Shown in pieces: positions 1 through 64,000 of a stretch of DNA of 64,000 bases (its first letter is position 1; each line of letters opens with the position of its first letter). Under the pieces are notes generated by a model. The model was given only the letters and a program-made list of their open reading frames with translations. It was not told the origin of the DNA and did not search any database. Source of the DNA: Alphaproteobacteria bacterium (GTDB lineage: Bacteria > Pseudomonadota > Alphaproteobacteria > UBA828); the NCBI GenBank assembly GCA_965248825.1, contig CBDFKL010000006.1, positions 705,255 to 769,254 of the forward strand, in the 5' to 3' direction. The position numbers were made by a program, and so were the translations under genes.

Positions 1-1
1 C

Positions 2-130
2 GGGGAGTCGGTTGAGCGAGCACGCCACTACGGCGCGACGGCCCGCGAGTCATTGGACCAGTTCCCGACCTGCGCCGCGAAGAGTGCGCTGCTCTCCGTC
101 GTCGACTTCTGCGTCGACCGGGCGCATTAA
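2..130 (+). CDS. 3' end of an unidentified CDS that begins upstream of the window (…FCVDRAH*)
   Basis: The frame stays open from the window edge to a TAA at 128-130. Third codon positions are almost all G/C, as in the other genes here. No family was recognised. Confidence 0.3.
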   Translation, partial: GESVERARHYGATARESLDQFPTCAAKSALLSVVDFCVDRAH

Positions 131-145
131 GGTTGACGCGACGGC

Positions 146-661
146 TCAGCCCAGCTCTTTCGCCGTGGTGAACCTCACCAATCGAGCACTCTTGGACGTG
201 AACGCGGCCCAGCGATCGACACCTGTCTCGAAGATCGCCAGCGCCGCCGGCGGGAATCGCGTGGAGAGCCGCGCGAAGGCCGGCCCCGGCCCGCGCCGGC
301 CGAGCGCAATCGCGAGTGACTGGAGCCCCGGATTGTGGCCAATGAGGAGGAGGGCATCGTGCCGATCGTCGGCCTGCATCACGGCATGCAGCAGGGTCTC
401 GGGGCCGCCCATATAGAGGCCGTCCACCACGCGGCGAAGCACGCTCTCCCGCAAGCCCTCGCAAAAGAATTCATGGGTCTCCGTGGTGCGCCGGGAAGGC
501 GAGCAAAGAGCGAGCGTCGGGGGGTGGTCCTGGTCGCGGCAGAGGGCGCCGATGCGATGGCTCGTCCGCCGCCCCTTCTCGATCAAGGCGCGGTCGCGGT
601 CGCCCCCGGGAGGCATGCCGGCTTCGGCCTTGCCGTGTCGCATCAAATAGAGCCGTCGCAT
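146..661 (-). CDS. sixA: histidine phosphatase family protein (SixA-like phosphohistidine phosphatase)
   Basis: The N-terminal LYLMRHGKA (RHG catalytic motif) and a later LLLIGHNPG motif are typical of the SixA/PGAM branch. I place the start at the internal Met (MRRLYLMRHG) rather than at the ORF-track start at 718. Confidence 0.7.
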   Translation of the reverse strand: MRRLYLMRHGKAEAGMPPGGDRDRALIEKGRRTSHRIGALCRDQDHPPTLALCSPSRRTTETHEFFCEGLRESVLRRVVDGLYMGGPETLLHAVMQADDRHDALLLIGHNPGLQSLAIALGRRGPGPAFARLSTRFPPAALAIFETGVDRWAAFTSKSARLVRFTTAKELG

Positions 662-750
662 CCGTCGCTTCCCGTTCCCCAGCCGCGGCCCGGTTGCATT
701 CGCCGCGGCGCACGACAAGAATCGCGGCCTGTTACGGCAATTGGGAGATC

Positions 751-2394
751 ATGATGGGCCGGGAGTGCGCCGACAAGAACCCGTATGAGACCGGGCTCGA
801 GCGAAACGACGCGAATCATGTCCCGCTGACCCCGCTTTCGTTTCTGCGGCGCGCGGCGGCCGTGTTTCCGGAACGGACGGCATGGGTTCACGACGGGCGC
901 CGGGCAAGCTATCGCGCATTCTACGGTCGCAGCCGGCGCCTCGCCTCGGCGCTCGCGAAACGGGGCGTGGCCAAGGGCGATACCGTCGCGATCATGTCGC
1001 CCAATACACCGGCGATGCTCGAGGCACATTACGGCGTTCCCATGTGCGGCGCCGTGCTCAACGCCCTCAACTTCCGGCTCGATGCCGCTTCCCTCGGCTT
1101 CATCCTCGATCATGCCGACGCCAAGGTGCTTCTCACCGATCGGGCGTTCTCACCGGTGATCAAGGAGGCCCTGTCTCTCGCCAGGGTCGAGCTGCTGGTC
1201 GTCGACATCGATGATGCGCCCGAGGAAGGCGGCGAACTGCTCGGCGCGATCGAGTATGAAGCGCTGCTCGAAGAGGGCGATCCCGACTATGACTGGCCCT
1301 GGCCGGCGGATGAGTGGGAAGCGATCTCCCTCAACTACACCTCCGGCACCACGGGCAATCCGAAGGGCGTCGTCTATCACCATCGCGGCGCCTATCTGAA
1401 CGCGATCGGGGACGGGATGACCTGGGCCTTGCCCCATGGACCCGTCTATCTCTGGACTCTGCCGATGTTCCACTGCAATGGCTGGTGCTTCACCTGGGCG
1501 ATCAGCGCCTATGCCGGCACCCACATCTGCCTGCGCAAGGTGGAGGCAGCGACGATCTTCCGCGCGATCGCGGCGCACAGGGTGACCCATTTCTGCGGCG
1601 CGCCGATCGTGCTCAACCTCCTGAACAACGCGACCGACGAAGAACGGGTGCCCTTCGACCATCGCGTCGAGGTGATGACCGCCGCCGCCCCGCCGCCGGC
1701 CGCCGTCATTGCGCAGATTGAGCAAGCCGGCTTCCACGTGACCCATGTCTACGGCCTGACGGAGGTCTATGGCCCGGTCACGGTATGCGCGTGGCACGAC
1801 GAGTGGAACGCCCTGCCGCTCGACGAGCAGGCAGCGCTCAAGGCGCGTCAGGGCGTGCCGTTTGCGACTCTCGACGGGCTCATGGTCGCCGACCCCAAGA
1901 CGATGGCGACGGTACCGCCGGACGGCGAGACCATCGGCGAGGTCTTCATGCGCGGCAACACGGTGATGAAAGGCTATCTCGATAACCCGAAAGCGACCGA
2001 GGACGCGTTTGCGGGCGGCTGGTTCCGCACCGGCGACCTCGGCGTCGTTCATGCCGACGGCTACATCCAGCTCAAGGACCGCGCCAAGGACATCATCATC
2101 TCGGGCGGCGAGAACATCTCCACGATCGAGGTCGAGGGCGCGCTCTATCGCCACCCCGCCGTGCTCGAGGCCGCCGTGGTCGCGCGCGCCGACGAGACCT
2201 GGGGCGAGACGCCATGCGCCTTCGTCACCTTGAAAGAGGGCGTGCGCATTGACGAAGAGGAGCTCATCAGCTTCTGCCGCGGCGAGCTGGCCCACTTCAA
2301 GTGCCCGAAAACCGTCGTGTTCGGCGAGCTCCCAAAGACCTCGACCGGCAAGATCCAGAAATACGTCCTGCGCGAGCGCGCATCCGCGCTCTGA
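751..2394 (+). CDS. AMP-dependent acyl-CoA synthetase/ligase (medium-chain fatty-acid--CoA ligase-like)
   Basis: The AMP-binding signature YTSGTTGNPKGV is present. The C-terminal FRTGDLG…GGENIS…GKIQK motifs match the adenylate-forming superfamily. Start taken at MMGRE (751). Confidence 0.9.
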   Translation: MMGRECADKNPYETGLERNDANHVPLTPLSFLRRAAAVFPERTAWVHDGRRASYRAFYGRSRRLASALAKRGVAKGDTVAIMSPNTPAMLEAHYGVPMCGAVLNALNFRLDAASLGFILDHADAKVLLTDRAFSPVIKEALSLARVELLVVDIDDAPEEGGELLGAIEYEALLEEGDPDYDWPWPADEWEAISLNYTSGTTGNPKGVVYHHRGAYLNAIGDGMTWALPHGPVYLWTLPMFHCNGWCFTWAISAYAGTHICLRKVEAATIFRAIAAHRVTHFCGAPIVLNLLNNATDEERVPFDHRVEVMTAAAPPPAAVIAQIEQAGFHVTHVYGLTEVYGPVTVCAWHDEWNALPLDEQAALKARQGVPFATLDGLMVADPKTMATVPPDGETIGEVFMRGNTVMKGYLDNPKATEDAFAGGWFRTGDLGVVHADGYIQLKDRAKDIIISGGENISTIEVEGALYRHPAVLEAAVVARADETWGETPCAFVTLKEGVRIDEEELISFCRGELAHFKCPKTVVFGELPKTSTGKIQKYVLRERASAL

Positions 2395-2421
2395 GACGGC
2401 GTCAGGCGGGGGGCGCGAAAC

Positions 2422-3159
2422 ATGCGATCGACCGCTCCCGGATATGTCGCGCTGGCCATCGCGGCGGCGCTGCTCCACGCGAGCCCCGCGGCGGCAGACG
2501 ATTTCGAGGCGGCACGGGCGGAAATGGTGCGCGCCGTCGCGTTCGACGCCGAGCGCACCGCCCAGTGGATCGGCAAGGAGCGGCTCGATCCGCGGGTGAT
2601 GGCGGCGATCGGGCTGGTGCCGCGCCATCTTTTCGTGCCGCCTGAGCTGCAAGGGCTCGCCTACGTTAACAGGCCATTGCCCATCGGCTATGGCCAGACC
2701 ATCTCACAACCCTACATCGTCGCGCTGATGACCGACCTCCTGGCGCCGGAGCCGGACGACGTCGCGTTCGAGCTCGGCACGGGCTCGAGCTATCAGGCAG
2801 CGGTATTGGCCGAGCTCGTCGCGGAAGTCTACACCGTCGAGATCGTGCCGCCGCTGGCGGAAAGCGCCGCCGACCGGCTCGCGGCGCTCGGCTATGACAA
2901 TGTCACCGTGCGAGCGGGTGACGGCTATTTCGGCTGGCCCGAACGCGGGCCCTTCGACATCATCGTGGTCACGGCAGCGGCAAGCCATGTGCCGCCGCCG
3001 CTCATCGCGCAGCTCAAGCCGGGCGGGCGCATGGTGATTCCCGTCGGCAGCCCGTTCCTCACTCAACACCTCATGCTCATCGAGAAGACCGCCGGCGGCG
3101 ACATCACCAGCCGGCAGATCCTGCCGGTCATCTTCGTTCCGCTGACCGGCGAGCGCTGA
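2422..3159 (+). CDS. pcm: protein-L-isoaspartate O-methyltransferase, with an N-terminal signal peptide
   Basis: PIMT motifs are present: GYGQTISQPYIVALM and the SAM-binding stretch ELGTGSGYQAAVLAEL. The hydrophobic N-terminus followed by AAADD looks like a signal peptide. Confidence 0.9.
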   Translation: MRSTAPGYVALAIAAALLHASPAAADDFEAARAEMVRAVAFDAERTAQWIGKERLDPRVMAAIGLVPRHLFVPPELQGLAYVNRPLPIGYGQTISQPYIVALMTDLLAPEPDDVAFELGTGSSYQAAVLAELVAEVYTVEIVPPLAESAADRLAALGYDNVTVRAGDGYFGWPERGPFDIIVVTAAASHVPPPLIAQLKPGGRMVIPVGSPFLTQHLMLIEKTAGGDITSRQILPVIFVPLTGER

Positions 3160-3165
3160 AGCGCG

Positions 3166-5619
3166 GTGTCGGGCAAGGGGGCGCACGGCCTCTCCAGGCT
3201 CGGCGTCTTCATTGCCGTGGCGCTGCTCTCGGCCGGTGTGCTGGGCTACGAGATCCTGCTCGTCCGCCTGCTCGCGATCGTGCACTGGCATCACTTCGCC
3301 TACATGATCATCTCGGTCGCACTGTTGGGATTCGGTGCGGCCGGCAGCCTCGTCGCGGTGCTCCAGCGCCCGCTTCTCGCCCATTTCCGGTGGGTCTTCG
3401 GGGGCGCGGCGCTGGGATTCGGGGCGAGCGCCCCCCTGGCGTTCCTGCTGGCACAGAGTCTGCCCTTCAACGCACTCGAGGTCGCCTGGGACCGGGCGCA
3501 GCTCGGTTGGCTGTTCGCGCTCTACCTGGTCCTCTCGGCGCCGTTTCTAAGCGCGGCGCTGGCGCTCGCCCTGGCCTTCCGGGCACACGCGGCTCGCGCC
3601 GGTGCGCTATACCGCGTGGACCTGATCGGCGCGGGTCTGGGCGCCTTAGGTCTGGTGCTCTTGCTGGACGCCGTGCCGCTGGCGGACGCGCTGAGACTCA
3701 TCGGCCTTGCCGGAGCCGCGGCGGGCGCGGTGGTCTTGTTGCCGACAGGCACGACATGGCCCGCGAGGAGCGGAGCGCTGCTGGCGGTCGCGGCCGTGCT
3801 CGCTCTGCTGGCCGCCCTGCCTCAACAGTGGTTGCGCCCTCACCCCTCCCCCTACAAGGCGTTGAGCCTCGCGTTGACCGCGCCCGACGCCCGGATCGTC
3901 GCGGAACGCCATGGCGCACTCGGCTGGCTCGCCGCCGTCGAAAGCCCGACGGTGCCTTTTCGCCACGCGCCGGGCCTCAGCCTGCACGCAGCGGCCGGAC
4001 CGCCGGCCCAGCTCGGCCTGTTCACCGATGGCGGCGCACTCGCCGCGATCACCCGGGCCGATGCCGATCTCCGCTATCTGGAGGCCGAAACCGCCGCACT
4101 CCCCTACCACCTCGTGGATCGCCCGCGCGCGCTCGTGCTCGGCGTCGGCGGCGGGACGGAGGTGCTGCGAGCGCTTCGGCACGGTGCGCGATCGGTCGAT
4201 GCGGTGGAGTTGAATCCGGACGTGATCGATATCGCTCACGACGCTCTGATGCGCGAATCGGGCGGCCTCCACGACGGCGAGGATGTGCGAGTCCATATCG
4301 CCGATGGGCGGAGTTTTGCGGCACGGTCCGGGGCGCAATGGGATCTGATCCAGATCGCGTTGCTCGACTCCTTCAGCGCCGCCGCAGCAGGCGTCCACAC
4401 GCTCGACGAATCCCTGCTCTACACGGTCGAGGCTTTCGGGACCCTTCTCGATCGTCTGAGCCCCGAGGGTGTGCTCGCCATTACCCGCTGGCTCAAGCTG
4501 CCGCCGAGAGACGCGTTCAAATTGCTGTGGACCGCGCGGACCGCGCTCGAGGCGCGGAATATCGCCGACCCGGCATCACGGTTGATCATGATCCGCGGCT
4601 GGAAAACGACCACGCTGGTGGTCGCGGCGCGCCCGTTCGAGCGCCGGGATGTGACCAATTTGCGCACCTTCGTCGAGCGTTACGGGTTCGACCTGGTCTG
4701 GCATAAGGGGCTTGTCGAGGCCGACGCCAACCGCCACAACCGGCTCGCGGAGCCCGCCTTCTTCCGCGGCGCCGCGGCTCTGCTTGGCCCGGATCCCGAC
4801 GAGTTTGCCGCCCGTTACAAGTTTGCGCTCCGGCCCGCGACCGACGACCGGCCGTTTTTCTTCCACACCGTCAAATGGGCGACGCTGCCCGAGCTTCTGG
4901 CGCTTCGCGAACGGGGCGGCCTGCCGCTCGTCGAATGGGGCCTCGTGATCCTCGTCGCGACGCTGGCGCAGGCGCTGATCGCCGGCACGCTGTTGATTCT
5001 CTTGCCGCTCCTCGCGCTCCGCAAGCAGAGAGCCGAGGGTGCGCCCGAGCGCTGGCGCGTCGTGATGTTCTTCGCCAGCCTCGGCCTCGCCTTTCTCTTC
5101 GTCGAGATCGCCTTCATGCAGCGCTTCGCGGTCTTTCTCGGACACCCGCTCTTCGCCATCGCCGTGGTGCTGGCCGGCCTCCTCTTCTTTGCCGGCTGCG
5201 GCGCCGGCGCGGCGGATCGGCTCGCCGGCCGGTCTGGTCGCGTGTCCCCAATAACGCTCGCCGCCGCGGGGGTCATCGTCGTCGGCGGCGCCTATCTCGG
5301 GCTCTTGCCTTGGGTGTTTGCCGCAGCGCAAGCCTGGCCCGTGGCCGCGCGCATAGCGGTCGCGCTCGCGCTCCTCGGCCCGATCGGCTTCCTCCTCGGG
5401 ATGCCGTTCCCGCTCGGCCTCAAAGCACTCGGTGCGCGGGCGCCCGCCCTGGTCCCCTGGGCGTGGGGAATCAATGGCTGCGCCTCGGTGATCAGCGCGG
5501 CGCTCGCGACCTTCATCGCGCTCCACATCGGCTTCACCCTGGTCCTCGCCTGTGCTTTGGTGCTCTACGCCCTCGCTGCCGCCTTCCCCCCACACGGGGC
5601 GGCGAAAGAGGCGCGATAG
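3166..5619 (+). CDS. polytopic membrane protein with an embedded spermidine-synthase-like (PABS) methyltransferase-fold domain
   Basis: The protein is 817 aa with many hydrophobic helices at both ends. A central soluble domain carries the LVLGVGGGTEVLRALRHGARSVDAVELNPDVIDIA…IADGRSF pattern of the spermidine/spermine synthase fold. The frame starts with GTG. Confidence 0.7.
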   Translation: MSGKGAHGLSRLGVFIAVALLSAGVLGYEILLVRLLAIVHWHHFAYMIISVALLGFGAAGSLVAVLQRPLLAHFRWVFGGAALGFGASAPLAFLLAQSLPFNALEVAWDRAQLGWLFALYLVLSAPFLSAALALALAFRAHAARAGALYRVDLIGAGLGALGLVLLLDAVPLADALRLIGLAGAAAGAVVLLPTGTTWPARSGALLAVAAVLALLAALPQQWLRPHPSPYKALSLALTAPDARIVAERHGALGWLAAVESPTVPFRHAPGLSLHAAAGPPAQLGLFTDGGALAAITRADADLRYLEAETAALPYHLVDRPRALVLGVGGGTEVLRALRHGARSVDAVELNPDVIDIAHDALMRESGGLHDGEDVRVHIADGRSFAARSGAQWDLIQIALLDSFSAAAAGVHTLDESLLYTVEAFGTLLDRLSPEGVLAITRWLKLPPRDAFKLLWTARTALEARNIADPASRLIMIRGWKTTTLVVAARPFERRDVTNLRTFVERYGFDLVWHKGLVEADANRHNRLAEPAFFRGAAALLGPDPDEFAARYKFALRPATDDRPFFFHTVKWATLPELLALRERGGLPLVEWGLVILVATLAQALIAGTLLILLPLLALRKQRAEGAPERWRVVMFFASLGLAFLFVEIAFMQRFAVFLGHPLFAIAVVLAGLLFFAGCGAGAADRLAGRSGRVSPITLAAAGVIVVGGAYLGLLPWVFAAAQAWPVAARIAVALALLGPIGFLLGMPFPLGLKALGARAPALVPWAWGINGCASVISAALATFIALHIGFTLVLACALVLYALAAAFPPHGAAKEAR

Positions 5620-5661
5620 CGCCACGCCTCCTTGAACGGAACAGCGCCGGAAAGACCAACC

Positions 5662-6381
5662 ATGAGAGTCCTCGTCCTCCAGCACATCGCGATCGAGCAT
5701 CCCGGTATATTTCGCGACTTCATGCGCAATGACGGCGTCGCATGGGACGCCGTCGAGCTCGATGCGGGTGAGACGGTTCCCCCTCTCGACGGCTATGATG
5801 CGCTCATCGCCATGGGCGGGCCGATGGATGTCTTCGAAGAAGAGGCCCACCCCTGGTTGGTGCCCGAGAAGGCGCTGATTCGCCACGCCGTCGCCGAGCG
5901 CGGCATGCCCTTCCTCGGTGTCTGTTTAGGCCATCAGCTTCTCGCCGATGCTCTCGGCGGCCGGGTGGAGACGATGGCCGAGCCCGAAGTCGGCATCCTG
6001 GAGGTTGCCCTCACCGAGGCCGGCCGCGCCGACCCGCTGCTCGCCGGCCTCGACCCGGTGGTGACCTGCCTGCAATGGCACGGCTGCGCGGTGACCGTCC
6101 TGCCCGATGATGCCGTGAGCCTGGCCCGCTCGGAACTCTGCGCGGTCCAGGCCTTTCGCGTCGGACCTCACGCCTATGGCCTTCAATATCATGTCGAGTT
6201 GACGCCGACGACGGTCGCCGAATGGGGCGCCGTGCCCGTCTATCAGACTTCGCTGAAACGGGCGCTCGGGCCAAACGGCCTCGGGACGCTCGAAGCGGAC
6301 GCCGCCCGCCAGATGCCGTCCCTCAATCGCGACGCGCGGATCCTCTACGATAATTTCCTCGGGCTCGTGCGCGATCGGTGA
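5662..6381 (+). CDS. class I glutamine amidotransferase-like protein (standalone GATase1)
   Basis: GATase1 motifs are present: a VLQH N-terminus, the catalytic Cys in FLGVCLGHQLL, and the His/Glu in YGLQYHVE. Start taken at MRVLVL. Confidence 0.7.
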   Translation: MRVLVLQHIAIEHPGIFRDFMRNDGVAWDAVELDAGETVPPLDGYDALIAMGGPMDVFEEEAHPWLVPEKALIRHAVAERGMPFLGVCLGHQLLADALGGRVETMAEPEVGILEVALTEAGRADPLLAGLDPVVTCLQWHGCAVTVLPDDAVSLARSELCAVQAFRVGPHAYGLQYHVELTPTTVAEWGAVPVYQTSLKRALGPNGLGTLEADAARQMPSLNRDARILYDNFLGLVRDR

Positions 6382-6453
6382 GGACGATCCGACCGGCTGC
6401 CTGACGGCATGGGCGGGCCGCATCGGGCCGCGACGGGGTGCCGACCCGCTTCG

Positions 6454-7197
6454 TTAAATTCGTTCCAGCCACAGATCGAGAAACCGGTCCAGCCATCGAT
6501 GCACCGCCGGATCGTAGCGGGTGGCGTCGGTGCGCTGGGCGGCCGGTGACGGGGCCTCGGGACGGGCTAGGTCGGCCTGTGCCTTCTCGTTGGTGACCCA
6601 ACGTTCGAGCGTCGCCGGCGTCATCTCGGGATGGAACTGGATCCCGAAAGCGCGCCGGCCGCAGCCGAAGGCTTGGTTCTCGAAGAGGGCGCCGGTCGCA
6701 AGCAGCGTCGCCCCGGGCGGGAGGTCGAAGCCTTCGCGATGCCACTGATAGGCATGGATGGCCAAGGGGAACACGGGGCATCCCTGATCGGCCGGGTAGA
6801 TCGGCTGGTAACCGATCTCGCACTTGCCGTCGGGACGCCGGAAAACCGCGGCCCCAAGGGCGTGCGCCATGATCTGGGCGCCGAGACAGATGCCGAGGAT
6901 CGGCGCGTCCGCTTCCACCTGGTTCCCGACCCATGTCGTTTCAAGCCGCAGAAACGGGTGATGCTCCAAATCGCCGGCGCTCATCGGTCCGCCGAACACG
7001 ACCGCGGCGTCATAGCCGCGAAGGCGGCCGCGATCGAGCAGCGGCAGCTCGTCGTTCAGGAAGGTGCAGCAGATCTCGGTCACGCAGCCGCGCGCCGCCA
7101 GCGCCTCGGCCACTTTGCCGGGCCGGGCATGGGCAGAATGGGTGACCAGGATGATGCGTCTGTTCGCGGTGTACGTTGGTGTCAGCGCCTCTGCCAT
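6454..7197 (-). CDS. class I glutamine amidotransferase-like protein (paralog of 5662..6381, convergent)
   Basis: It carries the matching motifs ILGICLGAQIM and FGIQFHPE. Its length and layout are similar to the neighbouring GATase1. Confidence 0.7.
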   Translation of the reverse strand: MAEALTPTYTANRRIILVTHSAHARPGKVAEALAARGCVTEICCTFLNDELPLLDRGRLRGYDAAVVFGGPMSAGDLEHHPFLRLETTWVGNQVEADAPILGICLGAQIMAHALGAAVFRRPDGKCEIGYQPIYPADQGCPVFPLAIHAYQWHREGFDLPPGATLLATGALFENQAFGCGRRAFGIQFHPEMTPATLERWVTNEKAQADLARPEAPSPAAQRTDATRYDPAVHRWLDRFLDLWLERI

Positions 7198-7260
7198 CCT
7201 TTCTGCCGTGCGCTGAAACGATCACTCGGCCCACAACAGTAGTTCTTAGCCGCAGAAACC

Positions 7261-7440
7261 TCTAGCTGTGCAACACGCACTGACGATGACCGAACGCTCA
7301 TGCTTGTTTCCGGATATAGATGGTTGACATCGGGTTTTGCAAGAATGATGAGGAGGGGGAATAATATTCTAAAACAACACGTTAGAGAGGTGCTAAAATT
7401 GCAGAATCCGAGCGATGTGCCACAACGGTAGCGATGCTCG
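7261..7440. promoter_or_regulatory. AT-rich island in divergent intergenic space; candidate promoter region (extended -10-like TGcTAAAAT at 7391-7399, TTGACA at 7325-7330)
   Basis: This is the only long AT-rich stretch in this part of the window. It lies between the divergent GATase1 (-) and LLM oxidoreductase (+) genes. The hexamers were found by eye only. Confidence 0.3.
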
Positions 7441-7602
7441 CGTGCCGCCCGGCCGCGTTGACGCTTCGCCGGCTTGACCGGATTTTGCCTGGGCCCTAGC
7501 CTTTTCGACCGAAACCGCCAGGCGGAGAGAGTGGTTCGCGCGCGCTGCTCTCCGTCGAGGCCAACGAAGGCGGTCGACGGGATTCCACGGAGGGAGGCTC
7601 TC

Positions 7603-8640
7603 ATGGTTTCACTCGGCGCTCAGTTCGATACCGGCCTGGCGGTCGGTGACCAAGCCCGATTCGTCGAGGGTCATGGCTTCGAATTCGTCTACGTGCCGGA
7701 TTCCCCAATCAACTGGCGCGAGATGAGCCCCTACCTCACCGTCCTCACGCAAAGCACGACAACGGCCAAGGTCGGTGCCTGCGTCACCAATCCGGTCTCA
7801 CGCAACCCGACGGTGATCGCGAGCTTGCACGCAGCGCTTCAGGAGCTGAGCGGCGGTCGCATGATCCTCGGGCTGGGGCGAGGCGACAGTGCGGTTCGGC
7901 GCCTCGGTGAACGACCGGCACGCCTCAAGGAATTCGAGGAGGCGTCGCTTCTCATCCACCGCCTAGCGAACGGCGAGGAGGTCGCGTACTCCGCGTCACG
8001 ACCCTCCGACGAGGACTGGTACGCTCAGGCCACCGAGACGGTGCCCTTGTCCCTCGAATGGGCGCCGCGCGTGAGCATCCCACTCTACGTTGCGGGCTAC
8101 GGGCCGAAAGTGCTCCGTTGGGCCGGCCAGGTCGCCGACGGCGTGTTCCTCCAGATCGCCGAGCCGGCGACGGTGGAATGGCATATCGGCTTTATCCGGA
8201 AGGGCGCGGAAGACGCCGGACGCGCCGCGAGCGAGATCGACATCGTGGTCTGTACGCCATCATGGATCTCAGACGACTTGCACGAGGCCTGCGATCGGGT
8301 CCGCCCGTTTCCCTCCTACGTGGCCAATCACGTGACCGACATGCTGCGATTTCACCCCAAGTCGTTCCTGCCGCCGACCCTCCTCCAATGTGTCGAGGAC
8401 AAGGCCCAATACGACTATCGGGAGCATACGCAGACGGGGGCCGACCATGCCGGCTACGTCTCCGACGAGCTCGCGGAGAGCTACACGATTGTCGGGACCG
8501 CGGAGCGTTGCGCCGAGAAGATCCGTCAGCTGAGTGCGCTCGGTGTAACCCAGATCTGCCTGTACTATCTCGGTTACAGCGACGCCGATATTCGCGCTAC
8601 AACCGAGGCCTACGCGCGCGAAGTGATGCCCAAGGTTTGA
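7603..8640 (+). CDS. LLM-class (luciferase-like) flavin/F420-dependent oxidoreductase
   Basis: The TIM-barrel LLM pattern (…FVYVPDSP…ILGLGRGDSAV…) is present. A GGAGGG ribosome-binding site sits 7 nt upstream of ATG 7603. The upstream part of the ORF-track frame is ignored. Confidence 0.8.
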   Translation: MVSLGAQFDTGLAVGDQARFVEGHGFEFVYVPDSPINWREMSPYLTVLTQSTTTAKVGACVTNPVSRNPTVIASLHAALQELSGGRMILGLGRGDSAVRRLGERPARLKEFEEASLLIHRLANGEEVAYSASRPSDEDWYAQATETVPLSLEWAPRVSIPLYVAGYGPKVLRWAGQVADGVFLQIAEPATVEWHIGFIRKGAEDAGRAASEIDIVVCTPSWISDDLHEACDRVRPFPSYVANHVTDMLRFHPKSFLPPTLLQCVEDKAQYDYREHTQTGADHAGYVSDELAESYTIVGTAERCAEKIRQLSALGVTQICLYYLGYSDADIRATTEAYAREVMPKV

Positions 8641-8703
8641 GTGTCGGACGGCCCGCCCTGGTCGGCGGTGCGTCCCGGCGTAACGACCAGTGGAGGCAGC
8701 GCC

Positions 8704-9459
8704 ATGAAACTCGTCGACAAAGTCGCGATCGTAACCGGCAGCTCGCGCGGCATCGGCGCGAGCGTCGCGCGAGGCTTCGGTGCAGAAGGTGCTCGGCTCG
8801 CCATCGTCGCCAACGCGAGCCTCAAGAGCGCGCAGTCGGTCGTCAATGAGATCGAGGCGGCGGGAGGAGAGGCCAAAGCCTTCACAGCCGACCTTGCCCG
8901 GGTCGCCGAGTGCGAGCGACTGGCCAGTGCGGTGATCGACGCCTTCGGCACGGTCGACATCCTCGTCAACAATGCCGGCGTTCTGATCTCGATGCCGATC
9001 GAGGAGGCCACCGAGGAGCAGTGGGACGCCCAGATCGATCTCAACCTCAAAGGCACCTACTTCATGACCAAAGCCGTCGTGCCGACGATGAAGGCCAAGC
9101 GTTCCGGTAAGATCATCAACGTCACTTCGACATTCGGTTTCGTTGGCGGCCCAGACTGCAGCATCTATTGCACCTCGAAGGCCGGGCAGCTGAACATGAC
9201 CAAGGCCCTGTGCCTTGAACTCGCCCGCCACGGGATCAACGTCAACTCGCTGGCGCCGGGCGGTGTCAAGACCGACATGTCTACGGCCTTGCGCGCGCAA
9301 CCAGGGCTCGAGGAGCGCGTGGACAAGCTGACTCCTGCGGGGGCTCATTTTTTGAACCCGTCCGATGTCGTCGGTGCCGCTGTGTTTCTCGCCTCATCCG
9401 ATTCGGATTCCGTGCACGGCGCGAATTTGGTGATCGACGGCGGTTGGACCGCTCGGTAG
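8704..9459 (+). CDS. SDR-family oxidoreductase (3-oxoacyl-ACP reductase-like)
   Basis: SDR motifs are present: TGSSRGIG (the TGxxxGIG NAD(P)-binding motif), NNAG, and the catalytic YxxxK in YCTSKAG. A GGAGG ribosome-binding site precedes ATG 8704. Confidence 0.85.
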   Translation: MKLVDKVAIVTGSSRGIGASVARGFGAEGARLAIVANASLKSAQSVVNEIEAAGGEAKAFTADLARVAECERLASAVIDAFGTVDILVNNAGVLISMPIEEATEEQWDAQIDLNLKGTYFMTKAVVPTMKAKRSGKIINVTSTFGFVGGPDCSIYCTSKAGQLNMTKALCLELARHGINVNSLAPGGVKTDMSTALRAQPGLEERVDKLTPAGAHFLNPSDVVGAAVFLASSDSDSVHGANLVIDGGWTAR

Positions 9460-9530
9460 CGAGCAATCCCGCGCCTTGCCGTTTTCGAAGAAGCCCCGGG
9501 CGTGCACGGATGATAGGCGTTAGCTCCTCA

Positions 9531-9683
9531 TTATTGTTCGAATGATCCGGCCGGCCGCGCCGGTCTTCGAGGACCATGCCGGTAGCGTTGCAGCGCGTTG
9601 ATCATGCCGGCCGGATAGAACAGCAGCAGCAGGCCAATCAAGGCCGAAATGATAAGAAAACGCCATGGCCCGAAATTGACCAT
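9531..9683 (-). CDS. hypothetical small membrane protein (50 aa, one TM helix)
   Basis: An ATG is preceded by GGAGG. A single hydrophobic helix (WRFLIISALIGLLLLFY) is followed by a basic tail. The ORF lies in otherwise empty space between the SDR gene and purK. Its codon usage is less GC-skewed than its neighbours, so the call is weak. Confidence 0.25.
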   Translation of the reverse strand: MVNFGPWRFLIISALIGLLLLFYPAGMINALQRYRHGPRRPARPAGSFEQ

Positions 9684-9789
9684 CGCCTCCGATAGCGGTG
9701 AGATTGGACATCGCACCTCGGAGTCGGGCGGCAGTGCTTACCAACTGAATAGCGAGGCTCGCAGGTGCTAGACAACCGTATTCAGCCTG

Positions 9790-10902
9790 TCATCTCGGGC
9801 CGGTTTCCGGCATCCAATCCGGCAGCGTGGGCGGTGTGTCCAAGGGCGTGAGCCACGTGACGTGGCCCATCTTACGGCCGTCGCGGGTTTCTGCCTTGCC
9901 GTACAGATGAACGTGAGCGGACGGGTCCGCGACCAGCGTCCGCCAGCGCTCGACGTCCCGGCCGATCAGATTCTTCATCACCGCATTGCCGCGACGGGCG
10001 GTGGAGCCGAGCGGTAGACCACAGATGGCGCGGACGTGCTGCGCGAACTGGCTGGTTTCGCAACCCTCGATCGTCCAGTGACCCGAATTGTGGACCCGCG
10101 GTGCGATCTCGTTGACCAGGAGCCGCCCGTCGCCGGTCACAAACAGTTCGACGCAGAGCACGCCGATATGATCGAGCTTCTCGGCGATGCGCACCGCGCC
10201 CTTCCGCGCCGTCGCCGCGAGCGCGGGCGCGATACCCGCCGGGGCGAGCGTAACATCCAGGATCCCCTGGACATGGCGATTCTCGACCGGATCGAAGCTT
10301 GCCACCGCGCCGTTCACCGAACGGGCCACGATGACCGAGATTTCGCGATCGACCGCGACCTGCGCCTCGAGGATTGCCGGACGACGCCCGAGCCCATCCC
10401 AGGCGCACACCAGATCATCGCCCGGCGCGAGCACGGTCTGGCCTTTGCCGTCATAGCCGAGAGTCTGGGTCTTGAGCACGGCCGGTCGGCCGATCGTCCG
10501 GTCGGCGGCCTCGGCGTCGGCGGCGTCGTCCAGCGGAACGTAGGGCGTCGTCTCGAGGCCAAGGCCGCGGACGAAGTCTTTCTCGGCGATTCGGTTCTGC
10601 GAGACGCGGAGCGAACCGGCGTCGGGCCTGGTCGGCACGCCTGCGGCGAGCTGCGCTAAGGTTTCCGCCGGGACGTTTTCAAACTCGACCGTGGCGACAT
10701 CGATCGCTGCGCCGAACGCGTCGAGCGCTGCGGGGTCGTCGTAGGCTGCCACGGTTTCTGCCGCCGCAACCTGCGCGGCCGGCCCGGCGGGCCCGGGCGA
10801 GAATATGTGGCACCGATAGCCCAGGGCGGCGGCGGCGGTCGCCAGCATGCGACCGAGCTGGCCGCCGCCGAGAATGCCGATCGTCGCGCCGGGTGGGATC
10901 AC
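9790..10902 (-). CDS. purK: N5-carboxyaminoimidazole ribonucleotide synthase
   Basis: ATP-grasp PurK motifs are present: [10 protein letters not shown] and the C-terminal [14 protein letters not shown]. The GTG start at 10902 overlaps the purE TGA stop (GTGA). The 129-aa extension in the ORF track overlaps purE and is rejected. Confidence 0.9.
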
Positions 10903-11390
10903 GAAGCCGGCGTTTCGGCAACGGCGGCGGTCTGCCGAGCGCGCCAGCCGTCCAGTGCGGCGGCCACCCGGTCGTCGGCGAGCGCGATAATCGCCGCGGC
11001 AAGCAGCGCCGCGTTGACCGCGCCGGCGCGCCCGATGGCAACGGTCCCGACGGGCACGCCGCCGGGCATCTGGACGATCGAGAGCAGGCTGTCCAGACCG
11101 CTCAGGCTTTTGCTCTCGATCGGCACGCCGAGCACGGGAAGCGGCGTCATCGCGGCGGTCATGCCGGGCAGGTGGGCGGCACCCCCGGCGCCGGCGATGA
11201 TCACCTTGAGCCCGCGCTCGCGGGCCGCCTCGGCGTAGGCGTACAGCCGCTTGGGCGTGCGATGAGCCGAGACGACGCGAGTCTCGCAAGCGACACCGAG
11301 CTCTTCGAGGGTCTCAACGGCGTGGCGCATGGTCTCCCAGTCGGACTGGCTTCCCATGATAATCCCGACGGCGGCGCGCGCCTGGGTCAT
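10899..11390 (-). CDS. purE: N5-CAIR mutase
   Basis: The [11 protein letters not shown]…[10 protein letters not shown]…[10 protein letters not shown] signature of PurE class I is present. The gene lies immediately upstream of purK. Confidence 0.95.
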
Positions 11391-11562
11391 GCTGCTTTCC
11401 TTTCCTGGCCGGCAACAGGAGGGGCCGGATACGGCATGTTACCGTCGCTGCCCGGCCGCGAACTCAACCGGGACGGCGCCTTCACAGCTCCGACGTGGCA
11501 TGCTATAGAGCGCGCCCACCAACCGATACGTCCCGCGAACGGAAGGAGGTAGAAGGAAAAGC

Positions 11563-11766
11563 TTGGTACATGTCGTCGTACGAGAAAACAATGTCGACCA
11601 GGCACTGAAAGCGCTCAAAAAGAAAATGCAACGCGAGGGGATCTTCCGGGAGATGAAGATGCGCCGCCACTACGAGAAACCCTCGGAGCGGCGGGCTCGG
11701 GAGAAAGCGGAAGCGGTTCGGCGAGCCCGGAAACTGGCCCGCAAGCGCGCGCAACGGGAAGAATAG
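11563..11766 (+). CDS. rpsU: 30S ribosomal protein S21
   Basis: The 67-aa basic protein contains [23 protein letters not shown]…YEKPSE…KARK, which is near-identical to alphaproteobacterial S21. It has a TTG start and a GGAAGGAGG ribosome-binding site upstream. Confidence 0.9.
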
Positions 11767-11888
11767 CCCTCGGGTCGGGCATCGCGCCCACCCCCGACAT
11801 AGCGATCATCCGCTCCGGCGCCGGCCGGCGCGCGCGATGTGGTGGGTGCATGCCGAGGAACAACGCGTGGCCGGAACCCCGCGCGGCG

Positions 11889-13277
11889 TCAGAGCGCCTT
11901 CACGATCTCCTCGACCATCTTCTTGGCATCGCCGAAGAGCATCATCGTGTTGTCCCGGTAAAACACCGGATTGTCGACACCCGCATAGCCGGGGGCGAGC
12001 GAGCGCTTGACGAAGAGGACGGTATTGCACAGCTCGACGTCAAGGATTGGCATGCCGGCGATCGGGCTCTGAGGATCGGTCTTGGCCACCGGATTGACCA
12101 CGTCGTTGGCGCCGATCACGAAGGCAACATCGGTGTTGGGCATATCGCTGTTGATATCCTCGAGCTCGAAGACCTCGTCATAGGGAACGTTGGCCTCGGC
12201 CAGCAGCACGTTCATGTGGCCGGGCATTCTGCCGGCCACGGGATGGATGGCGTAGCGCACCTGGACTCCTTTATTCTGAAGCAGGTCGGCCATCTCTCGC
12301 ACGACATGTTGGGCTTGGGCGACGGCAAGGCCGTAGCCCGGCACGATCACCACCGAGCCCGCATTGCTCATGATAAAGGCGGCATCATCGGCACTGCCCG
12401 CCTTGTGGGTCTTGTCGCTCGCCGTAACGGGCCGCGAGGAACCAGTGCCGAAGCCGCCGAGGATCACGCTGATGAAGGAGCGGTTCATCGCCCGACACAT
12501 GATGTAGCTCAGGATTGCCCCCGACGAGCCGACCAACGCCCCGACCACGATCAGCACCGTATTTTCGAGCGTGAAGCCGATGCCAGCCGCTGCCCAACCC
12601 GAGTAGGAATTCAGCATGGAAATCACGACGGGCATGTCCGCGCCGCCGATCGGAACGATCAGCAGCACGCCGAAGAGTAAGGCGAGCCCGGTCATGATCC
12701 AGAACACGCTCTCCTGCTGGTCGATGCCGAAGACGACGCCGGTCACGACGATCGCGATCAAGATCGCGAGGTTGATCACATGCTGGCCGCGGAACACCAG
12801 CGGCGCGCTTGTCATCAGCTCCTGCAGCTTGGCAAAGGCGACGATCGATCCGGTAAAGGTGAGGGCGCCGATCACCATGCCGAACACCATCTCGATCCGG
12901 CTGATCAGCCTGATGTCGCCGGGAACGCCGATGTGAAAGGTCTGCGGTGCGTAATATGCAGCCGCCGCGACGAGGACGGCGGCGAGACCGACCAGGCTGT
13001 GAAACCCGGCCACGAGCTGCGGCATCGCGGTCATCCGGATGCGCAGCGCGATCACCGTCCCGATCAATGCGCCAAGTGCAATCCCAACGATGATCCAGAG
13101 ATAGTCTTCGACCCCCGGCTGGCCCAGCGTGGTGCCGACGGCGATCACCATGCCGGCGATGCCGAACAGATTGCCGCCGCGCGCCGTTGCGGGTGTGGAA
13201 AGGCCCCGCAAAGCCATGATGAAACAAACACCGGCGATCAGATAGAGGATCGCCGCTAAATTAGGCGTCATGAGCAA
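11889..13277 (-). CDS. pntB: NAD(P) transhydrogenase subunit beta
   Basis: It has an N-terminal membrane domain and a C-terminal NADP(H)-binding dIII domain (…VIVPGYGLAVAQAQH…GANDVVNP…). Gene order is pntAA, pntA-2, pntB. Confidence 0.95.
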   Translation of the reverse strand: MLMTPNLAAILYLIAGVCFIMALRGLSTPATARGGNLFGIAGMVIAVGTTLGQPGVEDYLWIIVGIALGALIGTVIALRIRMTAMPQLVAGFHSLVGLAAVLVAAAAYYAPQTFHIGVPGDIRLISRIEMVFGMVIGALTFTGSIVAFAKLQELMTSAPLVFRGQHVINLAILIAIVVTGVVFGIDQQESVFWIMTGLALLFGVLLIVPIGGADMPVVISMLNSYSGWAAAGIGFTLENTVLIVVGALVGSSGAILSYIMCRAMNRSFISVILGGFGTGSSRPVTASDKTHKAGSADDAAFIMSNAGSVVIVPGYGLAVAQAQHVVREMADLLQNKGVQVRYAIHPVAGRMPGHMNVLLAEANVPYDEVFELEDINSDMPNTDVAFVIGANDVVNPVAKTDPQSPIAGMPILDVELCNTVLFVKRSLAPGYAGVDNPVFYRDNTMMLFGDAKKMVEEIVKAL

Positions 13278-13282
13278 CGCCC

Positions 13283-13582
13283 CTATTTCCTCTTCTTGAA
13301 CATCACAAGCATACGCTGGGTGACCGTAAACCCTCCGAAGATGTTGACCGCTGCAAGACCGACGGCGATGCCGCCTAATATCTTGGCGAGGTTGCCCTCG
13401 GCGGGCGACGCCGCTAGCAATGCCCCAACGATGATCACGCTGGAGATGGCGTTCGTCACCGACATCAGCGGCGTGTGCAGTGCCGGCGTGACGCTCCAGA
13501 CCACGTAATAGCCGATGAACACCGCGAGGACGAAGATCGTCACCGCGATGACGAGCGGGTGCAGCGCCAGCACATGCTCCAC
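13283..13582 (-). CDS. pntA: NAD(P) transhydrogenase subunit alpha part 2 (membrane segment)
   Basis: The ~99-aa protein has three TM helices. Its GTG start overlaps the pntAA stop. The longer ORF-track N-terminus is rejected. Confidence 0.8.
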
Positions 13583-13584
13583 GG

Positions 13585-14736
13585 CTAGATTTCTTCGCCC
13601 CGGAGGGCCGGATTCACGACCGCGCCGCCCTTGGTCAGCAACGCGCCCTTTATCACCTCGTCCTCCCAATCGATCTCGAGCGCGTGGCTCTCTCGGTTGA
13701 TCATGGGCTCGATGAAGTTGAACAGATTGCGCGCATAGAGCTCGCTGGTATCGACCGGAACCCGCGCCGGGTAGTTGGCATAGCCGATAATCGTGACGCC
13801 GTGGCGTACCACCACTTGGTCGAACTCGCTCAGGGCGCAGTTGCCGCCCGTCTCGATCGCGAGATCGACGATCACGGAACCGAGCTTCATGTCCTTGACC
13901 ATCGCTTCGGTGACCAGCACCGGCGCGGTCTTGCCCGGGATCTGCGCGGTCGTGATGCAGATGTCCTGGTTCCTCAGGGTCTCGTGAATCAATTCCGACT
14001 GGCGCCGCTTGTAGTCCTCACCCATCTCACGCGCATGGCCGCCCGCGGTCTCCGCATCGCCAGATTCGGCGTCGACGGAAATGAACTTGGCGCCGAGGCT
14101 CTCGACCTGCTCCTTGACCGCCGGTCGCACGTCGAAGGCCGACACCAATGCACCCAACCGGCGCGCCGTCGCGATCGCCTGAAGCCCGGCGACGCCTGCG
14201 CCCAGCACGACAACGCGTGCCGGGGTCAGCGTGCCCGCCGCGGTCATCATCATCGGCAGGATGCGGCCGAAATGCTCGGCCGCATCGATCACCGCCTTGT
14301 AGCCGGCGATATTGCTCTGCGATGACAGCGCGTCCATCGATTGCGCGCGGCTAATGCGCGGGATCAGCTCCATCGCGAAGGAGGTCACGCCACGGGCAGC
14401 GTAGCTCGCGACATGATCGCGCTGCTGCAGCGGCGCGAGCAAGCCCACCAGCACCGCGTCGGGTCTGACCAGAGAGAGCTCGTCGGTCCCGTTTTCGCCG
14501 CAGAGTGGCGCTCGGACCTTGGCCACGAGGTCGGCCTCGTCATAGACCGCCTTCGCGTCCGCCACGATCTTGGCACCCGCTTCCGCGAGCATCTCGTCGG
14601 ACATCTGCGCGCCGGTTCCGGCGCCGCTTTCAACCAGCACCTCGACACCGAGGGCGGAGAACTTCTTGATGGAATCGGGAGACGCGGCGATCCGGGTCTC
14701 GCCCGGCACGATTTCCTTCGGAACACCGATCTTCAT
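13585..14736 (-). CDS. pntAA: NAD(P) transhydrogenase subunit alpha part 1 (dI, NAD(H)-binding)
   Basis: The alanine-dehydrogenase/PNT fold is present, with MKIGVPKE…[20 protein letters not shown] (Rossmann GxGxxG). Start taken at MKIG. Confidence 0.9.
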
Positions 14737-14887
14737 GCCTGCATCACCTCCGACCCCCGTGAGCGCCGCCACAATGCCCCGCCGGATGCGGTTTGCCAAG
14801 GCTCGTTCCCCGCTCTGTCACAGCGGCTTGACCTGGGTCGCTCGCGACCGTGGCGATGCCCCGAATCGGCCCTCGACCTGCCCCGAT

Positions 14888-16273
14888 TCAGGCGGCCTCC
14901 GGCACGCCGCAGCGCTCAAGCGCCGCGGCTTGACGATGCGCCAGCGCGGCCGCATCGAAGTCCGCAATCAGCGCCTCGTACAGCCGATGCCAATTGAGCT
15001 CGGCCTTGAGATGGAGGAAGACCGAGCCGAGCCCGATCGCCGAGCGGTTCATCAGGACGAATTCGCGCGGCGGTGTGACGCCGCCGAGGCGTCGGATTTC
15101 CCGGTGCGCCTTGGCGTGCATCGAGCCGCCGAAACGGCCGCTTCCCGATTCGTCGATCAGCCGGGTTCGATCGTCGATCAGCGGGCCGTAGATGTAGTCG
15201 GCCCAGATGCTGAGCGCGTCGATCATCTCGTTCGATAGCTCGCTGAAGCCCCAGGTCTCGAACGCGTGCACCGCGAGGGCGCGGTCCCCGCGCTGGACTG
15301 CATGGTAGAGGTCGATCACGCCGCCCACGAAGCCGGTCCCGAACACACGGATACAGCCATAATCAAGGAGATTGACCGTGCCGTCGGGACGGACGGTGTA
15401 GTTGCCGAGATGCGGATCGCCATGGAGCACGCCGTAGCGATAGAGCGGCACGTACCAGGCGTGGAACATGTGCCGCGCGATATCGTTGCGTCGCTCGGCC
15501 TGCGCCTCTTTGAATTCGAGCAGCGGGGCGCCGTCGAGCCAGCTCATGGTCAGCAAACGCCGGGTCGACAGGCTCGTCTCGACCGCCGGCAGGTGAATGC
15601 CCGGCGTATCCTTCAGGATCTCACCATAGAGATCCATATGGCGGGCCTCGCGCTCATAGTCGAGCTCCTCGCGCAGACGCGCCGCGATCTCGGCATGGAT
15701 TTCGCCGGTGTCGATCGCGCGGTCGTAACGCGCATAGATCGCGAAGATCACCTTGAGCTGCCGAATATCGGCTTCAACCGCCGAGGCCATGTCCGGATAT
15801 TGCAGCTTGCAGGCGAGGCGCGCGCCGTCGTGCCCGGTGGCGCGATGCACTTGGCCGAGGGATGCCGCCCCGGCCGCCTGCGCCTCGAAATCGGCGAAGG
15901 CATCGCGCCAATCGGGGCCCAGCTCGGCGGCCATCCGCCGCTTCACGAACCCCCAGCCCATCGAGGGCGCCAGCGCTTGAAGCGCGCCCAGGGCCTCGAC
16001 ATATTCATCCGGCAGACCGCCCGGAATGGTCGCGAGCAGCTGTGCAACCTTCATCAGCGGCCCCTTGAGACCGCCGAGCGCGCGCCCGAGATCGGCCGCA
16101 TTCCGCGCCCGGTCGGAGGGCAGGCCAAGATAGCGTTGGCCGGCCATGCGTGCGGCAACCCCGCCGACCGACCTGCCGACGCGCGCATACCGGCGAACCC
16201 GCCCGGTCAGTCTGTTGCTCTCCCGCTCCGACACGGATGGATGTCTCGCCGCCGCCTCAAGATGCGTGGCCAA
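14888..16273 (-). CDS. ABC1/UbiB-family atypical protein kinase (AarF domain)
   Basis: The ABC1 pattern is present: …ASLGQVHRA… with lysine and DYGC/HGDPHLGN catalytic motifs. The start codon is uncertain; there are several in-frame candidates. Confidence 0.8.
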   Translation of the reverse strand: MATHLEAAARHPSVSERESNRLTGRVRRYARVGRSVGGVAARMAGQRYLGLPSDRARNAADLGRALGGLKGPLMKVAQLLATIPGGLPDEYVEALGALQALAPSMGWGFVKRRMAAELGPDWRDAFADFEAQAAGAASLGQVHRATGHDGARLACKLQYPDMASAVEADIRQLKVIFAIYARYDRAIDTGEIHAEIAARLREELDYEREARHMDLYGEILKDTPGIHLPAVETSLSTRRLLTMSWLDGAPLLEFKEAQAERRNDIARHMFHAWYVPLYRYGVLHGDPHLGNYTVRPDGTVNLLDYGCIRVFGTGFVGGVIDLYHAVQRGDRALAVHAFETWGFSELSNEMIDALSIWADYIYGPLIDDRTRLIDESGSGRFGGSMHAKAHREIRRLGGVTPPREFVLMNRSAIGLGSVFLHLKAELNWHRLYEALIADFDAAALAHRQAAALERCGVPEAA

Positions 16274-16410
16274 GTCTAACAGCCGCGCGGATTGAAGAGG
16301 TGAGATAGTTGGCCCTTCATTGACAGGGCCGCCGAGCAGATCGCCGAATTGTGACTTGACCAGCCCACGCCGCCATGTGAAGTGCGGCGAGCCTCGGCCG
16401 AGGGAGTTCG

Positions 16411-17400
16411 ATGGCGCTTCCGTCTCACGCGATCCCGACCGGCTCGGCGCGCGCCTCGCCGGGAAAATTCGCCGACCCGCTGATCACGGCGGATGGACGG
16501 CCGCGGGCAGCCGTTCACCTGGCCGGGCTGCGTACGCTCTGGTTCAACACCGGGACGCTTTGCAATTTGGCTTGTGCGAACTGCTACATCGAATCGAGCC
16601 CCCGCAACGATCGGCTGGTCTATCTGACACCGGCCGACATTCGGCCCTATTTCGACGAGATGGCCCGGGACGGCTGGCCGACCGAGGAGATCGGCTTCAC
16701 CGGCGGCGAGCCGTTCATGAACCCGGACATCATCGCCCTGCTCGATGAGGCGCTCGATCGCGGCTTCCGCGCTCTGGTTCTGACCAACGCCATGCACCCG
16801 ATGATGAAGCGCGCCGACGCGCTCCAGCGGCTGCGCGGCCGCCATGGCCGCCGGCTCGCGATCCGCGTCTCGCTCGACCATTATACCGAGGCGCTGCATG
16901 CGCTCGAGCGTGGCGCGCGAAGCTGGGGACCGGCGATCGAAGGCCTCATCTGGCTCGCCCGGCACGGCTTCGAGCCTGCGGTCGCCGGCCGTACCCGCTG
17001 GGGCGAGGACGAGGCCAGCTTGCGCCGCGGCTACGCCGCCTTGTTTGAGCGGCTGGATATCGCCCTCGACGCCGAGGATCGGAAACGGCTGACACTGTTC
17101 CCGGAAATGGATGCAGACGCCGAGGTGCCGGAGATCACCGAGGCCTGCTGGAGCGTTCTCGGGGTGCGGCCGAGCGCGATGATGTGCGCGAGCTCCCGCA
17201 TGGTCGTGAAGCGCAAGGGCGATGACCACCCGGTGGTGCTCTCCTGCACCCTGCTGCCCTATGACGGCGCTTTCGAGATGGGTGCAAGCCTCGCCGACTC
17301 GACCGCCGAGGTGCGGCTCAACCATCCCCACTGTGCGCGCTTCTGCGTGCTCGGCGGCGGCACCTGCAGCGACGCGGAGGGCGCCGCCTCATTGGCGTGA
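16411..17400 (+). CDS. radical SAM enzyme with a C-terminal Cys-rich domain (ArsS-like 'radical SAM/Cys-rich' family)
   Basis: The CxxxCxxC motif CNLACANCY lies near the N-terminus. The GGEPF glycine-rich SAM motif is present. The C-terminal region is rich in Cys/His (CASS…SCTLLPYDG…HPHCARFCVLGGGTC). A GAGGGAG ribosome-binding site sits 4 nt before the ATG. No B12-binding domain is present. Confidence 0.75.
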   Translation: MALPSHAIPTGSARASPGKFADPLITADGRPRAAVHLAGLRTLWFNTGTLCNLACANCYIESSPRNDRLVYLTPADIRPYFDEMARDGWPTEEIGFTGGEPFMNPDIIALLDEALDRGFRALVLTNAMHPMMKRADALQRLRGRHGRRLAIRVSLDHYTEALHALERGARSWGPAIEGLIWLARHGFEPAVAGRTRWGEDEASLRRGYAALFERLDIALDAEDRKRLTLFPEMDADAEVPEITEACWSVLGVRPSAMMCASSRMVVKRKGDDHPVVLSCTLLPYDGAFEMGASLADSTAEVRLNHPHCARFCVLGGGTCSDAEGAASLA

Positions 17401-17423
17401 CGCGCCGGCATGGTGTCGACGGA

Positions 17424-18560
17424 TCAGCCGGCGAGGAACGCCCGGAAGCGCCGTGCGACGTCGCGGGGCGCGATCGTGGGGCGACCCAGCTTGGCGAGGG
17501 AGCCGGGCACGATCAGCGCATGGATCAGCGCCGGCTTGGGGCCGCCAGCGGCGGTTTCGAGAGCGCGGGCGAAGCCTGCCTCGCTGTCGCATCGATAGGC
17601 GCGCGGATAGCCGCAGGCCTGAGCGACCGTAGTGAATTCGACGTTGGGCGAGACGGTGGCTTGCCCGCCAGTCGAATCGTGCACGCCGTTGTCGAGCAGG
17701 ACATGGGTCAGATTGCCGGGCCCGTAGGCGCCAATCGTCGCCATGGCACCGAGCTTCATCAGCGCCGCCCCGTCGCCGTCCAAGACCACGACCGGACGCG
17801 CCGCGCTGAGCGCAATGCCGAGGCCCATGGCGGAAGCGCAACCCATGGAGCCCACCTGGTAGAGCTGTTGAGCGCGATCCTCCAGTGTGAAGAGTTCACG
17901 CCCGGTCTTGCCCGTGGTCGCGACCACGGCGGCGTTCGGTACGACGAGCTCCTGGAGCCGACGCAGGAGGTCGACCCGCGCCGGTCGGCCGCCGCCTTCC
18001 GTGAAATCTTCGATCCTCCCGCGCGGGTGGATCGGAGGGTCCGGCTGGTCGAGGCCGTCTTCGCGGACCGTGCCTTTTTCCATGACGAGAGCGAACGGCA
18101 GTTCCTCGGCTTCCATGACATGAACGGCTCGTTCGAGCGCTGCGGGTACGGCGTCGGCCTCCCTGGGGAAGCCGGCATGAGGGACCGCGATGACCTCGAG
18201 AAGCGATGACGTTACCCGGCCCATCAGCGCGTGCTGCGGCTCGTCCTCGAGCCCGGGCTGGCCCCGCCAGGTGACGATCATCAAGGTCGGAATGCCAAAC
18301 GGGTGGTTGAGCGAGGTCAGAGGGTTGACGGTGTTGCCGAGCCCGGAATTCTGACACATCACAACCGTGCGCCGGCCTGCGAGCCAAGCGCCCGCCGCGA
18401 TCGCGACCGCCTCGCCCTCGCTCGCCGCGCCGACATAGGTGAGCGCGGGATCGGAGATCACCCGATTGATCAGCGAGGTCAGGAAGGAGCAGGGAACGCC
18501 GGTGTAGAAGTCGAAGCCCCGAGCTCGGGCGGGCTCGAGAAAGGCATCGGCCGGGATCAT
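17424..18560 (-). CDS. ppd: phosphonopyruvate decarboxylase (fused alpha/beta TPP enzyme)
   Basis: The 378-aa ThDP enzyme has the GDG(X)…N motif (VLDGDGAALMKLGAMATIG…LDNG). Its N-terminus is sulfopyruvate/phosphonopyruvate-decarboxylase-like (FYTGVPCSFL). It lies directly downstream of a PEP mutase gene. Confidence 0.85.
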   Translation of the reverse strand: MIPADAFLEPARARGFDFYTGVPCSFLTSLINRVISDPALTYVGAASEGEAVAIAAGAWLAGRRTVVMCQNSGLGNTVNPLTSLNHPFGIPTLMIVTWRGQPGLEDEPQHALMGRVTSSLLEVIAVPHAGFPREADAVPAALERAVHVMEAEELPFALVMEKGTVREDGLDQPDPPIHPRGRIEDFTEGGGRPARVDLLRRLQELVVPNAAVVATTGKTGRELFTLEDRAQQLYQVGSMGCASAMGLGIALSAARPVVVLDGDGAALMKLGAMATIGAYGPGNLTHVLLDNGVHDSTGGQATVSPNVEFTTVAQACGYPRAYRCDSEAGFARALETAAGGPKPALIHALIVPGSLAKLGRPTIAPRDVARRFRAFLAG

Positions 18561-18592
18561 GGGCGCTGCCCTCGCCGCCGACGCGCCGGCGA

Positions 18593-20260
18593 TTACACGA
18601 GGTTGCGCAGGTTGGCGAGGTCGAAGGCGTCGTCGACGTCGAGCCAGTGGCCGGTAATGTAGAGGACGTCGATGACCGTCCCTCGCGCGATGAGACGAGC
18701 GAACACATCGGGCAGGTCGGCGTCGTCGAGGGCGCCCTCCCCAGCCATCGCTTCGAGCTCGGCCCGGATCAACGCGGCGCCTTCCGCCCCCAGCTTGGTG
18801 AGACCGATGAACTCGCCGTCGGCCGCTGGCGCATCAGCCGCCTCGGTCCAGATCGCTTCGAGGGTCACGCGCTCATCGTCGAGATAGCTGCCCGTGAAAG
18901 GCCGCGAGCAGCGCACCCAGTCGATAGGCCGATCCGGCGCACGGGAATTGCCGGCGCGGACCCGTGCGTCGACCACCGTCACGATATCTCCATCCGCCGC
19001 GAGGAGGCCGTCGAGCACGTGCCGGCGGAACAGGATGTCGCCATAGGAGACCAGACATGGCCCATCGAGCCGATCGCCAGCGCAGGCGAGGGAGCCGGCT
19101 TCACCGGTCTCGCCATAGCGGTCATTGTCGACGACCTCGACATTGGCGAGGGCGAGCGCCTCCTTACGGTAGCCGCGCACCACGGTCACGTCACGCACGC
19201 CGCCCTCGTTCAACGTGCCGACCAGGCGCTGGATCAGCGGCTCGCCGCGCACGTCGATCATGCATTTCGGGCGCTGCGCCGTGAGTGGGCCAAGCTTCTC
19301 GCCACGCGAGGCCGCGAGCAGGATCGCACGGTGGTCGCGGCCGCCGGGCCCGAGATAGCGCGCCTCGGCCGCGGCGAGCTCCGCATGGCCCATCAGCTCG
19401 AAGACGTCCCGCACCGGCGTGATCTCTCCTTCAACGGCGGTGAGCGATTCGCCTTCCTTGATGCGCCGGCTGATCGAGCGCATCGCCGTGACCGCCGCCC
19501 GCATGTTGTGGTTGGCCCAAATCACGAGGGATACGCCCGCGTCGCGAAAGGCCTGTGTCGGCGTCCGATGGTACATGGTCGGCACGATCACCACCGGCGC
19601 GCGCGCGCGCCAGGCAGCGCAGAACCGCGTGATCTCCTCGGCGGTCTCCTTTTTCGAGTGGATCAGCACCGCGTCCGCACCGGCCTCGTGATAGGCTTCG
19701 GCTCGACGCAGCGCCTCATCCATACTCCAGCCGGCGATCAGCGCCTCGACGCGTGCCACGAGCTGGAAGTCACCGTCGCTCTGGCTGTCCTTACCCGCCT
19801 TGATGCGGCCGCAGAACTCGCCCACATCCGCGAGCGGCTGGTTTTCGCCGATGAACGAGTTGGTTTTCGGGAACAGCTTGTCCTCGATGCAGACGCCTGC
19901 GATCCCCCGTTGACAGAGCTTCTTCACCAGACGGCGCACATTGTTGAAGTTGCCGTAGCCGGTGTCGCCGTCGACCAGGATGGGGATATCGGTGGCATCG
20001 GCCATGAACTCGAGCATTTCGAGCACCTGAGTCCAGGAGGCCTCGTTGTTGTCGCGCACGCCAAGGGCGGCCGACATCGAGAGCCCCGAGGCCCAAATGC
20101 CTTCGAAGCCGGCCTCCTCCACAATCTTCGCGGAGAGCCCGTTGTGCGCCTCCATGATGAAGGAGAGCTCAGGCGAGCGCAGCAGCGCGCGCAGCAGCGC
20201 GGCCTTGGACGGCGCCTGCGCCCGCCCCCCGACGGGGCTGTTGGAAAGCCGCGTCGCCAT
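18593..20260 (-). CDS. pepM: phosphoenolpyruvate mutase fused to a C-terminal LicC-like nucleotidyltransferase (PepM-PntC-type fusion)
   Basis: The N-terminal ~300 aa carry the PEP-mutase signature [12 protein letters not shown] and [19 protein letters not shown]. The C-terminal ~250 aa form an NTP_transferase fold ([33 protein letters not shown]…HWLDVDD). Confidence 0.9.
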
Positions 20261-20620
20261 AGTCGATACGTCGCCCGCCGATGACTCTGTTGCGCCAAAG
20301 TGTCACGAAAAGGTAGCGATCCGCCGGCACCGATGCAATGCGGCCCGCCGAGAGGCGAAGCCAAGCGGACGTCTGAAACCGCCTTGCATGGTGTTTACCG
20401 CCGCCGCCGTTACGCGACGGAGCCATTGACCGTGCCTTCCCGGCATGGACAGATGCGGGCGCCGCACGTCACCGAGTCGGTCGGGGTGGGAGGGCTTGCA
20501 AGACCCAGTCCTGCGGCGATCCTATGATCGGAGAGGGCGGCAGCGCGGAGGTCCGACTGTCATGTTTACGTCGGATTCCCCAGTCTTCTTCCGCCACCGA
20601 TTCACCACGGCAAGAACGCG

Positions 20621-21763
20621 ATGCCACCGACCGATCACGACGCCATCCCATTCATCGACCTGCAGGCCCAATATCGCCGCCTCAAACGCGAGATCGATAC
20701 CGCGATCACACGGGTTCTGGAGGATGGCCGGTTCGTCATGGGGCCGGCGGTGGCCGAGCTGGAGGCGGCTCTCGCCGCGCGCATCGGAGGCGGGCACGCG
20801 GTCACCTGCGGGAGCGGCACCGATGCTCTCTTGATCCCGCTGATGGCCGCGGGCGTCGGTGCGGGAGATGCGATCTTCATCCCGAGCTTCACCTTTACGG
20901 CGACGGCGGAGGTCGCGGCGCTGCTCGGCGCGACGCCGATATTCGTCGACGTGAACGAAAGAACCTATCTGATCGATCCCGCCGATCTTGCGGCGCGGGT
21001 TTCTCGCGTCGTGGCGGAGGGTCGACTGCGGCCACGGGCGGTGATCGCCGTCGACCTGTTTGGGCAAGCGGCGGACTATGCCGCGCTCACGCCGATCACG
21101 GCGGAGTGGGAGATGCTGCTGATCGCGGACGCGGCGCAAAGCTTCGGCGGGGCGAGCGGCGGACGGCCGGTCGGCGCCCTGGCACCGGTCACCACGACCA
21201 GCTTTTACCCGGCGAAGCCGCTCGGCTGCTACGGCGAGGGCGGCGCACTCTTTACCGACGACGAGGCGCGGGCGGCCGGCTACCGCTCCATCCGCCAGCA
21301 TGGTCGGGGCAGCGGCCAATACGACACCGTCCGGATCGGCCTCAATAGCCGCCTTGATACCCTCCAGGCCGCCATTCTTCTTGCCAAGCTACCGGTCCTG
21401 GATGCCGAGATCGACGCGCGCGAGCGGGCCGCGGCGCTCTATGATTCCGCGCTCGCCGGGGTCGCCGGGCTGCCGGAGCGACTCTCCGCGCGCCGCTCGA
21501 CCTGGGCGCAATACACCATCCGCCTTGAGCAGCGCGACGCGGTCGCGATGCGGTTGAAGGCGCAAGGCATCCCAACCGCAATCCACTATCCGCTGCCGAT
21601 GCACCTGCAACCGGCCTACAGCGCCTATGGCGAGGGCCCGGGTTCGCTGCCTGTCAGCGAGCGCCTGAGCCGGCAGGTGCTGTGCCTGCCGATGCACGCG
21701 GACCTCGATGAAGCAACGATTGTGCGAATCGCCAGCGCCGTGCGCGATACGGCGACGGGTTGA
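20621..21763 (+). CDS. DegT/DnrJ/EryC1/StrS-family PLP-dependent aminotransferase
   Basis: The family pattern is present: FIDLQAQY…GSGTDALL…TTSFYPAKPLGCYGEGGA (PLP lysine region). It is transcribed divergently from pepM-ppd. Confidence 0.85.
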   Translation: MPPTDHDAIPFIDLQAQYRRLKREIDTAITRVLEDGRFVMGPAVAELEAALAARIGGGHAVTCGSGTDALLIPLMAAGVGAGDAIFIPSFTFTATAEVAALLGATPIFVDVNERTYLIDPADLAARVSRVVAEGRLRPRAVIAVDLFGQAADYAALTPITAEWEMLLIADAAQSFGGASGGRPVGALAPVTTTSFYPAKPLGCYGEGGALFTDDEARAAGYRSIRQHGRGSGQYDTVRIGLNSRLDTLQAAILLAKLPVLDAEIDARERAAALYDSALAGVAGLPERLSARRSTWAQYTIRLEQRDAVAMRLKAQGIPTAIHYPLPMHLQPAYSAYGEGPGSLPVSERLSRQVLCLPMHADLDEATIVRIASAVRDTATG

Positions 21764-21772
21764 ACCGCGCCC

Positions 21773-22984
21773 ATGGCTTCAGCTTCTGCACCCACCTCAC
21801 CAACCCGCTGGGACATCGTCCTGATGGCCCTCGGCGCCGGGATCCTCGCCGGGTTCCAGGTCGGCAAAGTACCGCCGGCCTTGCCGGTGCTGCGCGAAAC
21901 GCTAGGGCTCGACCTGGTCACGGCAGGCTGGCTCACCTCGATCTATTATGGGATCGGCGCCGTCGTCGCGGTCGCGGTGGGGCTGCTCTCCGATCGCGCG
22001 GGTCCACGGCGCCTGATGCTTGCAGGCGTGGCCTGCCTGGGCGCGGGCAGCCTGATGGGCGGGCTGGTGAACGACGGCGCGTGGCTGCTCGTCGCACGCT
22101 TCTTCGAGGGCTTCGGTTTCGTCGGGATCACGGTGACGGCGCCCAAGCTGATCGCCGTCGCGGCGCGGCCGCAGGACCACGGCCTCGCCTTCGGCATCTG
22201 GGGCGCCTATATGCCGATCGGCATGGCGATCGCCATGCTGGTCGCACCGGCGTCGCTCGATGCTCTCGGCTGGCGCGGCTTCTGGCTGGTCAGCGCCGCG
22301 CTTGTCGCGCTCTTCATGGCCGGGCTCGCGTGGAGCCTCCGGCTGCAACGCTGGCCGGTCAGGTTCGAAGCGCAGGCGCTCGACTGGCCCGGCGTGCGCG
22401 CGACTCTGGCGCGACCCGCGCTCTGGCTGTTCGGCCTCTGCTTCGCATTCTACACCTTGCAGTGGTTCGCCATCATGAGCTGGCTGCCGACCTTCCTGAT
22501 CGAGACCCAGGATCGGTCGGCCGCCGGTGCCGCCATCTGGGGCGCGGTGGTGGTGGGGATCAACGCGTTGGGCAATTTCGCCGCGGCTTGGCTGATGCAT
22601 CGGGGTGCGCCGCGCTGGGCGTTGATCGGCGTCGCCTTCTTGGTGATGGGCGGGACATCGGCCGGCATCTTCCTGTCTGGCACGCCCGGCGACCTCAAAA
22701 TCGTGCTCGCCTTCGCCTTCAGCGCCATCGGCGGCCTGCTGCCGGCGGCCGCGATCGCGGGCGCCGCCGCCCATGCGCCAACCGCCGCCTTCGTCGCGAT
22801 GGCGAGCGGCTTCGTCGTGCAGGGAGCGGCGCTCGGCAGTCTGTTCGGGCCGCCGGTGATGGCCATCGCGGTCGAAGGCCTCGGCGGCTGGGCCGCATCC
22901 TGGTGGCTGATGCTCGCCGTCTCGGCCGCCGGGCTCGGCCTCGTTACGGCGCTGGTTCCGGCGGAACGCAAGGCCAGCGGCTAA
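21773..22984 (+). CDS. MFS transporter
   Basis: It has 12 predicted TM helices and an MFS loop motif (LSDRAGPRRLM). Only 9 nt separate it from the DegT-family gene. Confidence 0.8.
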   Translation: MASASAPTSPTRWDIVLMALGAGILAGFQVGKVPPALPVLRETLGLDLVTAGWLTSIYYGIGAVVAVAVGLLSDRAGPRRLMLAGVACLGAGSLMGGLVNDGAWLLVARFFEGFGFVGITVTAPKLIAVAARPQDHGLAFGIWGAYMPIGMAIAMLVAPASLDALGWRGFWLVSAALVALFMAGLAWSLRLQRWPVRFEAQALDWPGVRATLARPALWLFGLCFAFYTLQWFAIMSWLPTFLIETQDRSAAGAAIWGAVVVGINALGNFAAAWLMHRGAPRWALIGVAFLVMGGTSAGIFLSGTPGDLKIVLAFAFSAIGGLLPAAAIAGAAAHAPTAAFVAMASGFVVQGAALGSLFGPPVMAIAVEGLGGWAASWWLMLAVSAAGLGLVTALVPAERKASG

Positions 22985-23083
22985 TCCCCCGTACCTCCGT
23001 TTCGCGGCCCTCGCCGGTGACGCTCGCATAGCGCGCGACGGGCCAATCGGCAATCGCCGCCAGGGCGGCGCGGGGTGTCCCGT

Positions 23084-26000
23084 TCAGGCGATCTCGGCCT
23101 CGGCGTCGTCGCTCAGCGGGTGGGCCAGGCGCGAGATCATCTCCTTGGGGCAGATCTGCCAGAACTTACCGATCTCGAGAGCCCAGTCGGCGAGCAGACG
23201 CTCGCTGTAGCGCGACCGGGTCTCGGCGTGGTGCTCCGCCACCAGGGCCCGGCACTCGTTCTCCCAATGCGCGCTCGCGATCCGCTGCCAGACCACCGTG
23301 TCGGCGTTCACGCGCCGTTCGAAGGAGGCGTCGGGGTCGTAGACGAAGGCCATGCCGCCGGTCATGCCGGCGGCGAAATTGTCCCCGACCGGCCCCAGGA
23401 TCACCGCGACGCCGCCAGTCATATATTCGCAACCGTTGGAGCCACAGCCTTCGACCACGGCGCGCGCGCCGGAGTTGCGCACGCAGAAACGCTCACCCGC
23501 TTGGCCGGCAGCGAACAATTTGCCGCCGATCGCACCGTAGAGAACGACATTGCCGATAATCGTGTTCTCGTTGGAGATGAGCAGGCTCGAGGTCGGCAGG
23601 CGGACGACGATCGTGCCGCCGGAGAGGCCTTTGCCGACATAGTCGTTGGCATCGCCGATCACCACGATCTTCAGGCCCTGGACCGCCCAGGCCCCGAGCG
23701 ACTGGCCGGCGGAGCCGCGCAGACTCACCGTGAAATAGTCGGGCGGCAGGCCCGACATGCCGAACCGCCGCGTCAGGTTGGACGAAAGCTTGGCGCCGAT
23801 CGAGCGGTGGGTGTTGCGGATCGTGTAGGCGAGCTGCATCTTTTCCGGCACTTCCAGCGCGTCGTCGGCGTCGCTGATCATCTGCTCGTCGAGGGTGCCC
23901 GGCACCTCGATCCGGCCTTGGCGCGTCGAGTGGCGGGGCTGACCACCCGGGTCGGCCTGAACCAGAAGCGGGTTGAGGTCGAGATCGTCGAGGTCGGCGC
24001 TGCCGCGGCTGACCTGGCGGAGCAAGTCGGTGCGCCCGGTGATCTCGTCGAGCGTCGTCGCGCCGAGCGAGGCCAGGATCTCGCGCACCTCCTCGGCGAT
24101 GAAGCTGAACAGATTGACCACCTTCTCCGGCGTGCCCTCGAACTTGGCACGGAGCGCCGGATCCTGCGTGCAGACCCCGACGGGGCAGGTATTGCTATGG
24201 CACTGGCGCACGAGAATGCAGCCCATCGCGACCAGCGAGGCCGTGCCGACGCCGAACTCCTCGGCGCCGAGCATGGCAGCGATGACGACGTCGCGGCCGG
24301 TCTTGATGCCGCCGTCGACCCGCACGGTCGTGATGTGCCGCAAGCGGTTCAGGGTCAGCACCTGGTGAACCTCGGCGAGGCCCATCTCCCACGGCACGCC
24401 AGCATATTTCACGCTGCTTTGGGGAGATGCGCCGGTACCCCCGTCATGGCCGGAGATCAAGATCACGTCGGCCTTGGCCTTGGCGACACCCGCAGCAATG
24501 GTGCCGATGCCGGCCTCGGCCACGAGCTTCACCGAGACGCGCGCCTGCGGATTGATCTGCTTCAGATCGTAGATCAGTTGCGCGAGGTCTTCGATCGAGT
24601 AGATGTCGTGATGGGGGGGCGGTGAGATGAGCGTGACCCCCGGCGTCGCGTGACGAAGCCGGGCGATTTCGTCCGACACCTTGAACCCCGGTAGCTGTCC
24701 GCCTTCACCCGGCTTCGCCCCCTGGGCTATCTTGATCTCGATCTCGCGGCAGCGGTTCAAATATTCCGCGGTCACGCCGAAGCGGGCAGAAGCGATCTGC
24801 TTGACCGCGGAGGACGCGTTGTCCCCGTTGTCGCGCGGCTCAAAGCGCTCCCGAGCTTCCCCACCCTCGCCGCTGCACGAGGCCGCGCCGATGCGGTTCA
24901 TGGCGATGGCAAGCGTCTCATGCGCCTCCTTCGAGAGCGCGCCGTGCGACATGCTGCCGCTCATGAAGCGCTTGCGGATCTGGGTGATCGATTCCACCGT
25001 CTCGAGCCCGACCGCCGCGCGCTCGGGCTTGAAATCGAGCAGGTCGCGGACGTGGATCGGCGGCAGCGCATAGACGCCCTCGGCATATTTCTTGTAGGTC
25101 GCGAAGGAGTCGCTCGCGAGCGCGGCCTGGAGCCCGTGGATCAGCGGCCCATCGAAGGCGTGGACCTCGCCCGATCGACGGTACTTGAAAAGCCCTCCCA
25201 CCGGCAGCACGACCGGGCTCTCTTCATAGGCCTTGCGGTGCTGCACCAGCACGCGTCGCTTGATGCCGCTGAGGCCGATTCCCGATAGGCGCGCTGTCAT
25301 GCCCGGGAAGAAATCGGCGACCAATGCCCGGCTGAGCCCGACGGCTTCGAAATTGTAGCCGCTCCGATAGGAGCTCAACACCGAGATGCCCATCTTGGAG
25401 AGGATCTTGAGGAGCCCGGAATCGACCGCGTTCCGGAAGCGCCGTTCGCATTCCGCCAAACTCCGATCGCCGAACAGCCCGCGCTCCTGCCGATCCGCCA
25501 CGCTTTCGAGCGCGAGGTAGGGATTGATCGTGGTCGCGCCGACCCCGATCAAGACCGCGAAATAGTGCACATCGAGGCACTCGGCAGCGCGCACATTGAT
25601 CGAGGTGAAGGTCCTGAGCCGTTGTCGGACGAGATGGCCGTGCACCCCGCCGGCGGCGAGGATCATGGGGATCGGCGCGCGCCCGTCCGAGACGTGCTCG
25701 TCGGTCAGGATCAGATGGGTGGCGCCGCCGCGAACCGCCTCTTCGGAATCGCCACGAACCCGGTCGACAGCGGCCGTAAGCTGGCCATGGCCGGAGGTTG
25801 CATCGAAGGTGCAGTCGATCCACGCCGCCTTATCACCCAAATGGCCGAGCAGCGCCGAGAATTCACCGTTGGTCAGAACCGGCGAGTCGAGCTGCATCAG
25901 CGCGGTCTGCTCGGGGATGTCGGCGAAGATGTTCCCCATGCCGCCGAGCCGGGTCAGCAAGCTCATGACGCTGTATTCGCGCAAGGAATCGATCGGCGGA

Positions 26001-27601
26001 TTGGTCACCTGGGCGAACATCTGCCGGAAATAATGATGCAGGCCGCGATACTGGCTTGAGAGCACGGCGAGCGGCGTGTCATCGCCCATCGAGCCGGTGG
26101 GCTCTTTGCCGTCCTCGACCATGGGATGGAGCACCAATTCGAGCTCCTCCATGGAATAGCCGACCATGCGCTGGCGCCTGCGAAGTTGATCGCGCGAAAA
26201 CATCCGAGGCTCCGCATGGCCGGCGACGAGAGCGCTCGCATCGACCACATCGGCGGTCCATGCGGCGTGGGGCCGGGCTGTGGCGAGCGCATCCTTGATC
26301 TCGCGGTCGTGATAGAGGCGTCCGGCCGCGAGGTCGACGCAGATCATCTGTCCGGGGCCGAGGCGGCCGTTCTCGACGACCGCCTCCGCGGCGAGCGGGA
26401 CCATCCCGGTCTCCGAGCCGACCACGAGCATCCCATCGGCGGTGATGCTGTAGCGCATCGGGCGCAGCCCGTTCCGATCCATCCCGGCGAGGATCCAGGT
26501 CCCGTCCGTCGCAGCGATCGCCGCCGGGCCGTCCCAGGGCTCCATGAGACAGTTGCAGTAGTTGTAGAATGCGCGATGGTCCGCCGGCATCCCCTGCTTC
26601 TTGGACCAGGCGTCCGGGATCAGGAGGCTGTGCGCGGCGGGCACCGAGCGGCCGGCGCGCACCAGTCCTTCAAGCACCGCATCGAGCGCCATCGAATCCG
26701 ACGCGGCCGGCTCGATCAGCGGAAAGAGCTCGTTGTTGTGAGCGCCGAAAACCTCGCTGGCGGCCCGAGTCTCATGACTCGCCATCCAGTTCTTGTTGCC
26801 GCGGATCGTGTTGATCTCGCCATTGTGGGCGAGCATTCGGAAAGGCTGCGCGAGGCGCCAGGTCGGGAAGGTGTTGGTCGAGTAGCGCTGGTGGAAGATC
26901 GCGAACCGTGAGACGAAGCGTTCGTCCAGGAGGTCCGGATAGAACGCCGTCAGCTGTTCGGCCAGAAACATGCCCTTGTAGATGAGCGACCGGCAGGAGA
27001 GCGAGCAGATGTAGAATCCGGTGATGTGATGGTCGAGGACCTGCTTCTCGATGCGCCGGCGGATGACATAGAGATCAATCTCAAACTGGTCGTCATCGAC
27101 GGCGCGCTCGTTCGAGATCATGACCTGCTCGATCTCGGGCCGGCTCGCGTTCGCCTTCTCACCAATGACGGAGGACTCGATCGGTACCTGGCGCCAGCCG
27201 TAGATCCCGTGGCCAAAGCGGAGAATCTCGGTCTCGACGATGCCCCGGCAGGTGTCCTGCGCGCCGAGATCGGTCTTGGGCAGGAAGACCATGCCGACGG
27301 CGAGGCGTCCAGCTTGGGCGCCGTGACCGGTGTTCTCGACATGCTCCTTGAAAAAGTCCTGCGGGATCTCGACATGAATCCCGGCGCCGTCACCGGTCTT
27401 TCCGTCGGCGTCGACCGCGCCCCGGTGCCACACCGCCTTGAGTGCGGCGATGCCCGCCTCGACCACGTCGCGCCGCGCCGCGCCGTCGAGCGCGGCAATC
27501 AGCCCGACTCCACACGAATCATGCTCGAAAGCGGGCAGATAGAGGCCATCCCGAGCGAGCGAGAGCCGCTGACTGGAGGCGACGTTCTTGCCGTATCTCA
27601 T
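23084..27601 (-). CDS. gltB: glutamate synthase large subunit
   Basis: The 1505-aa protein has an N-terminal Ntn amidotransferase domain (FEHDSCGVGLIA), an FMN/Fe-S central domain and a C-terminal GXGXG domain. Its start overlaps the gltD stop (ATGA). Confidence 0.95.
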   Translation of the reverse strand: MRYGKNVASSQRLSLARDGLYLPAFEHDSCGVGLIAALDGAARRDVVEAGIAALKAVWHRGAVDADGKTGDGAGIHVEIPQDFFKEHVENTGHGAQAGRLAVGMVFLPKTDLGAQDTCRGIVETEILRFGHGIYGWRQVPIESSVIGEKANASRPEIEQVMISNERAVDDDQFEIDLYVIRRRIEKQVLDHHITGFYICSLSCRSLIYKGMFLAEQLTAFYPDLLDERFVSRFAIFHQRYSTNTFPTWRLAQPFRMLAHNGEINTIRGNKNWMASHETRAASEVFGAHNNELFPLIEPAASDSMALDAVLEGLVRAGRSVPAAHSLLIPDAWSKKQGMPADHRAFYNYCNCLMEPWDGPAAIAATDGTWILAGMDRNGLRPMRYSITADGMLVVGSETGMVPLAAEAVVENGRLGPGQMICVDLAAGRLYHDREIKDALATARPHAAWTADVVDASALVAGHAEPRMFSRDQLRRRQRMVGYSMEELELVLHPMVEDGKEPTGSMGDDTPLAVLSSQYRGLHHYFRQMFAQVTNPPIDSLREYSVMSLLTRLGGMGNIFADIPEQTALMQLDSPVLTNGEFSALLGHLGDKAAWIDCTFDATSGHGQLTAAVDRVRGDSEEAVRGGATHLILTDEHVSDGRAPIPMILAAGGVHGHLVRQRLRTFTSINVRAAECLDVHYFAVLIGVGATTINPYLALESVADRQERGLFGDRSLAECERRFRNAVDSGLLKILSKMGISVLSSYRSGYNFEAVGLSRALVADFFPGMTARLSGIGLSGIKRRVLVQHRKAYEESPVVLPVGGLFKYRRSGEVHAFDGPLIHGLQAALASDSFATYKKYAEGVYALPPIHVRDLLDFKPERAAVGLETVESITQIRKRFMSGSMSHGALSKEAHETLAIAMNRIGAASCSGEGGEARERFEPRDNGDNASSAVKQIASARFGVTAEYLNRCREIEIKIAQGAKPGEGGQLPGFKVSDEIARLRHATPGVTLISPPPHHDIYSIEDLAQLIYDLKQINPQARVSVKLVAEAGIGTIAAGVAKAKADVILISGHDGGTGASPQSSVKYAGVPWEMGLAEVHQVLTLNRLRHITTVRVDGGIKTGRDVVIAAMLGAEEFGVGTASLVAMGCILVRQCHSNTCPVGVCTQDPALRAKFEGTPEKVVNLFSFIAEEVREILASLGATTLDEITGRTDLLRQVSRGSADLDDLDLNPLLVQADPGGQPRHSTRQGRIEVPGTLDEQMISDADDALEVPEKMQLAYTIRNTHRSIGAKLSSNLTRRFGMSGLPPDYFTVSLRGSAGQSLGAWAVQGLKIVVIGDANDYVGKGLSGGTIVVRLPTSSLLISNENTIIGNVVLYGAIGGKLFAAGQAGERFCVRNSGARAVVEGCGSNGCEYMTGGVAVILGPVGDNFAAGMTGGMAFVYDPDASFERRVNADTVVWQRIASAHWENECRALVAEHHAETRSRYSERLLADWALEIGKFWQICPKEMISRLAHPLSDDAEAEIA

Positions 27602-29034
27602 GAAGCCCGCTCCGCCGCGACGTCACTCTCGACCGCGCTCGCTTGGATATAGCGGTGGATCGATCGAGCCGCGTCGCGGGCGTCCTTGATCGCCCAGACG
27701 ACGAGCGATGCCCCGCGGACGATATCGCCGACGGCAAAGACGCCGTCGAGGTTGGTCATCATCGTGCGCCAGTCGATCAGCAACGTTCCCCAGCGCGTCG
27801 TCTCAAGCGCCGGCGCCTCGAACAGCGCCGGGAGATCCTCGGGGTCGAAGCCGAGCGCCTTGATCAGGAGATCGGCATCGACGGTGTAGCTCGAGCCGGG
27901 AATCGCCTGGGGAGTCTGGCGGCCGCTCGCATCGGCAACACCGAGATGAATGCGCGCCGCGCGCACGCCCTCGACATGGGTATCGCCGAGCACCGCTTCC
28001 GGCGCGGACAGCCAGACGAACTCGACGCCCTCTTCCTCGGCGTGGGTCACCTCCTGCATCGAGCCCGGCATGTTCGCCCGATCGCGTCGGTAGAGGCAGC
28101 GTACCGAACGCGCGCCCTGACGCACCGCCGTGCGCACGCAATCCATCGCCGTGTCACCGCCGCCCACGACCACGACGTTCTTTCCCTGGGCGTCGAGCGT
28201 GCCGTCGTCGAAGGCCAGCACCTCATCACCGAGCCCTTTGCGGTTGCTCGCGGTGAGGTAGGACATCGCTTGAAAGATGTTGCCGAGCCCGATGCCCGGC
28301 ACCTTGATGTCGCGCGCCTTGTAAGCGCCGGTCGCGATCACCACCGCGTCGTGTCTCTCGCGCAGCTCGGCGAGCGAGCAATCACGGCCGACCTCGACAT
28401 TAAGGTGCATCCGTACGCCGCCCGCATCGAGCAGGTCCGACCGACGCTGAACGATGGTCTTTTCCAGCTTGAAATTGGGAATTCCGTAGATCAGAAGACC
28501 GCCGACCCGGTCATAACGGTCATAGACATGAACCTGGTATCCGTGGCGGCGCAGCTCTTCGGCGGCGGTCATCCCGCCGGGACCGGCGCCGATGATGCCG
28601 ACCGATTGGGGCCGCTCAGCCCGCGGCTTGGGCGGCTTGACCCAGCCGTTTTGGAACGCGGTGTCGGTAATGTAGCGCTCCACGGCGCCGATGGTGACCG
28701 CTTCGAATCCCTTCTCGATGACGCAATTGCCTTCGCACAGCCGATCCTGGGGGCAGATGCGGCCGCAGATCTCGGGCATGTTGTTGGTCGCCGCCGAGAC
28801 CTCGTAGGCTTCCTCCAGGCGTCCCTCCGCCGTCAGCGTGAGCCAGTCGGGAATATTGTTCGAGACCGGACAGTGAATCTGACAAAAAGGAACGCCGCAT
28901 TGCGAGCACCGCGCCGCCTGCTCCGCCGCCGGTTCGGGGCGGAAATCGTCATAGACCTCCCCCCAGTCGCGGCGCCGTAAGGCTGGCGCACGCTTGTCGG
29001 GATGCTGCTGCGCCAGAGTGACGAATCTGAGCAT
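27598..29034 (-). CDS. gltD: glutamate synthase small subunit (NADPH-dependent)
   Basis: Two Fe-S cysteine clusters (CSQCGVPFC…CPVSNNIP…CEGNC) and two Rossmann GxGxxG motifs are present. Start taken at MLRFV; the longer ORF-track N-terminus is doubtful. Confidence 0.9.
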   Translation of the reverse strand: MLRFVTLAQQHPDKRAPALRRRDWGEVYDDFRPEPAAEQAARCSQCGVPFCQIHCPVSNNIPDWLTLTAEGRLEEAYEVSAATNNMPEICGRICPQDRLCEGNCVIEKGFEAVTIGAVERYITDTAFQNGWVKPPKPRAERPQSVGIIGAGPGGMTAAEELRRHGYQVHVYDRYDRVGGLLIYGIPNFKLEKTIVQRRSDLLDAGGVRMHLNVEVGRDCSLAELRERHDAVVIATGAYKARDIKVPGIGLGNIFQAMSYLTASNRKGLGDEVLAFDDGTLDAQGKNVVVVGGGDTAMDCVRTAVRQGARSVRCLYRRDRANMPGSMQEVTHAEEEGVEFVWLSAPEAVLGDTHVEGVRAARIHLGVADASGRQTPQAIPGSSYTVDADLLIKALGFDPEDLPALFEAPALETTRWGTLLIDWRTMMTNLDGVFAVGDIVRGASLVVWAIKDARDAARSIHRYIQASAVESDVAAERAS

Positions 29035-29153
29035 TTCCGCTGTCACACGCTCTCCCCCATGCGACGCCGATACCGGCGCCGCATGCCTTTCGCGGCTTGC
29101 TCCCTCATATAACCAAAAGAAACGCCCGGTGCCAAGCGTCGCGATCATAATAT

Positions 29154-29168
29154 GTCAGTAAATCTGAC
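29154..29168. promoter_or_regulatory. inverted repeat GTCAG-N5-CTGAC in the AT-rich gltD/uppP divergent leader; candidate operator
   Basis: TGTCAGTAAATCTGACTA is visible about 120 bp upstream of the gltD start. It sits in a locally AT-rich stretch. Confidence 0.25.
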
Positions 29169-29354
29169 TAAATTCCATCTTCGAGATTGCCGCACCGAGG
29201 TTCCAGCGGGCTTTAAGTTCGTTCAGCGACGATAATAGTTGCAATATGAGACGATAAGACGGAAGGCCAGTGCCGCTATCAAGGATAGGACGGTCGATGC
29301 TATAAGCCGACCTCGCCGCATTGCATTCCGCCCACTCAGGCAAGCCACCCCGCC

Positions 29355-30161
29355 GTGCCACTCCTCCACATTGTCGTGATCACGATCATTCAGGGCATTA
29401 CCGAGTTCCTGCCGGTGAGCTCGTCCGGACATCTGGTGCTGGTACCGGTGATCACCGGTTGGCCAGATCAGGGATTGGTCCTGGATGTCGCGGTCCATGT
29501 CGGCACGTTGGCGGCGGTCATGGTCTATTTCCGGCGCGACCTCTGGCATATTACCGCGGGCTTGGTGAGCTGGCCCGGACGGCGGCAGGAACGCCGAACG
29601 GGCCGGGTGCTCGGCGGGTACCTGGCGGTCTCGGCCATCCCCACCCTCGCCGCTGGCGGCGCAATCGCGGCGTTGGCACCGGCGCTCTTCCGCGACCCGA
29701 TGATCGTCGCCTGGACGACGCTCGGCTTCGGTGTCGTGCTCTATGTCGCGGATCGATCCGGCATGACTATCAGGCGCATCGAGCACATGTCGTTGACCCA
29801 CGCGATCGCCATCGGCCTCGCCCAGGTCCTCGCCCTCGTTCCAGGTACCAGCCGGTCGGGCATCACGATGACGGCGGCCCGCGCCTTGGGCTATGAGCGC
29901 GCCGAGGCCGCCCGTTTCTCGATGCTCATGTCGATCCCGGTCGTCGCCGCGAGTGGTGTGGCCGCCGGTTTGGAAGTGGCGCGCCAGGGTCATGCGATCG
30001 TCGCCGCCGATGCGGCGCTTTCCGCGGCGCTGTCTTTCGTGGTCGCGCTGCTCGCGATCGCAGCGCTGCTCAAACTGCTCCGGCGCGTGAGCTTCACACC
30101 GTTCGTGATCTACCGCGTGCTGCTCGGAGCGGGCCTCTTGGTCTGGCTCTATTGGACCTGA
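29355..30161 (+). CDS. uppP: undecaprenyl-diphosphate phosphatase
   Basis: The BacA/UppP signature IQGITEFLPVSSSGH is present. Later motifs include PGTSRSG. The protein has 8 TM helices and a GTG start. Confidence 0.9.
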   Translation: MPLLHIVVITIIQGITEFLPVSSSGHLVLVPVITGWPDQGLVLDVAVHVGTLAAVMVYFRRDLWHITAGLVSWPGRRQERRTGRVLGGYLAVSAIPTLAAGGAIAALAPALFRDPMIVAWTTLGFGVVLYVADRSGMTIRRIEHMSLTHAIAIGLAQVLALVPGTSRSGITMTAARALGYERAEAARFSMLMSIPVVAASGVAAGLEVARQGHAIVAADAALSAALSFVVALLAIAALLKLLRRVSFTPFVIYRVLLGAGLLVWLYWT

Positions 30162-30192
30162 GTGGCGGCCGCGGTCCGGCGTGCCGCCAAGC

Positions 30193-31194
30193 CTAAGCTT
30201 CGCTCATCGGCGTTGAATCGACACGGCCCCGGCGATAGCTGCGCAGGTAAGTCGGCAAGATAAGCTCCAACGCCGTTCCGGTAACGCCAAGATCGGCCAG
30301 CCCTGGGGTGTTCGGTGCGACGACATTGTCGATCCTCAGCAGCGTGACCTGATCGGGCGTCAGCGGCGGGACCGGGGCGAATTGAAGAACCCGCGCGGCG
30401 ATCGACGCCGCGAGGAACGGGACGGGAAGCAGCAGGGCCTTGCGGCGGGTCTCCCTGAGGATGAGAGCCATAAGCTCGCTGTAGCTGTAGATTGATGGGC
30501 CCCCGAGCTCATAGATCGTGCCGCACGGCGCCCCGCCCCCCAGAACCCGATGGGTAGCTTCCGCGACGTCTCCCACGAAGACCGGTTGAAATCTTGTGGT
30601 CCCGGCGTCGAACACGGGGGTCAGGAAAAGCCCGTCCATCTTGAACCGGGGCCAGCCTTCGAAGAACAGTGGCAGCACCGGAACCAGGCGCAACAACGAT
30701 GCCACGCGGTTGAAGAAATTGTCCTCCGGTCCGAATACGAGGCCCGGCCGAAAGATGGTGGCATTCGGAAACGCCTTCCGCACCGCGGTTTCGCCGGCCG
30801 CCTTGGACCGCGCATAGGCCGCAGGCGATGCCGTGTCGGCACCGATCGCCGAGATGTGCAGCAGAGTCGACACCCCGGCATCCGCCGCCGCACGGGCAAT
30901 GCGTTCCGCCGCCGCCACATGGATGGCGGCGAAATTCTGCCGGCCGCGCTCGTAGAGGATGCCGGCCAGATTGACGACCGCATCCGCGCCCTCGACAGCA
31001 CGCCGGACAGAGGCTTCGTCACGCACATTGGCCTGGAGCGGCGCGACCTGGCCGACATCCCCGCACGGGCGGAGAAATCCGGCAAGCTCGGGGCGACGGG
31101 TCGCGACACGGATACCGTAGTCGTCCTGCGCGAGCCGCTGGACGATGTGACGCCCGAGAAAGCCGGTACCGCCGAAGATCGTAACGATGCGCAA
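30193..31194 (-). CDS. complex I NDUFA9-like NAD(P)H-binding (atypical SDR/epimerase-fold) protein
   Basis: The Rossmann N-terminus is IFGGTGFLGRHIV. The protein is ~330 aa with no catalytic YxxxK in canonical spacing. It resembles the alphaproteobacterial NDUFA9-like family. Confidence 0.75.
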   Translation of the reverse strand: MRIVTIFGGTGFLGRHIVQRLAQDDYGIRVATRRPELAGFLRPCGDVGQVAPLQANVRDEASVRRAVEGADAVVNLAGILYERGRQNFAAIHVAAAERIARAAADAGVSTLLHISAIGADTASPAAYARSKAAGETAVRKAFPNATIFRPGLVFGPEDNFFNRVASLLRLVPVLPLFFEGWPRFKMDGLFLTPVFDAGTTRFQPVFVGDVAEATHRVLGGGAPCGTIYELGGPSIYSYSELMALILRETRRKALLLPVPFLAASIAARVLQFAPVPPLTPDQVTLLRIDNVVAPNTPGLADLGVTGTALELILPTYLRSYRRGRVDSTPMSEA

Positions 31195-31356
31195 GACGGC
31201 TGACCGCCCGTCGTGGCCATTGACGAGCCTCGTCTATTAGGACAACTCGCTCCATTCAACCAGGGGAAAACGAATCCCGCGCGCGACCTCCCGGCGTTTC
31301 GTCCCGCGCTGCTTCCGCGTTGACATCGCCCGGCCCCCGGACTAGGCAGCAGCCCC

Positions 31357-31974
31357 ATGGCCTGCCACCTCCACCGCGGTGACCTGCCGCCCGGTCTCAC
31401 CTTCGGTGAATCGGTCGCGATCGATACCGAGACCATGGGCCTCAACCCGCATCGAGACAGGCTTTGCCTGGTTCAGCTATCACGCGGCGACGGGGACTGT
31501 CATCTGGTCCAATTTCCGCTGGACGAGGCGGCCAACGCCCCCCATCTCGCCGCCCTGCTGACCGACGAACAGGTGCTCAAGATCTTCCATTTCGCGCGTT
31601 TCGATCTTGCGGTGCTCGCTCATGCGCTCGGGCTCTGGTGCGGACCAGTCTACTGCACCAAGATCGCGTCACGCCTCGCGCGGACCTTCACCGACCGCCA
31701 TGGTCTCAAGGACATCTGCCGCGACCTCTTGGGTATCGAGATCTCCAAACAGCAGCAATCCTCCGATTGGGGCGCCGAAAAGCTCACCCAGAGCCAGATC
31801 GACTACGCCGCGAACGACGTTCTCCATCTGCACCCACTGAAGGAAAAGCTCGACGCCTTGCTGGTTCGCGAGGGCCGCGTCGAGCTCGCGGCCGCCTGCT
31901 TCTCCTTTCTGCCCTACCGCGCCCGGCTTGACCTCGACGGCTGGCCCGAGGTCGACATTTTCGCCCACGATTAA
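31357..31974 (+). CDS. 3'-5' exonuclease (RNase D-like, DEDDy family)
   Basis: The IDTETMGL (Exo I) motif is present. The HFARFDLAVL and YAANDVLHL (Exo III, Y-x3-D) motifs are also present. Confidence 0.8.
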   Translation: MACHLHRGDLPPGLTFGESVAIDTETMGLNPHRDRLCLVQLSRGDGDCHLVQFPLDEAANAPHLAALLTDEQVLKIFHFARFDLAVLAHALGLWCGPVYCTKIASRLARTFTDRHGLKDICRDLLGIEISKQQQSSDWGAEKLTQSQIDYAANDVLHLHPLKEKLDALLVREGRVELAAACFSFLPYRARLDLDGWPEVDIFAHD

Positions 31975-31986
31975 GGGCGGCGCGAC

Positions 31987-33093
31987 TCAGACGCTGGTGA
32001 ACCCGCGGCCCGCCCGCCCGACCAACCCGGCCGGCTCGATCCATACGCGCCCTTCGGGATCATCGACAACGACCCCGATCCGCCGGCAGCTCTTGCCGTG
32101 AGCGCAGGCAAGATCAATCGCGCGGGCTTCTTGATCGGCGGGGACGATCGCGCAGAAGCCGACGCCCATATTGAAGACGCGATACATCTCGGCATTCCCG
32201 ACCGCGCCGAGGCGCTGGAGAACGGCAAAGATCGGTGGCGGTGGGGGCAGAGCGTCGAGGCGCATGCCGACCCGGGCCTTGATTCGGGTCAGGTTGAGGA
32301 AGCCGTCGCCGGTAATGTGGATCAACGCGCGAATCGGCACCTCGCTCGACAGCAAATCCAACGCCTCTCGAACATAGATGTGCGTCGGGCGCAGAAGCGC
32401 TTCGCCCACGGTCTCGTCGAGACCCTCGGCGTTATCGCCGACGGCAAGACCCGCGGCCTCGAAGAACACCCGCCGCGCCAGGCTCAAGCCGTTGCTATGG
32501 ATGCCGTTGCTGGCGATGCCGAGGATGCTGTCCCCGGGGCACACCGCCGCCCCGACATTGATAGCCGCGAGATCGACGCGCCCGATCGCGGTGCCGGCGA
32601 GATCGAATCCGGTTCCCGGTGCCGCGCCCTTGATCACATCGCGCATCTGGGCGATCTCGCCGCCCGCGATTGAGACGCCGGCGCGCCGTGCGCCCTCGGC
32701 GAGCCCGGCGCCGAGGGCCGCCAGCATCGTCGGCTCGGCGTGCTCGACGGCGATATAGTCGACCAGCGTGATCGGCGTTGCACCGACGCAGACGAGGTCG
32801 TTGACGTTCATCGCCACGCAATCGATGCCGACGGTATCGTATCGGTTCATCATCTGCGCAATCAGCGCTTTGGTGCCGATCCCATCGGTGCAGATCGCGA
32901 CACCGAGGCCGCCGAAATCGATGACGCTGGCGAAATAACCGAGCTCCAGCTTGACCGCGCCCACGCCGTCATCGGTGTCGGGCCAGCTCGCGCGGACAGA
33001 CCGCGCAAGCCTCGCGAGCCCCGCTTGCACCGCACCATCGCCGACGCCGGCGTCACCATAGTCGATCGATCGACGTGCCTTCGACGATGTCAC
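31987..33093 (-). CDS. AIR synthase-related (PurM-like) protein
   Basis: The PurM-like N-domain (GDAGVGDG…GIGTKALIAQ…DCVAMNVNDL) and C-domain are present. A GTG start is proposed at 33093. The 127-aa Cys/Arg/Ser-rich extension in the ORF track is rejected. Confidence 0.65.
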   Translation of the reverse strand: MTSSKARRSIDYGDAGVGDGAVQAGLARLARSVRASWPDTDDGVGAVKLELGYFASVIDFGGLGVAICTDGIGTKALIAQMMNRYDTVGIDCVAMNVNDLVCVGATPITLVDYIAVEHAEPTMLAALGAGLAEGARRAGVSIAGGEIAQMRDVIKGAAPGTGFDLAGTAIGRVDLAAINVGAAVCPGDSILGIASNGIHSNGLSLARRVFFEAAGLAVGDNAEGLDETVGEALLRPTHIYVREALDLLSSEVPIRALIHITGDGFLNLTRIKARVGMRLDALPPPPPIFAVLQRLGAVGNAEMYRVFNMGVGFCAIVPADQEARAIDLACAHGKSCRRIGVVVDDPEGRVWIEPAGLVGRAGRGFTSV

Positions 33094-33244
33094 GCGCGCG
33101 CTCCGCACTAATTTCGCTTGCCGCGAGCACGAGCGTCGCCTATTCGCACACGGCCGGCAAGCATCGCAACACCCGGTTCGAGCGGAGCGAAGTGCGGGCG
33201 CATTGACGGCGCACGCGCCTGACATCAAGCTGGCGACCACACTA

Positions 33245-34255
33245 ATGGAATCACCGATCCGTATGAGCCCCTCGTCCGCATCGATCCCGATCGAGGCCGC
33301 TGAGCATAACGATCTCGCCGCGGCACAGCGCGTCATCAGGCAGGAATCGCGGGCGCTGGCACGGATGGCCGAGGAACTGAGCGACCGCTTCATCGATGCG
33401 ACCGAACTCCTGGCGACGGTACGGGGACGGATCGTGGTTTCTGGCATGGGCAAGAGCGGCCATATCGCGAACAAGATCGCGGCGACCTTTGCATCAACTG
33501 GAGCACCGGCTCTCTTCGTTCATCCGGCAGAGGCGAGCCACGGTGACCTCGGCATGATTACCGACGCCGACGCCCTCTTGGTGCTCTCGAATTCGGGTGA
33601 AACGCCGGAGCTTGCCGATCTCGTAAACTACACAAAGCGTTTCCGTATTCCGCTCGTCGCTATCGTCGGCAGGGCCTCGAGCACCCTCGCCGAAGCGGCC
33701 ACCATCGCACTGATCCTGCCGGACGAGCCGGAGGCAGGCACGCTCGGCCTCGCCCCGACGACCTCGACCACCATGATGCTCGCGCTGGGCGATGCTCTCG
33801 CGGTCGCTCTACTTGAGCGCAAGGGCCTGACGGCCGAGGATTTCAAGCTCTATCACCCGGGCGGCAAGCTCGGACGACGACTGATTCGTGTCGCCGACAT
33901 CATGCATGCGGGCGACGCCTTACCGCTGGTGCCCGCCGACATGGCGATGGCGGAGGCCTTGATCGCGATGACCGCAAAGCGTTTTGGTTGCGTCGGTGTC
34001 ATCAATGGCCAAGGCTCCCTGATCGGGATCGTGACCGACGGCGATCTCAGGCGGCATATGGACGCGAATCTCCTGCGACGACCGGTGCGCCAGATCATGA
34101 CGCACAGCCCGAAGACGATCCAACCCGGGGCGCTTGGCGTCGAAGCCGTGGGGATGATGAATGAGCGTGCGATCACCAGCCTTTTCGTGGTCGAAGGGAA
34201 AAGGCCCATCGGGATCATTCACATTCACGATTGCTTGCGAGCGGGTCTGGCATGA
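33245..34255 (+). CDS. kdsD: KpsF/GutQ-family arabinose-5-phosphate isomerase (SIS domain plus two CBS domains)
   Basis: The SIS motif VSGMGKSGHIANKIAATFASTG is present, and the C-terminus has tandem CBS domains. It is followed by lptC-lptA-lptB, the conserved KDO/LPS-export synteny. Confidence 0.85.
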   Translation: MESPIRMSPSSASIPIEAAEHNDLAAAQRVIRQESRALARMAEELSDRFIDATELLATVRGRIVVSGMGKSGHIANKIAATFASTGAPALFVHPAEASHGDLGMITDADALLVLSNSGETPELADLVNYTKRFRIPLVAIVGRASSTLAEAATIALILPDEPEAGTLGLAPTTSTTMMLALGDALAVALLERKGLTAEDFKLYHPGGKLGRRLIRVADIMHAGDALPLVPADMAMAEALIAMTAKRFGCVGVINGQGSLIGIVTDGDLRRHMDANLLRRPVRQIMTHSPKTIQPGALGVEAVGMMNERAITSLFVVEGKRPIGIIHIHDCLRAGLA

Positions 34256-34956
34256 GCACCGAATCGGGTCGGGGCACGGGCGGCATCGCGGCGTCGAGCC
34301 GGCTCCGACATTACGAAGCCGGGGTCGCGAGCGCGGGCAGTCCGGGCTCCTATAGCGGTTTCGTCGGCTTCATGCGCTACCTGCTGCCGGTGGTGGCCCT
34401 GATCTTGCTCGGACTCGTCGTGGCTTGGCCCCTCATGACCGGGCGGGAGGAGGGCTTTCGCATCTCGTTCAGCGAAGATGCCGAGATTGACGGCACGCTG
34501 AAGATGGTCAAGGCCCGCTATATGGGCACCGACGCAAGGAACCGGCCCTTCACCGTCACCGCGAAGCAAGCGTCTCAACCGGACGGCGATTCGCCGATCG
34601 TGCATCTGAGGGCAATCGAGGCCGATATCTTCGTCGATCCGGCTCGCAGCGAATGGCTCGCCGTGACCGCGGACGAAGGCCTCTACCAGCGAGACGCCAG
34701 GCTCCTTGATCTCGCGGGTGACGTCGCAGTCTACTCCGACTCGGGACACGAGTTTCGCACCACCGCAGCCCATGTCGACCTGCCGGCGGGAACCGCCGAG
34801 GGCGACCAGCCGGTGAGTGGCCAGGGACCTTACGGCCTGCTGGATGCAAATAGCTTCACGCTCAAGGATCGTGGCCAGGTCATGACATTTGTCGGCCGCG
34901 TGCACATGACTGTATTCCCGGATGCTAGAAAACGGGGCGATGAAGGCCGCGATTAG
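34252..34956 (+). CDS. lptC: LPS export system protein LptC
   Basis: It has a single N-terminal TM anchor and a beta-jellyroll periplasmic domain. The ATGA overlap with kdsD and the position before lptA support the call. Confidence 0.7.
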   Translation: MSTESGRGTGGIAASSRLRHYEAGVASAGSPGSYSGFVGFMRYLLPVVALILLGLVVAWPLMTGREEGFRISFSEDAEIDGTLKMVKARYMGTDARNRPFTVTAKQASQPDGDSPIVHLRAIEADIFVDPARSEWLAVTADEGLYQRDARLLDLAGDVAVYSDSGHEFRTTAAHVDLPAGTAEGDQPVSGQGPYGLLDANSFTLKDRGQVMTFVGRVHMTVFPDARKRGDEGRD

Positions 34957-35506
34957 CCGCCGCAGAGGCGGGCGCCGCCTGCGCGGGGCAACCCCGCTGG
35001 TAACGGCGTTCCTTGCCTTGGCTGCGCTGGCCGGGGGTAGCGCGGCGCAGGAGCAGATGATCGGAGGCGGCCACGATTCGAGCCAGCCAATCGAAATCAC
35101 CGCCGATATGCTCGAGGTTCACCAGTCCGACAACATCGCCATCTTCCAAGGCAACGTCGATGCCGTTCAGGGCAACATAGTGATGCGTGCCGATAAGCTC
35201 GTCGTGTACTATCGCGAGGCCGAAGAGGACGAGACGAACCTGGGAATCTCGCGCATCGACGCCGAAGGGAATGTCTTCATCTCATCGCCACAGGAAACGG
35301 CGCAGGGACAACGCGGTGTCTACGATGTCGTCAATGCGCGCATTGACTTGGCCGGCGACGTGATCTTGACCTGGGGCGACAACATCATCGAAGGCGACAC
35401 TCTACAAATGGATCTCGAAGCCGGAACAAGCAGCGTCGCCAGCGAGAGCCAAGAAAGCAGCGAGCGGGTGCGCGGACTCTTCGTCCCGAAAGACAAGAAT
35501 GACTAA
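34940..35506 (+). CDS. lptA: LPS transport periplasmic protein LptA
   Basis: A signal peptide is followed by the OstA-like domain (…IEITADMLEVHQSDNIAIFQGNVDAVQGNIVMRADKLVVYY…). Its start overlaps the end of lptC. Confidence 0.8.
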   Translation: MKAAISRRRGGRRLRGATPLVTAFLALAALAGGSAAQEQMIGGGHDSSQPIEITADMLEVHQSDNIAIFQGNVDAVQGNIVMRADKLVVYYREAEEDETNLGISRIDAEGNVFISSPQETAQGQRGVYDVVNARIDLAGDVILTWGDNIIEGDTLQMDLEAGTSSVASESQESSERVRGLFVPKDKND

Positions 35507-35535
35507 CCTGGCTCCTGCATCGTCGTGATCCCTGC

Positions 35536-36333
35536 ATGAAACCGTCCGGGACCGTAAGCGTCGACGGGGGCGCGAGACAACAGCATCCGCAGCCCACTCT
35601 CGTTGCGAGCAATCCTGGCCTCTTTGCCGAGAATTTGGGCAAGAGCTTCAAGAAACGACCGGTTCTGCGTGGCGTCAGCTTGACCGTTCAGCGCGGCGAG
35701 GCGGTCGGCCTGCTCGGGCCGAACGGCGCGGGCAAGACGACCTGCTTCTATCTCATGACCGGGTTGATGGCAGCGGACTACGGCCGCGTTCAGCTGGACG
35801 GGCACGACGTCACGGGGCTTCCGATGTACCGCCGTGCCCGCCTCGGGCTTGGCTATTTGCCGCAGGAGGCCTCGATCTTCCGCGGCCTGACGGTCGAGAA
35901 CAACATCCGAGCGGTGCTCGAAGTTTCCCTGCCGGCGCGCGACAGACGCGAGCTTGTGCTCGACGAATTGCTCGCCGAGTTTTCCATTACCCATCTGCGG
36001 CGCACCCCCGCGCTTGCGCTCTCGGGTGGTGAACGGCGACGGGTCGAGATCGCCCGCGCGCTCGCTTCGAAACCGAACTTCATGCTGCTCGACGAGCCGC
36101 TGTCAGGGATCGATCCGATCGCGGTTGCGGAGATCCGTGAGCTCGTCGCGCACCTCAAGGACCGGGGTATCGGCGTGCTTCTTACCGATCACAATGTGAG
36201 GGAAGCACTCGACATCGTCGATCGCGCTTATATCCTCCATGAGGGCGCCATCTTGATGGAAGGCGCTCCCTCCGACATCGTATCTCATGAGGAGGTCCGG
36301 CGCGTCTACCTTGGCGAGCGGTTCCGCCTCTAG
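35536..36333 (+). CDS. lptB: LPS export ABC transporter ATP-binding protein LptB
   Basis: Walker A (GPNGAGKTT), the ABC signature (LSGGERRRVEIARAL), Walker B (LLDEP) and the H-loop are all present. Confidence 0.9.
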   Translation: MKPSGTVSVDGGARQQHPQPTLVASNPGLFAENLGKSFKKRPVLRGVSLTVQRGEAVGLLGPNGAGKTTCFYLMTGLMAADYGRVQLDGHDVTGLPMYRRARLGLGYLPQEASIFRGLTVENNIRAVLEVSLPARDRRELVLDELLAEFSITHLRRTPALALSGGERRRVEIARALASKPNFMLLDEPLSGIDPIAVAEIRELVAHLKDRGIGVLLTDHNVREALDIVDRAYILHEGAILMEGAPSDIVSHEEVRRVYLGERFRL

Positions 36334-36367
36334 CTGGAGCGATCTCAGTCCATTCGAATGGAACGCT

Positions 36368-37144
36368 CTAATCCGAGCCGGGAAGCCCGCTGGTCAGCCC
36401 GCCATCGATCACGAGCGCCGTGCCGGTAATCCAGCGGGCTTCGTCAGAGGCAAGGTAGACGAAGCCGGCGGCAATCTCATCGGGTTTGCCCATGCGGCCA
36501 AGCGGATGCGCCGCCTCGATGGCCGCGCGGCTGGCAGCCGGTGCATCCTGGGCCTCGATAAATGCGACAGCCATCGGGGTCTCGACGAACCCGGGACAGA
36601 TGCAATTCACCCGGATCCCGTGGGCGGCACCATCGAGAGCCAGGCATTTGGTCAACGCGACGACGCCGGCTTTCGCGGCCGAATAGCCGTGCTGGCCAGC
36701 CATGCCGATGATGCCGGCAACCGACGCCGTGTTGAGAATCGCACCGCCGCCCGCCGCCCTGAAACGGGGCCAAATTGCCCTGCTGGCGCGGTAGATGCTC
36801 TTGAGATCGATGTCGAGAACCCGGTCCCAATCATCGGGCGCAAGGGTCTCCACGGTTCCGACCATCGGGACCGCCGCGTTGTTGACGAGAATGTCGAGCC
36901 CATCCAGGGCGTCCCACGCCCGCGTGACCATGGCCGAGACCGAGGTGTCGTCGCCGACATCGGCTGCGAGGCCAATGGCGTTGCCGCCCTTGTCGCGGAT
37001 ACGCCGCGCGCCGTTCTCAGCACCCGCGCCGTCAAGATCGGCAACCGCGACGGCCGCACTCTCGGCCGCGAACCGTGCCGCCGTCGCCTCGCCAATACCC
37101 GAGGCACCGCCGGTCACCAGCGCCCGCTTGCCGATGAGGCGCAT
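36368..37144 (-). CDS. SDR-family oxidoreductase
   Basis: TGGASGIGEA, NNAA and the catalytic YSAAKAG motifs are present. Start taken at MRLIGKRALVTGG. Confidence 0.85.
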   Translation of the reverse strand: MRLIGKRALVTGGASGIGEATAARFAAESAAVAVADLDGAGAENGARRIRDKGGNAIGLAADVGDDTSVSAMVTRAWDALDGLDILVNNAAVPMVGTVETLAPDDWDRVLDIDLKSIYRASRAIWPRFRAAGGGAILNTASVAGIIGMAGQHGYSAAKAGVVALTKCLALDGAAHGIRVNCICPGFVETPMAVAFIEAQDAPAASRAAIEAAHPLGRMGKPDEIAAGFVYLASDEARWITGTALVIDGGLTSGLPGSD

Positions 37145-37151
37145 CGAACGG

Positions 37152-37862
37152 TTACTCGAAGGGCAGGCGATCAAGGGTGGCGCCCGGCTCGGCGCGGCTG
37201 AGACGTCGTTTCAGATAGCGGCCCAGAAACTCCTGCTCCCACGCACGCGTGCGTTTGATCGCCCGTGCGATCTCTGGTTCCTTCATCGTCATCATGACGA
37301 CATAGGCGTAGTTCTCCGCGGCGGCGCCGATCTCATCCAGCTCGGCCTCCGGATCGCCGGCGATGATGGTTGCGGTGCTGAGCAGGAACAGCGCCTCGAC
37401 ATCGTCCTTCGGCACGCCGAGACCGCGGGCGTGCAGCACGCCGAGATTGAAGCGGCTCGGCGCGTCGTCCTGGGCGGCCGCACGGGCGAACCACGCGGCG
37501 GCGGCGGCATAATCGCGCTCGACGCCGAGACCGCCGGCATAGATGGTGCCCATGTTGAACTGCCCAGTGACATCTCCCTGCTCCGCGGCGCGACGGGTCC
37601 ACTTCAACGCTTCGTCGTAATCGACCGCCACGCCCTCGCCGCGAATGTAGAGGCTGCCCAGCGCCGCCTGCGCCCGCGCGTCCCCGGCCTCGGCGAGTGG
37701 CTGCCACGCCCGGAACGCGCCGTCGGCGTCGCCGCGTTCGAACGCGGCTCGGCCGGACTCCCAGTCGGCGAACGCGGGCGGGGCACCGAGCACGAGTGTC
37801 GCCAAAGAGAGCGCGATCAAAACCGATCGCCAGGCGTATCGTGGCCGGTCGCTCATTCCCAT
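37152..37862 (-). CDS. Sel1-repeat (TPR-like) periplasmic protein
   Basis: A signal peptide is followed by three to four Sel1 repeats ([34 protein letters not shown]…). It overlaps the guaA stop and looks operonic with guaA. Confidence 0.8.
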
Positions 37863-39400
37863 TCGATCGTTCCCGGCGGCTTCGAGGTCACATCGTAAAC
37901 GACGCGGTTAATGCCGCGCACCTCGTTCACGATGCGATTCGCGACGGCGCCAAGGAAGCTCATGTCGAAATGGTAGAAGTCGGCCGTCATGCCGTCCTCG
38001 GAGGTGACGGCGCGCAGCGCGCAGACATGCTCATAGGTGCGCGCATCGCCCATCACGCCGACCGTTTGCACCGGTAGGAGAACGGCGAACGCCTGCCATA
38101 TCGCGTCATACAGGCCGGCGTTTCGAATTTCCTCGATCAGAATCGCGTCGGCCTTGCGCAGGATCGCAAGCTTCTCGGTGGTCACCTCGCCGGGCAGGCG
38201 GACCGCAAGGCCAGGGCCCGGGAAAGGGTGACGCCCGATAAGGCTGTCCGGCATCCCGAGCTCCCGGCCGAGCGCGCGCACCTCGTCCTTGAACAGAGCG
38301 CGGAGCGGCTCGATCAGGCGCAGCTTCATCCGCTCGGGCAACCCGCCGACATTGTGATGAGACTTGATCACCGCGCTCGGGCCGGCGACCGAGACCGATT
38401 CGATAACGTCCGGATAGAGCGTGCCTTGGGCAAGAAAATCGGCGTTATCCGCCCGTCGTGCGGCGTGTTCAAAAACATCGATGAAGGTCGCGCCGATGAT
38501 CTTGCGCTTCTCCTCCGGGTCCGTGACCCCTGCGAGCCGCTCCACGAACACGGACGCCGCGTCTTCCTGGACGAACGGGATGTTGTAGTGGTCGCGGAAC
38601 AAGCCGGCGACTTCCTCCGCTTCACCCCGGCGCATGAGACCGGTGTCGACGAACACGCAGGTCAGCCGATCGGCGATCGCTTCGTGCACCAAGACCGCCG
38701 AGACCGATGAATCGACGCCGCCTGAAAGCCCGCACACAACCCGCCCGTCCCCGACCTGCGCGCGAATGGACGCGATCGCGCGCACCCGAAACGAGGCCAT
38801 CGACCAGTCTTCGCGGCAACCGGCGACACCGCGGGCGAAGTTTTCCAGCAACGCGGCCCCGTGAGGCGTGTGCACCACCTCCGGGTGGAACTGGATGCCG
38901 TAGAAGCCGCGCCGATCATCGGCAATCGCGGCAAAAGGCGCCGATTCGGTTTTCGCCACCGTGCGAAAGCCATGCGGAATGACCGCCACCGCGTCGCCAT
39001 GGCTCATCCAGACCTGCTCGCACGCGCCCACCCGCCACACGCCGTCGAATAGAGAGCAGGGCTCGACGATGGCGAGCTTGGCGCGCCCGAACTCGCGCCG
39101 AGTTGAAGGCTCCACGGCGCCGCCGAGCGCCTCGCACATCGCCTGCTGACCGTAGCAAATGCCGAGAAGCGGAATGCCGAGCGAGAAGATTTCAGCGTCC
39201 GGGCGCGGTGCCGCCGCATCGGTAACCGATGCCGGACCGCCCGAGAGGATGATGCCGCGCGGGGCGATGCGCTCGATCTCGGCCGCAGGAGTCGTGTAGG
39301 GCCGGATCTCGCAATAAACCCCCGCCTCGCGCACGCGTCGGGCAATCAACTGGGTCACCTGCGAGCCGAAGTCGAGGATGAGGATTTGCTCGGTCATGAG
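37853..39400 (-). CDS. guaA: GMP synthase (glutamine-hydrolysing)
   Basis: The GATase1 N-domain (ILILDFGSQ…GICYGQQ) and the ATP-PPase SGGVDSSV motif are present, and the C-terminal dimerisation domain ends …TIEWE. Start taken at MTEQILIL. Confidence 0.95.
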
Positions 39401-39597
39401 TTCACCGTCACACGAGGTCCGCACCCGCGCAAGATTGAGTGGTCGAGTGGGACGGTGCGGTGCGACGGCCCTCTATTCTCGCACCGATCACGAGACCGAT
39501 CCCCTTTGTGATGTTTCTTTACCAAACGCACCGCTTCGGCGATATCGCTGTCATCGGGGCATATGCCGGATGCGGCAGGACGATGAGGAGGATGGCG

Positions 39598-39996
39598 ATG
39601 CGGCTTTGGAATTATGCAGTCAAAGTGGCCGATCTCGAGGCGGCCGCGCTGTTCTATGGCAGCGTCTTGGGCGGCGAGCTGCGCCTCACCGGCCGTGTCC
39701 TCGGTTGCGACTACCGGATGCTTCGGCTCGGCGACACGCGGCTCTTCCTGTTCACGAAAGCGCCCTATGAGGACCAGCTCGAGGAACCCCTGCCGCTTGG
39801 CTTCCTGCACCTGGTCTTTGAGGTCGACGACTTCGACACCGAGGTCGCCCGGCTCCGCGAAGCGGGCGTCACCTTTTTTGTCGAACCGCAAGAGATCGAG
39901 GCCGAGTTCGGCCGGCGTCGGATCGCCTTCTTCATCGCGCCCGACGGCGTACGGACCGAGATCATGCAGATCATCACCGACACCGGTATCGCCTGA
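39598..39996 (+). CDS. VOC-family (glyoxalase/bleomycin-resistance fold) protein
   Basis: The ~130-aa beta-alpha-beta-beta-beta module contains HLVFEVDDFD. An AGGAGG ribosome-binding site lies 7 nt before ATG 39598. Alternative in-frame starts exist at 39583 and 39592. Confidence 0.65.
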   Translation: MRLWNYAVKVADLEAAALFYGSVLGGELRLTGRVLGCDYRMLRLGDTRLFLFTKAPYEDQLEEPLPLGFLHLVFEVDDFDTEVARLREAGVTFFVEPQEIEAEFGRRRIAFFIAPDGVRTEIMQIITDTGIA

Positions 39997-40024
39997 GGTG
40001 ACGGCGAGCTCTCTCAGCTCGCCG

Positions 40025-41233
40025 TCACCTCGTGCGCCCTGCTGATTCACCGTCAGCCTCGCGACGGGGCAAGCCGGCATAGAACAGCGCACTGAGAAAG
40101 GCGAGGGCGGTGATCAGGATGATAGCGGTGTCGTAGTGCCGCTCGGCGTCGTAGATCGAGCCGGCGGTGAACGGTCCGAGCAGGCCGCCGAGACCATAGG
40201 CGAGGGCGAGACGGCCATAGACTCGCGGCAGGGCAGCCGTGCCGTAATAGCCCGCGATGGTCAAGGGATGCGCGCTCGCGACCACGCCGAAGCAGACACC
40301 GATCGCGCCGATCGCGGCCAGCCCCATCATGATTCCGGGCGCAAAGAAAAGCCCGAGCAGGAGCGCACCCACGATGAGGCCGACCCCGACAAGCACACGC
40401 CGGCCGGTCAGTAGATCGGTGAGAAGACCGCCGACCAGCGCACCAAGCGCGTAACCGGCACCGACCAGCATCGGGGCGAATTGGGTTTGATCCGCCGCCG
40501 CGCCCCATGACGCCATCATCGTCGCCGCGTGACCAATCACCGAGAGCGCCGTGAACGCAATGCAGAAAAAGCCCAGGAAGATCGCGATCACCACTCGTGG
40601 TTGATCGGTCAATATGTCTTCGAATAGCCCGATCGCACCGATCGCCGGCGGCGTCTTGTTTCGAGACAGCGTGATGAGCGCGCAACCAAGGGCGGCGGCG
40701 ACGAACAGGATCACGGCCGCGACGCCGAGGGCCAGGCCGGATCCGACCGCGTCGATCAGGGCGGCAAGGGCGGGTGACCAGGCGATGCCGCCGGCAGCGA
40801 TTGCCGCCATGTTGACGCTGATTGCGATGCTTTGTGGCACCGGCCCCTCGATGCTCGCCGAGGTCATCGCAACGAAATAGAGGATGCCGGCGCCGAAACC
40901 AAAGAGCACGCCGTAGCCGATATAGAGCGCTGCGACCGACTGGCCAAGGCCGGCGAGCGCGAGGCCGCCCGCCACCACCGCGCCCATTGCCAGCGCGAGG
41001 TTTGCGAGCGACATCCAGCGTAGCAGCCGGTGCATCACAAACGTGCCGATCGTCGCCATGAACAGGCAGAGCGACTGCGCGCCGCTGACGGTCGCGCGCC
41101 CGGCTTCGAGCACCGCTTCGAACGGCTCTACGAAGACGCTCCATGCATACAGGATTCCGATCGCGAGATTGATCAGGACGCCTGCGCCAAGCGGAAAGTA
41201 GGGGCGGAACGTCCCCCTGCGGCGCGTCTCCAT
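40025..41233 (-). CDS. MFS transporter (OFA/monocarboxylate-like)
   Basis: Twelve TM helices are predicted. Start taken at METRRRG. Confidence 0.75.
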   Translation of the reverse strand: METRRRGTFRPYFPLGAGVLINLAIGILYAWSVFVEPFEAVLEAGRATVSGAQSLCLFMATIGTFVMHRLLRWMSLANLALAMGAVVAGGLALAGLGQSVAALYIGYGVLFGFGAGILYFVAMTSASIEGPVPQSIAISVNMAAIAAGGIAWSPALAALIDAVGSGLALGVAAVILFVAAALGCALITLSRNKTPPAIGAIGLFEDILTDQPRVVIAIFLGFFCIAFTALSVIGHAATMMASWGAAADQTQFAPMLVGAGYALGALVGGLLTDLLTGRRVLVGVGLIVGALLLGLFFAPGIMMGLAAIGAIGVCFGVVASAHPLTIAGYYGTAALPRVYGRLALAYGLGGLLGPFTAGSIYDAERHYDTAIILITALAFLSALFYAGLPRREADGESAGRTR

Positions 41234-41333
41234 TAGCGCTCCATTCATGCTCGATCGCGGATCCGTCACACCAGCACACCAAAGCAAAAGCCCCGCGTCT
41301 CGCGCGGGGCTTCATGGTTGGTTGCTTGGCGCC

Positions 41334-41846
41334 TTACCACGCCTCGTCGAGCGTCGCCTGCTTGTCGTGCTCCTTGAAGCGTGCGATGGCCTGCTCCAGC
41401 TTCTCCGCCTCGCGACAATAACCGTCGCAGATCTCCTTCAGCGTCGACAGGTGGCGCTCGGCCTCCTCCAGCTCGCCGACCATCAGATACGCCTCACCGA
41501 CATATTCGTGCGCGCCGCGATGCTCGGGGTCGAGGCGAAGCGCCTTTTCATAATTGGCGAAGGCGGGATCGAGTCTGCCCAAACGACGGTAGCTATAGGC
41601 GAGAAGATTGAAGCCATCCGCATCGCGCGGGTTTGCCCGCACGGCGCGCTCGAGATACTTCACGGCAAGTTTCCAGTTGCCGTCTTTGAGCGCTCGCTCG
41701 CCCTTGACGATGTCTCGGTCGTCCGCCGAGGACTTGGCGCCGTCGGTGCTTCCCGTGCTGGCGGCTCCGCTCTCCGAGATCGGAATGGCGGCGCCGAGAC
41801 CGACCAGCAGAACAACCGCAGCGAGCGCCCTCACCAGCTTCATCAT
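41334..41846 (-). CDS. secreted tetratricopeptide-repeat protein
   Basis: A signal peptide (MMKLVRALAAVVLLVGLGAA) is followed by about three TPR units (AVKYLERAVRANPRDADGFNLLAYSYRRLGRLDPAFANYEKALRLDPEH…). Confidence 0.75.
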   Translation of the reverse strand: MMKLVRALAAVVLLVGLGAAIPISESGAASTGSTDGAKSSADDRDIVKGERALKDGNWKLAVKYLERAVRANPRDADGFNLLAYSYRRLGRLDPAFANYEKALRLDPEHRGAHEYVGEAYLMVGELEEAERHLSTLKEICDGYCREAEKLEQAIARFKEHDKQATLDEAW

Positions 41847-41960
41847 GTCATGCCTCCGGTGCAGGATCGGATGGGTGGTGGCCTCAACGAACCATATAGC
41901 AACGAGATCGCTCGACCTTCATCAACTTGCGTTGAGACCGGCTCACGCAATTCGCGCGTC

Positions 41961-43502
<1,542 letters not shown>

Positions 43503-44201
43503 TCAGGATGCGCTCTCGAACGCCCCGCGATAACCGGTGGCCAGGACATAGACTTCGGACGACTCCTTCCGGCTGGCCGCGGGCTTAACGTGGCGCACTC
43601 GTTGGAATGTGCGGCGCAATCGGCTCTGGAGCGCGCGCTCGCCGCCGTCCTGCCGGAGCTTGGCGAGGAAGCATCCGCCTGGCGCGAGCAGCGGCTCGGC
43701 GAGCTCGAGCGCCGCCTCGCATAACGCCGTGACCCGCAAGCGATCGGTTGCCCCGTGGCCGGTGGTCGGCGCCGCCATGTCGCTCATCACGAGATCCGCC
43801 GGTCCGCGGAGCGCGGCGCGGATCGATGCGAGGGCGTCGGGCGCACACGCGTCGAGGATCAACGCGACGACACCGTCGATGGGCTCGATCTCGTCGATAT
43901 CCACCGCGACCACGCGTCCTGTTCGGCCGACCCGCGCCGCCGCGACCTGGCTCCAGCCGCCGGGCGCGGCACCGAGATCGACCACGCGTTGCCCCGGTCT
44001 CAGGATATCGGCCCGCTCGGCCAAGTCGATCAGCTTGAACGCCGCGCGCGAGCGATAGCCGGCTTCCCGCGCCGCCCGGACATAGGGATCGTTAAGTTGG
44101 CGCTCGAGCCAGCGGGCCGATGACGCCTTGCGGCGGCGAGCGCGCTTGAGCCGCACCGATCCACGGCGCTTGCTCGTAGCGCCCGTTCCCGGGGCGGTCA
44201 C
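43503..44201 (-). CDS. rlmE: 23S rRNA (uridine2552-2'-O)-methyltransferase RlmE/FtsJ
   Basis: The SARWLERQLNDPYV N-terminus and the SAM motif VVDLGAAPGGWSQV are present, as is the DLVMSDMAP catalytic region. The GTG start overlaps the ppx TGA. The longer ORF-track N-terminus is rejected. Confidence 0.85.
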   Translation of the reverse strand: MTAPGTGATSKRRGSVRLKRARRRKASSARWLERQLNDPYVRAAREAGYRSRAAFKLIDLAERADILRPGQRVVDLGAAPGGWSQVAAARVGRTGRVVAVDIDEIEPIDGVVALILDACAPDALASIRAALRGPADLVMSDMAAPTTGHGATDRLRVTALCEAALELAEPLLAPGGCFLAKLRQDGGERALQSRLRRTFQRVRHVKPAASRKESSEVYVLATGYRGAFESAS

Positions 44202-45343
44202 GGCCGCGAGCCCTCCGGGCGCAGAACCTGCCCGGCCCGGATCATTCGGAGCAGCATCCCCTCGCGCAATCCCCGATCGGCGACCTGCAATCCCCCCACC
44301 GGGCAGATCTCCATGATCGCCTCCAGGATCGCACACCCGGCGACGAAGACGTCGCCGCGGCCCGGACCAATACAAGGCTGCGCGGCGCGGGTGGCGAAAT
44401 CCTGATCGATGATCGTCTCGATCACCGCCTGGACCTCGGAGAATTGCAACCGCAGGCCGTCGACCCTAGCCCGCTCGTAGCGCGGCAGCCGGAGATGAAT
44501 GCCGGCGATGGTCGTCACCGTGCCCGATGTGCCGAGCAACTGGACTTCGTTCTCGGCGCATCCCGTCGAGAGGCCATGGGCGCGTGCGAACGGGGCAATC
44601 GCGGCGCCAACCTCGGCGACCATCGCGGCGTAGGTCTCACGGTCGACCCGATCGCCGCCATAGCGCTCGGCGAGCGAGACGACGCCGTGGCCAATCGAGG
44701 TCCAGGCCTCAAGCGCCGGCGGACCGCTGTCGGCGAGGCTTACCCAGATGAGCTCCGTGCTGCCACCGCCGATATCGAACAGGAGCGCTCGCGTGACCGA
44801 GCGATCGAACAGTGGCGCGCAGCCGTCAAGCGCGAGCTGGACCTCCTCGGCCGGCGATATGATCTCGATCGAAAGACCGGTTTCGCCGTCGGCCCGGTCG
44901 AGAAATGCCTGACAGTTCTCGGCGCGCCGACAGGCCTCGGTCGCCACCGCCCGATAACGGGTCACCCCGCCGCGCTTCAATTTGCCTGCGCAGACCCGGA
45001 GTGCACCGATGGTCCGCTCGATGGCGGGCTCGGAAAGGCGGCCCGATTGCGCGACACCTTCGCCGAGACGGACGATCCGCGAGAAGGCATCGACGACGCG
45101 AAAGCTCACCCCATCCGGCCGCGCCACGAGAAGCCGACAATTATTGGTCCCGAGGTCGAGCGCGCCATAGGCGTGCGAACGCCGCGAACGCGGCCCGGGC
45201 CGCTCGATCGAAGCGCCGGAGGGAGCCGGTTGGTAGACCACGGTGCCTGATCCGCCTGCTAGCGCCGGTCCACGGGTGGCGTGTGCGCGGTCTCGGCAAC
45301 GCGCCGGCCCCGACGTCGGGCGACGATCGGGCAATCTTGACAC
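44198..45343 (-). CDS. ppx: Ppx/GppA-family exopolyphosphatase / guanosine pentaphosphate phosphohydrolase
   Basis: The ASKHA-fold motifs are YGALDLGTNNCRLLVA and FDIGGGSTELIW. The true start is probably downstream of the ORF-track Met, because an N-terminal extension of ~50 aa is atypical. Confidence 0.8.
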   Translation of the reverse strand: MSRLPDRRPTSGPARCRDRAHATRGPALAGGSGTVVYQPAPSGASIERPGPRSRRSHAYGALDLGTNNCRLLVARPDGVSFRVVDAFSRIVRLGEGVAQSGRLSEPAIERTIGALRVCAGKLKRGGVTRYRAVATEACRRAENCQAFLDRADGETGLSIEIISPAEEVQLALDGCAPLFDRSVTRALLFDIGGGSTELIWVSLADSGPPALEAWTSIGHGVVSLAERYGGDRVDRETYAAMVAEVGAAIAPFARAHGLSTGCAENEVQLLGTSGTVTTIAGIHLRLPRYERARVDGLRLQFSEVQAVIETIIDQDFATRAAQPCIGPGRGDVFVAGCAILEAIMEICPVGGLQVADRGLREGMLLRMIRAGQVLRPEGSRP

Positions 45344-45380
45344 GTCCCGGTCATGTCATTAGGTGCTCATATTGACCCGC

Positions 45381-45454
45381 TGGGGGATCGTCTAACGGTA
45401 GGACAGCGGACTCTGACTCCGTAGGTCCAGGTTCGAATCCTGGTCCCCCAGCCA
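45381..45454 (+). tRNA. tRNA-Gln (anticodon CUG)
   Basis: The 74-nt cloverleaf was folded by hand. Seven acceptor pairs include U1-A70. It has a 3-bp D-stem GUC/GAC (as in bacterial tRNA-Gln), an anticodon stem GCGGA/UCCGU with loop CUCUGAC (U33-CUG-A37), a T-arm CCAGG-UUCGAAU-CCUGG, discriminator G and an encoded CCA. Confidence 0.9.
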
Positions 45455-45475
45455 CGGCTTTCCCTGCCAGCATTC

Positions 45476-46573
45476 CTACGTGTGCGTGCGGGTTTTTTCC
45501 GGATCGTAGAACGGAATCCGCGAGACGGTCGCGGTACAGCGCACGGTCTCGCCCTCGAGGTCAAACCGCGTGCCTTCGGCAGAGGCCGATGGTGCGACAT
45601 GACAGAGCGCGAGCGACTTCTTCATGCGGTGGGAATAGGCGGGGCTATTGACGACACCGACTTCGCGGCCATCGGTGTATAGCGTGGCACCGGCGTCGAC
45701 GGCATCGTCGTGATCGGCGACGATGCCCACCATGCGCACCTTGTCTTTTCCTTCGCGCGCAAGCACTGCGTCCTTGCCTCGAAAATCTCCCTTCTTGCGC
45801 GACACGGACCAGCCCATCGTGACTTCCCAGGGCGTATTCACCTCGGTCATATCGTAGGGATAAAACAGCAGCGCCGCCTCGACCCGGATCTTGTCGAGGC
45901 AGGTGAACGAGCATGGAACGATGCCCGCACTCTTGCCGCGCTCCAGGATCTCCTTCCAGAGCGGCACGATGTCGGCAGCGGGCGCGAAGATCTCATAGCC
46001 ACGCTCGCCCGAATAACCGGTCCGTGAGAGGAGCACCGGCCGGCCGAAGAGCGTCGTCTGGGCTTGGTGAAAATAGCCCAGGGCCGAGAGATCGATCGGG
46101 GTATGCGGGTCGAGAAACCCGACCGCCTCTGGCCCCTGCAGCGAGATATCGTGCAGATCGTCGTCGAACGCGACGCTCGCCTCGCGGCCTGCGGCACTCT
46201 CCTGCAAACGCTCCAGGCACGTGCCACTGCCATGGACGACGAGGAAGTCATCCTCGGCGAGCTTGAAGATGATCGCGTCGTCGCAGATCCCTCCGTCGTC
46301 GAGCAAGACGGGCCCGTAAGCCGAGCGCCCGATCGGGATCCTGGTCATGTCACGGGTAATGACGTGGTCGGCGACGGCGAGCGCGTCGCGACCGCGCAGA
46401 TGCACCTTCTTGAGCCCCGAGACGTCAAACAGACCGGCTCTTTCGCGCACCGCGTCGTGCTCGTCGCAGGGATCGCTGTGGTAGGTCCACGGCGCCCCCA
46501 TGCCGTTCCAGTCTTCGAGGTTGGAGCCGAGCGCCCGATGATGCGCGGCCAACGCCGATTCACGCTTGCTCAT
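45476..46573 (-). CDS. GcvT-family aminomethyltransferase (folate-binding; DmdA/DMG-demethylase-like)
   Basis: A GcvT N-domain (…RERAGLFDVSGLKKVHLRGRDA…) and a C-terminal barrel are present. It lies immediately downstream of a TMADH-family gene on the same strand. Confidence 0.75.
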   Translation of the reverse strand: MSKRESALAAHHRALGSNLEDWNGMGAPWTYHSDPCDEHDAVRERAGLFDVSGLKKVHLRGRDALAVADHVITRDMTRIPIGRSAYGPVLLDDGGICDDAIIFKLAEDDFLVVHGSGTCLERLQESAAGREASVAFDDDLHDISLQGPEAVGFLDPHTPIDLSALGYFHQAQTTLFGRPVLLSRTGYSGERGYEIFAPAADIVPLWKEILERGKSAGIVPCSFTCLDKIRVEAALLFYPYDMTEVNTPWEVTMGWSVSRKKGDFRGKDAVLAREGKDKVRMVGIVADHDDAVDAGATLYTDGREVGVVNSPAYSHRMKKSLALCHVAPSASAEGTRFDLEGETVRCTATVSRIPFYDPEKTRTHT

Positions 46574-46612
46574 GCCTGCCCTCCTATCGCGCGGTTAGCC
46601 CTCCGGGGCGAC

Positions 46613-48820
<2,208 letters not shown>

Positions 48821-49175
48821 TCATTACTGCAACGACGCTCCCGCTCGCGCTTGTTGTCGTTGACCTATCGGCCGGGAGGGAGCGGCGCATGGTCGATCGC
48901 TCGTCGCCGTTAAATAGCAGATTGATCACGACTTCGGTAGCCGTCCGATGGTCGGCGGCAGTATCGTTTCAGAGAAAGCCGGCGGCAGCGCTTCATGGGC
49001 TCAAGTGGTCCAACCAAATACTGGACCTGCCAATTCCCGGCTTGCCTTGACTCAACTCAAACGCACCGATATCCGTTTACATCAGTGATTGCGCCAGGAG
49101 AGCGCAATCGGTCCGAGCGCCACTTGGCATCGGACCATGGCGCGCAGCGTAGTCGCAGCCAACAGGGAGCGAATC

Positions 49176-50447
49176 ATGAGGAAAATGGGACTTACGCGAA
49201 GGCAATTCGTGGGCACGAGCGCGGCCGCGGCCAGCGCCGTCGCCGCGTCGTCGATCGGCGCCCCCTATGTCGCGCGGGGCGCGGAGAAGGTGGTCAAGCT
49301 CGGCTTCCTGGGGCCGCTCACCGGCGAGGTCGCGGGCTGGGCCCTGCCGGGCCGCAATGCTTGCCTGATCTGGGCCGACCAGGTCAACGCGGCCGGCGGC
49401 ATCAAGATCGGCGACGACAACTACATGATCGAGATCGTCTCCTACGACGACGAGTATCTGGCGGACAAGGCCCTGATCGGCGCCAAGAAGCTGGTGCTCG
49501 AGGACGAGGTCAAGATGATCTTGATGCTGGGCGGCACCGACGCGCCGGCAGCGGTGCAGTTCTTCACCAAACAGGAGATGCTGTCGACCACCCTGCTGCC
49601 GAGCGATCTCACCAGCGACACGCTCTATCACCTGGCGCCCGCCGAGGTGCATCCGCTCTACAACGTGACCGGCGTCGAGTGGCTGGCCGAGAACCGGCCG
49701 GAGCTCAAGACCGCGGCGATCTGTGCCCAGGACGACGAGCTCGGGTGGCCCTCGGTCGCGACCTACCTCGCCGCGTTCGAGGCGGCAGGCATCGATGTCG
49801 TCTACAACAAGTACTTCGACATCAACACTACCGACTTCGCGCCTGTGGTGACCGCGATGCTGGCCGAGAATCCTGACATCGTCTGCCTCGACACTGCCTA
49901 TCCGGACTTCGTCAACCTGCTCTGCGAGCAACTGTTCCTGCAGGACTACAAGGGGCAAATCATCTCCTGCACCCTCGATTTCTACCAGCGGATAATCGAG
50001 AAAACGAGCACGGAGTTCCTCGAGGGTCTGGTTTTCCAGTTCCCGGATTTCGACGACGAGGCGCTCAACGCCGACCACATCAACTTCGAGAACCCCAACG
50101 GGTTCTTCGCCGACTACAACGAGCGCTTCCCGGACGCTTGGAGCGCGGTGACCTGGGAATATCCCGCGATCGCCGAGATGTGGCGACTCGCGGCCGAGAA
50201 GGCCGGCAGCGTCGAGCCGATGGACGTGTTCGCGGCGCTGAAGGAAGGCGGGCGCGGCCCCCATGTCTTCGGCGACGCCGACTGGTGGGGCGCCGAGCTG
50301 TGGGGCATCGACAACGCGCTGGTCGGCAACTGGCCGGTGGTGCAGATCCAGGACGGCAAGGCCAAGATCGTCGAGTACCGCAATATCCTCGACTGGTATG
50401 GCAAGCACGGCGATCTGTTGATCAAGCATACCGAGGAGCAAGGCTAA
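49176..50447 (+). CDS. ABC transporter periplasmic substrate-binding protein (LivK/amide-urea type) with Tat signal
   Basis: A twin-arginine leader (MRKMGLTRRQFVGTSAAAAS) precedes a type-I periplasmic binding fold. An AGGGAG ribosome-binding site lies 6 nt upstream of ATG 49176. Confidence 0.85.
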   Translation: MRKMGLTRRQFVGTSAAAASAVAASSIGAPYVARGAEKVVKLGFLGPLTGEVAGWALPGRNACLIWADQVNAAGGIKIGDDNYMIEIVSYDDEYLADKALIGAKKLVLEDEVKMILMLGGTDAPAAVQFFTKQEMLSTTLLPSDLTSDTLYHLAPAEVHPLYNVTGVEWLAENRPELKTAAICAQDDELGWPSVATYLAAFEAAGIDVVYNKYFDINTTDFAPVVTAMLAENPDIVCLDTAYPDFVNLLCEQLFLQDYKGQIISCTLDFYQRIIEKTSTEFLEGLVFQFPDFDDEALNADHINFENPNGFFADYNERFPDAWSAVTWEYPAIAEMWRLAAEKAGSVEPMDVFAALKEGGRGPHVFGDADWWGAELWGIDNALVGNWPVVQIQDGKAKIVEYRNILDWYGKHGDLLIKHTEEQG

Positions 50448-50652
50448 CCCTGGAACCTGCGGTATCGACCACGTTATGACGCGGCGGGTCCGTCAGCAGC
50501 ACGGACCGCCGCCGGAGGGAGCCGGGGCAGTGCGGCCCCGGCTTTTCCGTTGTAGAGTTTCTTTCCCGACGATCGGATGCCTCGTCCTGCCCGGCGCGCC
50601 GTTGCCGCCGGCTTGGCGGGGCGCAGTATGCTCCTGACCCGCGCGAGGGACC

Positions 50653-51528
50653 GTGGATACTGTCGTTCAGACGCTGGTGAACGCTCTGATGCAGAGCAGC
50701 TTCATCGCGTTGATGGCGGTGGGCCTCGTTCTCATCTTCGGCGTCATGCGGGTCATCAACTTCGCCCATGGCGAGTTCTACATGGCCGGCGCCTATGTCG
50801 TGTTCTGGCTCTATGCGCAGCACGAGCTGCCCTTCTTCGCTGCCGTCGTCGCCGCCATGCTCATCGTCGGCATCATCGGCCTGATCCTGGAGCAGCTCCT
50901 GTTCAAGCCGATGCGGGACAATCCGCTCGGCGGGCTGATCATGTCCATCGGCGTGCTCTTCATCCTCCAGGTTCTGGCCTCGGTCACCTTCGGCGTCGGC
51001 CTGATGAAGCACATCCCGCCGCTCTATCCGGGGGCCACTCAACTGTTCGGCATGGACGGCGTCTCGGTGCCGTGGCAGCGCCTCGTCGCCTTCGGCATCG
51101 CCATCGTGCTGCTGATCCTGCTCTGGCTCTTCCTCAAGCGCACGCGGCTCGGCTGGGCGCTCCGGGCCTGCGCGCAGGACCGCGAGGCGGCGGCGCTGCA
51201 GGGAATGTCCATCAACAAGCTGGCGCTGATCGCGATGGGGCTCGGCGCCGGCATGGCGGGCGCCGCCGGCGCGATCATGGCGCCGCTGGTCCGCGTCTAC
51301 CCCTATATCGGCGGGCCGGTGATCGTGACCGCCTTCATCGTCATCGTCGTGGGCGGCATCGGCAGCCTCGAAGGCGCCGTGCTTGCGGCCGTGCTCTACA
51401 CCTTCTTCCACACCTTCGTCGCCACCTACCTCGACGGCACCATCGCGAGCATTCTCGGTCTCCTCCTGATGCTGGTCGTGCTGATCGTGCGGCCCGCCGG
51501 CCTCCTGGGCAAGGGTGCGAAGGTCTAA
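50653..51528 (+). CDS. branched-chain-amino-acid-type ABC permease (LivH family)
   Basis: Eight to ten TM helices are predicted. It has the LivH signature region, including INFAHGE…. Confidence 0.85.
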   Translation: MDTVVQTLVNALMQSSFIALMAVGLVLIFGVMRVINFAHGEFYMAGAYVVFWLYAQHELPFFAAVVAAMLIVGIIGLILEQLLFKPMRDNPLGGLIMSIGVLFILQVLASVTFGVGLMKHIPPLYPGATQLFGMDGVSVPWQRLVAFGIAIVLLILLWLFLKRTRLGWALRACAQDREAAALQGMSINKLALIAMGLGAGMAGAAGAIMAPLVRVYPYIGGPVIVTAFIVIVVGGIGSLEGAVLAAVLYTFFHTFVATYLDGTIASILGLLLMLVVLIVRPAGLLGKGAKV

Positions 51529-52558
51529 CCGCTTCTGGGCCACGAGCGGCGGCCTCGCGGCGCTGCTGGCGCTCATGTGCGCGCTGCCCTTCCTGGTCGC
51601 GCTCTATCGCCTCGATATCCTGATCTTTCTGCTGATCAACGTGATCCTGGCGGTCAGCTACCGCTTCCTCACGCTTGCGGGCGAGTTCTCGCTCGGCCAT
51701 GTGGTGATGATGGGGGTGGGCGCCTACGGCAGCGCGCTCGCCACCAAGGAGGCCGGGCTTTCGTTCTGGATCGCGGCGCCGCTCGCCGCGGCCTTCACCG
51801 GGCTTCTCGCCTTTGTGCTCGCCTTCCCGCTCTTCCGCATGAAGGGCTTCTATTTCCTGATCGGCTCCTTCGCCGCAGGCGAGGCGATCCGCCTCACCTG
51901 GAACCGCTTCCGCGATCCCTTCGGCGGGCCCGGCGGCCTGGTATTCATTCCCTCGCCGGAAATTCCCCTCCCCGTCCTCGGCATGTTCGACATAGCGGCG
52001 GACTCGCGCGCCTACTACTTCTTCGTGCTCGCGATCGTCATCGTCACCATCGTCATCTTCTACCGGCTGGAGCGCTCGCGCTTCGGGCTCACCCTGCACG
52101 CGATCCACTGGCAGGACGTGCTGGCGGAATCGGTCGGCGTGCACATCTGGTGGTACAAGACCTTCGCCCTCGTGGTGGCGTCGGCCTTCGCCGGGCTCTC
52201 CGGCGCGCTACTCGGCCACTATCTCGGCACCGTCAACCCCACCCAGTTCAACCTGCACATCATGCTCTTCGTGCTGGTGTGGGTGATCGTAGGCGGCACG
52301 CGCACCATCGCCGGCCCCATCCTCGGCGTCGCGGTGCTGACGATCGTCGACCAGGGGTTGCGCGGCCTCGACGAATGGCGGCCGCTGTTCTACGGCGCGA
52401 TTCTAATTCTCACCGTGTTGTTCCTTCCCCAGGGGCTGGAGAGCCTGCCGCGGCGGGTCATGGGCTGGTGGGAGGCGATCCGGGGCGGGCGAGAGCCTGC
52501 CCTCAGCGACGACGAAGGACCACCGGAGTCAGATAGACCGCCGCCTCGAGACGCCTGA
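51515..52558 (+). CDS. branched-chain-amino-acid-type ABC permease (LivM family)
   Basis: It has a polytopic LivM-like layout and overlaps the livH stop. Confidence 0.85.
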   Translation: MRRSNRFWATSGGLAALLALMCALPFLVALYRLDILIFLLINVILAVSYRFLTLAGEFSLGHVVMMGVGAYGSALATKEAGLSFWIAAPLAAAFTGLLAFVLAFPLFRMKGFYFLIGSFAAGEAIRLTWNRFRDPFGGPGGLVFIPSPEIPLPVLGMFDIAADSRAYYFFVLAIVIVTIVIFYRLERSRFGLTLHAIHWQDVLAESVGVHIWWYKTFALVVASAFAGLSGALLGHYLGTVNPTQFNLHIMLFVLVWVIVGGTRTIAGPILGVAVLTIVDQGLRGLDEWRPLFYGAILILTVLFLPQGLESLPRRVMGWWEAIRGGREPALSDDEGPPESDRPPPRDA

Positions 52559-53213
52559 GGTCGTTCTGCGCCCGGCCGTCCGGGCCGGCGGCCAGACGCG
52601 CCGGCCCGAAGTCTACCGGATCGCGCTCGATTGCCTCGGCCCGCCGCCGGGCATCCAGCGCCGCCGCCTCGTCCCCCGCCTCCAGCCTGAGCGCCGCGAG
52701 CGCCCGCAAGATCGCGGCGAGGTCGGCATCGCGGTAGCCGAGGCCCTCCGAACGCCTGGCCTGGGCCTCCTCCAGGGCGGCAGCCGGGTCGCGCGCAAGA
52801 TGGGCGCCGCCGGCGAGCGCGGCGGCCCGCCCGGCGCCGAGCAGCCTGGTGAACTCGGCGCGGGCGAGCGCGTCATAGCCGCCAGGGTGCTTCAGCGCGA
52901 GGCGCAGGTGGAAGCTCGAGCTGCGCGCGCGCTGGCCGATCTCCATGCGCGCCACCCAAAGCGTCGCAGCATCCCAGGCTTGAAGCGCCCGACGGAAGCC
53001 CCTGCGCGCCGCCGCCGCATCGCCGGCTGCACCATGGCAGAGCGCGAGATGGGTTCGGCTCGCCGCCCGGCGCGGATCGTCGGCAACGAACGCCCGGGTG
53101 TTCGCGGCCGCAGCGCGCCAGGCGGTGTAGGCCTCGGCAACGCGGTTTTCCCGGAAGGCGGCCAAGCCACCGAGCGTCCGCACCTCCCAGCGTTGCTCGA
53201 CCTGCAGCGTCAC
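52503..53213 (-). CDS. hypothetical alanine-rich alpha-helical (TPR-like) protein downstream of the ABC ATPase genes
   Basis: A GTG with a GAGGG ribosome-binding site lies 27 nt after the livF-like stop. The frame is open for 236 aa with strong third-position G/C bias and a repetitive AEAY…ALQAW…LEEAQARR helical pattern. It could still be a GC-rich artefact. Confidence 0.3.
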   Translation of the reverse strand: MTLQVEQRWEVRTLGGLAAFRENRVAEAYTAWRAAAANTRAFVADDPRRAASRTHLALCHGAAGDAAAARRGFRRALQAWDAATLWVARMEIGQRARSSSFHLRLALKHPGGYDALARAEFTRLLGAGRAAALAGGAHLARDPAAALEEAQARRSEGLGYRDADLAAILRALAALRLEAGDEAAALDARRRAEAIERDPVDFGPARLAAGPDGRAQNDLRRLEAAVYLTPVVLRRR

Positions 53214-53239
53214 TCTCGCGACCCTCGGAGCGCGCCGGC

Positions 53240-53947
53240 TTAGCCGCCGAGATACACTTTGCGAACGTGCTCGTCGTTGTGAATTTTGTGCGCGTCGCCT
53301 TCGAGAGCGATACGACCGGTCTCCAGCACGTAGGCGTAGCGCGCGAGCTTGAGCGCCAGTTCGGCGTTCTGCTCGACCAGCACCACCGGGACGCCCCGCG
53401 CGTTGATGTCGATAATGATACTGGCGATCTCCTGAACCATCACCGGCGAGAGGCCGAGGGAAGGCTCGTCGAGCAACAGCAGTTTCGGCCGCGCCATGAG
53501 CGCGCGGCCGATCGCCAACATCTGCTGCTCGCCGCCCGAGAGCGTCTTGCCGTATTGGGAGCGCCGTTCCTTGAGGCGCGGGAAGCGCGCATACACGTTT
53601 TCGAGATCGCGCTTGATCCCGTCCTTGTCTCGCCTGAGGAAGGCGCCCGTGTAGAGGTTCTCGTAAACCGTGAGCTCGGGGAAGACGTGCCGGCCCTCGG
53701 GGACGTGAGCGATGCCGAGCTTGACGACCTTGTCGGGCGGCAAGGAGTCGATACGCTCGCCTTCGAACCAGATCTCGCCGGCGCTTGCCCGGACCAGACC
53801 CGAGACCGCGCGCAAGGTCGTGCTCTTGCCCGCGCCATTGGCCCCGATCAGGGTCACGATGTCGCCTTGGTCGACCTCCATCGAAACCTTGTGCAGCGCC
53901 GTCACCTTGTTGTAGTGGACGGTCAGCGATTTGATCTGAAACAGCAT
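53240..53947 (-). CDS. ABC transporter ATP-binding protein (LivF family)
   Basis: Walker A (GANGAGKST), signature (LSGGEQQMLAIGRAL) and Walker B (LLLDEPS) are present. It is adjacent to the livG-like stop (TGAATG). Confidence 0.9.
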   Translation of the reverse strand: MLFQIKSLTVHYNKVTALHKVSMEVDQGDIVTLIGANGAGKSTTLRAVSGLVRASAGEIWFEGERIDSLPPDKVVKLGIAHVPEGRHVFPELTVYENLYTGAFLRRDKDGIKRDLENVYARFPRLKERRSQYGKTLSGGEQQMLAIGRALMARPKLLLLDEPSLGLSPVMVQEIASIIIDINARGVPVVLVEQNAELALKLARYAYVLETGRIALEGDAHKIHNDEHVRKVYLGG

Positions 53948-54700
53948 TCAGGCGGTCCCCAGATACGCTTCGATAACCGCCGGATTGGCCCGAATCTCGT
54001 CCGGCGTCCCCTGCGCGAGCAGCTCGCCGAAGCTCAACACGGTGATCCGTTCGCACAGGCCCATGACCGCCTGCATGTCGTGCTCGACCAGGAGAATGGT
54101 CACGCCCTGGTCGCGCACGCGCTCGACGAGCGCCATCATCTGGCGCGTTTCCTCCGGGTTCATCCCGGTGAACGGCTCGTCCAGCAGCATCAGCGTGGGC
54201 TCGGCCGCAAGCGCGACGGCAATGCCCAGAGCCCGTTGATGACCGTGGGGCAGGTTGACCGTCATCTCATCGCGCCGCTCCGCGAGGCCCATGAACTCGA
54301 GGATCGTCATGGCCCGCGTCTCCGTGATTCTCTCGACGCGCCGCTTGGTTCCGAACAGCGCGCTCATCGGCCCGACTCTGGATTGAAGGTGACAACCGAC
54401 CAACACGTTCTCGAAGACGGAAAGCTCCTGGAACAGCGTCGTCGCTTGAAAGGTGCGAACCACGCCACGCGCGGCGATCCGGCTCGGGCGCAAACCCGAG
54501 ATCTTGCGTCCGCCGAACAGGACCTCGCCCGAACTCGGTCCGTAGAAGCCGCTGATGACGTTGAACGTCGTGGTCTTGCCCGCGCCGTTAGGACCGATCA
54601 GCCCGTGTATCTTTCCTTCGTCGACCGCGAAGGAGAGATTGTGCACGGCGGCGAGGCCGCCGAAATTCCGACACAGGTCACGAACCTCGAGCAAACTCAT
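53948..54700 (-). CDS. ABC transporter ATP-binding protein (LivG family)
   Basis: Walker A (GPNGAGKTT), signature (LPHGHQRALGIAVAL) and Walker B (LMLLDEP) are present. Confidence 0.9.
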   Translation of the reverse strand: MSLLEVRDLCRNFGGLAAVHNLSFAVDEGKIHGLIGPNGAGKTTTFNVISGFYGPSSGEVLFGGRKISGLRPSRIAARGVVRTFQATTLFQELSVFENVLVGCHLQSRVGPMSALFGTKRRVERITETRAMTILEFMGLAERRDEMTVNLPHGHQRALGIAVALAAEPTLMLLDEPFTGMNPEETRQMMALVERVRDQGVTILLVEHDMQAVMGLCERITVLSFGELLAQGTPDEIRANPAVIEAYLGTA

Positions 54701-54839
54701 CGACTATGCCATCGTCGTGCCGCCAGGTTGCGCCGCCGAGGGAATCCTAAACAGGCGCCGCCCTTCGCACCATAGCGGATAAGCCCCCAGACGACGCCGC
54801 TCAATGCCGGGCGCTCGCGACAGAGTGACGACCCGTCGG

Positions 54840-56048
54840 TCAGCGGCGCGCGGCGGCATCCAGAGAGCGCGCCAGATCGGCGCGGAGGTCGGCCTCCGCT
54901 TCGAGCCCGACCGAGAGGCGTACCAGGCCGTCCCCGATCCCGAGGGCGGCACGGGTCTCGGGCGCGATCCGTTGATGCGTGGTGCTCGCCGGATGGGTGG
55001 CGAGGCTCTTGGCATCGCCCAGATTGTTCGAGATATCGATCAGCGTGAGCGAGTCGAGCAGGCGGAACGCCGCCTCCCGGCCGCCCGCGACCTCGAACGC
55101 GACGACGCTGCCACCCCGGCTCATCTGTTTCGCGGCGAGCGCATGCTGGGGGTGGCTCTCCAGGCCCGGATAGAACGCGGCGTCGACGGCCGGGTGACTT
55201 TCGATGAATGCGGCCAGCCGCAGCGCCGTCTCGCACATGCGTGAGGTGCGGAGTTCGAGCGTCTCGAGCCCCTTGAGCATGACCCAGGCATTGAACGGGC
55301 TCATGGTCGGCCCGGTGGTGCGCACGAACGGGATCAACTCGCCCGTGACAAAGGCGTCCTCGCCCAGGATGGCGCCACCCAGACAGCGGCCCTGGCCGTC
55401 GATATGCTTGGTCGTCGAGTAGATCACGATGTCGGCGCCGAGGGCGAGCGGGCGCTGCGAGATCGGCATGCCGAGCACATTGTCGACGATGACCCGCGCG
55501 CCGACCGCGTGCGCGAGCGCCGAAACCGCGGCGATATCGACGATCGCCATCGTCGGGTTGCCGGGGCTTTCGAGGAAGACGCAGCGCGTCTCGGGCCTCA
55601 GGGCACGTCCCCAGGCGTCGAGATCCGTGCCGTCGATCAGATCGGTCTCGATTCCGTAGCGCGGCAACAGCTCGTCGATCATCACGTGGCACGCCCCGAA
55701 CATGACCTGCGAGGCGACGACGTGATCGCCGGCGCGCAACTGCGACATGAGCGCCGCGAACACCGCGGCCATGCCGGTCGCGGTCGCCTGACACGCCTCC
55801 GCGCCCTCGATCAGCGCGAGCCGGTCCTCGAACATCGTGACTGTCGGGTTGCCGAAGCGGCCGTAGACATAACCTTCCGCCTCACCCGCCGTGCGCGCTT
55901 CACCCTGCGCCGCGGTGTCGTAAACGAAGCCCGAGGTCAGATAGAGCGCCTCGCTCGTCTCGCCGTGGCCCGAGCGCCGGCTCCCGCCCCGCACGAGCTG
56001 CGTGTCGCGCGCCCAGACCCCCGCGCTTTCACCTTCCTTCCGCCCCAT
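54840..56048 (-). CDS. metZ: O-succinylhomoserine sulfhydrylase (Cys/Met-metabolism PLP enzyme)
   Basis: The PLP fold carries the lysine motif YSTTKHIDGQG. The N-terminus (TQLVRGG…GETSEALYLTSGFVYDT) is typical of alphaproteobacterial MetZ. Start taken at the first ATG (MGRKEG). Confidence 0.8.
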   Translation of the reverse strand: MGRKEGESAGVWARDTQLVRGGSRRSGHGETSEALYLTSGFVYDTAAQGEARTAGEAEGYVYGRFGNPTVTMFEDRLALIEGAEACQATATGMAAVFAALMSQLRAGDHVVASQVMFGACHVMIDELLPRYGIETDLIDGTDLDAWGRALRPETRCVFLESPGNPTMAIVDIAAVSALAHAVGARVIVDNVLGMPISQRPLALGADIVIYSTTKHIDGQGRCLGGAILGEDAFVTGELIPFVRTTGPTMSPFNAWVMLKGLETLELRTSRMCETALRLAAFIESHPAVDAAFYPGLESHPQHALAAKQMSRGGSVVAFEVAGGREAAFRLLDSLTLIDISNNLGDAKSLATHPASTTHQRIAPETRAALGIGDGLVRLSVGLEAEADLRADLARSLDAAARR

Positions 56049-56052
56049 ACGC

Positions 56053-56078
56053 AAAAACCCCGGCCGCCCGGGCCGGGG
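56053..56078 (-). terminator. intrinsic-terminator-like hairpin (8-bp all-GC stem CCCCGGCC/GGCCGGGG, 5-nt loop) followed by U5, ending 4 nt before the metZ ATG
   Basis: Read directly on the minus strand as ccccggcc-cgggc-ggccgggg-uuuuu-gcgu-AUG. It lies 190 nt downstream of the frmA stop. Confidence 0.6.
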
Positions 56079-56268
56079 TTCCTCTCCTCGACCTTTTAGC
56101 GTGCTTCTTTAACGTGGCCGCAAGCCGGTCGCTCAAATCACCACGTCGACCGTGTAGAGATCACGGGACAGGGCACGCGTCAAGCGTCTCGACGCTCGGG
56201 TTCCGCACCAGCCAAGCCCCACTGCATGGCGCGCCGTGGTGAGGCCGGCGGCGCGCGCCCGGGCGCCA
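56079..56268 (-). promoter_or_regulatory. ~190-nt noncoding leader between frmA and metZ; candidate SAM-responsive riboswitch/attenuator (aptamer region)
   Basis: I find no credible ORF here. The region contains GCUUGCGGCCACGUUAAAGAAGCACGCUAAAAGG just 5' of the terminator hairpin. metZ/metX genes in Alphaproteobacteria are commonly preceded by SAM-II riboswitches. Class assignment is not possible by eye. Confidence 0.3.
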
Positions 56269-57378
<1,110 letters not shown>

Positions 57379-57550
57379 TGCGTCCTCCCTCCATTGACCC
57401 CGACAGGCGGCCACTCTCTCATCGGGTGCGGGTGCGGACAAGGCCCCGCGGAGCGGGGGCGGACGCCCTTGGCGGCTTGCCTCGATCGGCGCGCATCCCT
57501 AGCGTTGTCCGCGCCGATCGGCAGCGCCAAGCGACCACAGGGGAGAGACG

Positions 57551-58792
57551 ATGGCCCGGCAGAAGACGCTCGACACATTGCGCATCGGGATGATCGGAGC
57601 GGGCTTTATCGCCCGGTTCCATCTCGAATCCTTCACCGGCGTGCGCAATTGCGCGATCACCGGGGTCTACAGCCCGACCAGGGAAAGCCGCAATGCGCTG
57701 GCGAAGCGGGCCAACGAGCTTGGGCTCGGGCCATGCACCGCCCATCCCTCGCTCAACGCGCTGATCAAGGCGAAAAACATCGACGCGCTCTGGATTCTCT
57801 CGCCCAACTATGTCCGCGTCGAGACCATGAAGGCGATCCATAAGGCGGTGAAGGGCGGCAAGAAACTTCGCGGCATCGCCTGCGAGAAGCCGCTCGCGCG
57901 CAATCTCGCGGAAGCCCGCGCCATGGTGTCGCTCGCCAAGGACGCCAAGCTTGCCACCGGTTATCTCGAAAATCAGGTGTTCTCGACGGCGGTGCAGCGC
58001 GGCAAGGAGATCATCTGGCGCCGCGCCGTACCGCTCACCGGCCGCCCCTATCTCGCGCGTGCGGCGGAAGAGCATTCCGGCCCGCACATGCCCTGGTTCT
58101 GGCAGGGCGAGAAGCAAGGAGGCGGCGTGCTCTCGGACATGATGTGCCATTCGGTCGAGGTCGCCCGCCATATGCTGACCGCACCGGGTGAGCAGCGCGA
58201 CGCTCTCAAAGTAAAGAGCGCCAATGCGAGCATCGCGCACCTCAAATGGACCCGGCCCGACTATGTTCGCCGGCTCAAGCGGACCATGGGCCGCGAGGTC
58301 GACTATGGCCGCAGACCGGCCGAAGATTTCGCCCGCGGCACGCTGGTGCTGACGGACCCGGACGGCAACGACGCGATGATCGAGACCACCACCTCCTGGG
58401 CCTATGTCGGCGCCGGGCTGCGCATCCAGCTCGAGCTCCTGGGCCCCGAATATTCGATGGAATTCTCCTCCCTCAACACCGGCCTCAAGGTGTTCATCTC
58501 GCGCGCGGTGAAGGGAACCGCCGGCGAGGATCTGGTGGAGAAGCAGAACGCCGAGCAAGGCCTGATGCCGGCGCTGGAGGACGAGGCCGGGGTCTACGGC
58601 TACACCAACGAGAACCGCCATATGGTCGAGTGCTTCCGCACCGGCACGACACCGATCGAGACCTTCCGCGACGGTTTTGCCGTGACCGAGATCCTGATGG
58701 CGCTCTACCGCTCCGCCGAGCTCGGCCGCACCGTGCATCTCGGGGAGGAGGAGCTCGACGACTATATCCCGCCGGTGGCGCGCACGGGCTGA
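57551..58792 (+). CDS. Gfo/Idh/MocA-family NAD(P)-dependent oxidoreductase
   Basis: The N-terminal Rossmann motif is IGMIGAGFIARFH and the EKP motif is CEKPLA. The C-terminal alpha/beta domain follows. Confidence 0.85.
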   Translation: MARQKTLDTLRIGMIGAGFIARFHLESFTGVRNCAITGVYSPTRESRNALAKRANELGLGPCTAHPSLNALIKAKNIDALWILSPNYVRVETMKAIHKAVKGGKKLRGIACEKPLARNLAEARAMVSLAKDAKLATGYLENQVFSTAVQRGKEIIWRRAVPLTGRPYLARAAEEHSGPHMPWFWQGEKQGGGVLSDMMCHSVEVARHMLTAPGEQRDALKVKSANASIAHLKWTRPDYVRRLKRTMGREVDYGRRPAEDFARGTLVLTDPDGNDAMIETTTSWAYVGAGLRIQLELLGPEYSMEFSSLNTGLKVFISRAVKGTAGEDLVEKQNAEQGLMPALEDEAGVYGYTNENRHMVECFRTGTTPIETFRDGFAVTEILMALYRSAELGRTVHLGEEELDDYIPPVARTG

Positions 58793-58893
58793 GTCTCGCG
58801 AGACCGCAGCCCACAAGCCACTAAAACCGGACAACCACACCGCCTCCACCCTTGCCCCTTCCTGATTTGGTCGGAGACGACTAGGCTGGCGCC

Positions 58894-60270
58894 ATGGCAC
58901 GCGATTGGGAAGAACTCGAGCGCTGGGACCGGGCCTATTACCTGCACGGCTTGCAGGCCGAGAGCGAGCACGCCTTCACGGGGGTCGACAGCACCGACGG
59001 CAACTACATCGTCCTGGCCGACGGCACGCGGCTGCTCGATTTCATGAGCCAGCTCATCTCCGACAATATGGGGCATCGCCATCCCGCCATCCACGGCGCG
59101 CTCGCCGAGGCCATGGAACGCTACGGCCATGTGACCTACACCCTGGCGAACGAATACCGCGCGCGGGCGGCCAAGCTCGTGATCGCCGATGTCCTCGGAC
59201 GGGAGGCGTGGGCCGGCCGGTTGCGCATCCTGCCCTCGGGCACGGAGGCGGTGGAAAGCTGCATCATGATGGCGCGGCTTTATACCGGGCGCAGCGTGAT
59301 CCTGACGCAGGCACATTCCTTCCACGGAATGACCGTCGGCTCGACGATGATGCGCGGCTACCGCAACAACATCTCGACCGATGACGGGTTCGCGGGCGTC
59401 GCCGACGTCCCGGGCTTCCCGCCGCACGGCTACATCCCGATCCCGCCGCCCGAACACGAAGACTGGTCGGGCTCCGGTCCGCTCCCCTCCCTGGAAGCGA
59501 CCGAACAGATCGTTCGCGCGCTCGGAGCCGAGAATATTGCCGCCGTGATCAGTGAGCCGATGCTGGGCGCCGGCGGCACCTTTCCCCATGCAGACTACAT
59601 GCCCGGCCTGCGCGCGCTCTGCGACCGATACGGTTTCCTGTGGATCGACGACGAGGTGATCACCGGTTTCGGCAGACTCGGCGAATGGTTCGGCTACATG
59701 CATTGGCCGGAGGTGAAGCCCGACTTGCTTGCGGCAGGCAAGGGCATCAATGGCTCCGCCCTGCCGGTCGGCGCCGTGATCGCGAGCGCGGACATCGCCG
59801 ACTTCTTCGAGAAGGCGCGCTGGTGGAGCGGCAGCACCTGGGACGGCCATCCGCTCATCTGCGCGACCATCGTCGGAAATCTCGAATACATGCTCGCGCA
59901 TGACATCATGCAGCAGGTCCGCCAACGGGGCGCCTACCTCAAAGACCGCCTCGACGGATTGAAAGAGAGGCATGCATGCGTCGGGCGAGTGTCCGGGCGG
60001 GGGCTCTTCTACACGGTCGATCTGGTCGACAGGAACGGCGAGCCGATCGTGCCCGAAGACCGCAATTCGGCCTTCACTGGAGATCTCAGCGCCTACCCGC
60101 ACGCGATCGTCGCGGCGGAAAACGCGAAGCGCGGCGTTTTCCTCGGCGGCTTCACGCCGAACACGATCAAGGTCGGCCCGCCCTTCACGATCACCCAGGA
60201 AGAGATCGACACGGCCGTCGATTCCCTCGACGCAGCGCTCGCAGTCGTCGATTCCCGCTTCACCCGCTGA
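58894..60270 (+). CDS. class III (omega) PLP-dependent aminotransferase
   Basis: The AT-III pattern is present: …LISDNMGHRHPAI…DEVITGFGRLGEWFG… The lysine region AAGKGINGSALP follows. Confidence 0.85.
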   Translation: MARDWEELERWDRAYYLHGLQAESEHAFTGVDSTDGNYIVLADGTRLLDFMSQLISDNMGHRHPAIHGALAEAMERYGHVTYTLANEYRARAAKLVIADVLGREAWAGRLRILPSGTEAVESCIMMARLYTGRSVILTQAHSFHGMTVGSTMMRGYRNNISTDDGFAGVADVPGFPPHGYIPIPPPEHEDWSGSGPLPSLEATEQIVRALGAENIAAVISEPMLGAGGTFPHADYMPGLRALCDRYGFLWIDDEVITGFGRLGEWFGYMHWPEVKPDLLAAGKGINGSALPVGAVIASADIADFFEKARWWSGSTWDGHPLICATIVGNLEYMLAHDIMQQVRQRGAYLKDRLDGLKERHACVGRVSGRGLFYTVDLVDRNGEPIVPEDRNSAFTGDLSAYPHAIVAAENAKRGVFLGGFTPNTIKVGPPFTITQEEIDTAVDSLDAALAVVDSRFTR

Positions 60271-60305
60271 GTGGCTTACGGCGGCGCGTGGGCCGCCGCG
60301 GGCGT

Positions 60306-61454
60306 CTATCCATCGATCCCGACCATGGTCTCGGCGATCAGCGCATCGACGACCGCGCGGCCGGCCTCAACCGGGTCGGCGCCGCGTTCGCGCGCCGCTT
60401 CCCAGGTGGTCCTCTGGCGGTGCGCACTGGTGCCATTTCGGGCGATGTCTCGCGCATGTTCAACCGCCCGCCGACTACCCAGCTTCTCTACGTCCGCGCC
60501 GATCATTTCGATGAGCTCATCAATCAGATGGTCCATCGGCTTGACCGCACCGACGCCAAAATCGATCAAGCCCTTATCAATCCCGTAGCGCATGGCGCGC
60601 CATCGGTTCTCCGCAATCAACGCACTCGGGTAGAGCCGGAACTGCTGATTTTCGACGCGCAAGCGCGACAACATGCACGAGATCGCTTGGACCAGGGCCG
60701 CGATGGTCACCGCGTCATCGAGTCGGGTGCAGACATCGGTAATCCGCGTTTCCAGGGTCGGAAAGCGCGCGCTCGGGCGGATGTCCCACCACAACTTGGA
60801 ACCGTCTTGAATCGAGCCGGTGGCGACCAAGGTCTGAACCATATCCGTGAATTCGTGCCAGTCCGCCAAGCGCGGCGGAATGCCGGACCGCGGCAGCCCG
60901 TCAGACACCGTCAAGCGATACGACATCAGGCCGGTGTCCTCCGCCTCCCAGAACGGCGACGAGGTCGACAGCGCCAGCAAATGCGGCAGGAAATAGGTCA
61001 TCTGGTTCATCAGATCGATGCGAAGCCGGTCATCACCGACGCCGATATGGACGTGCATGCCGCAGGTGAGCAACCGGCGGGCGGTCGCCTGATACTCATA
61101 TTCGATCAGATCGTACCGCTCCTTGGCCGTGCGCCGCAGATTGCGCCAACTACTGAAGGGGTGGATCGATGCGGCGATCACGCCCAGGCCGAAATCGTCC
61201 GCGATGTCGATCACGACACGCCGCAGCCTCATCAGATCGGCCCTGATTTCGTCGATGGATCGGCATATGGCGGTGCCGATTTCGATCTGGCTCTGCAGAA
61301 ATTCGGGTGAAACCTGAGCGCCCAGAACCTGCTCGCATTTGGTGAAGAGATTCGTGGGCGTCTCCGGCAACAACTCACGGGTCGCGCGATCGACCAGCAG
61401 ATATTCTTCCTCGACCCCGACGGTCAGTTCCGGCGGCTCGACGCGGCTGATCAT
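60306..61454 (-). CDS. YbdK-type carboxylate-amine ligase (glutamate-cysteine ligase family 2)
   Basis: The GCS2 N-terminus is TVGVEEEYLLVD and the internal motif is GMHVHIGV. Its ~380-aa length is typical. Confidence 0.85.
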   Translation of the reverse strand: MISRVEPPELTVGVEEEYLLVDRATRELLPETPTNLFTKCEQVLGAQVSPEFLQSQIEIGTAICRSIDEIRADLMRLRRVVIDIADDFGLGVIAASIHPFSSWRNLRRTAKERYDLIEYEYQATARRLLTCGMHVHIGVGDDRLRIDLMNQMTYFLPHLLALSTSSPFWEAEDTGLMSYRLTVSDGLPRSGIPPRLADWHEFTDMVQTLVATGSIQDGSKLWWDIRPSARFPTLETRITDVCTRLDDAVTIAALVQAISCMLSRLRVENQQFRLYPSALIAENRWRAMRYGIDKGLIDFGVGAVKPMDHLIDELIEMIGADVEKLGSRRAVEHARDIARNGTSAHRQRTTWEAARERGADPVEAGRAVVDALIAETMVGIDG

Positions 61455-61664
61455 GCAACGGATGCGACGTGATGCAGCGCCCGGCCGAAGCCGAGAGCGC
61501 CATAGGAATGGGGAATTGAGCGGCTGGCGTGATCGCAGATGATCAGCGCATCCGCGGCGCCCGCCGGATTGATCAGGTGGAACGGGACAACGACGTCGGT
61601 TTTCATACCGTGATCATAGCGAGCGGGCGCGGCTCTGCCAGAGTCGCTGGGTCGCAGTTTCCGC

Positions 61665-62495
61665 CTATTCGGCCGCGGCGTGCTGTTCGTCGGGCTCGCC
61701 GGCGCGGCTGCCGGGGATGCAGCCGCCGCAGACGGTAAGTTCCTGCGCCGTGATGTGGCGGCCTCGCTCGCTCGCGAGGAACACCGCCATGTCCGCGATG
61801 CTGTCGGTGGTCACCAGCGCACCGAGCATGTTGGCGCGCATATTCGTCGCGTAGAGCGACTCATAATCGGCGACGGCAGTCTCCGCCATGCTGCGGTGAG
61901 CGTCCTGCGCCATCTTGGTCTCGACCCAGCCGGGACAGATCGCATTAACCCGAACCCCGTCAACGCCGAGCTCGTCCGCCAGGCAGCGCATAAAGGCGAT
62001 GAGGCCGTTCTTGGTCATCGCGTAGGTGCCCCAGCCGGCGGCGAAGGAGCCGGCCGCGATCGAGGAGATGAAGATGACCGAAGCGCCCGCACCCGAAGCC
62101 CGGATCGCCGGCAGCGCCGCCTGAGTCACCAGATAGGGCGCCGTGAGGTTGGTCTCGACCATCGTGTCCCAGGTCGCGAGGTCCATCGCGGCCACGTCCT
62201 TGCGAACGAAGACCCCGGCGTTGTTGACCAGGATGTCGAGCCCGCCGAGCGCCGCGACGGCGGCCGAGCACATCGGCGCGATGGCCGTGCGGTCGCGCAG
62301 ATCGGCCGCGACGGCGAGCGCCCGCCCGCCGGCGGCCTCGATCGCCGCGACCGTCGGCGCGGCGCGCCCGGCGGTGCGGGCATGGACCGCGACCCGGGCA
62401 CCCTCGCGCGCGAAAGCCTGCGCGATCTCCGCGCCGATCCCGCTCGCGGCTCCGGTCACCAGGGCACGGCGGCCGTCGAGGGAGGTCTTCATCAT
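61665..62495 (-). CDS. SDR-family oxidoreductase
   Basis: TGAASGIGAEIA, NNAG and YAMTKNG motifs are present. A GGAGAG ribosome-binding site precedes the ATGATG at 62495. Confidence 0.85.
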   Translation of the reverse strand: MMKTSLDGRRALVTGAASGIGAEIAQAFAREGARVAVHARTAGRAAPTVAAIEAAGGRALAVAADLRDRTAIAPMCSAAVAALGGLDILVNNAGVFVRKDVAAMDLATWDTMVETNLTAPYLVTQAALPAIRASGAGASVIFISSIAAGSFAAGWGTYAMTKNGLIAFMRCLADELGVDGVRVNAICPGWVETKMAQDAHRSMAETAVADYESLYATNMRANMLGALVTTDSIADMAVFLASERGRHITAQELTVCGGCIPGSRAGEPDEQHAAAE

Positions 62496-62563
62496 GCTCT
62501 CCGTGCAACGCCTTCGGTTCGCGCTATCATGCCCGAAATCATTGGCGGTGAGGGCCATTCCAT

Positions 62564-63586
62564 ATGGCGAACGAGACTCCTTTTCAAATCAGGGAGGGCA
62601 TGCACGCGCCGGCGGTGCGGCATGCCTCGCGCGAGGAGGTGCCGGTCGTCGATTTCGGCGCCCTCTTCTCGCCGAGTCTGGCGGAGCGGAAGACCCTGGC
62701 GGATGCGATTCGCAAGGCCTGCGCAGGCCCCGGGTTCTTCTACATCGTCAATCACCAGTTCCCGCACTCGGTGATCACGCGCGCTCAGGCCGCGATGAAG
62801 CGGTTTTTCGCGCTGCCGGTCGAGCGGAAGATGCGCAACCACTACCTGGACTGGCCCAATCACCGGGGCTATGTGCCGGTCAACGGCATCACCGCCGACC
62901 ACAGCCTCGAAGGCTCCAGCGATATCTCCGAGGCCATCGAGATGGCGCATGATTTGCCGGCGGACGATCCCGATCATCTGCGCGGCATTCGCTTCTACGG
63001 CCCCAACAACTGGCCCGCCGAGCCGCCCGATTTCCGCTGGGCGCTGGGCACCTATTTCGATTGCCAGCTCGAGCTCGGCCGCCAGATCTTTCGCGCCTTC
63101 GAATATGCGCTCGAGCTGCCGGAGGGCTACTTCACCTCGAAATACACCAAGCCTCTCGCACGGCTCAGGGTTTGCTACTACGAGCCGCAGCCAGAGCCGC
63201 TCGACATCGCCCATATCGGGCTCGGCGCGCACACCGATTATGAGTGTTTCACCACGGTGTGGCAGGACCGAGAAGGCCTGCAGATGCTGAGCCGCGACGG
63301 CGAATGGCTGATCCTGCCCCCGATAGAAGGTAGCTTCGCCGTCAATCTGGGCGACCTCATGCAGCAATGGACCAACGACAGGTTCGTCTCGACCATGCAT
63401 CGGGTCGTCAACACATCGGGGGCCAAGCGCTATTCGCTCGTGCAGTTCTTCGGCGTCGACTACGACGTGGAGGTCGAGGCGATCCCGAGCTGCGTCGGCC
63501 CGGACAAGCCATGGAGATACAAGCCGATCAAGGCAGGCGATCACTCCGAGCAGATGGTCGCCCGCACCTATCGCTACGACGAATAG
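62564..63586 (+). CDS. 2-oxoglutarate/Fe(II)-dependent oxygenase (isopenicillin-N-synthase-like)
   Basis: An N-terminal DIOX_N-like region (VPVVDFGAL…) is present. The HxD…H facial triad is HTDYECFT…H(MHRV). It also has the RYSLVQF 2OG-binding motif. Confidence 0.85.
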   Translation: MANETPFQIREGMHAPAVRHASREEVPVVDFGALFSPSLAERKTLADAIRKACAGPGFFYIVNHQFPHSVITRAQAAMKRFFALPVERKMRNHYLDWPNHRGYVPVNGITADHSLEGSSDISEAIEMAHDLPADDPDHLRGIRFYGPNNWPAEPPDFRWALGTYFDCQLELGRQIFRAFEYALELPEGYFTSKYTKPLARLRVCYYEPQPEPLDIAHIGLGAHTDYECFTTVWQDREGLQMLSRDGEWLILPPIEGSFAVNLGDLMQQWTNDRFVSTMHRVVNTSGAKRYSLVQFFGVDYDVEVEAIPSCVGPDKPWRYKPIKAGDHSEQMVARTYRYDE

Positions 63587-63710
63587 CGAGCTTGCGCGCC
63601 GTCCGATCGGGCACCGCCGTCATAGATCCATCCCGGCGTTGCGCAGCCCGCTTTGAGCGGGCGAACCACCGCGCGGCCTGCCCGCGAGCGGGCACCGCCG
63701 CAGTCGACGC

Positions 63711-64000
63711 TTACTCGACGCCGGTGAGCGTGACTTCGGTCCGTCGATTGCGGCCGTCTCTCACATTGTCGTTGGTTTTCGCGATGGGCCTGGATTCGCC
63801 GAAACTCTCGATGTCGATCAGGAACCGTCCGGCGCCCTGCTCGATCATATGGTTCGCGACCGCCCGAGCGCGCCGCTCGCCGAGCACGTCATTATACCAC
63901 TCGGGGCCGGCTCGGTCGGTGTGTCCGTAGATCAAGATCTTGTAGGGCCGCATCTCCCGCGTCGCGGCGGCAGCTTCGTCAAGGGTCTGCTTCGCGGCGT
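63711..64000 (-). CDS. OmpA-family (peptidoglycan-binding) protein, 3' part only; the gene continues beyond the window end
   Basis: The C-terminal OmpA_C motif ILIYGHTDRAGPEWYNDVLGERRARAVANHM is present. The frame stays open upstream to 64000 (…LDEAAATRE-M…). Confidence 0.7.
   Translation of the reverse strand, partial: AAKQTLDEAAAATREMRPYKILIYGHTDRAGPEWYNDVLGERRARAVANHMIEQGAGRFLIDIESFGESRPIAKTNDNVRDGRNRRTEVTLTGVE

Follow-up and report, generated by a model that had tools for sequence, protein, structure and literature searches.

A radical SAM protein of an unnamed family, encoded beside a phosphonate gene pair, is a possible functional analogue of ArsS

The radical SAM enzyme ArsS joins a 5′-deoxyadenosyl radical to dimethylarsenite (DMAs(III)) and yields DDMAA in a redox-neutral reaction (PMC13598754). 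PMC12159101 also credits this adenosylation to Cheng et al. 2021. In arsinothricin biosynthesis, the radical SAM enzyme ArsL has a Cys-rich tail that binds arsenite and is required for activity (10.1101/2024.02.01.577332). In the bisenarsan pathway, a Ppd homologue acts on arsonopyruvate, and a phosphoglycerate-mutase homologue takes the place of PepM (PMC12159101). We searched the literature on DUF2064, DUF3641, and Rv1681/moeX and found nothing functional. Two genuine arsS loci were read for comparison. On a Burkholderia glumae plasmid, arsS lies with genes for MTAP, TIGR04283, TIGR04282, an FAD oxidoreductase, and a TVP38/FAD oxidoreductase, and on a Thiodictyon plasmid it lies with a GT2 gene, a sterol desaturase gene, and TIGR04282. 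The label 'arsenosugar' in the names of TIGR04282 and TIGR04283 was itself inferred from context.

We analyzed a radical SAM gene (rSAM) in a 64-kb stretch of DNA, hereafter the window. The gene, the parts of its product, and its immediate surroundings are as follows.

16411..17400, + strand: radical SAM gene with an ATG start, 329 aa (ORF and translation; PF04055, 63.7 bits)
16561..16584, + strand: CxxxCxxC motif (C51, C55, C58), site of the SAM-cleaving [4Fe-4S] cluster (from sequence; invariant in 160/160)
16546..16977, + strand: radical SAM core domain, aa 46–189, the sole part alignable with ArsS (Pfam, hhalign)
17074..17379, + strand: C-terminal domain, aa 222–323, with conserved C246/C259/C279/C308/C312/C319 and without a Pfam model
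17323..17367, + strand: tail motif HPHCARFCVLGGGTC, aa 305–319, resembling the ArsS tail HCYGCTAGQGSSC (from sequence)
17401..17423, no strand: 23-bp spacer between the rSAM stop and the convergent ppd stop (from sequence)
17424..18560, − strand: context, Ppd, phosphonopyruvate decarboxylase, convergent (TIGR03297, 422 bits against a cutoff of 312.5)
18593..20260, − strand: context, PEP mutase fused to a MobA-like nucleotidyltransferase (TIGR02320, 392 bits against 319.6; PF13714, PF12804)
14888..16273, − strand: context, ABC1/UbiB-like kinase, divergent from rSAM and part of the rpsU-pntB-pntA-ABC1 flank (PF03109, 179 bits)

An identical protein is present in the public collection, and the 329-aa protein has more than 8000 homologues, the best 120 of which share 63–100% identity with it; thus, the ORF is a real gene. 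The first-pass annotation had described this ORF with its CxxxCxxC motif, a Cys-rich C-terminus, no cobalamin domain, and a stop codon convergent on that of ppd at a distance of 23 bp, and all of these were present as described. CNLACANCY occupies aa 51–59, and the Cys-rich C-terminus, with the tail motif at aa 305–319, is conserved in the family. Pfam detected Radical_SAM (aa 46–189) and Fer4_12 and nothing else. Since no B12-binding domain was found in the protein with Pfam, a B12-dependent methylase of the Fom3 or PhpK type was ruled out. A modest stem-loop without a U-run surrounds the spacer (17396–17440; dG −23.3 kcal/mol, z −2.0), and no consensus terminator was found at 17401–17423. 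We also considered a bisenarsan-type arsenic link for ppd and rejected it, as both PepM and Ppd of the window pass the curated phosphonate models and the bisenarsan pathway lacks PepM.

We compared the protein with named families by the curated NCBIfam/Pfam cutoffs, which are 300 bits for TIGR04167 (ArsS), 380 bits for NF049973 (Rv1681 family), 312.5 bits for TIGR03297, and 319.6 bits for TIGR02320. All 41 NCBIfam matches of the 329-aa protein were far under their cutoffs. The best-scoring named family was NF049973, with 90 bits over aa 36–218 only; a true Rv1681-family member used as a positive control scored 536 bits, and membership in this family was ruled out by the 90 bits against 380. 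TIGR04167 scored 51.3 bits, with aa 38–188 aligned onto model positions 5–149 only. These two families were also the top two NCBIfam matches for other members of the target's family. The MoaA model scored 29.8 bits against 284, the twitch model NF033640 scored 39 bits against 170, and QueE was not among the listed NCBIfam matches. Membership in the named twitch/SPASM families was found neither in Pfam nor in NCBIfam. No curated cutoff was reached, and membership in a housekeeping equivalog family of the QueE or MoaA type was rejected.

The C-terminal half was then the point of difference from ArsS. PF12345 (DUF3641) gave no match at E ≤ 10 with the whole protein or with aa 191–329, and it was absent in 120 listed family homologues and 10 distant representatives; in the positive control, it was present in 19 of 19 true ArsS proteins, with up to 177 bits. 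No Pfam model of any kind matched aa 191–329, the C-terminal 139 aa, at E ≤ 10. Alignment of the family (A1) with ArsS (A2) by hhalign gave a probability of 97.5% and an E-value of 8e-12, covering the core only (target aa 35–220 against ArsS aa 16–206). When C-terminal slices of the two were aligned, 15 columns corresponding to the Cys tail were matched (E 0.044), and hhalign detected no significant domain-level match between the C-terminal halves. Membership in ArsS/DUF3641 was ruled out by the TIGR04167 score and the missing PF12345. The first-pass annotation had assigned the protein a layout of the radical SAM plus DUF3641 type; the kinship stood, as the Rv1681 and ArsS families are the nearest named relatives, but the DUF3641 part did not, and the alignment is confined to the core. 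By these sequence comparisons, the 329-aa protein is a member of an uncharacterised, unnamed radical SAM family, which stands as a distant sister to those of ArsS and Rv1681. Annotation pipelines name this family merely 'radical SAM protein', as in the PGAP label of a plasmid member 62% identical to the target.

The family is large and chiefly alphaproteobacterial. It is present in at least 596 species-representative genomes, and 416 representative clusters (50% identity) scored below 1e-30. Sequences sharing 57–87% identity with the target were found in Alphaproteobacteria, some Gammaproteobacteria, Latescibacterota, SAR324, and Gemmatimonadota. All nine Cys residues of the target were conserved in 159–160 of the 160 aligned family sequences, and 103 positions were at least 95% conserved across the 159 other family sequences. 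The tail motif was mostly CxxxC, and the distant members P0137 and P0232 have CxxC, as in ArsS. The AF2 model of the target had a pLDDT of 79 and a pTM of 0.81, with a weak tail (pLDDT below 50 for aa 312–329). Foldseek against the PDB returned BlsE, DesII, SuiB, MoaA, SkfB, and anSME at a TM of about 0.5, and when PDB sequences were searched with the family profile, only the core was matched, at E of about 1e-5 (YydG, BlsE, and MoaA). Neither the PDB sequence search nor Foldseek found a close solved structure for the family. Based on the Foldseek neighbours, we tentatively placed the target on the twitch/SPASM-type branch. The six additional conserved Cys residues and this model-based placement are consistent with a candidate auxiliary cluster.

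These data also bear on a different reading, in which the protein abstracts H as conventional radical SAM enzymes do and has a housekeeping role (modification of a cofactor, RNA, or protein, or conversion of a metabolite), and the likeness of its family's loci to ArsS clusters is a coincidence or stems from a shared downstream sugar pathway. The identity of 57–87% across orders and the 103 conserved positions agree with such a role, and the very high conservation in aerobic Alphaproteobacteria would fit it equally well. The structural neighbours of the twitch/SPASM type, BlsE, DesII, MoaA, and anSME, abstract H. However, no equivalog model came near its cutoff.

The first-pass annotation had also raised a link to C–P chemistry, with adenosylation or other radical tailoring of a phosphonate or phosphinate as possible roles and simple adjacency as a fallback. 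The order rpsU-pntB-pntA-ABC1, rSAM, and convergent ppd and pepM was found in all readable relatives with at least 79% identity; the ppd-adjacent relatives share 87% (P0002), 81% (P0004), 80% (P0005), and 79% (P0003) identity with the target. Adjacency to ppd and pepM was seen only at loci L001, L083–85, L174, and L175, all of which have the left flank in common. That the order persists in five lineages (79–87%) while the gene past pepM varies (DegT/MFS/gltBD in the window; an IS110 fragment, polA, or a DNA methylase gene in relatives) would favour an enzyme that tailors or adenosylates a product of the adjoining pepM-ppd module. However, the rpsU-pntBA-ABC1 flank on the left is as conserved as the right side in this close clade, so that common descent explains the gene order. 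Relatives with 70–71% identity have unrelated neighbours, and Ppd or PepM was found within 6–8 kb at none of 160 independent loci (80 genome and 80 metagenome loci, 57–68% identity). The convergent orientation indicates that rSAM and ppd/pepM are not co-transcribed. Furthermore, a comparison of three ppd-adjacent sequences (those of the target, L174, and L175) showed no change at any of the 103 conserved positions, and thus the ppd-adjacent clade shows no sign of a new function.

Two further observations could be taken in favour of phosphonate tailoring. A Roseomonas plasmid carries, on one strand, genes for TIGR04282, DUF547, a 459-aa radical SAM protein, the family radical SAM protein, PhnD, PhnE, an ABC protein, and a metallophosphoesterase, which puts the family member in a single operon together with the PhnD/PhnE/ABC transporter genes. 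In addition, an Rv1681-family relative overlaps a gene for a PhnD/SsuA-like binding protein. Against these, PhnD-like genes occurred at only 1 of 168 family loci, and PhnD-type binding proteins also take other tetrahedral oxyanions. We therefore regard action on the adjoining phosphonate module as very unlikely. The proposed link to C–P chemistry was not upheld, and the adjacency on which it leaned, although kept at 79% identity and above together with the entire flank, proved shallow, explained by descent, and absent at the 160 independent loci. The fallback of simple adjacency is the best-supported reading. The gene is very probably functionally independent of pepM and ppd, its position being a gene order inherited in one narrow clade. 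For phosphonate biology, this is a useful negative, as the gene is not to be counted in the pepM-ppd cluster.

We next examined the genes that accompany the family in other genomes. A metallophosphoesterase partner of the YfcE-like type (motif GNCEE...CGCGF) was found at 24 of 160 loci, either in the same orientation 15–71 bp downstream or as an upstream fusion. Fused metallophosphoesterase-rSAM ORFs occur at L010, L026, L049, and L063, such fusion proteins are further represented by P0122, P0123, P0143, and P0150, and TIGR04282-rSAM fusions are represented by P0124 and P0213. TIGR04282, TIGR04283, or MTAP lies alongside the family gene at 25 of 160 loci. Counting either the metallophosphoesterase or this set, 48 of 160 loci were positive (38 of the 98 loci of at least 9 kb), or roughly 30–40%, and about 60% of loci were without an informative partner. 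TIGR04282-family proteins passed their cutoff of 134 bits (163.6 and 141 bits), and the MTAP neighbour, S-methyl-5′-thioadenosine phosphorylase (TIGR01694), scored 288 bits against 275; the TIGR04283-like GT2 neighbour was just under its cutoff (169 bits against 182). A search for the metallophosphoesterase in plasmids gave generic YfcE-like matches only. The fullest version of the partner set was that of the Roseomonas plasmid. One other apparent fusion, rSAM-HD_3 in P0125, was set aside as a probable frameshift artefact, and the N-terminus of P0127 as junk.

Homologues of the B. glumae cluster genes were found beside the family gene as follows: MTAP at 10 loci, TIGR04283 at 21, TIGR04282 at 18, and the TVP38/FAD oxidoreductase at 9. 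None of the family loci contained a TIGR04167-type gene, i.e., a second arsS, and the family thus stands where ArsS would be in clusters of the ArsS type. These accessory genes in common, together with the core homology (hhalign 97.5%) and the similar Cys tail, would also be expected of an arsenosugar synthase that acts on dimethylarsenite as a true, if divergent, orthologue of ArsS. We consider this improbable: the protein scored 51 bits against 300 with TIGR04167 and is missing PF12345, neither arsM nor any other ars gene was seen beside family members at the loci read, and the metallophosphoesterase partner was not seen at the two arsS loci.

The same neighbourhoods allowed us to weigh the housekeeping role. 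At 14–18 of 82 loci, the family gene neighbours metZ, apaG, folE, or trkH; we judged these genes to be conserved housekeeping synteny and rejected them as partners, and such synteny, in which most loci lie, is in line with a housekeeping enzyme. No partner gene was found near the target within the 64-kb window, which points the same way, and MTAP neighbours could just recycle the 5′-deoxyadenosine by-product of an H-abstracting enzyme. However, the TIGR04282 and metallophosphoesterase fusions point to a small-molecule pathway, and the full ArsS accessory set recurs with the family gene in the arsS position. An H-abstracting housekeeping enzyme is the main rival to adenosyl transfer, albeit a less likely one.

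Our overall explanation is that the protein is an ArsS-like functional analogue from an unnamed family, here an orphan that merely adjoins a phosphonate module; we hold this reading to be evenly balanced between right and wrong. For the family, we tentatively propose a mechanism of adenosyl transfer by analogy with ArsS, and put its chance at slightly short of even. SAM would be cleaved reductively, and the resulting 5′-deoxyadenosyl radical would be transferred onto a heteroatom-centred substrate, for which a trivalent arsenical or a comparable soft nucleophile is the most plausible candidate. The thiol triad of C308, C312, and C319 would probably hold the substrate, in analogy with arsenite on the ArsL tail, and C246, C259, and C279 are possible ligands of an auxiliary Fe-S cluster. 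Where the partners are present, MTAP may depurinate the adenosyl adduct by phosphorolysis, and the CofC-like TIGR04282 and the GT2 protein TIGR04283, as nucleotidyl- and glycosyltransferases, may activate and transfer the resulting 5-deoxy-5-X-ribose.

A variant with reduced phosphorus as the acceptor was also considered. ArsS-type adenosyl transfer to phosphite, hypophosphite, or an H-phosphinate would form a C–P bond independently of PEP mutase, and the metallophosphoesterase partner would process a phosphorus-containing product. It would make the ppd-pepM adjacency, the Roseomonas PhnD/PhnE/ABC genes, and the PhnD-like protein of the Rv1681 relative all meaningful; these coincidences are each weak, and we consider the variant extremely unlikely.

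If the ArsS-like reading is true, ArsS is not the sole radical SAM scaffold of 'arsenosugar-type' clusters, and a second, very widespread family serves the equivalent step. It would also imply a wider organo-arsenic or heteroatom-adenosyl metabolism in soil and aquatic Alphaproteobacteria. The family is a defined biochemical target, namely one 320-aa enzyme with nine invariant Cys residues, natural fusions, and candidate substrates.

Finally, we compared the target with the known systems. Fom3 and PhpK share with it the radical SAM superfamily and adjoining phosphonate genes, whereas the target has no B12 domain and runs in the opposite orientation to the phosphonate genes beside it, and its family is not associated with pepM at the 160 independent loci. 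ArsL cleaves the other C–S bond of SAM and forms an ACP radical. Like the target, this radical SAM enzyme ends in a Cys-rich tail (RCCLKC), but its tail motif and subfamily are different, and it is not among the top NCBIfam matches of the target. The Rv1681 (MoeX) family is of similar size and gave the best named score (90 bits), and a plasmid member of it lies beside genes for a PhnD-like binding protein, a second large radical SAM protein, and an ArsM-like methyltransferase; in contrast to the target, the member read has no Cys-rich tail and only one terminal Cys.

ArsS differs from the target in that identity is about 25–30% and limited to the core, and in that the target lacks DUF3641. The tail of the target's family is usually CxxxC and that of ArsS is CxxC, and the family has its own metallophosphoesterase partner or fusion, mainly in Alphaproteobacteria. 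In other respects the two are alike. Both are about 320 aa in length, in both a leader of about 30–50 aa precedes the CxxxCxxC motif close to the N-terminus, and their tails look similar, each with three Cys residues and a Gly-rich spacer (HC-x2/3-C-x6/7-C). The ArsS tail, HCxxC...G.GSSC (Cys or Sec), is similar to the tail HCARFCVLGGGTC of the target over the 15 aligned columns (E 0.044). The accessory neighbours MTAP, TIGR04283, TIGR04282, and TVP38/FAD oxidoreductase are common to ArsS and to the family elsewhere. By analogy from this genomic context and the core homology, the target would work most like ArsS among the systems compared.

The family rSAM gene of the window is convergent with ppd and pepM. 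Four neighbouring genes were annotated as follows.

17424-18560, minus strand, phosphonopyruvate decarboxylase (Ppd), beside the PEP mutase fusion
18593-20260, minus strand, PEP mutase fused to a MobA-like nucleotidyltransferase
20621-21763, plus strand, DegT-type aminotransferase, divergent from pepM-ppd
21773-22984, plus strand, MFS transporter, after the aminotransferase

Taken together, the four resemble a small phosphonate module of the nucleotide-activated 2-AEP type. Each relative had a different gene past pepM (IS110 fragment, polA, or N6_N4 methylase), suggesting that the core consists of two genes, pepM-ppd.

On the other flank, the window carries only a 137-bp intergenic region (16274-16410) between the ABC1 and rSAM genes and has no DUF3047 gene; in the 87%-identical relative L001, a DUF3047 gene (5205-5906) separates the two. 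An ABC1/UbiB-like kinase with 66% identity to that of the window (14888-16273) was also found near the family gene in the more distant loci L026, L115, L132, and L160, where it lies downstream and convergent. The family's metallophosphoesterase partner is also located upstream of the rSAM gene in L026 and L132, and is fused in L026. The association with the ABC1-family gene may be older than that with ppd.

Genes for metZ, apaG (DUF525), folE, and trkH followed the family gene on the same strand in 14-18 of 82 loci (L003-L082 and loci such as L086, 6136-10095). We judged these neighbours to be housekeeping synteny, although a link to folE (GTP cyclohydrolase I) may exist.

An unannotated homologue with 34% identity in Marinobacter adhaerens pHP-187 (L088, 7001-7871) is broken into two ORFs and is probably a pseudogene. 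The apparent rSAM-HD_3 fusion of the metagenome protein P0125, whose tail is corrupted (NHPYCAPVLRAGRRC...), was rejected as most likely a frameshift merging two adjacent genes. For P0127, also a metagenome protein, the N-terminal 200 aa were rejected, as they resemble non-coding translation.

Two plasmid regions were also noted.

3034-9994, L089, Roseomonas haemaphysalidis plasmid p546-1, one-strand operon
3946-9804, L090, Mycolicibacterium vanbaalenii plasmid, Rv1681-family rSAM region

The L089 operon encodes, in order, TIGR04282, DUF547, a 459-aa radical SAM protein (weakly TrsS-like, 100 bits versus 490), the family rSAM, PhnD, PhnE, an ABC ATPase, and the metallophosphoesterase. In no other locus do the two kinds of partner occur together with an ABC transporter of the phosphonate type.

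The L090 rSAM is a true member of the Rv1681 family (536 bits), and its gene overlaps that of a PhnD/SsuA-like binding protein. Nearby are genes for a 527-aa rSAM, an ArsM-like methyltransferase with KSCCAAMY at its N-terminal end, and CcdA and thiol-disulfide proteins. These neighbours hint at metalloid chemistry for the uncharacterised Rv1681 family as well.
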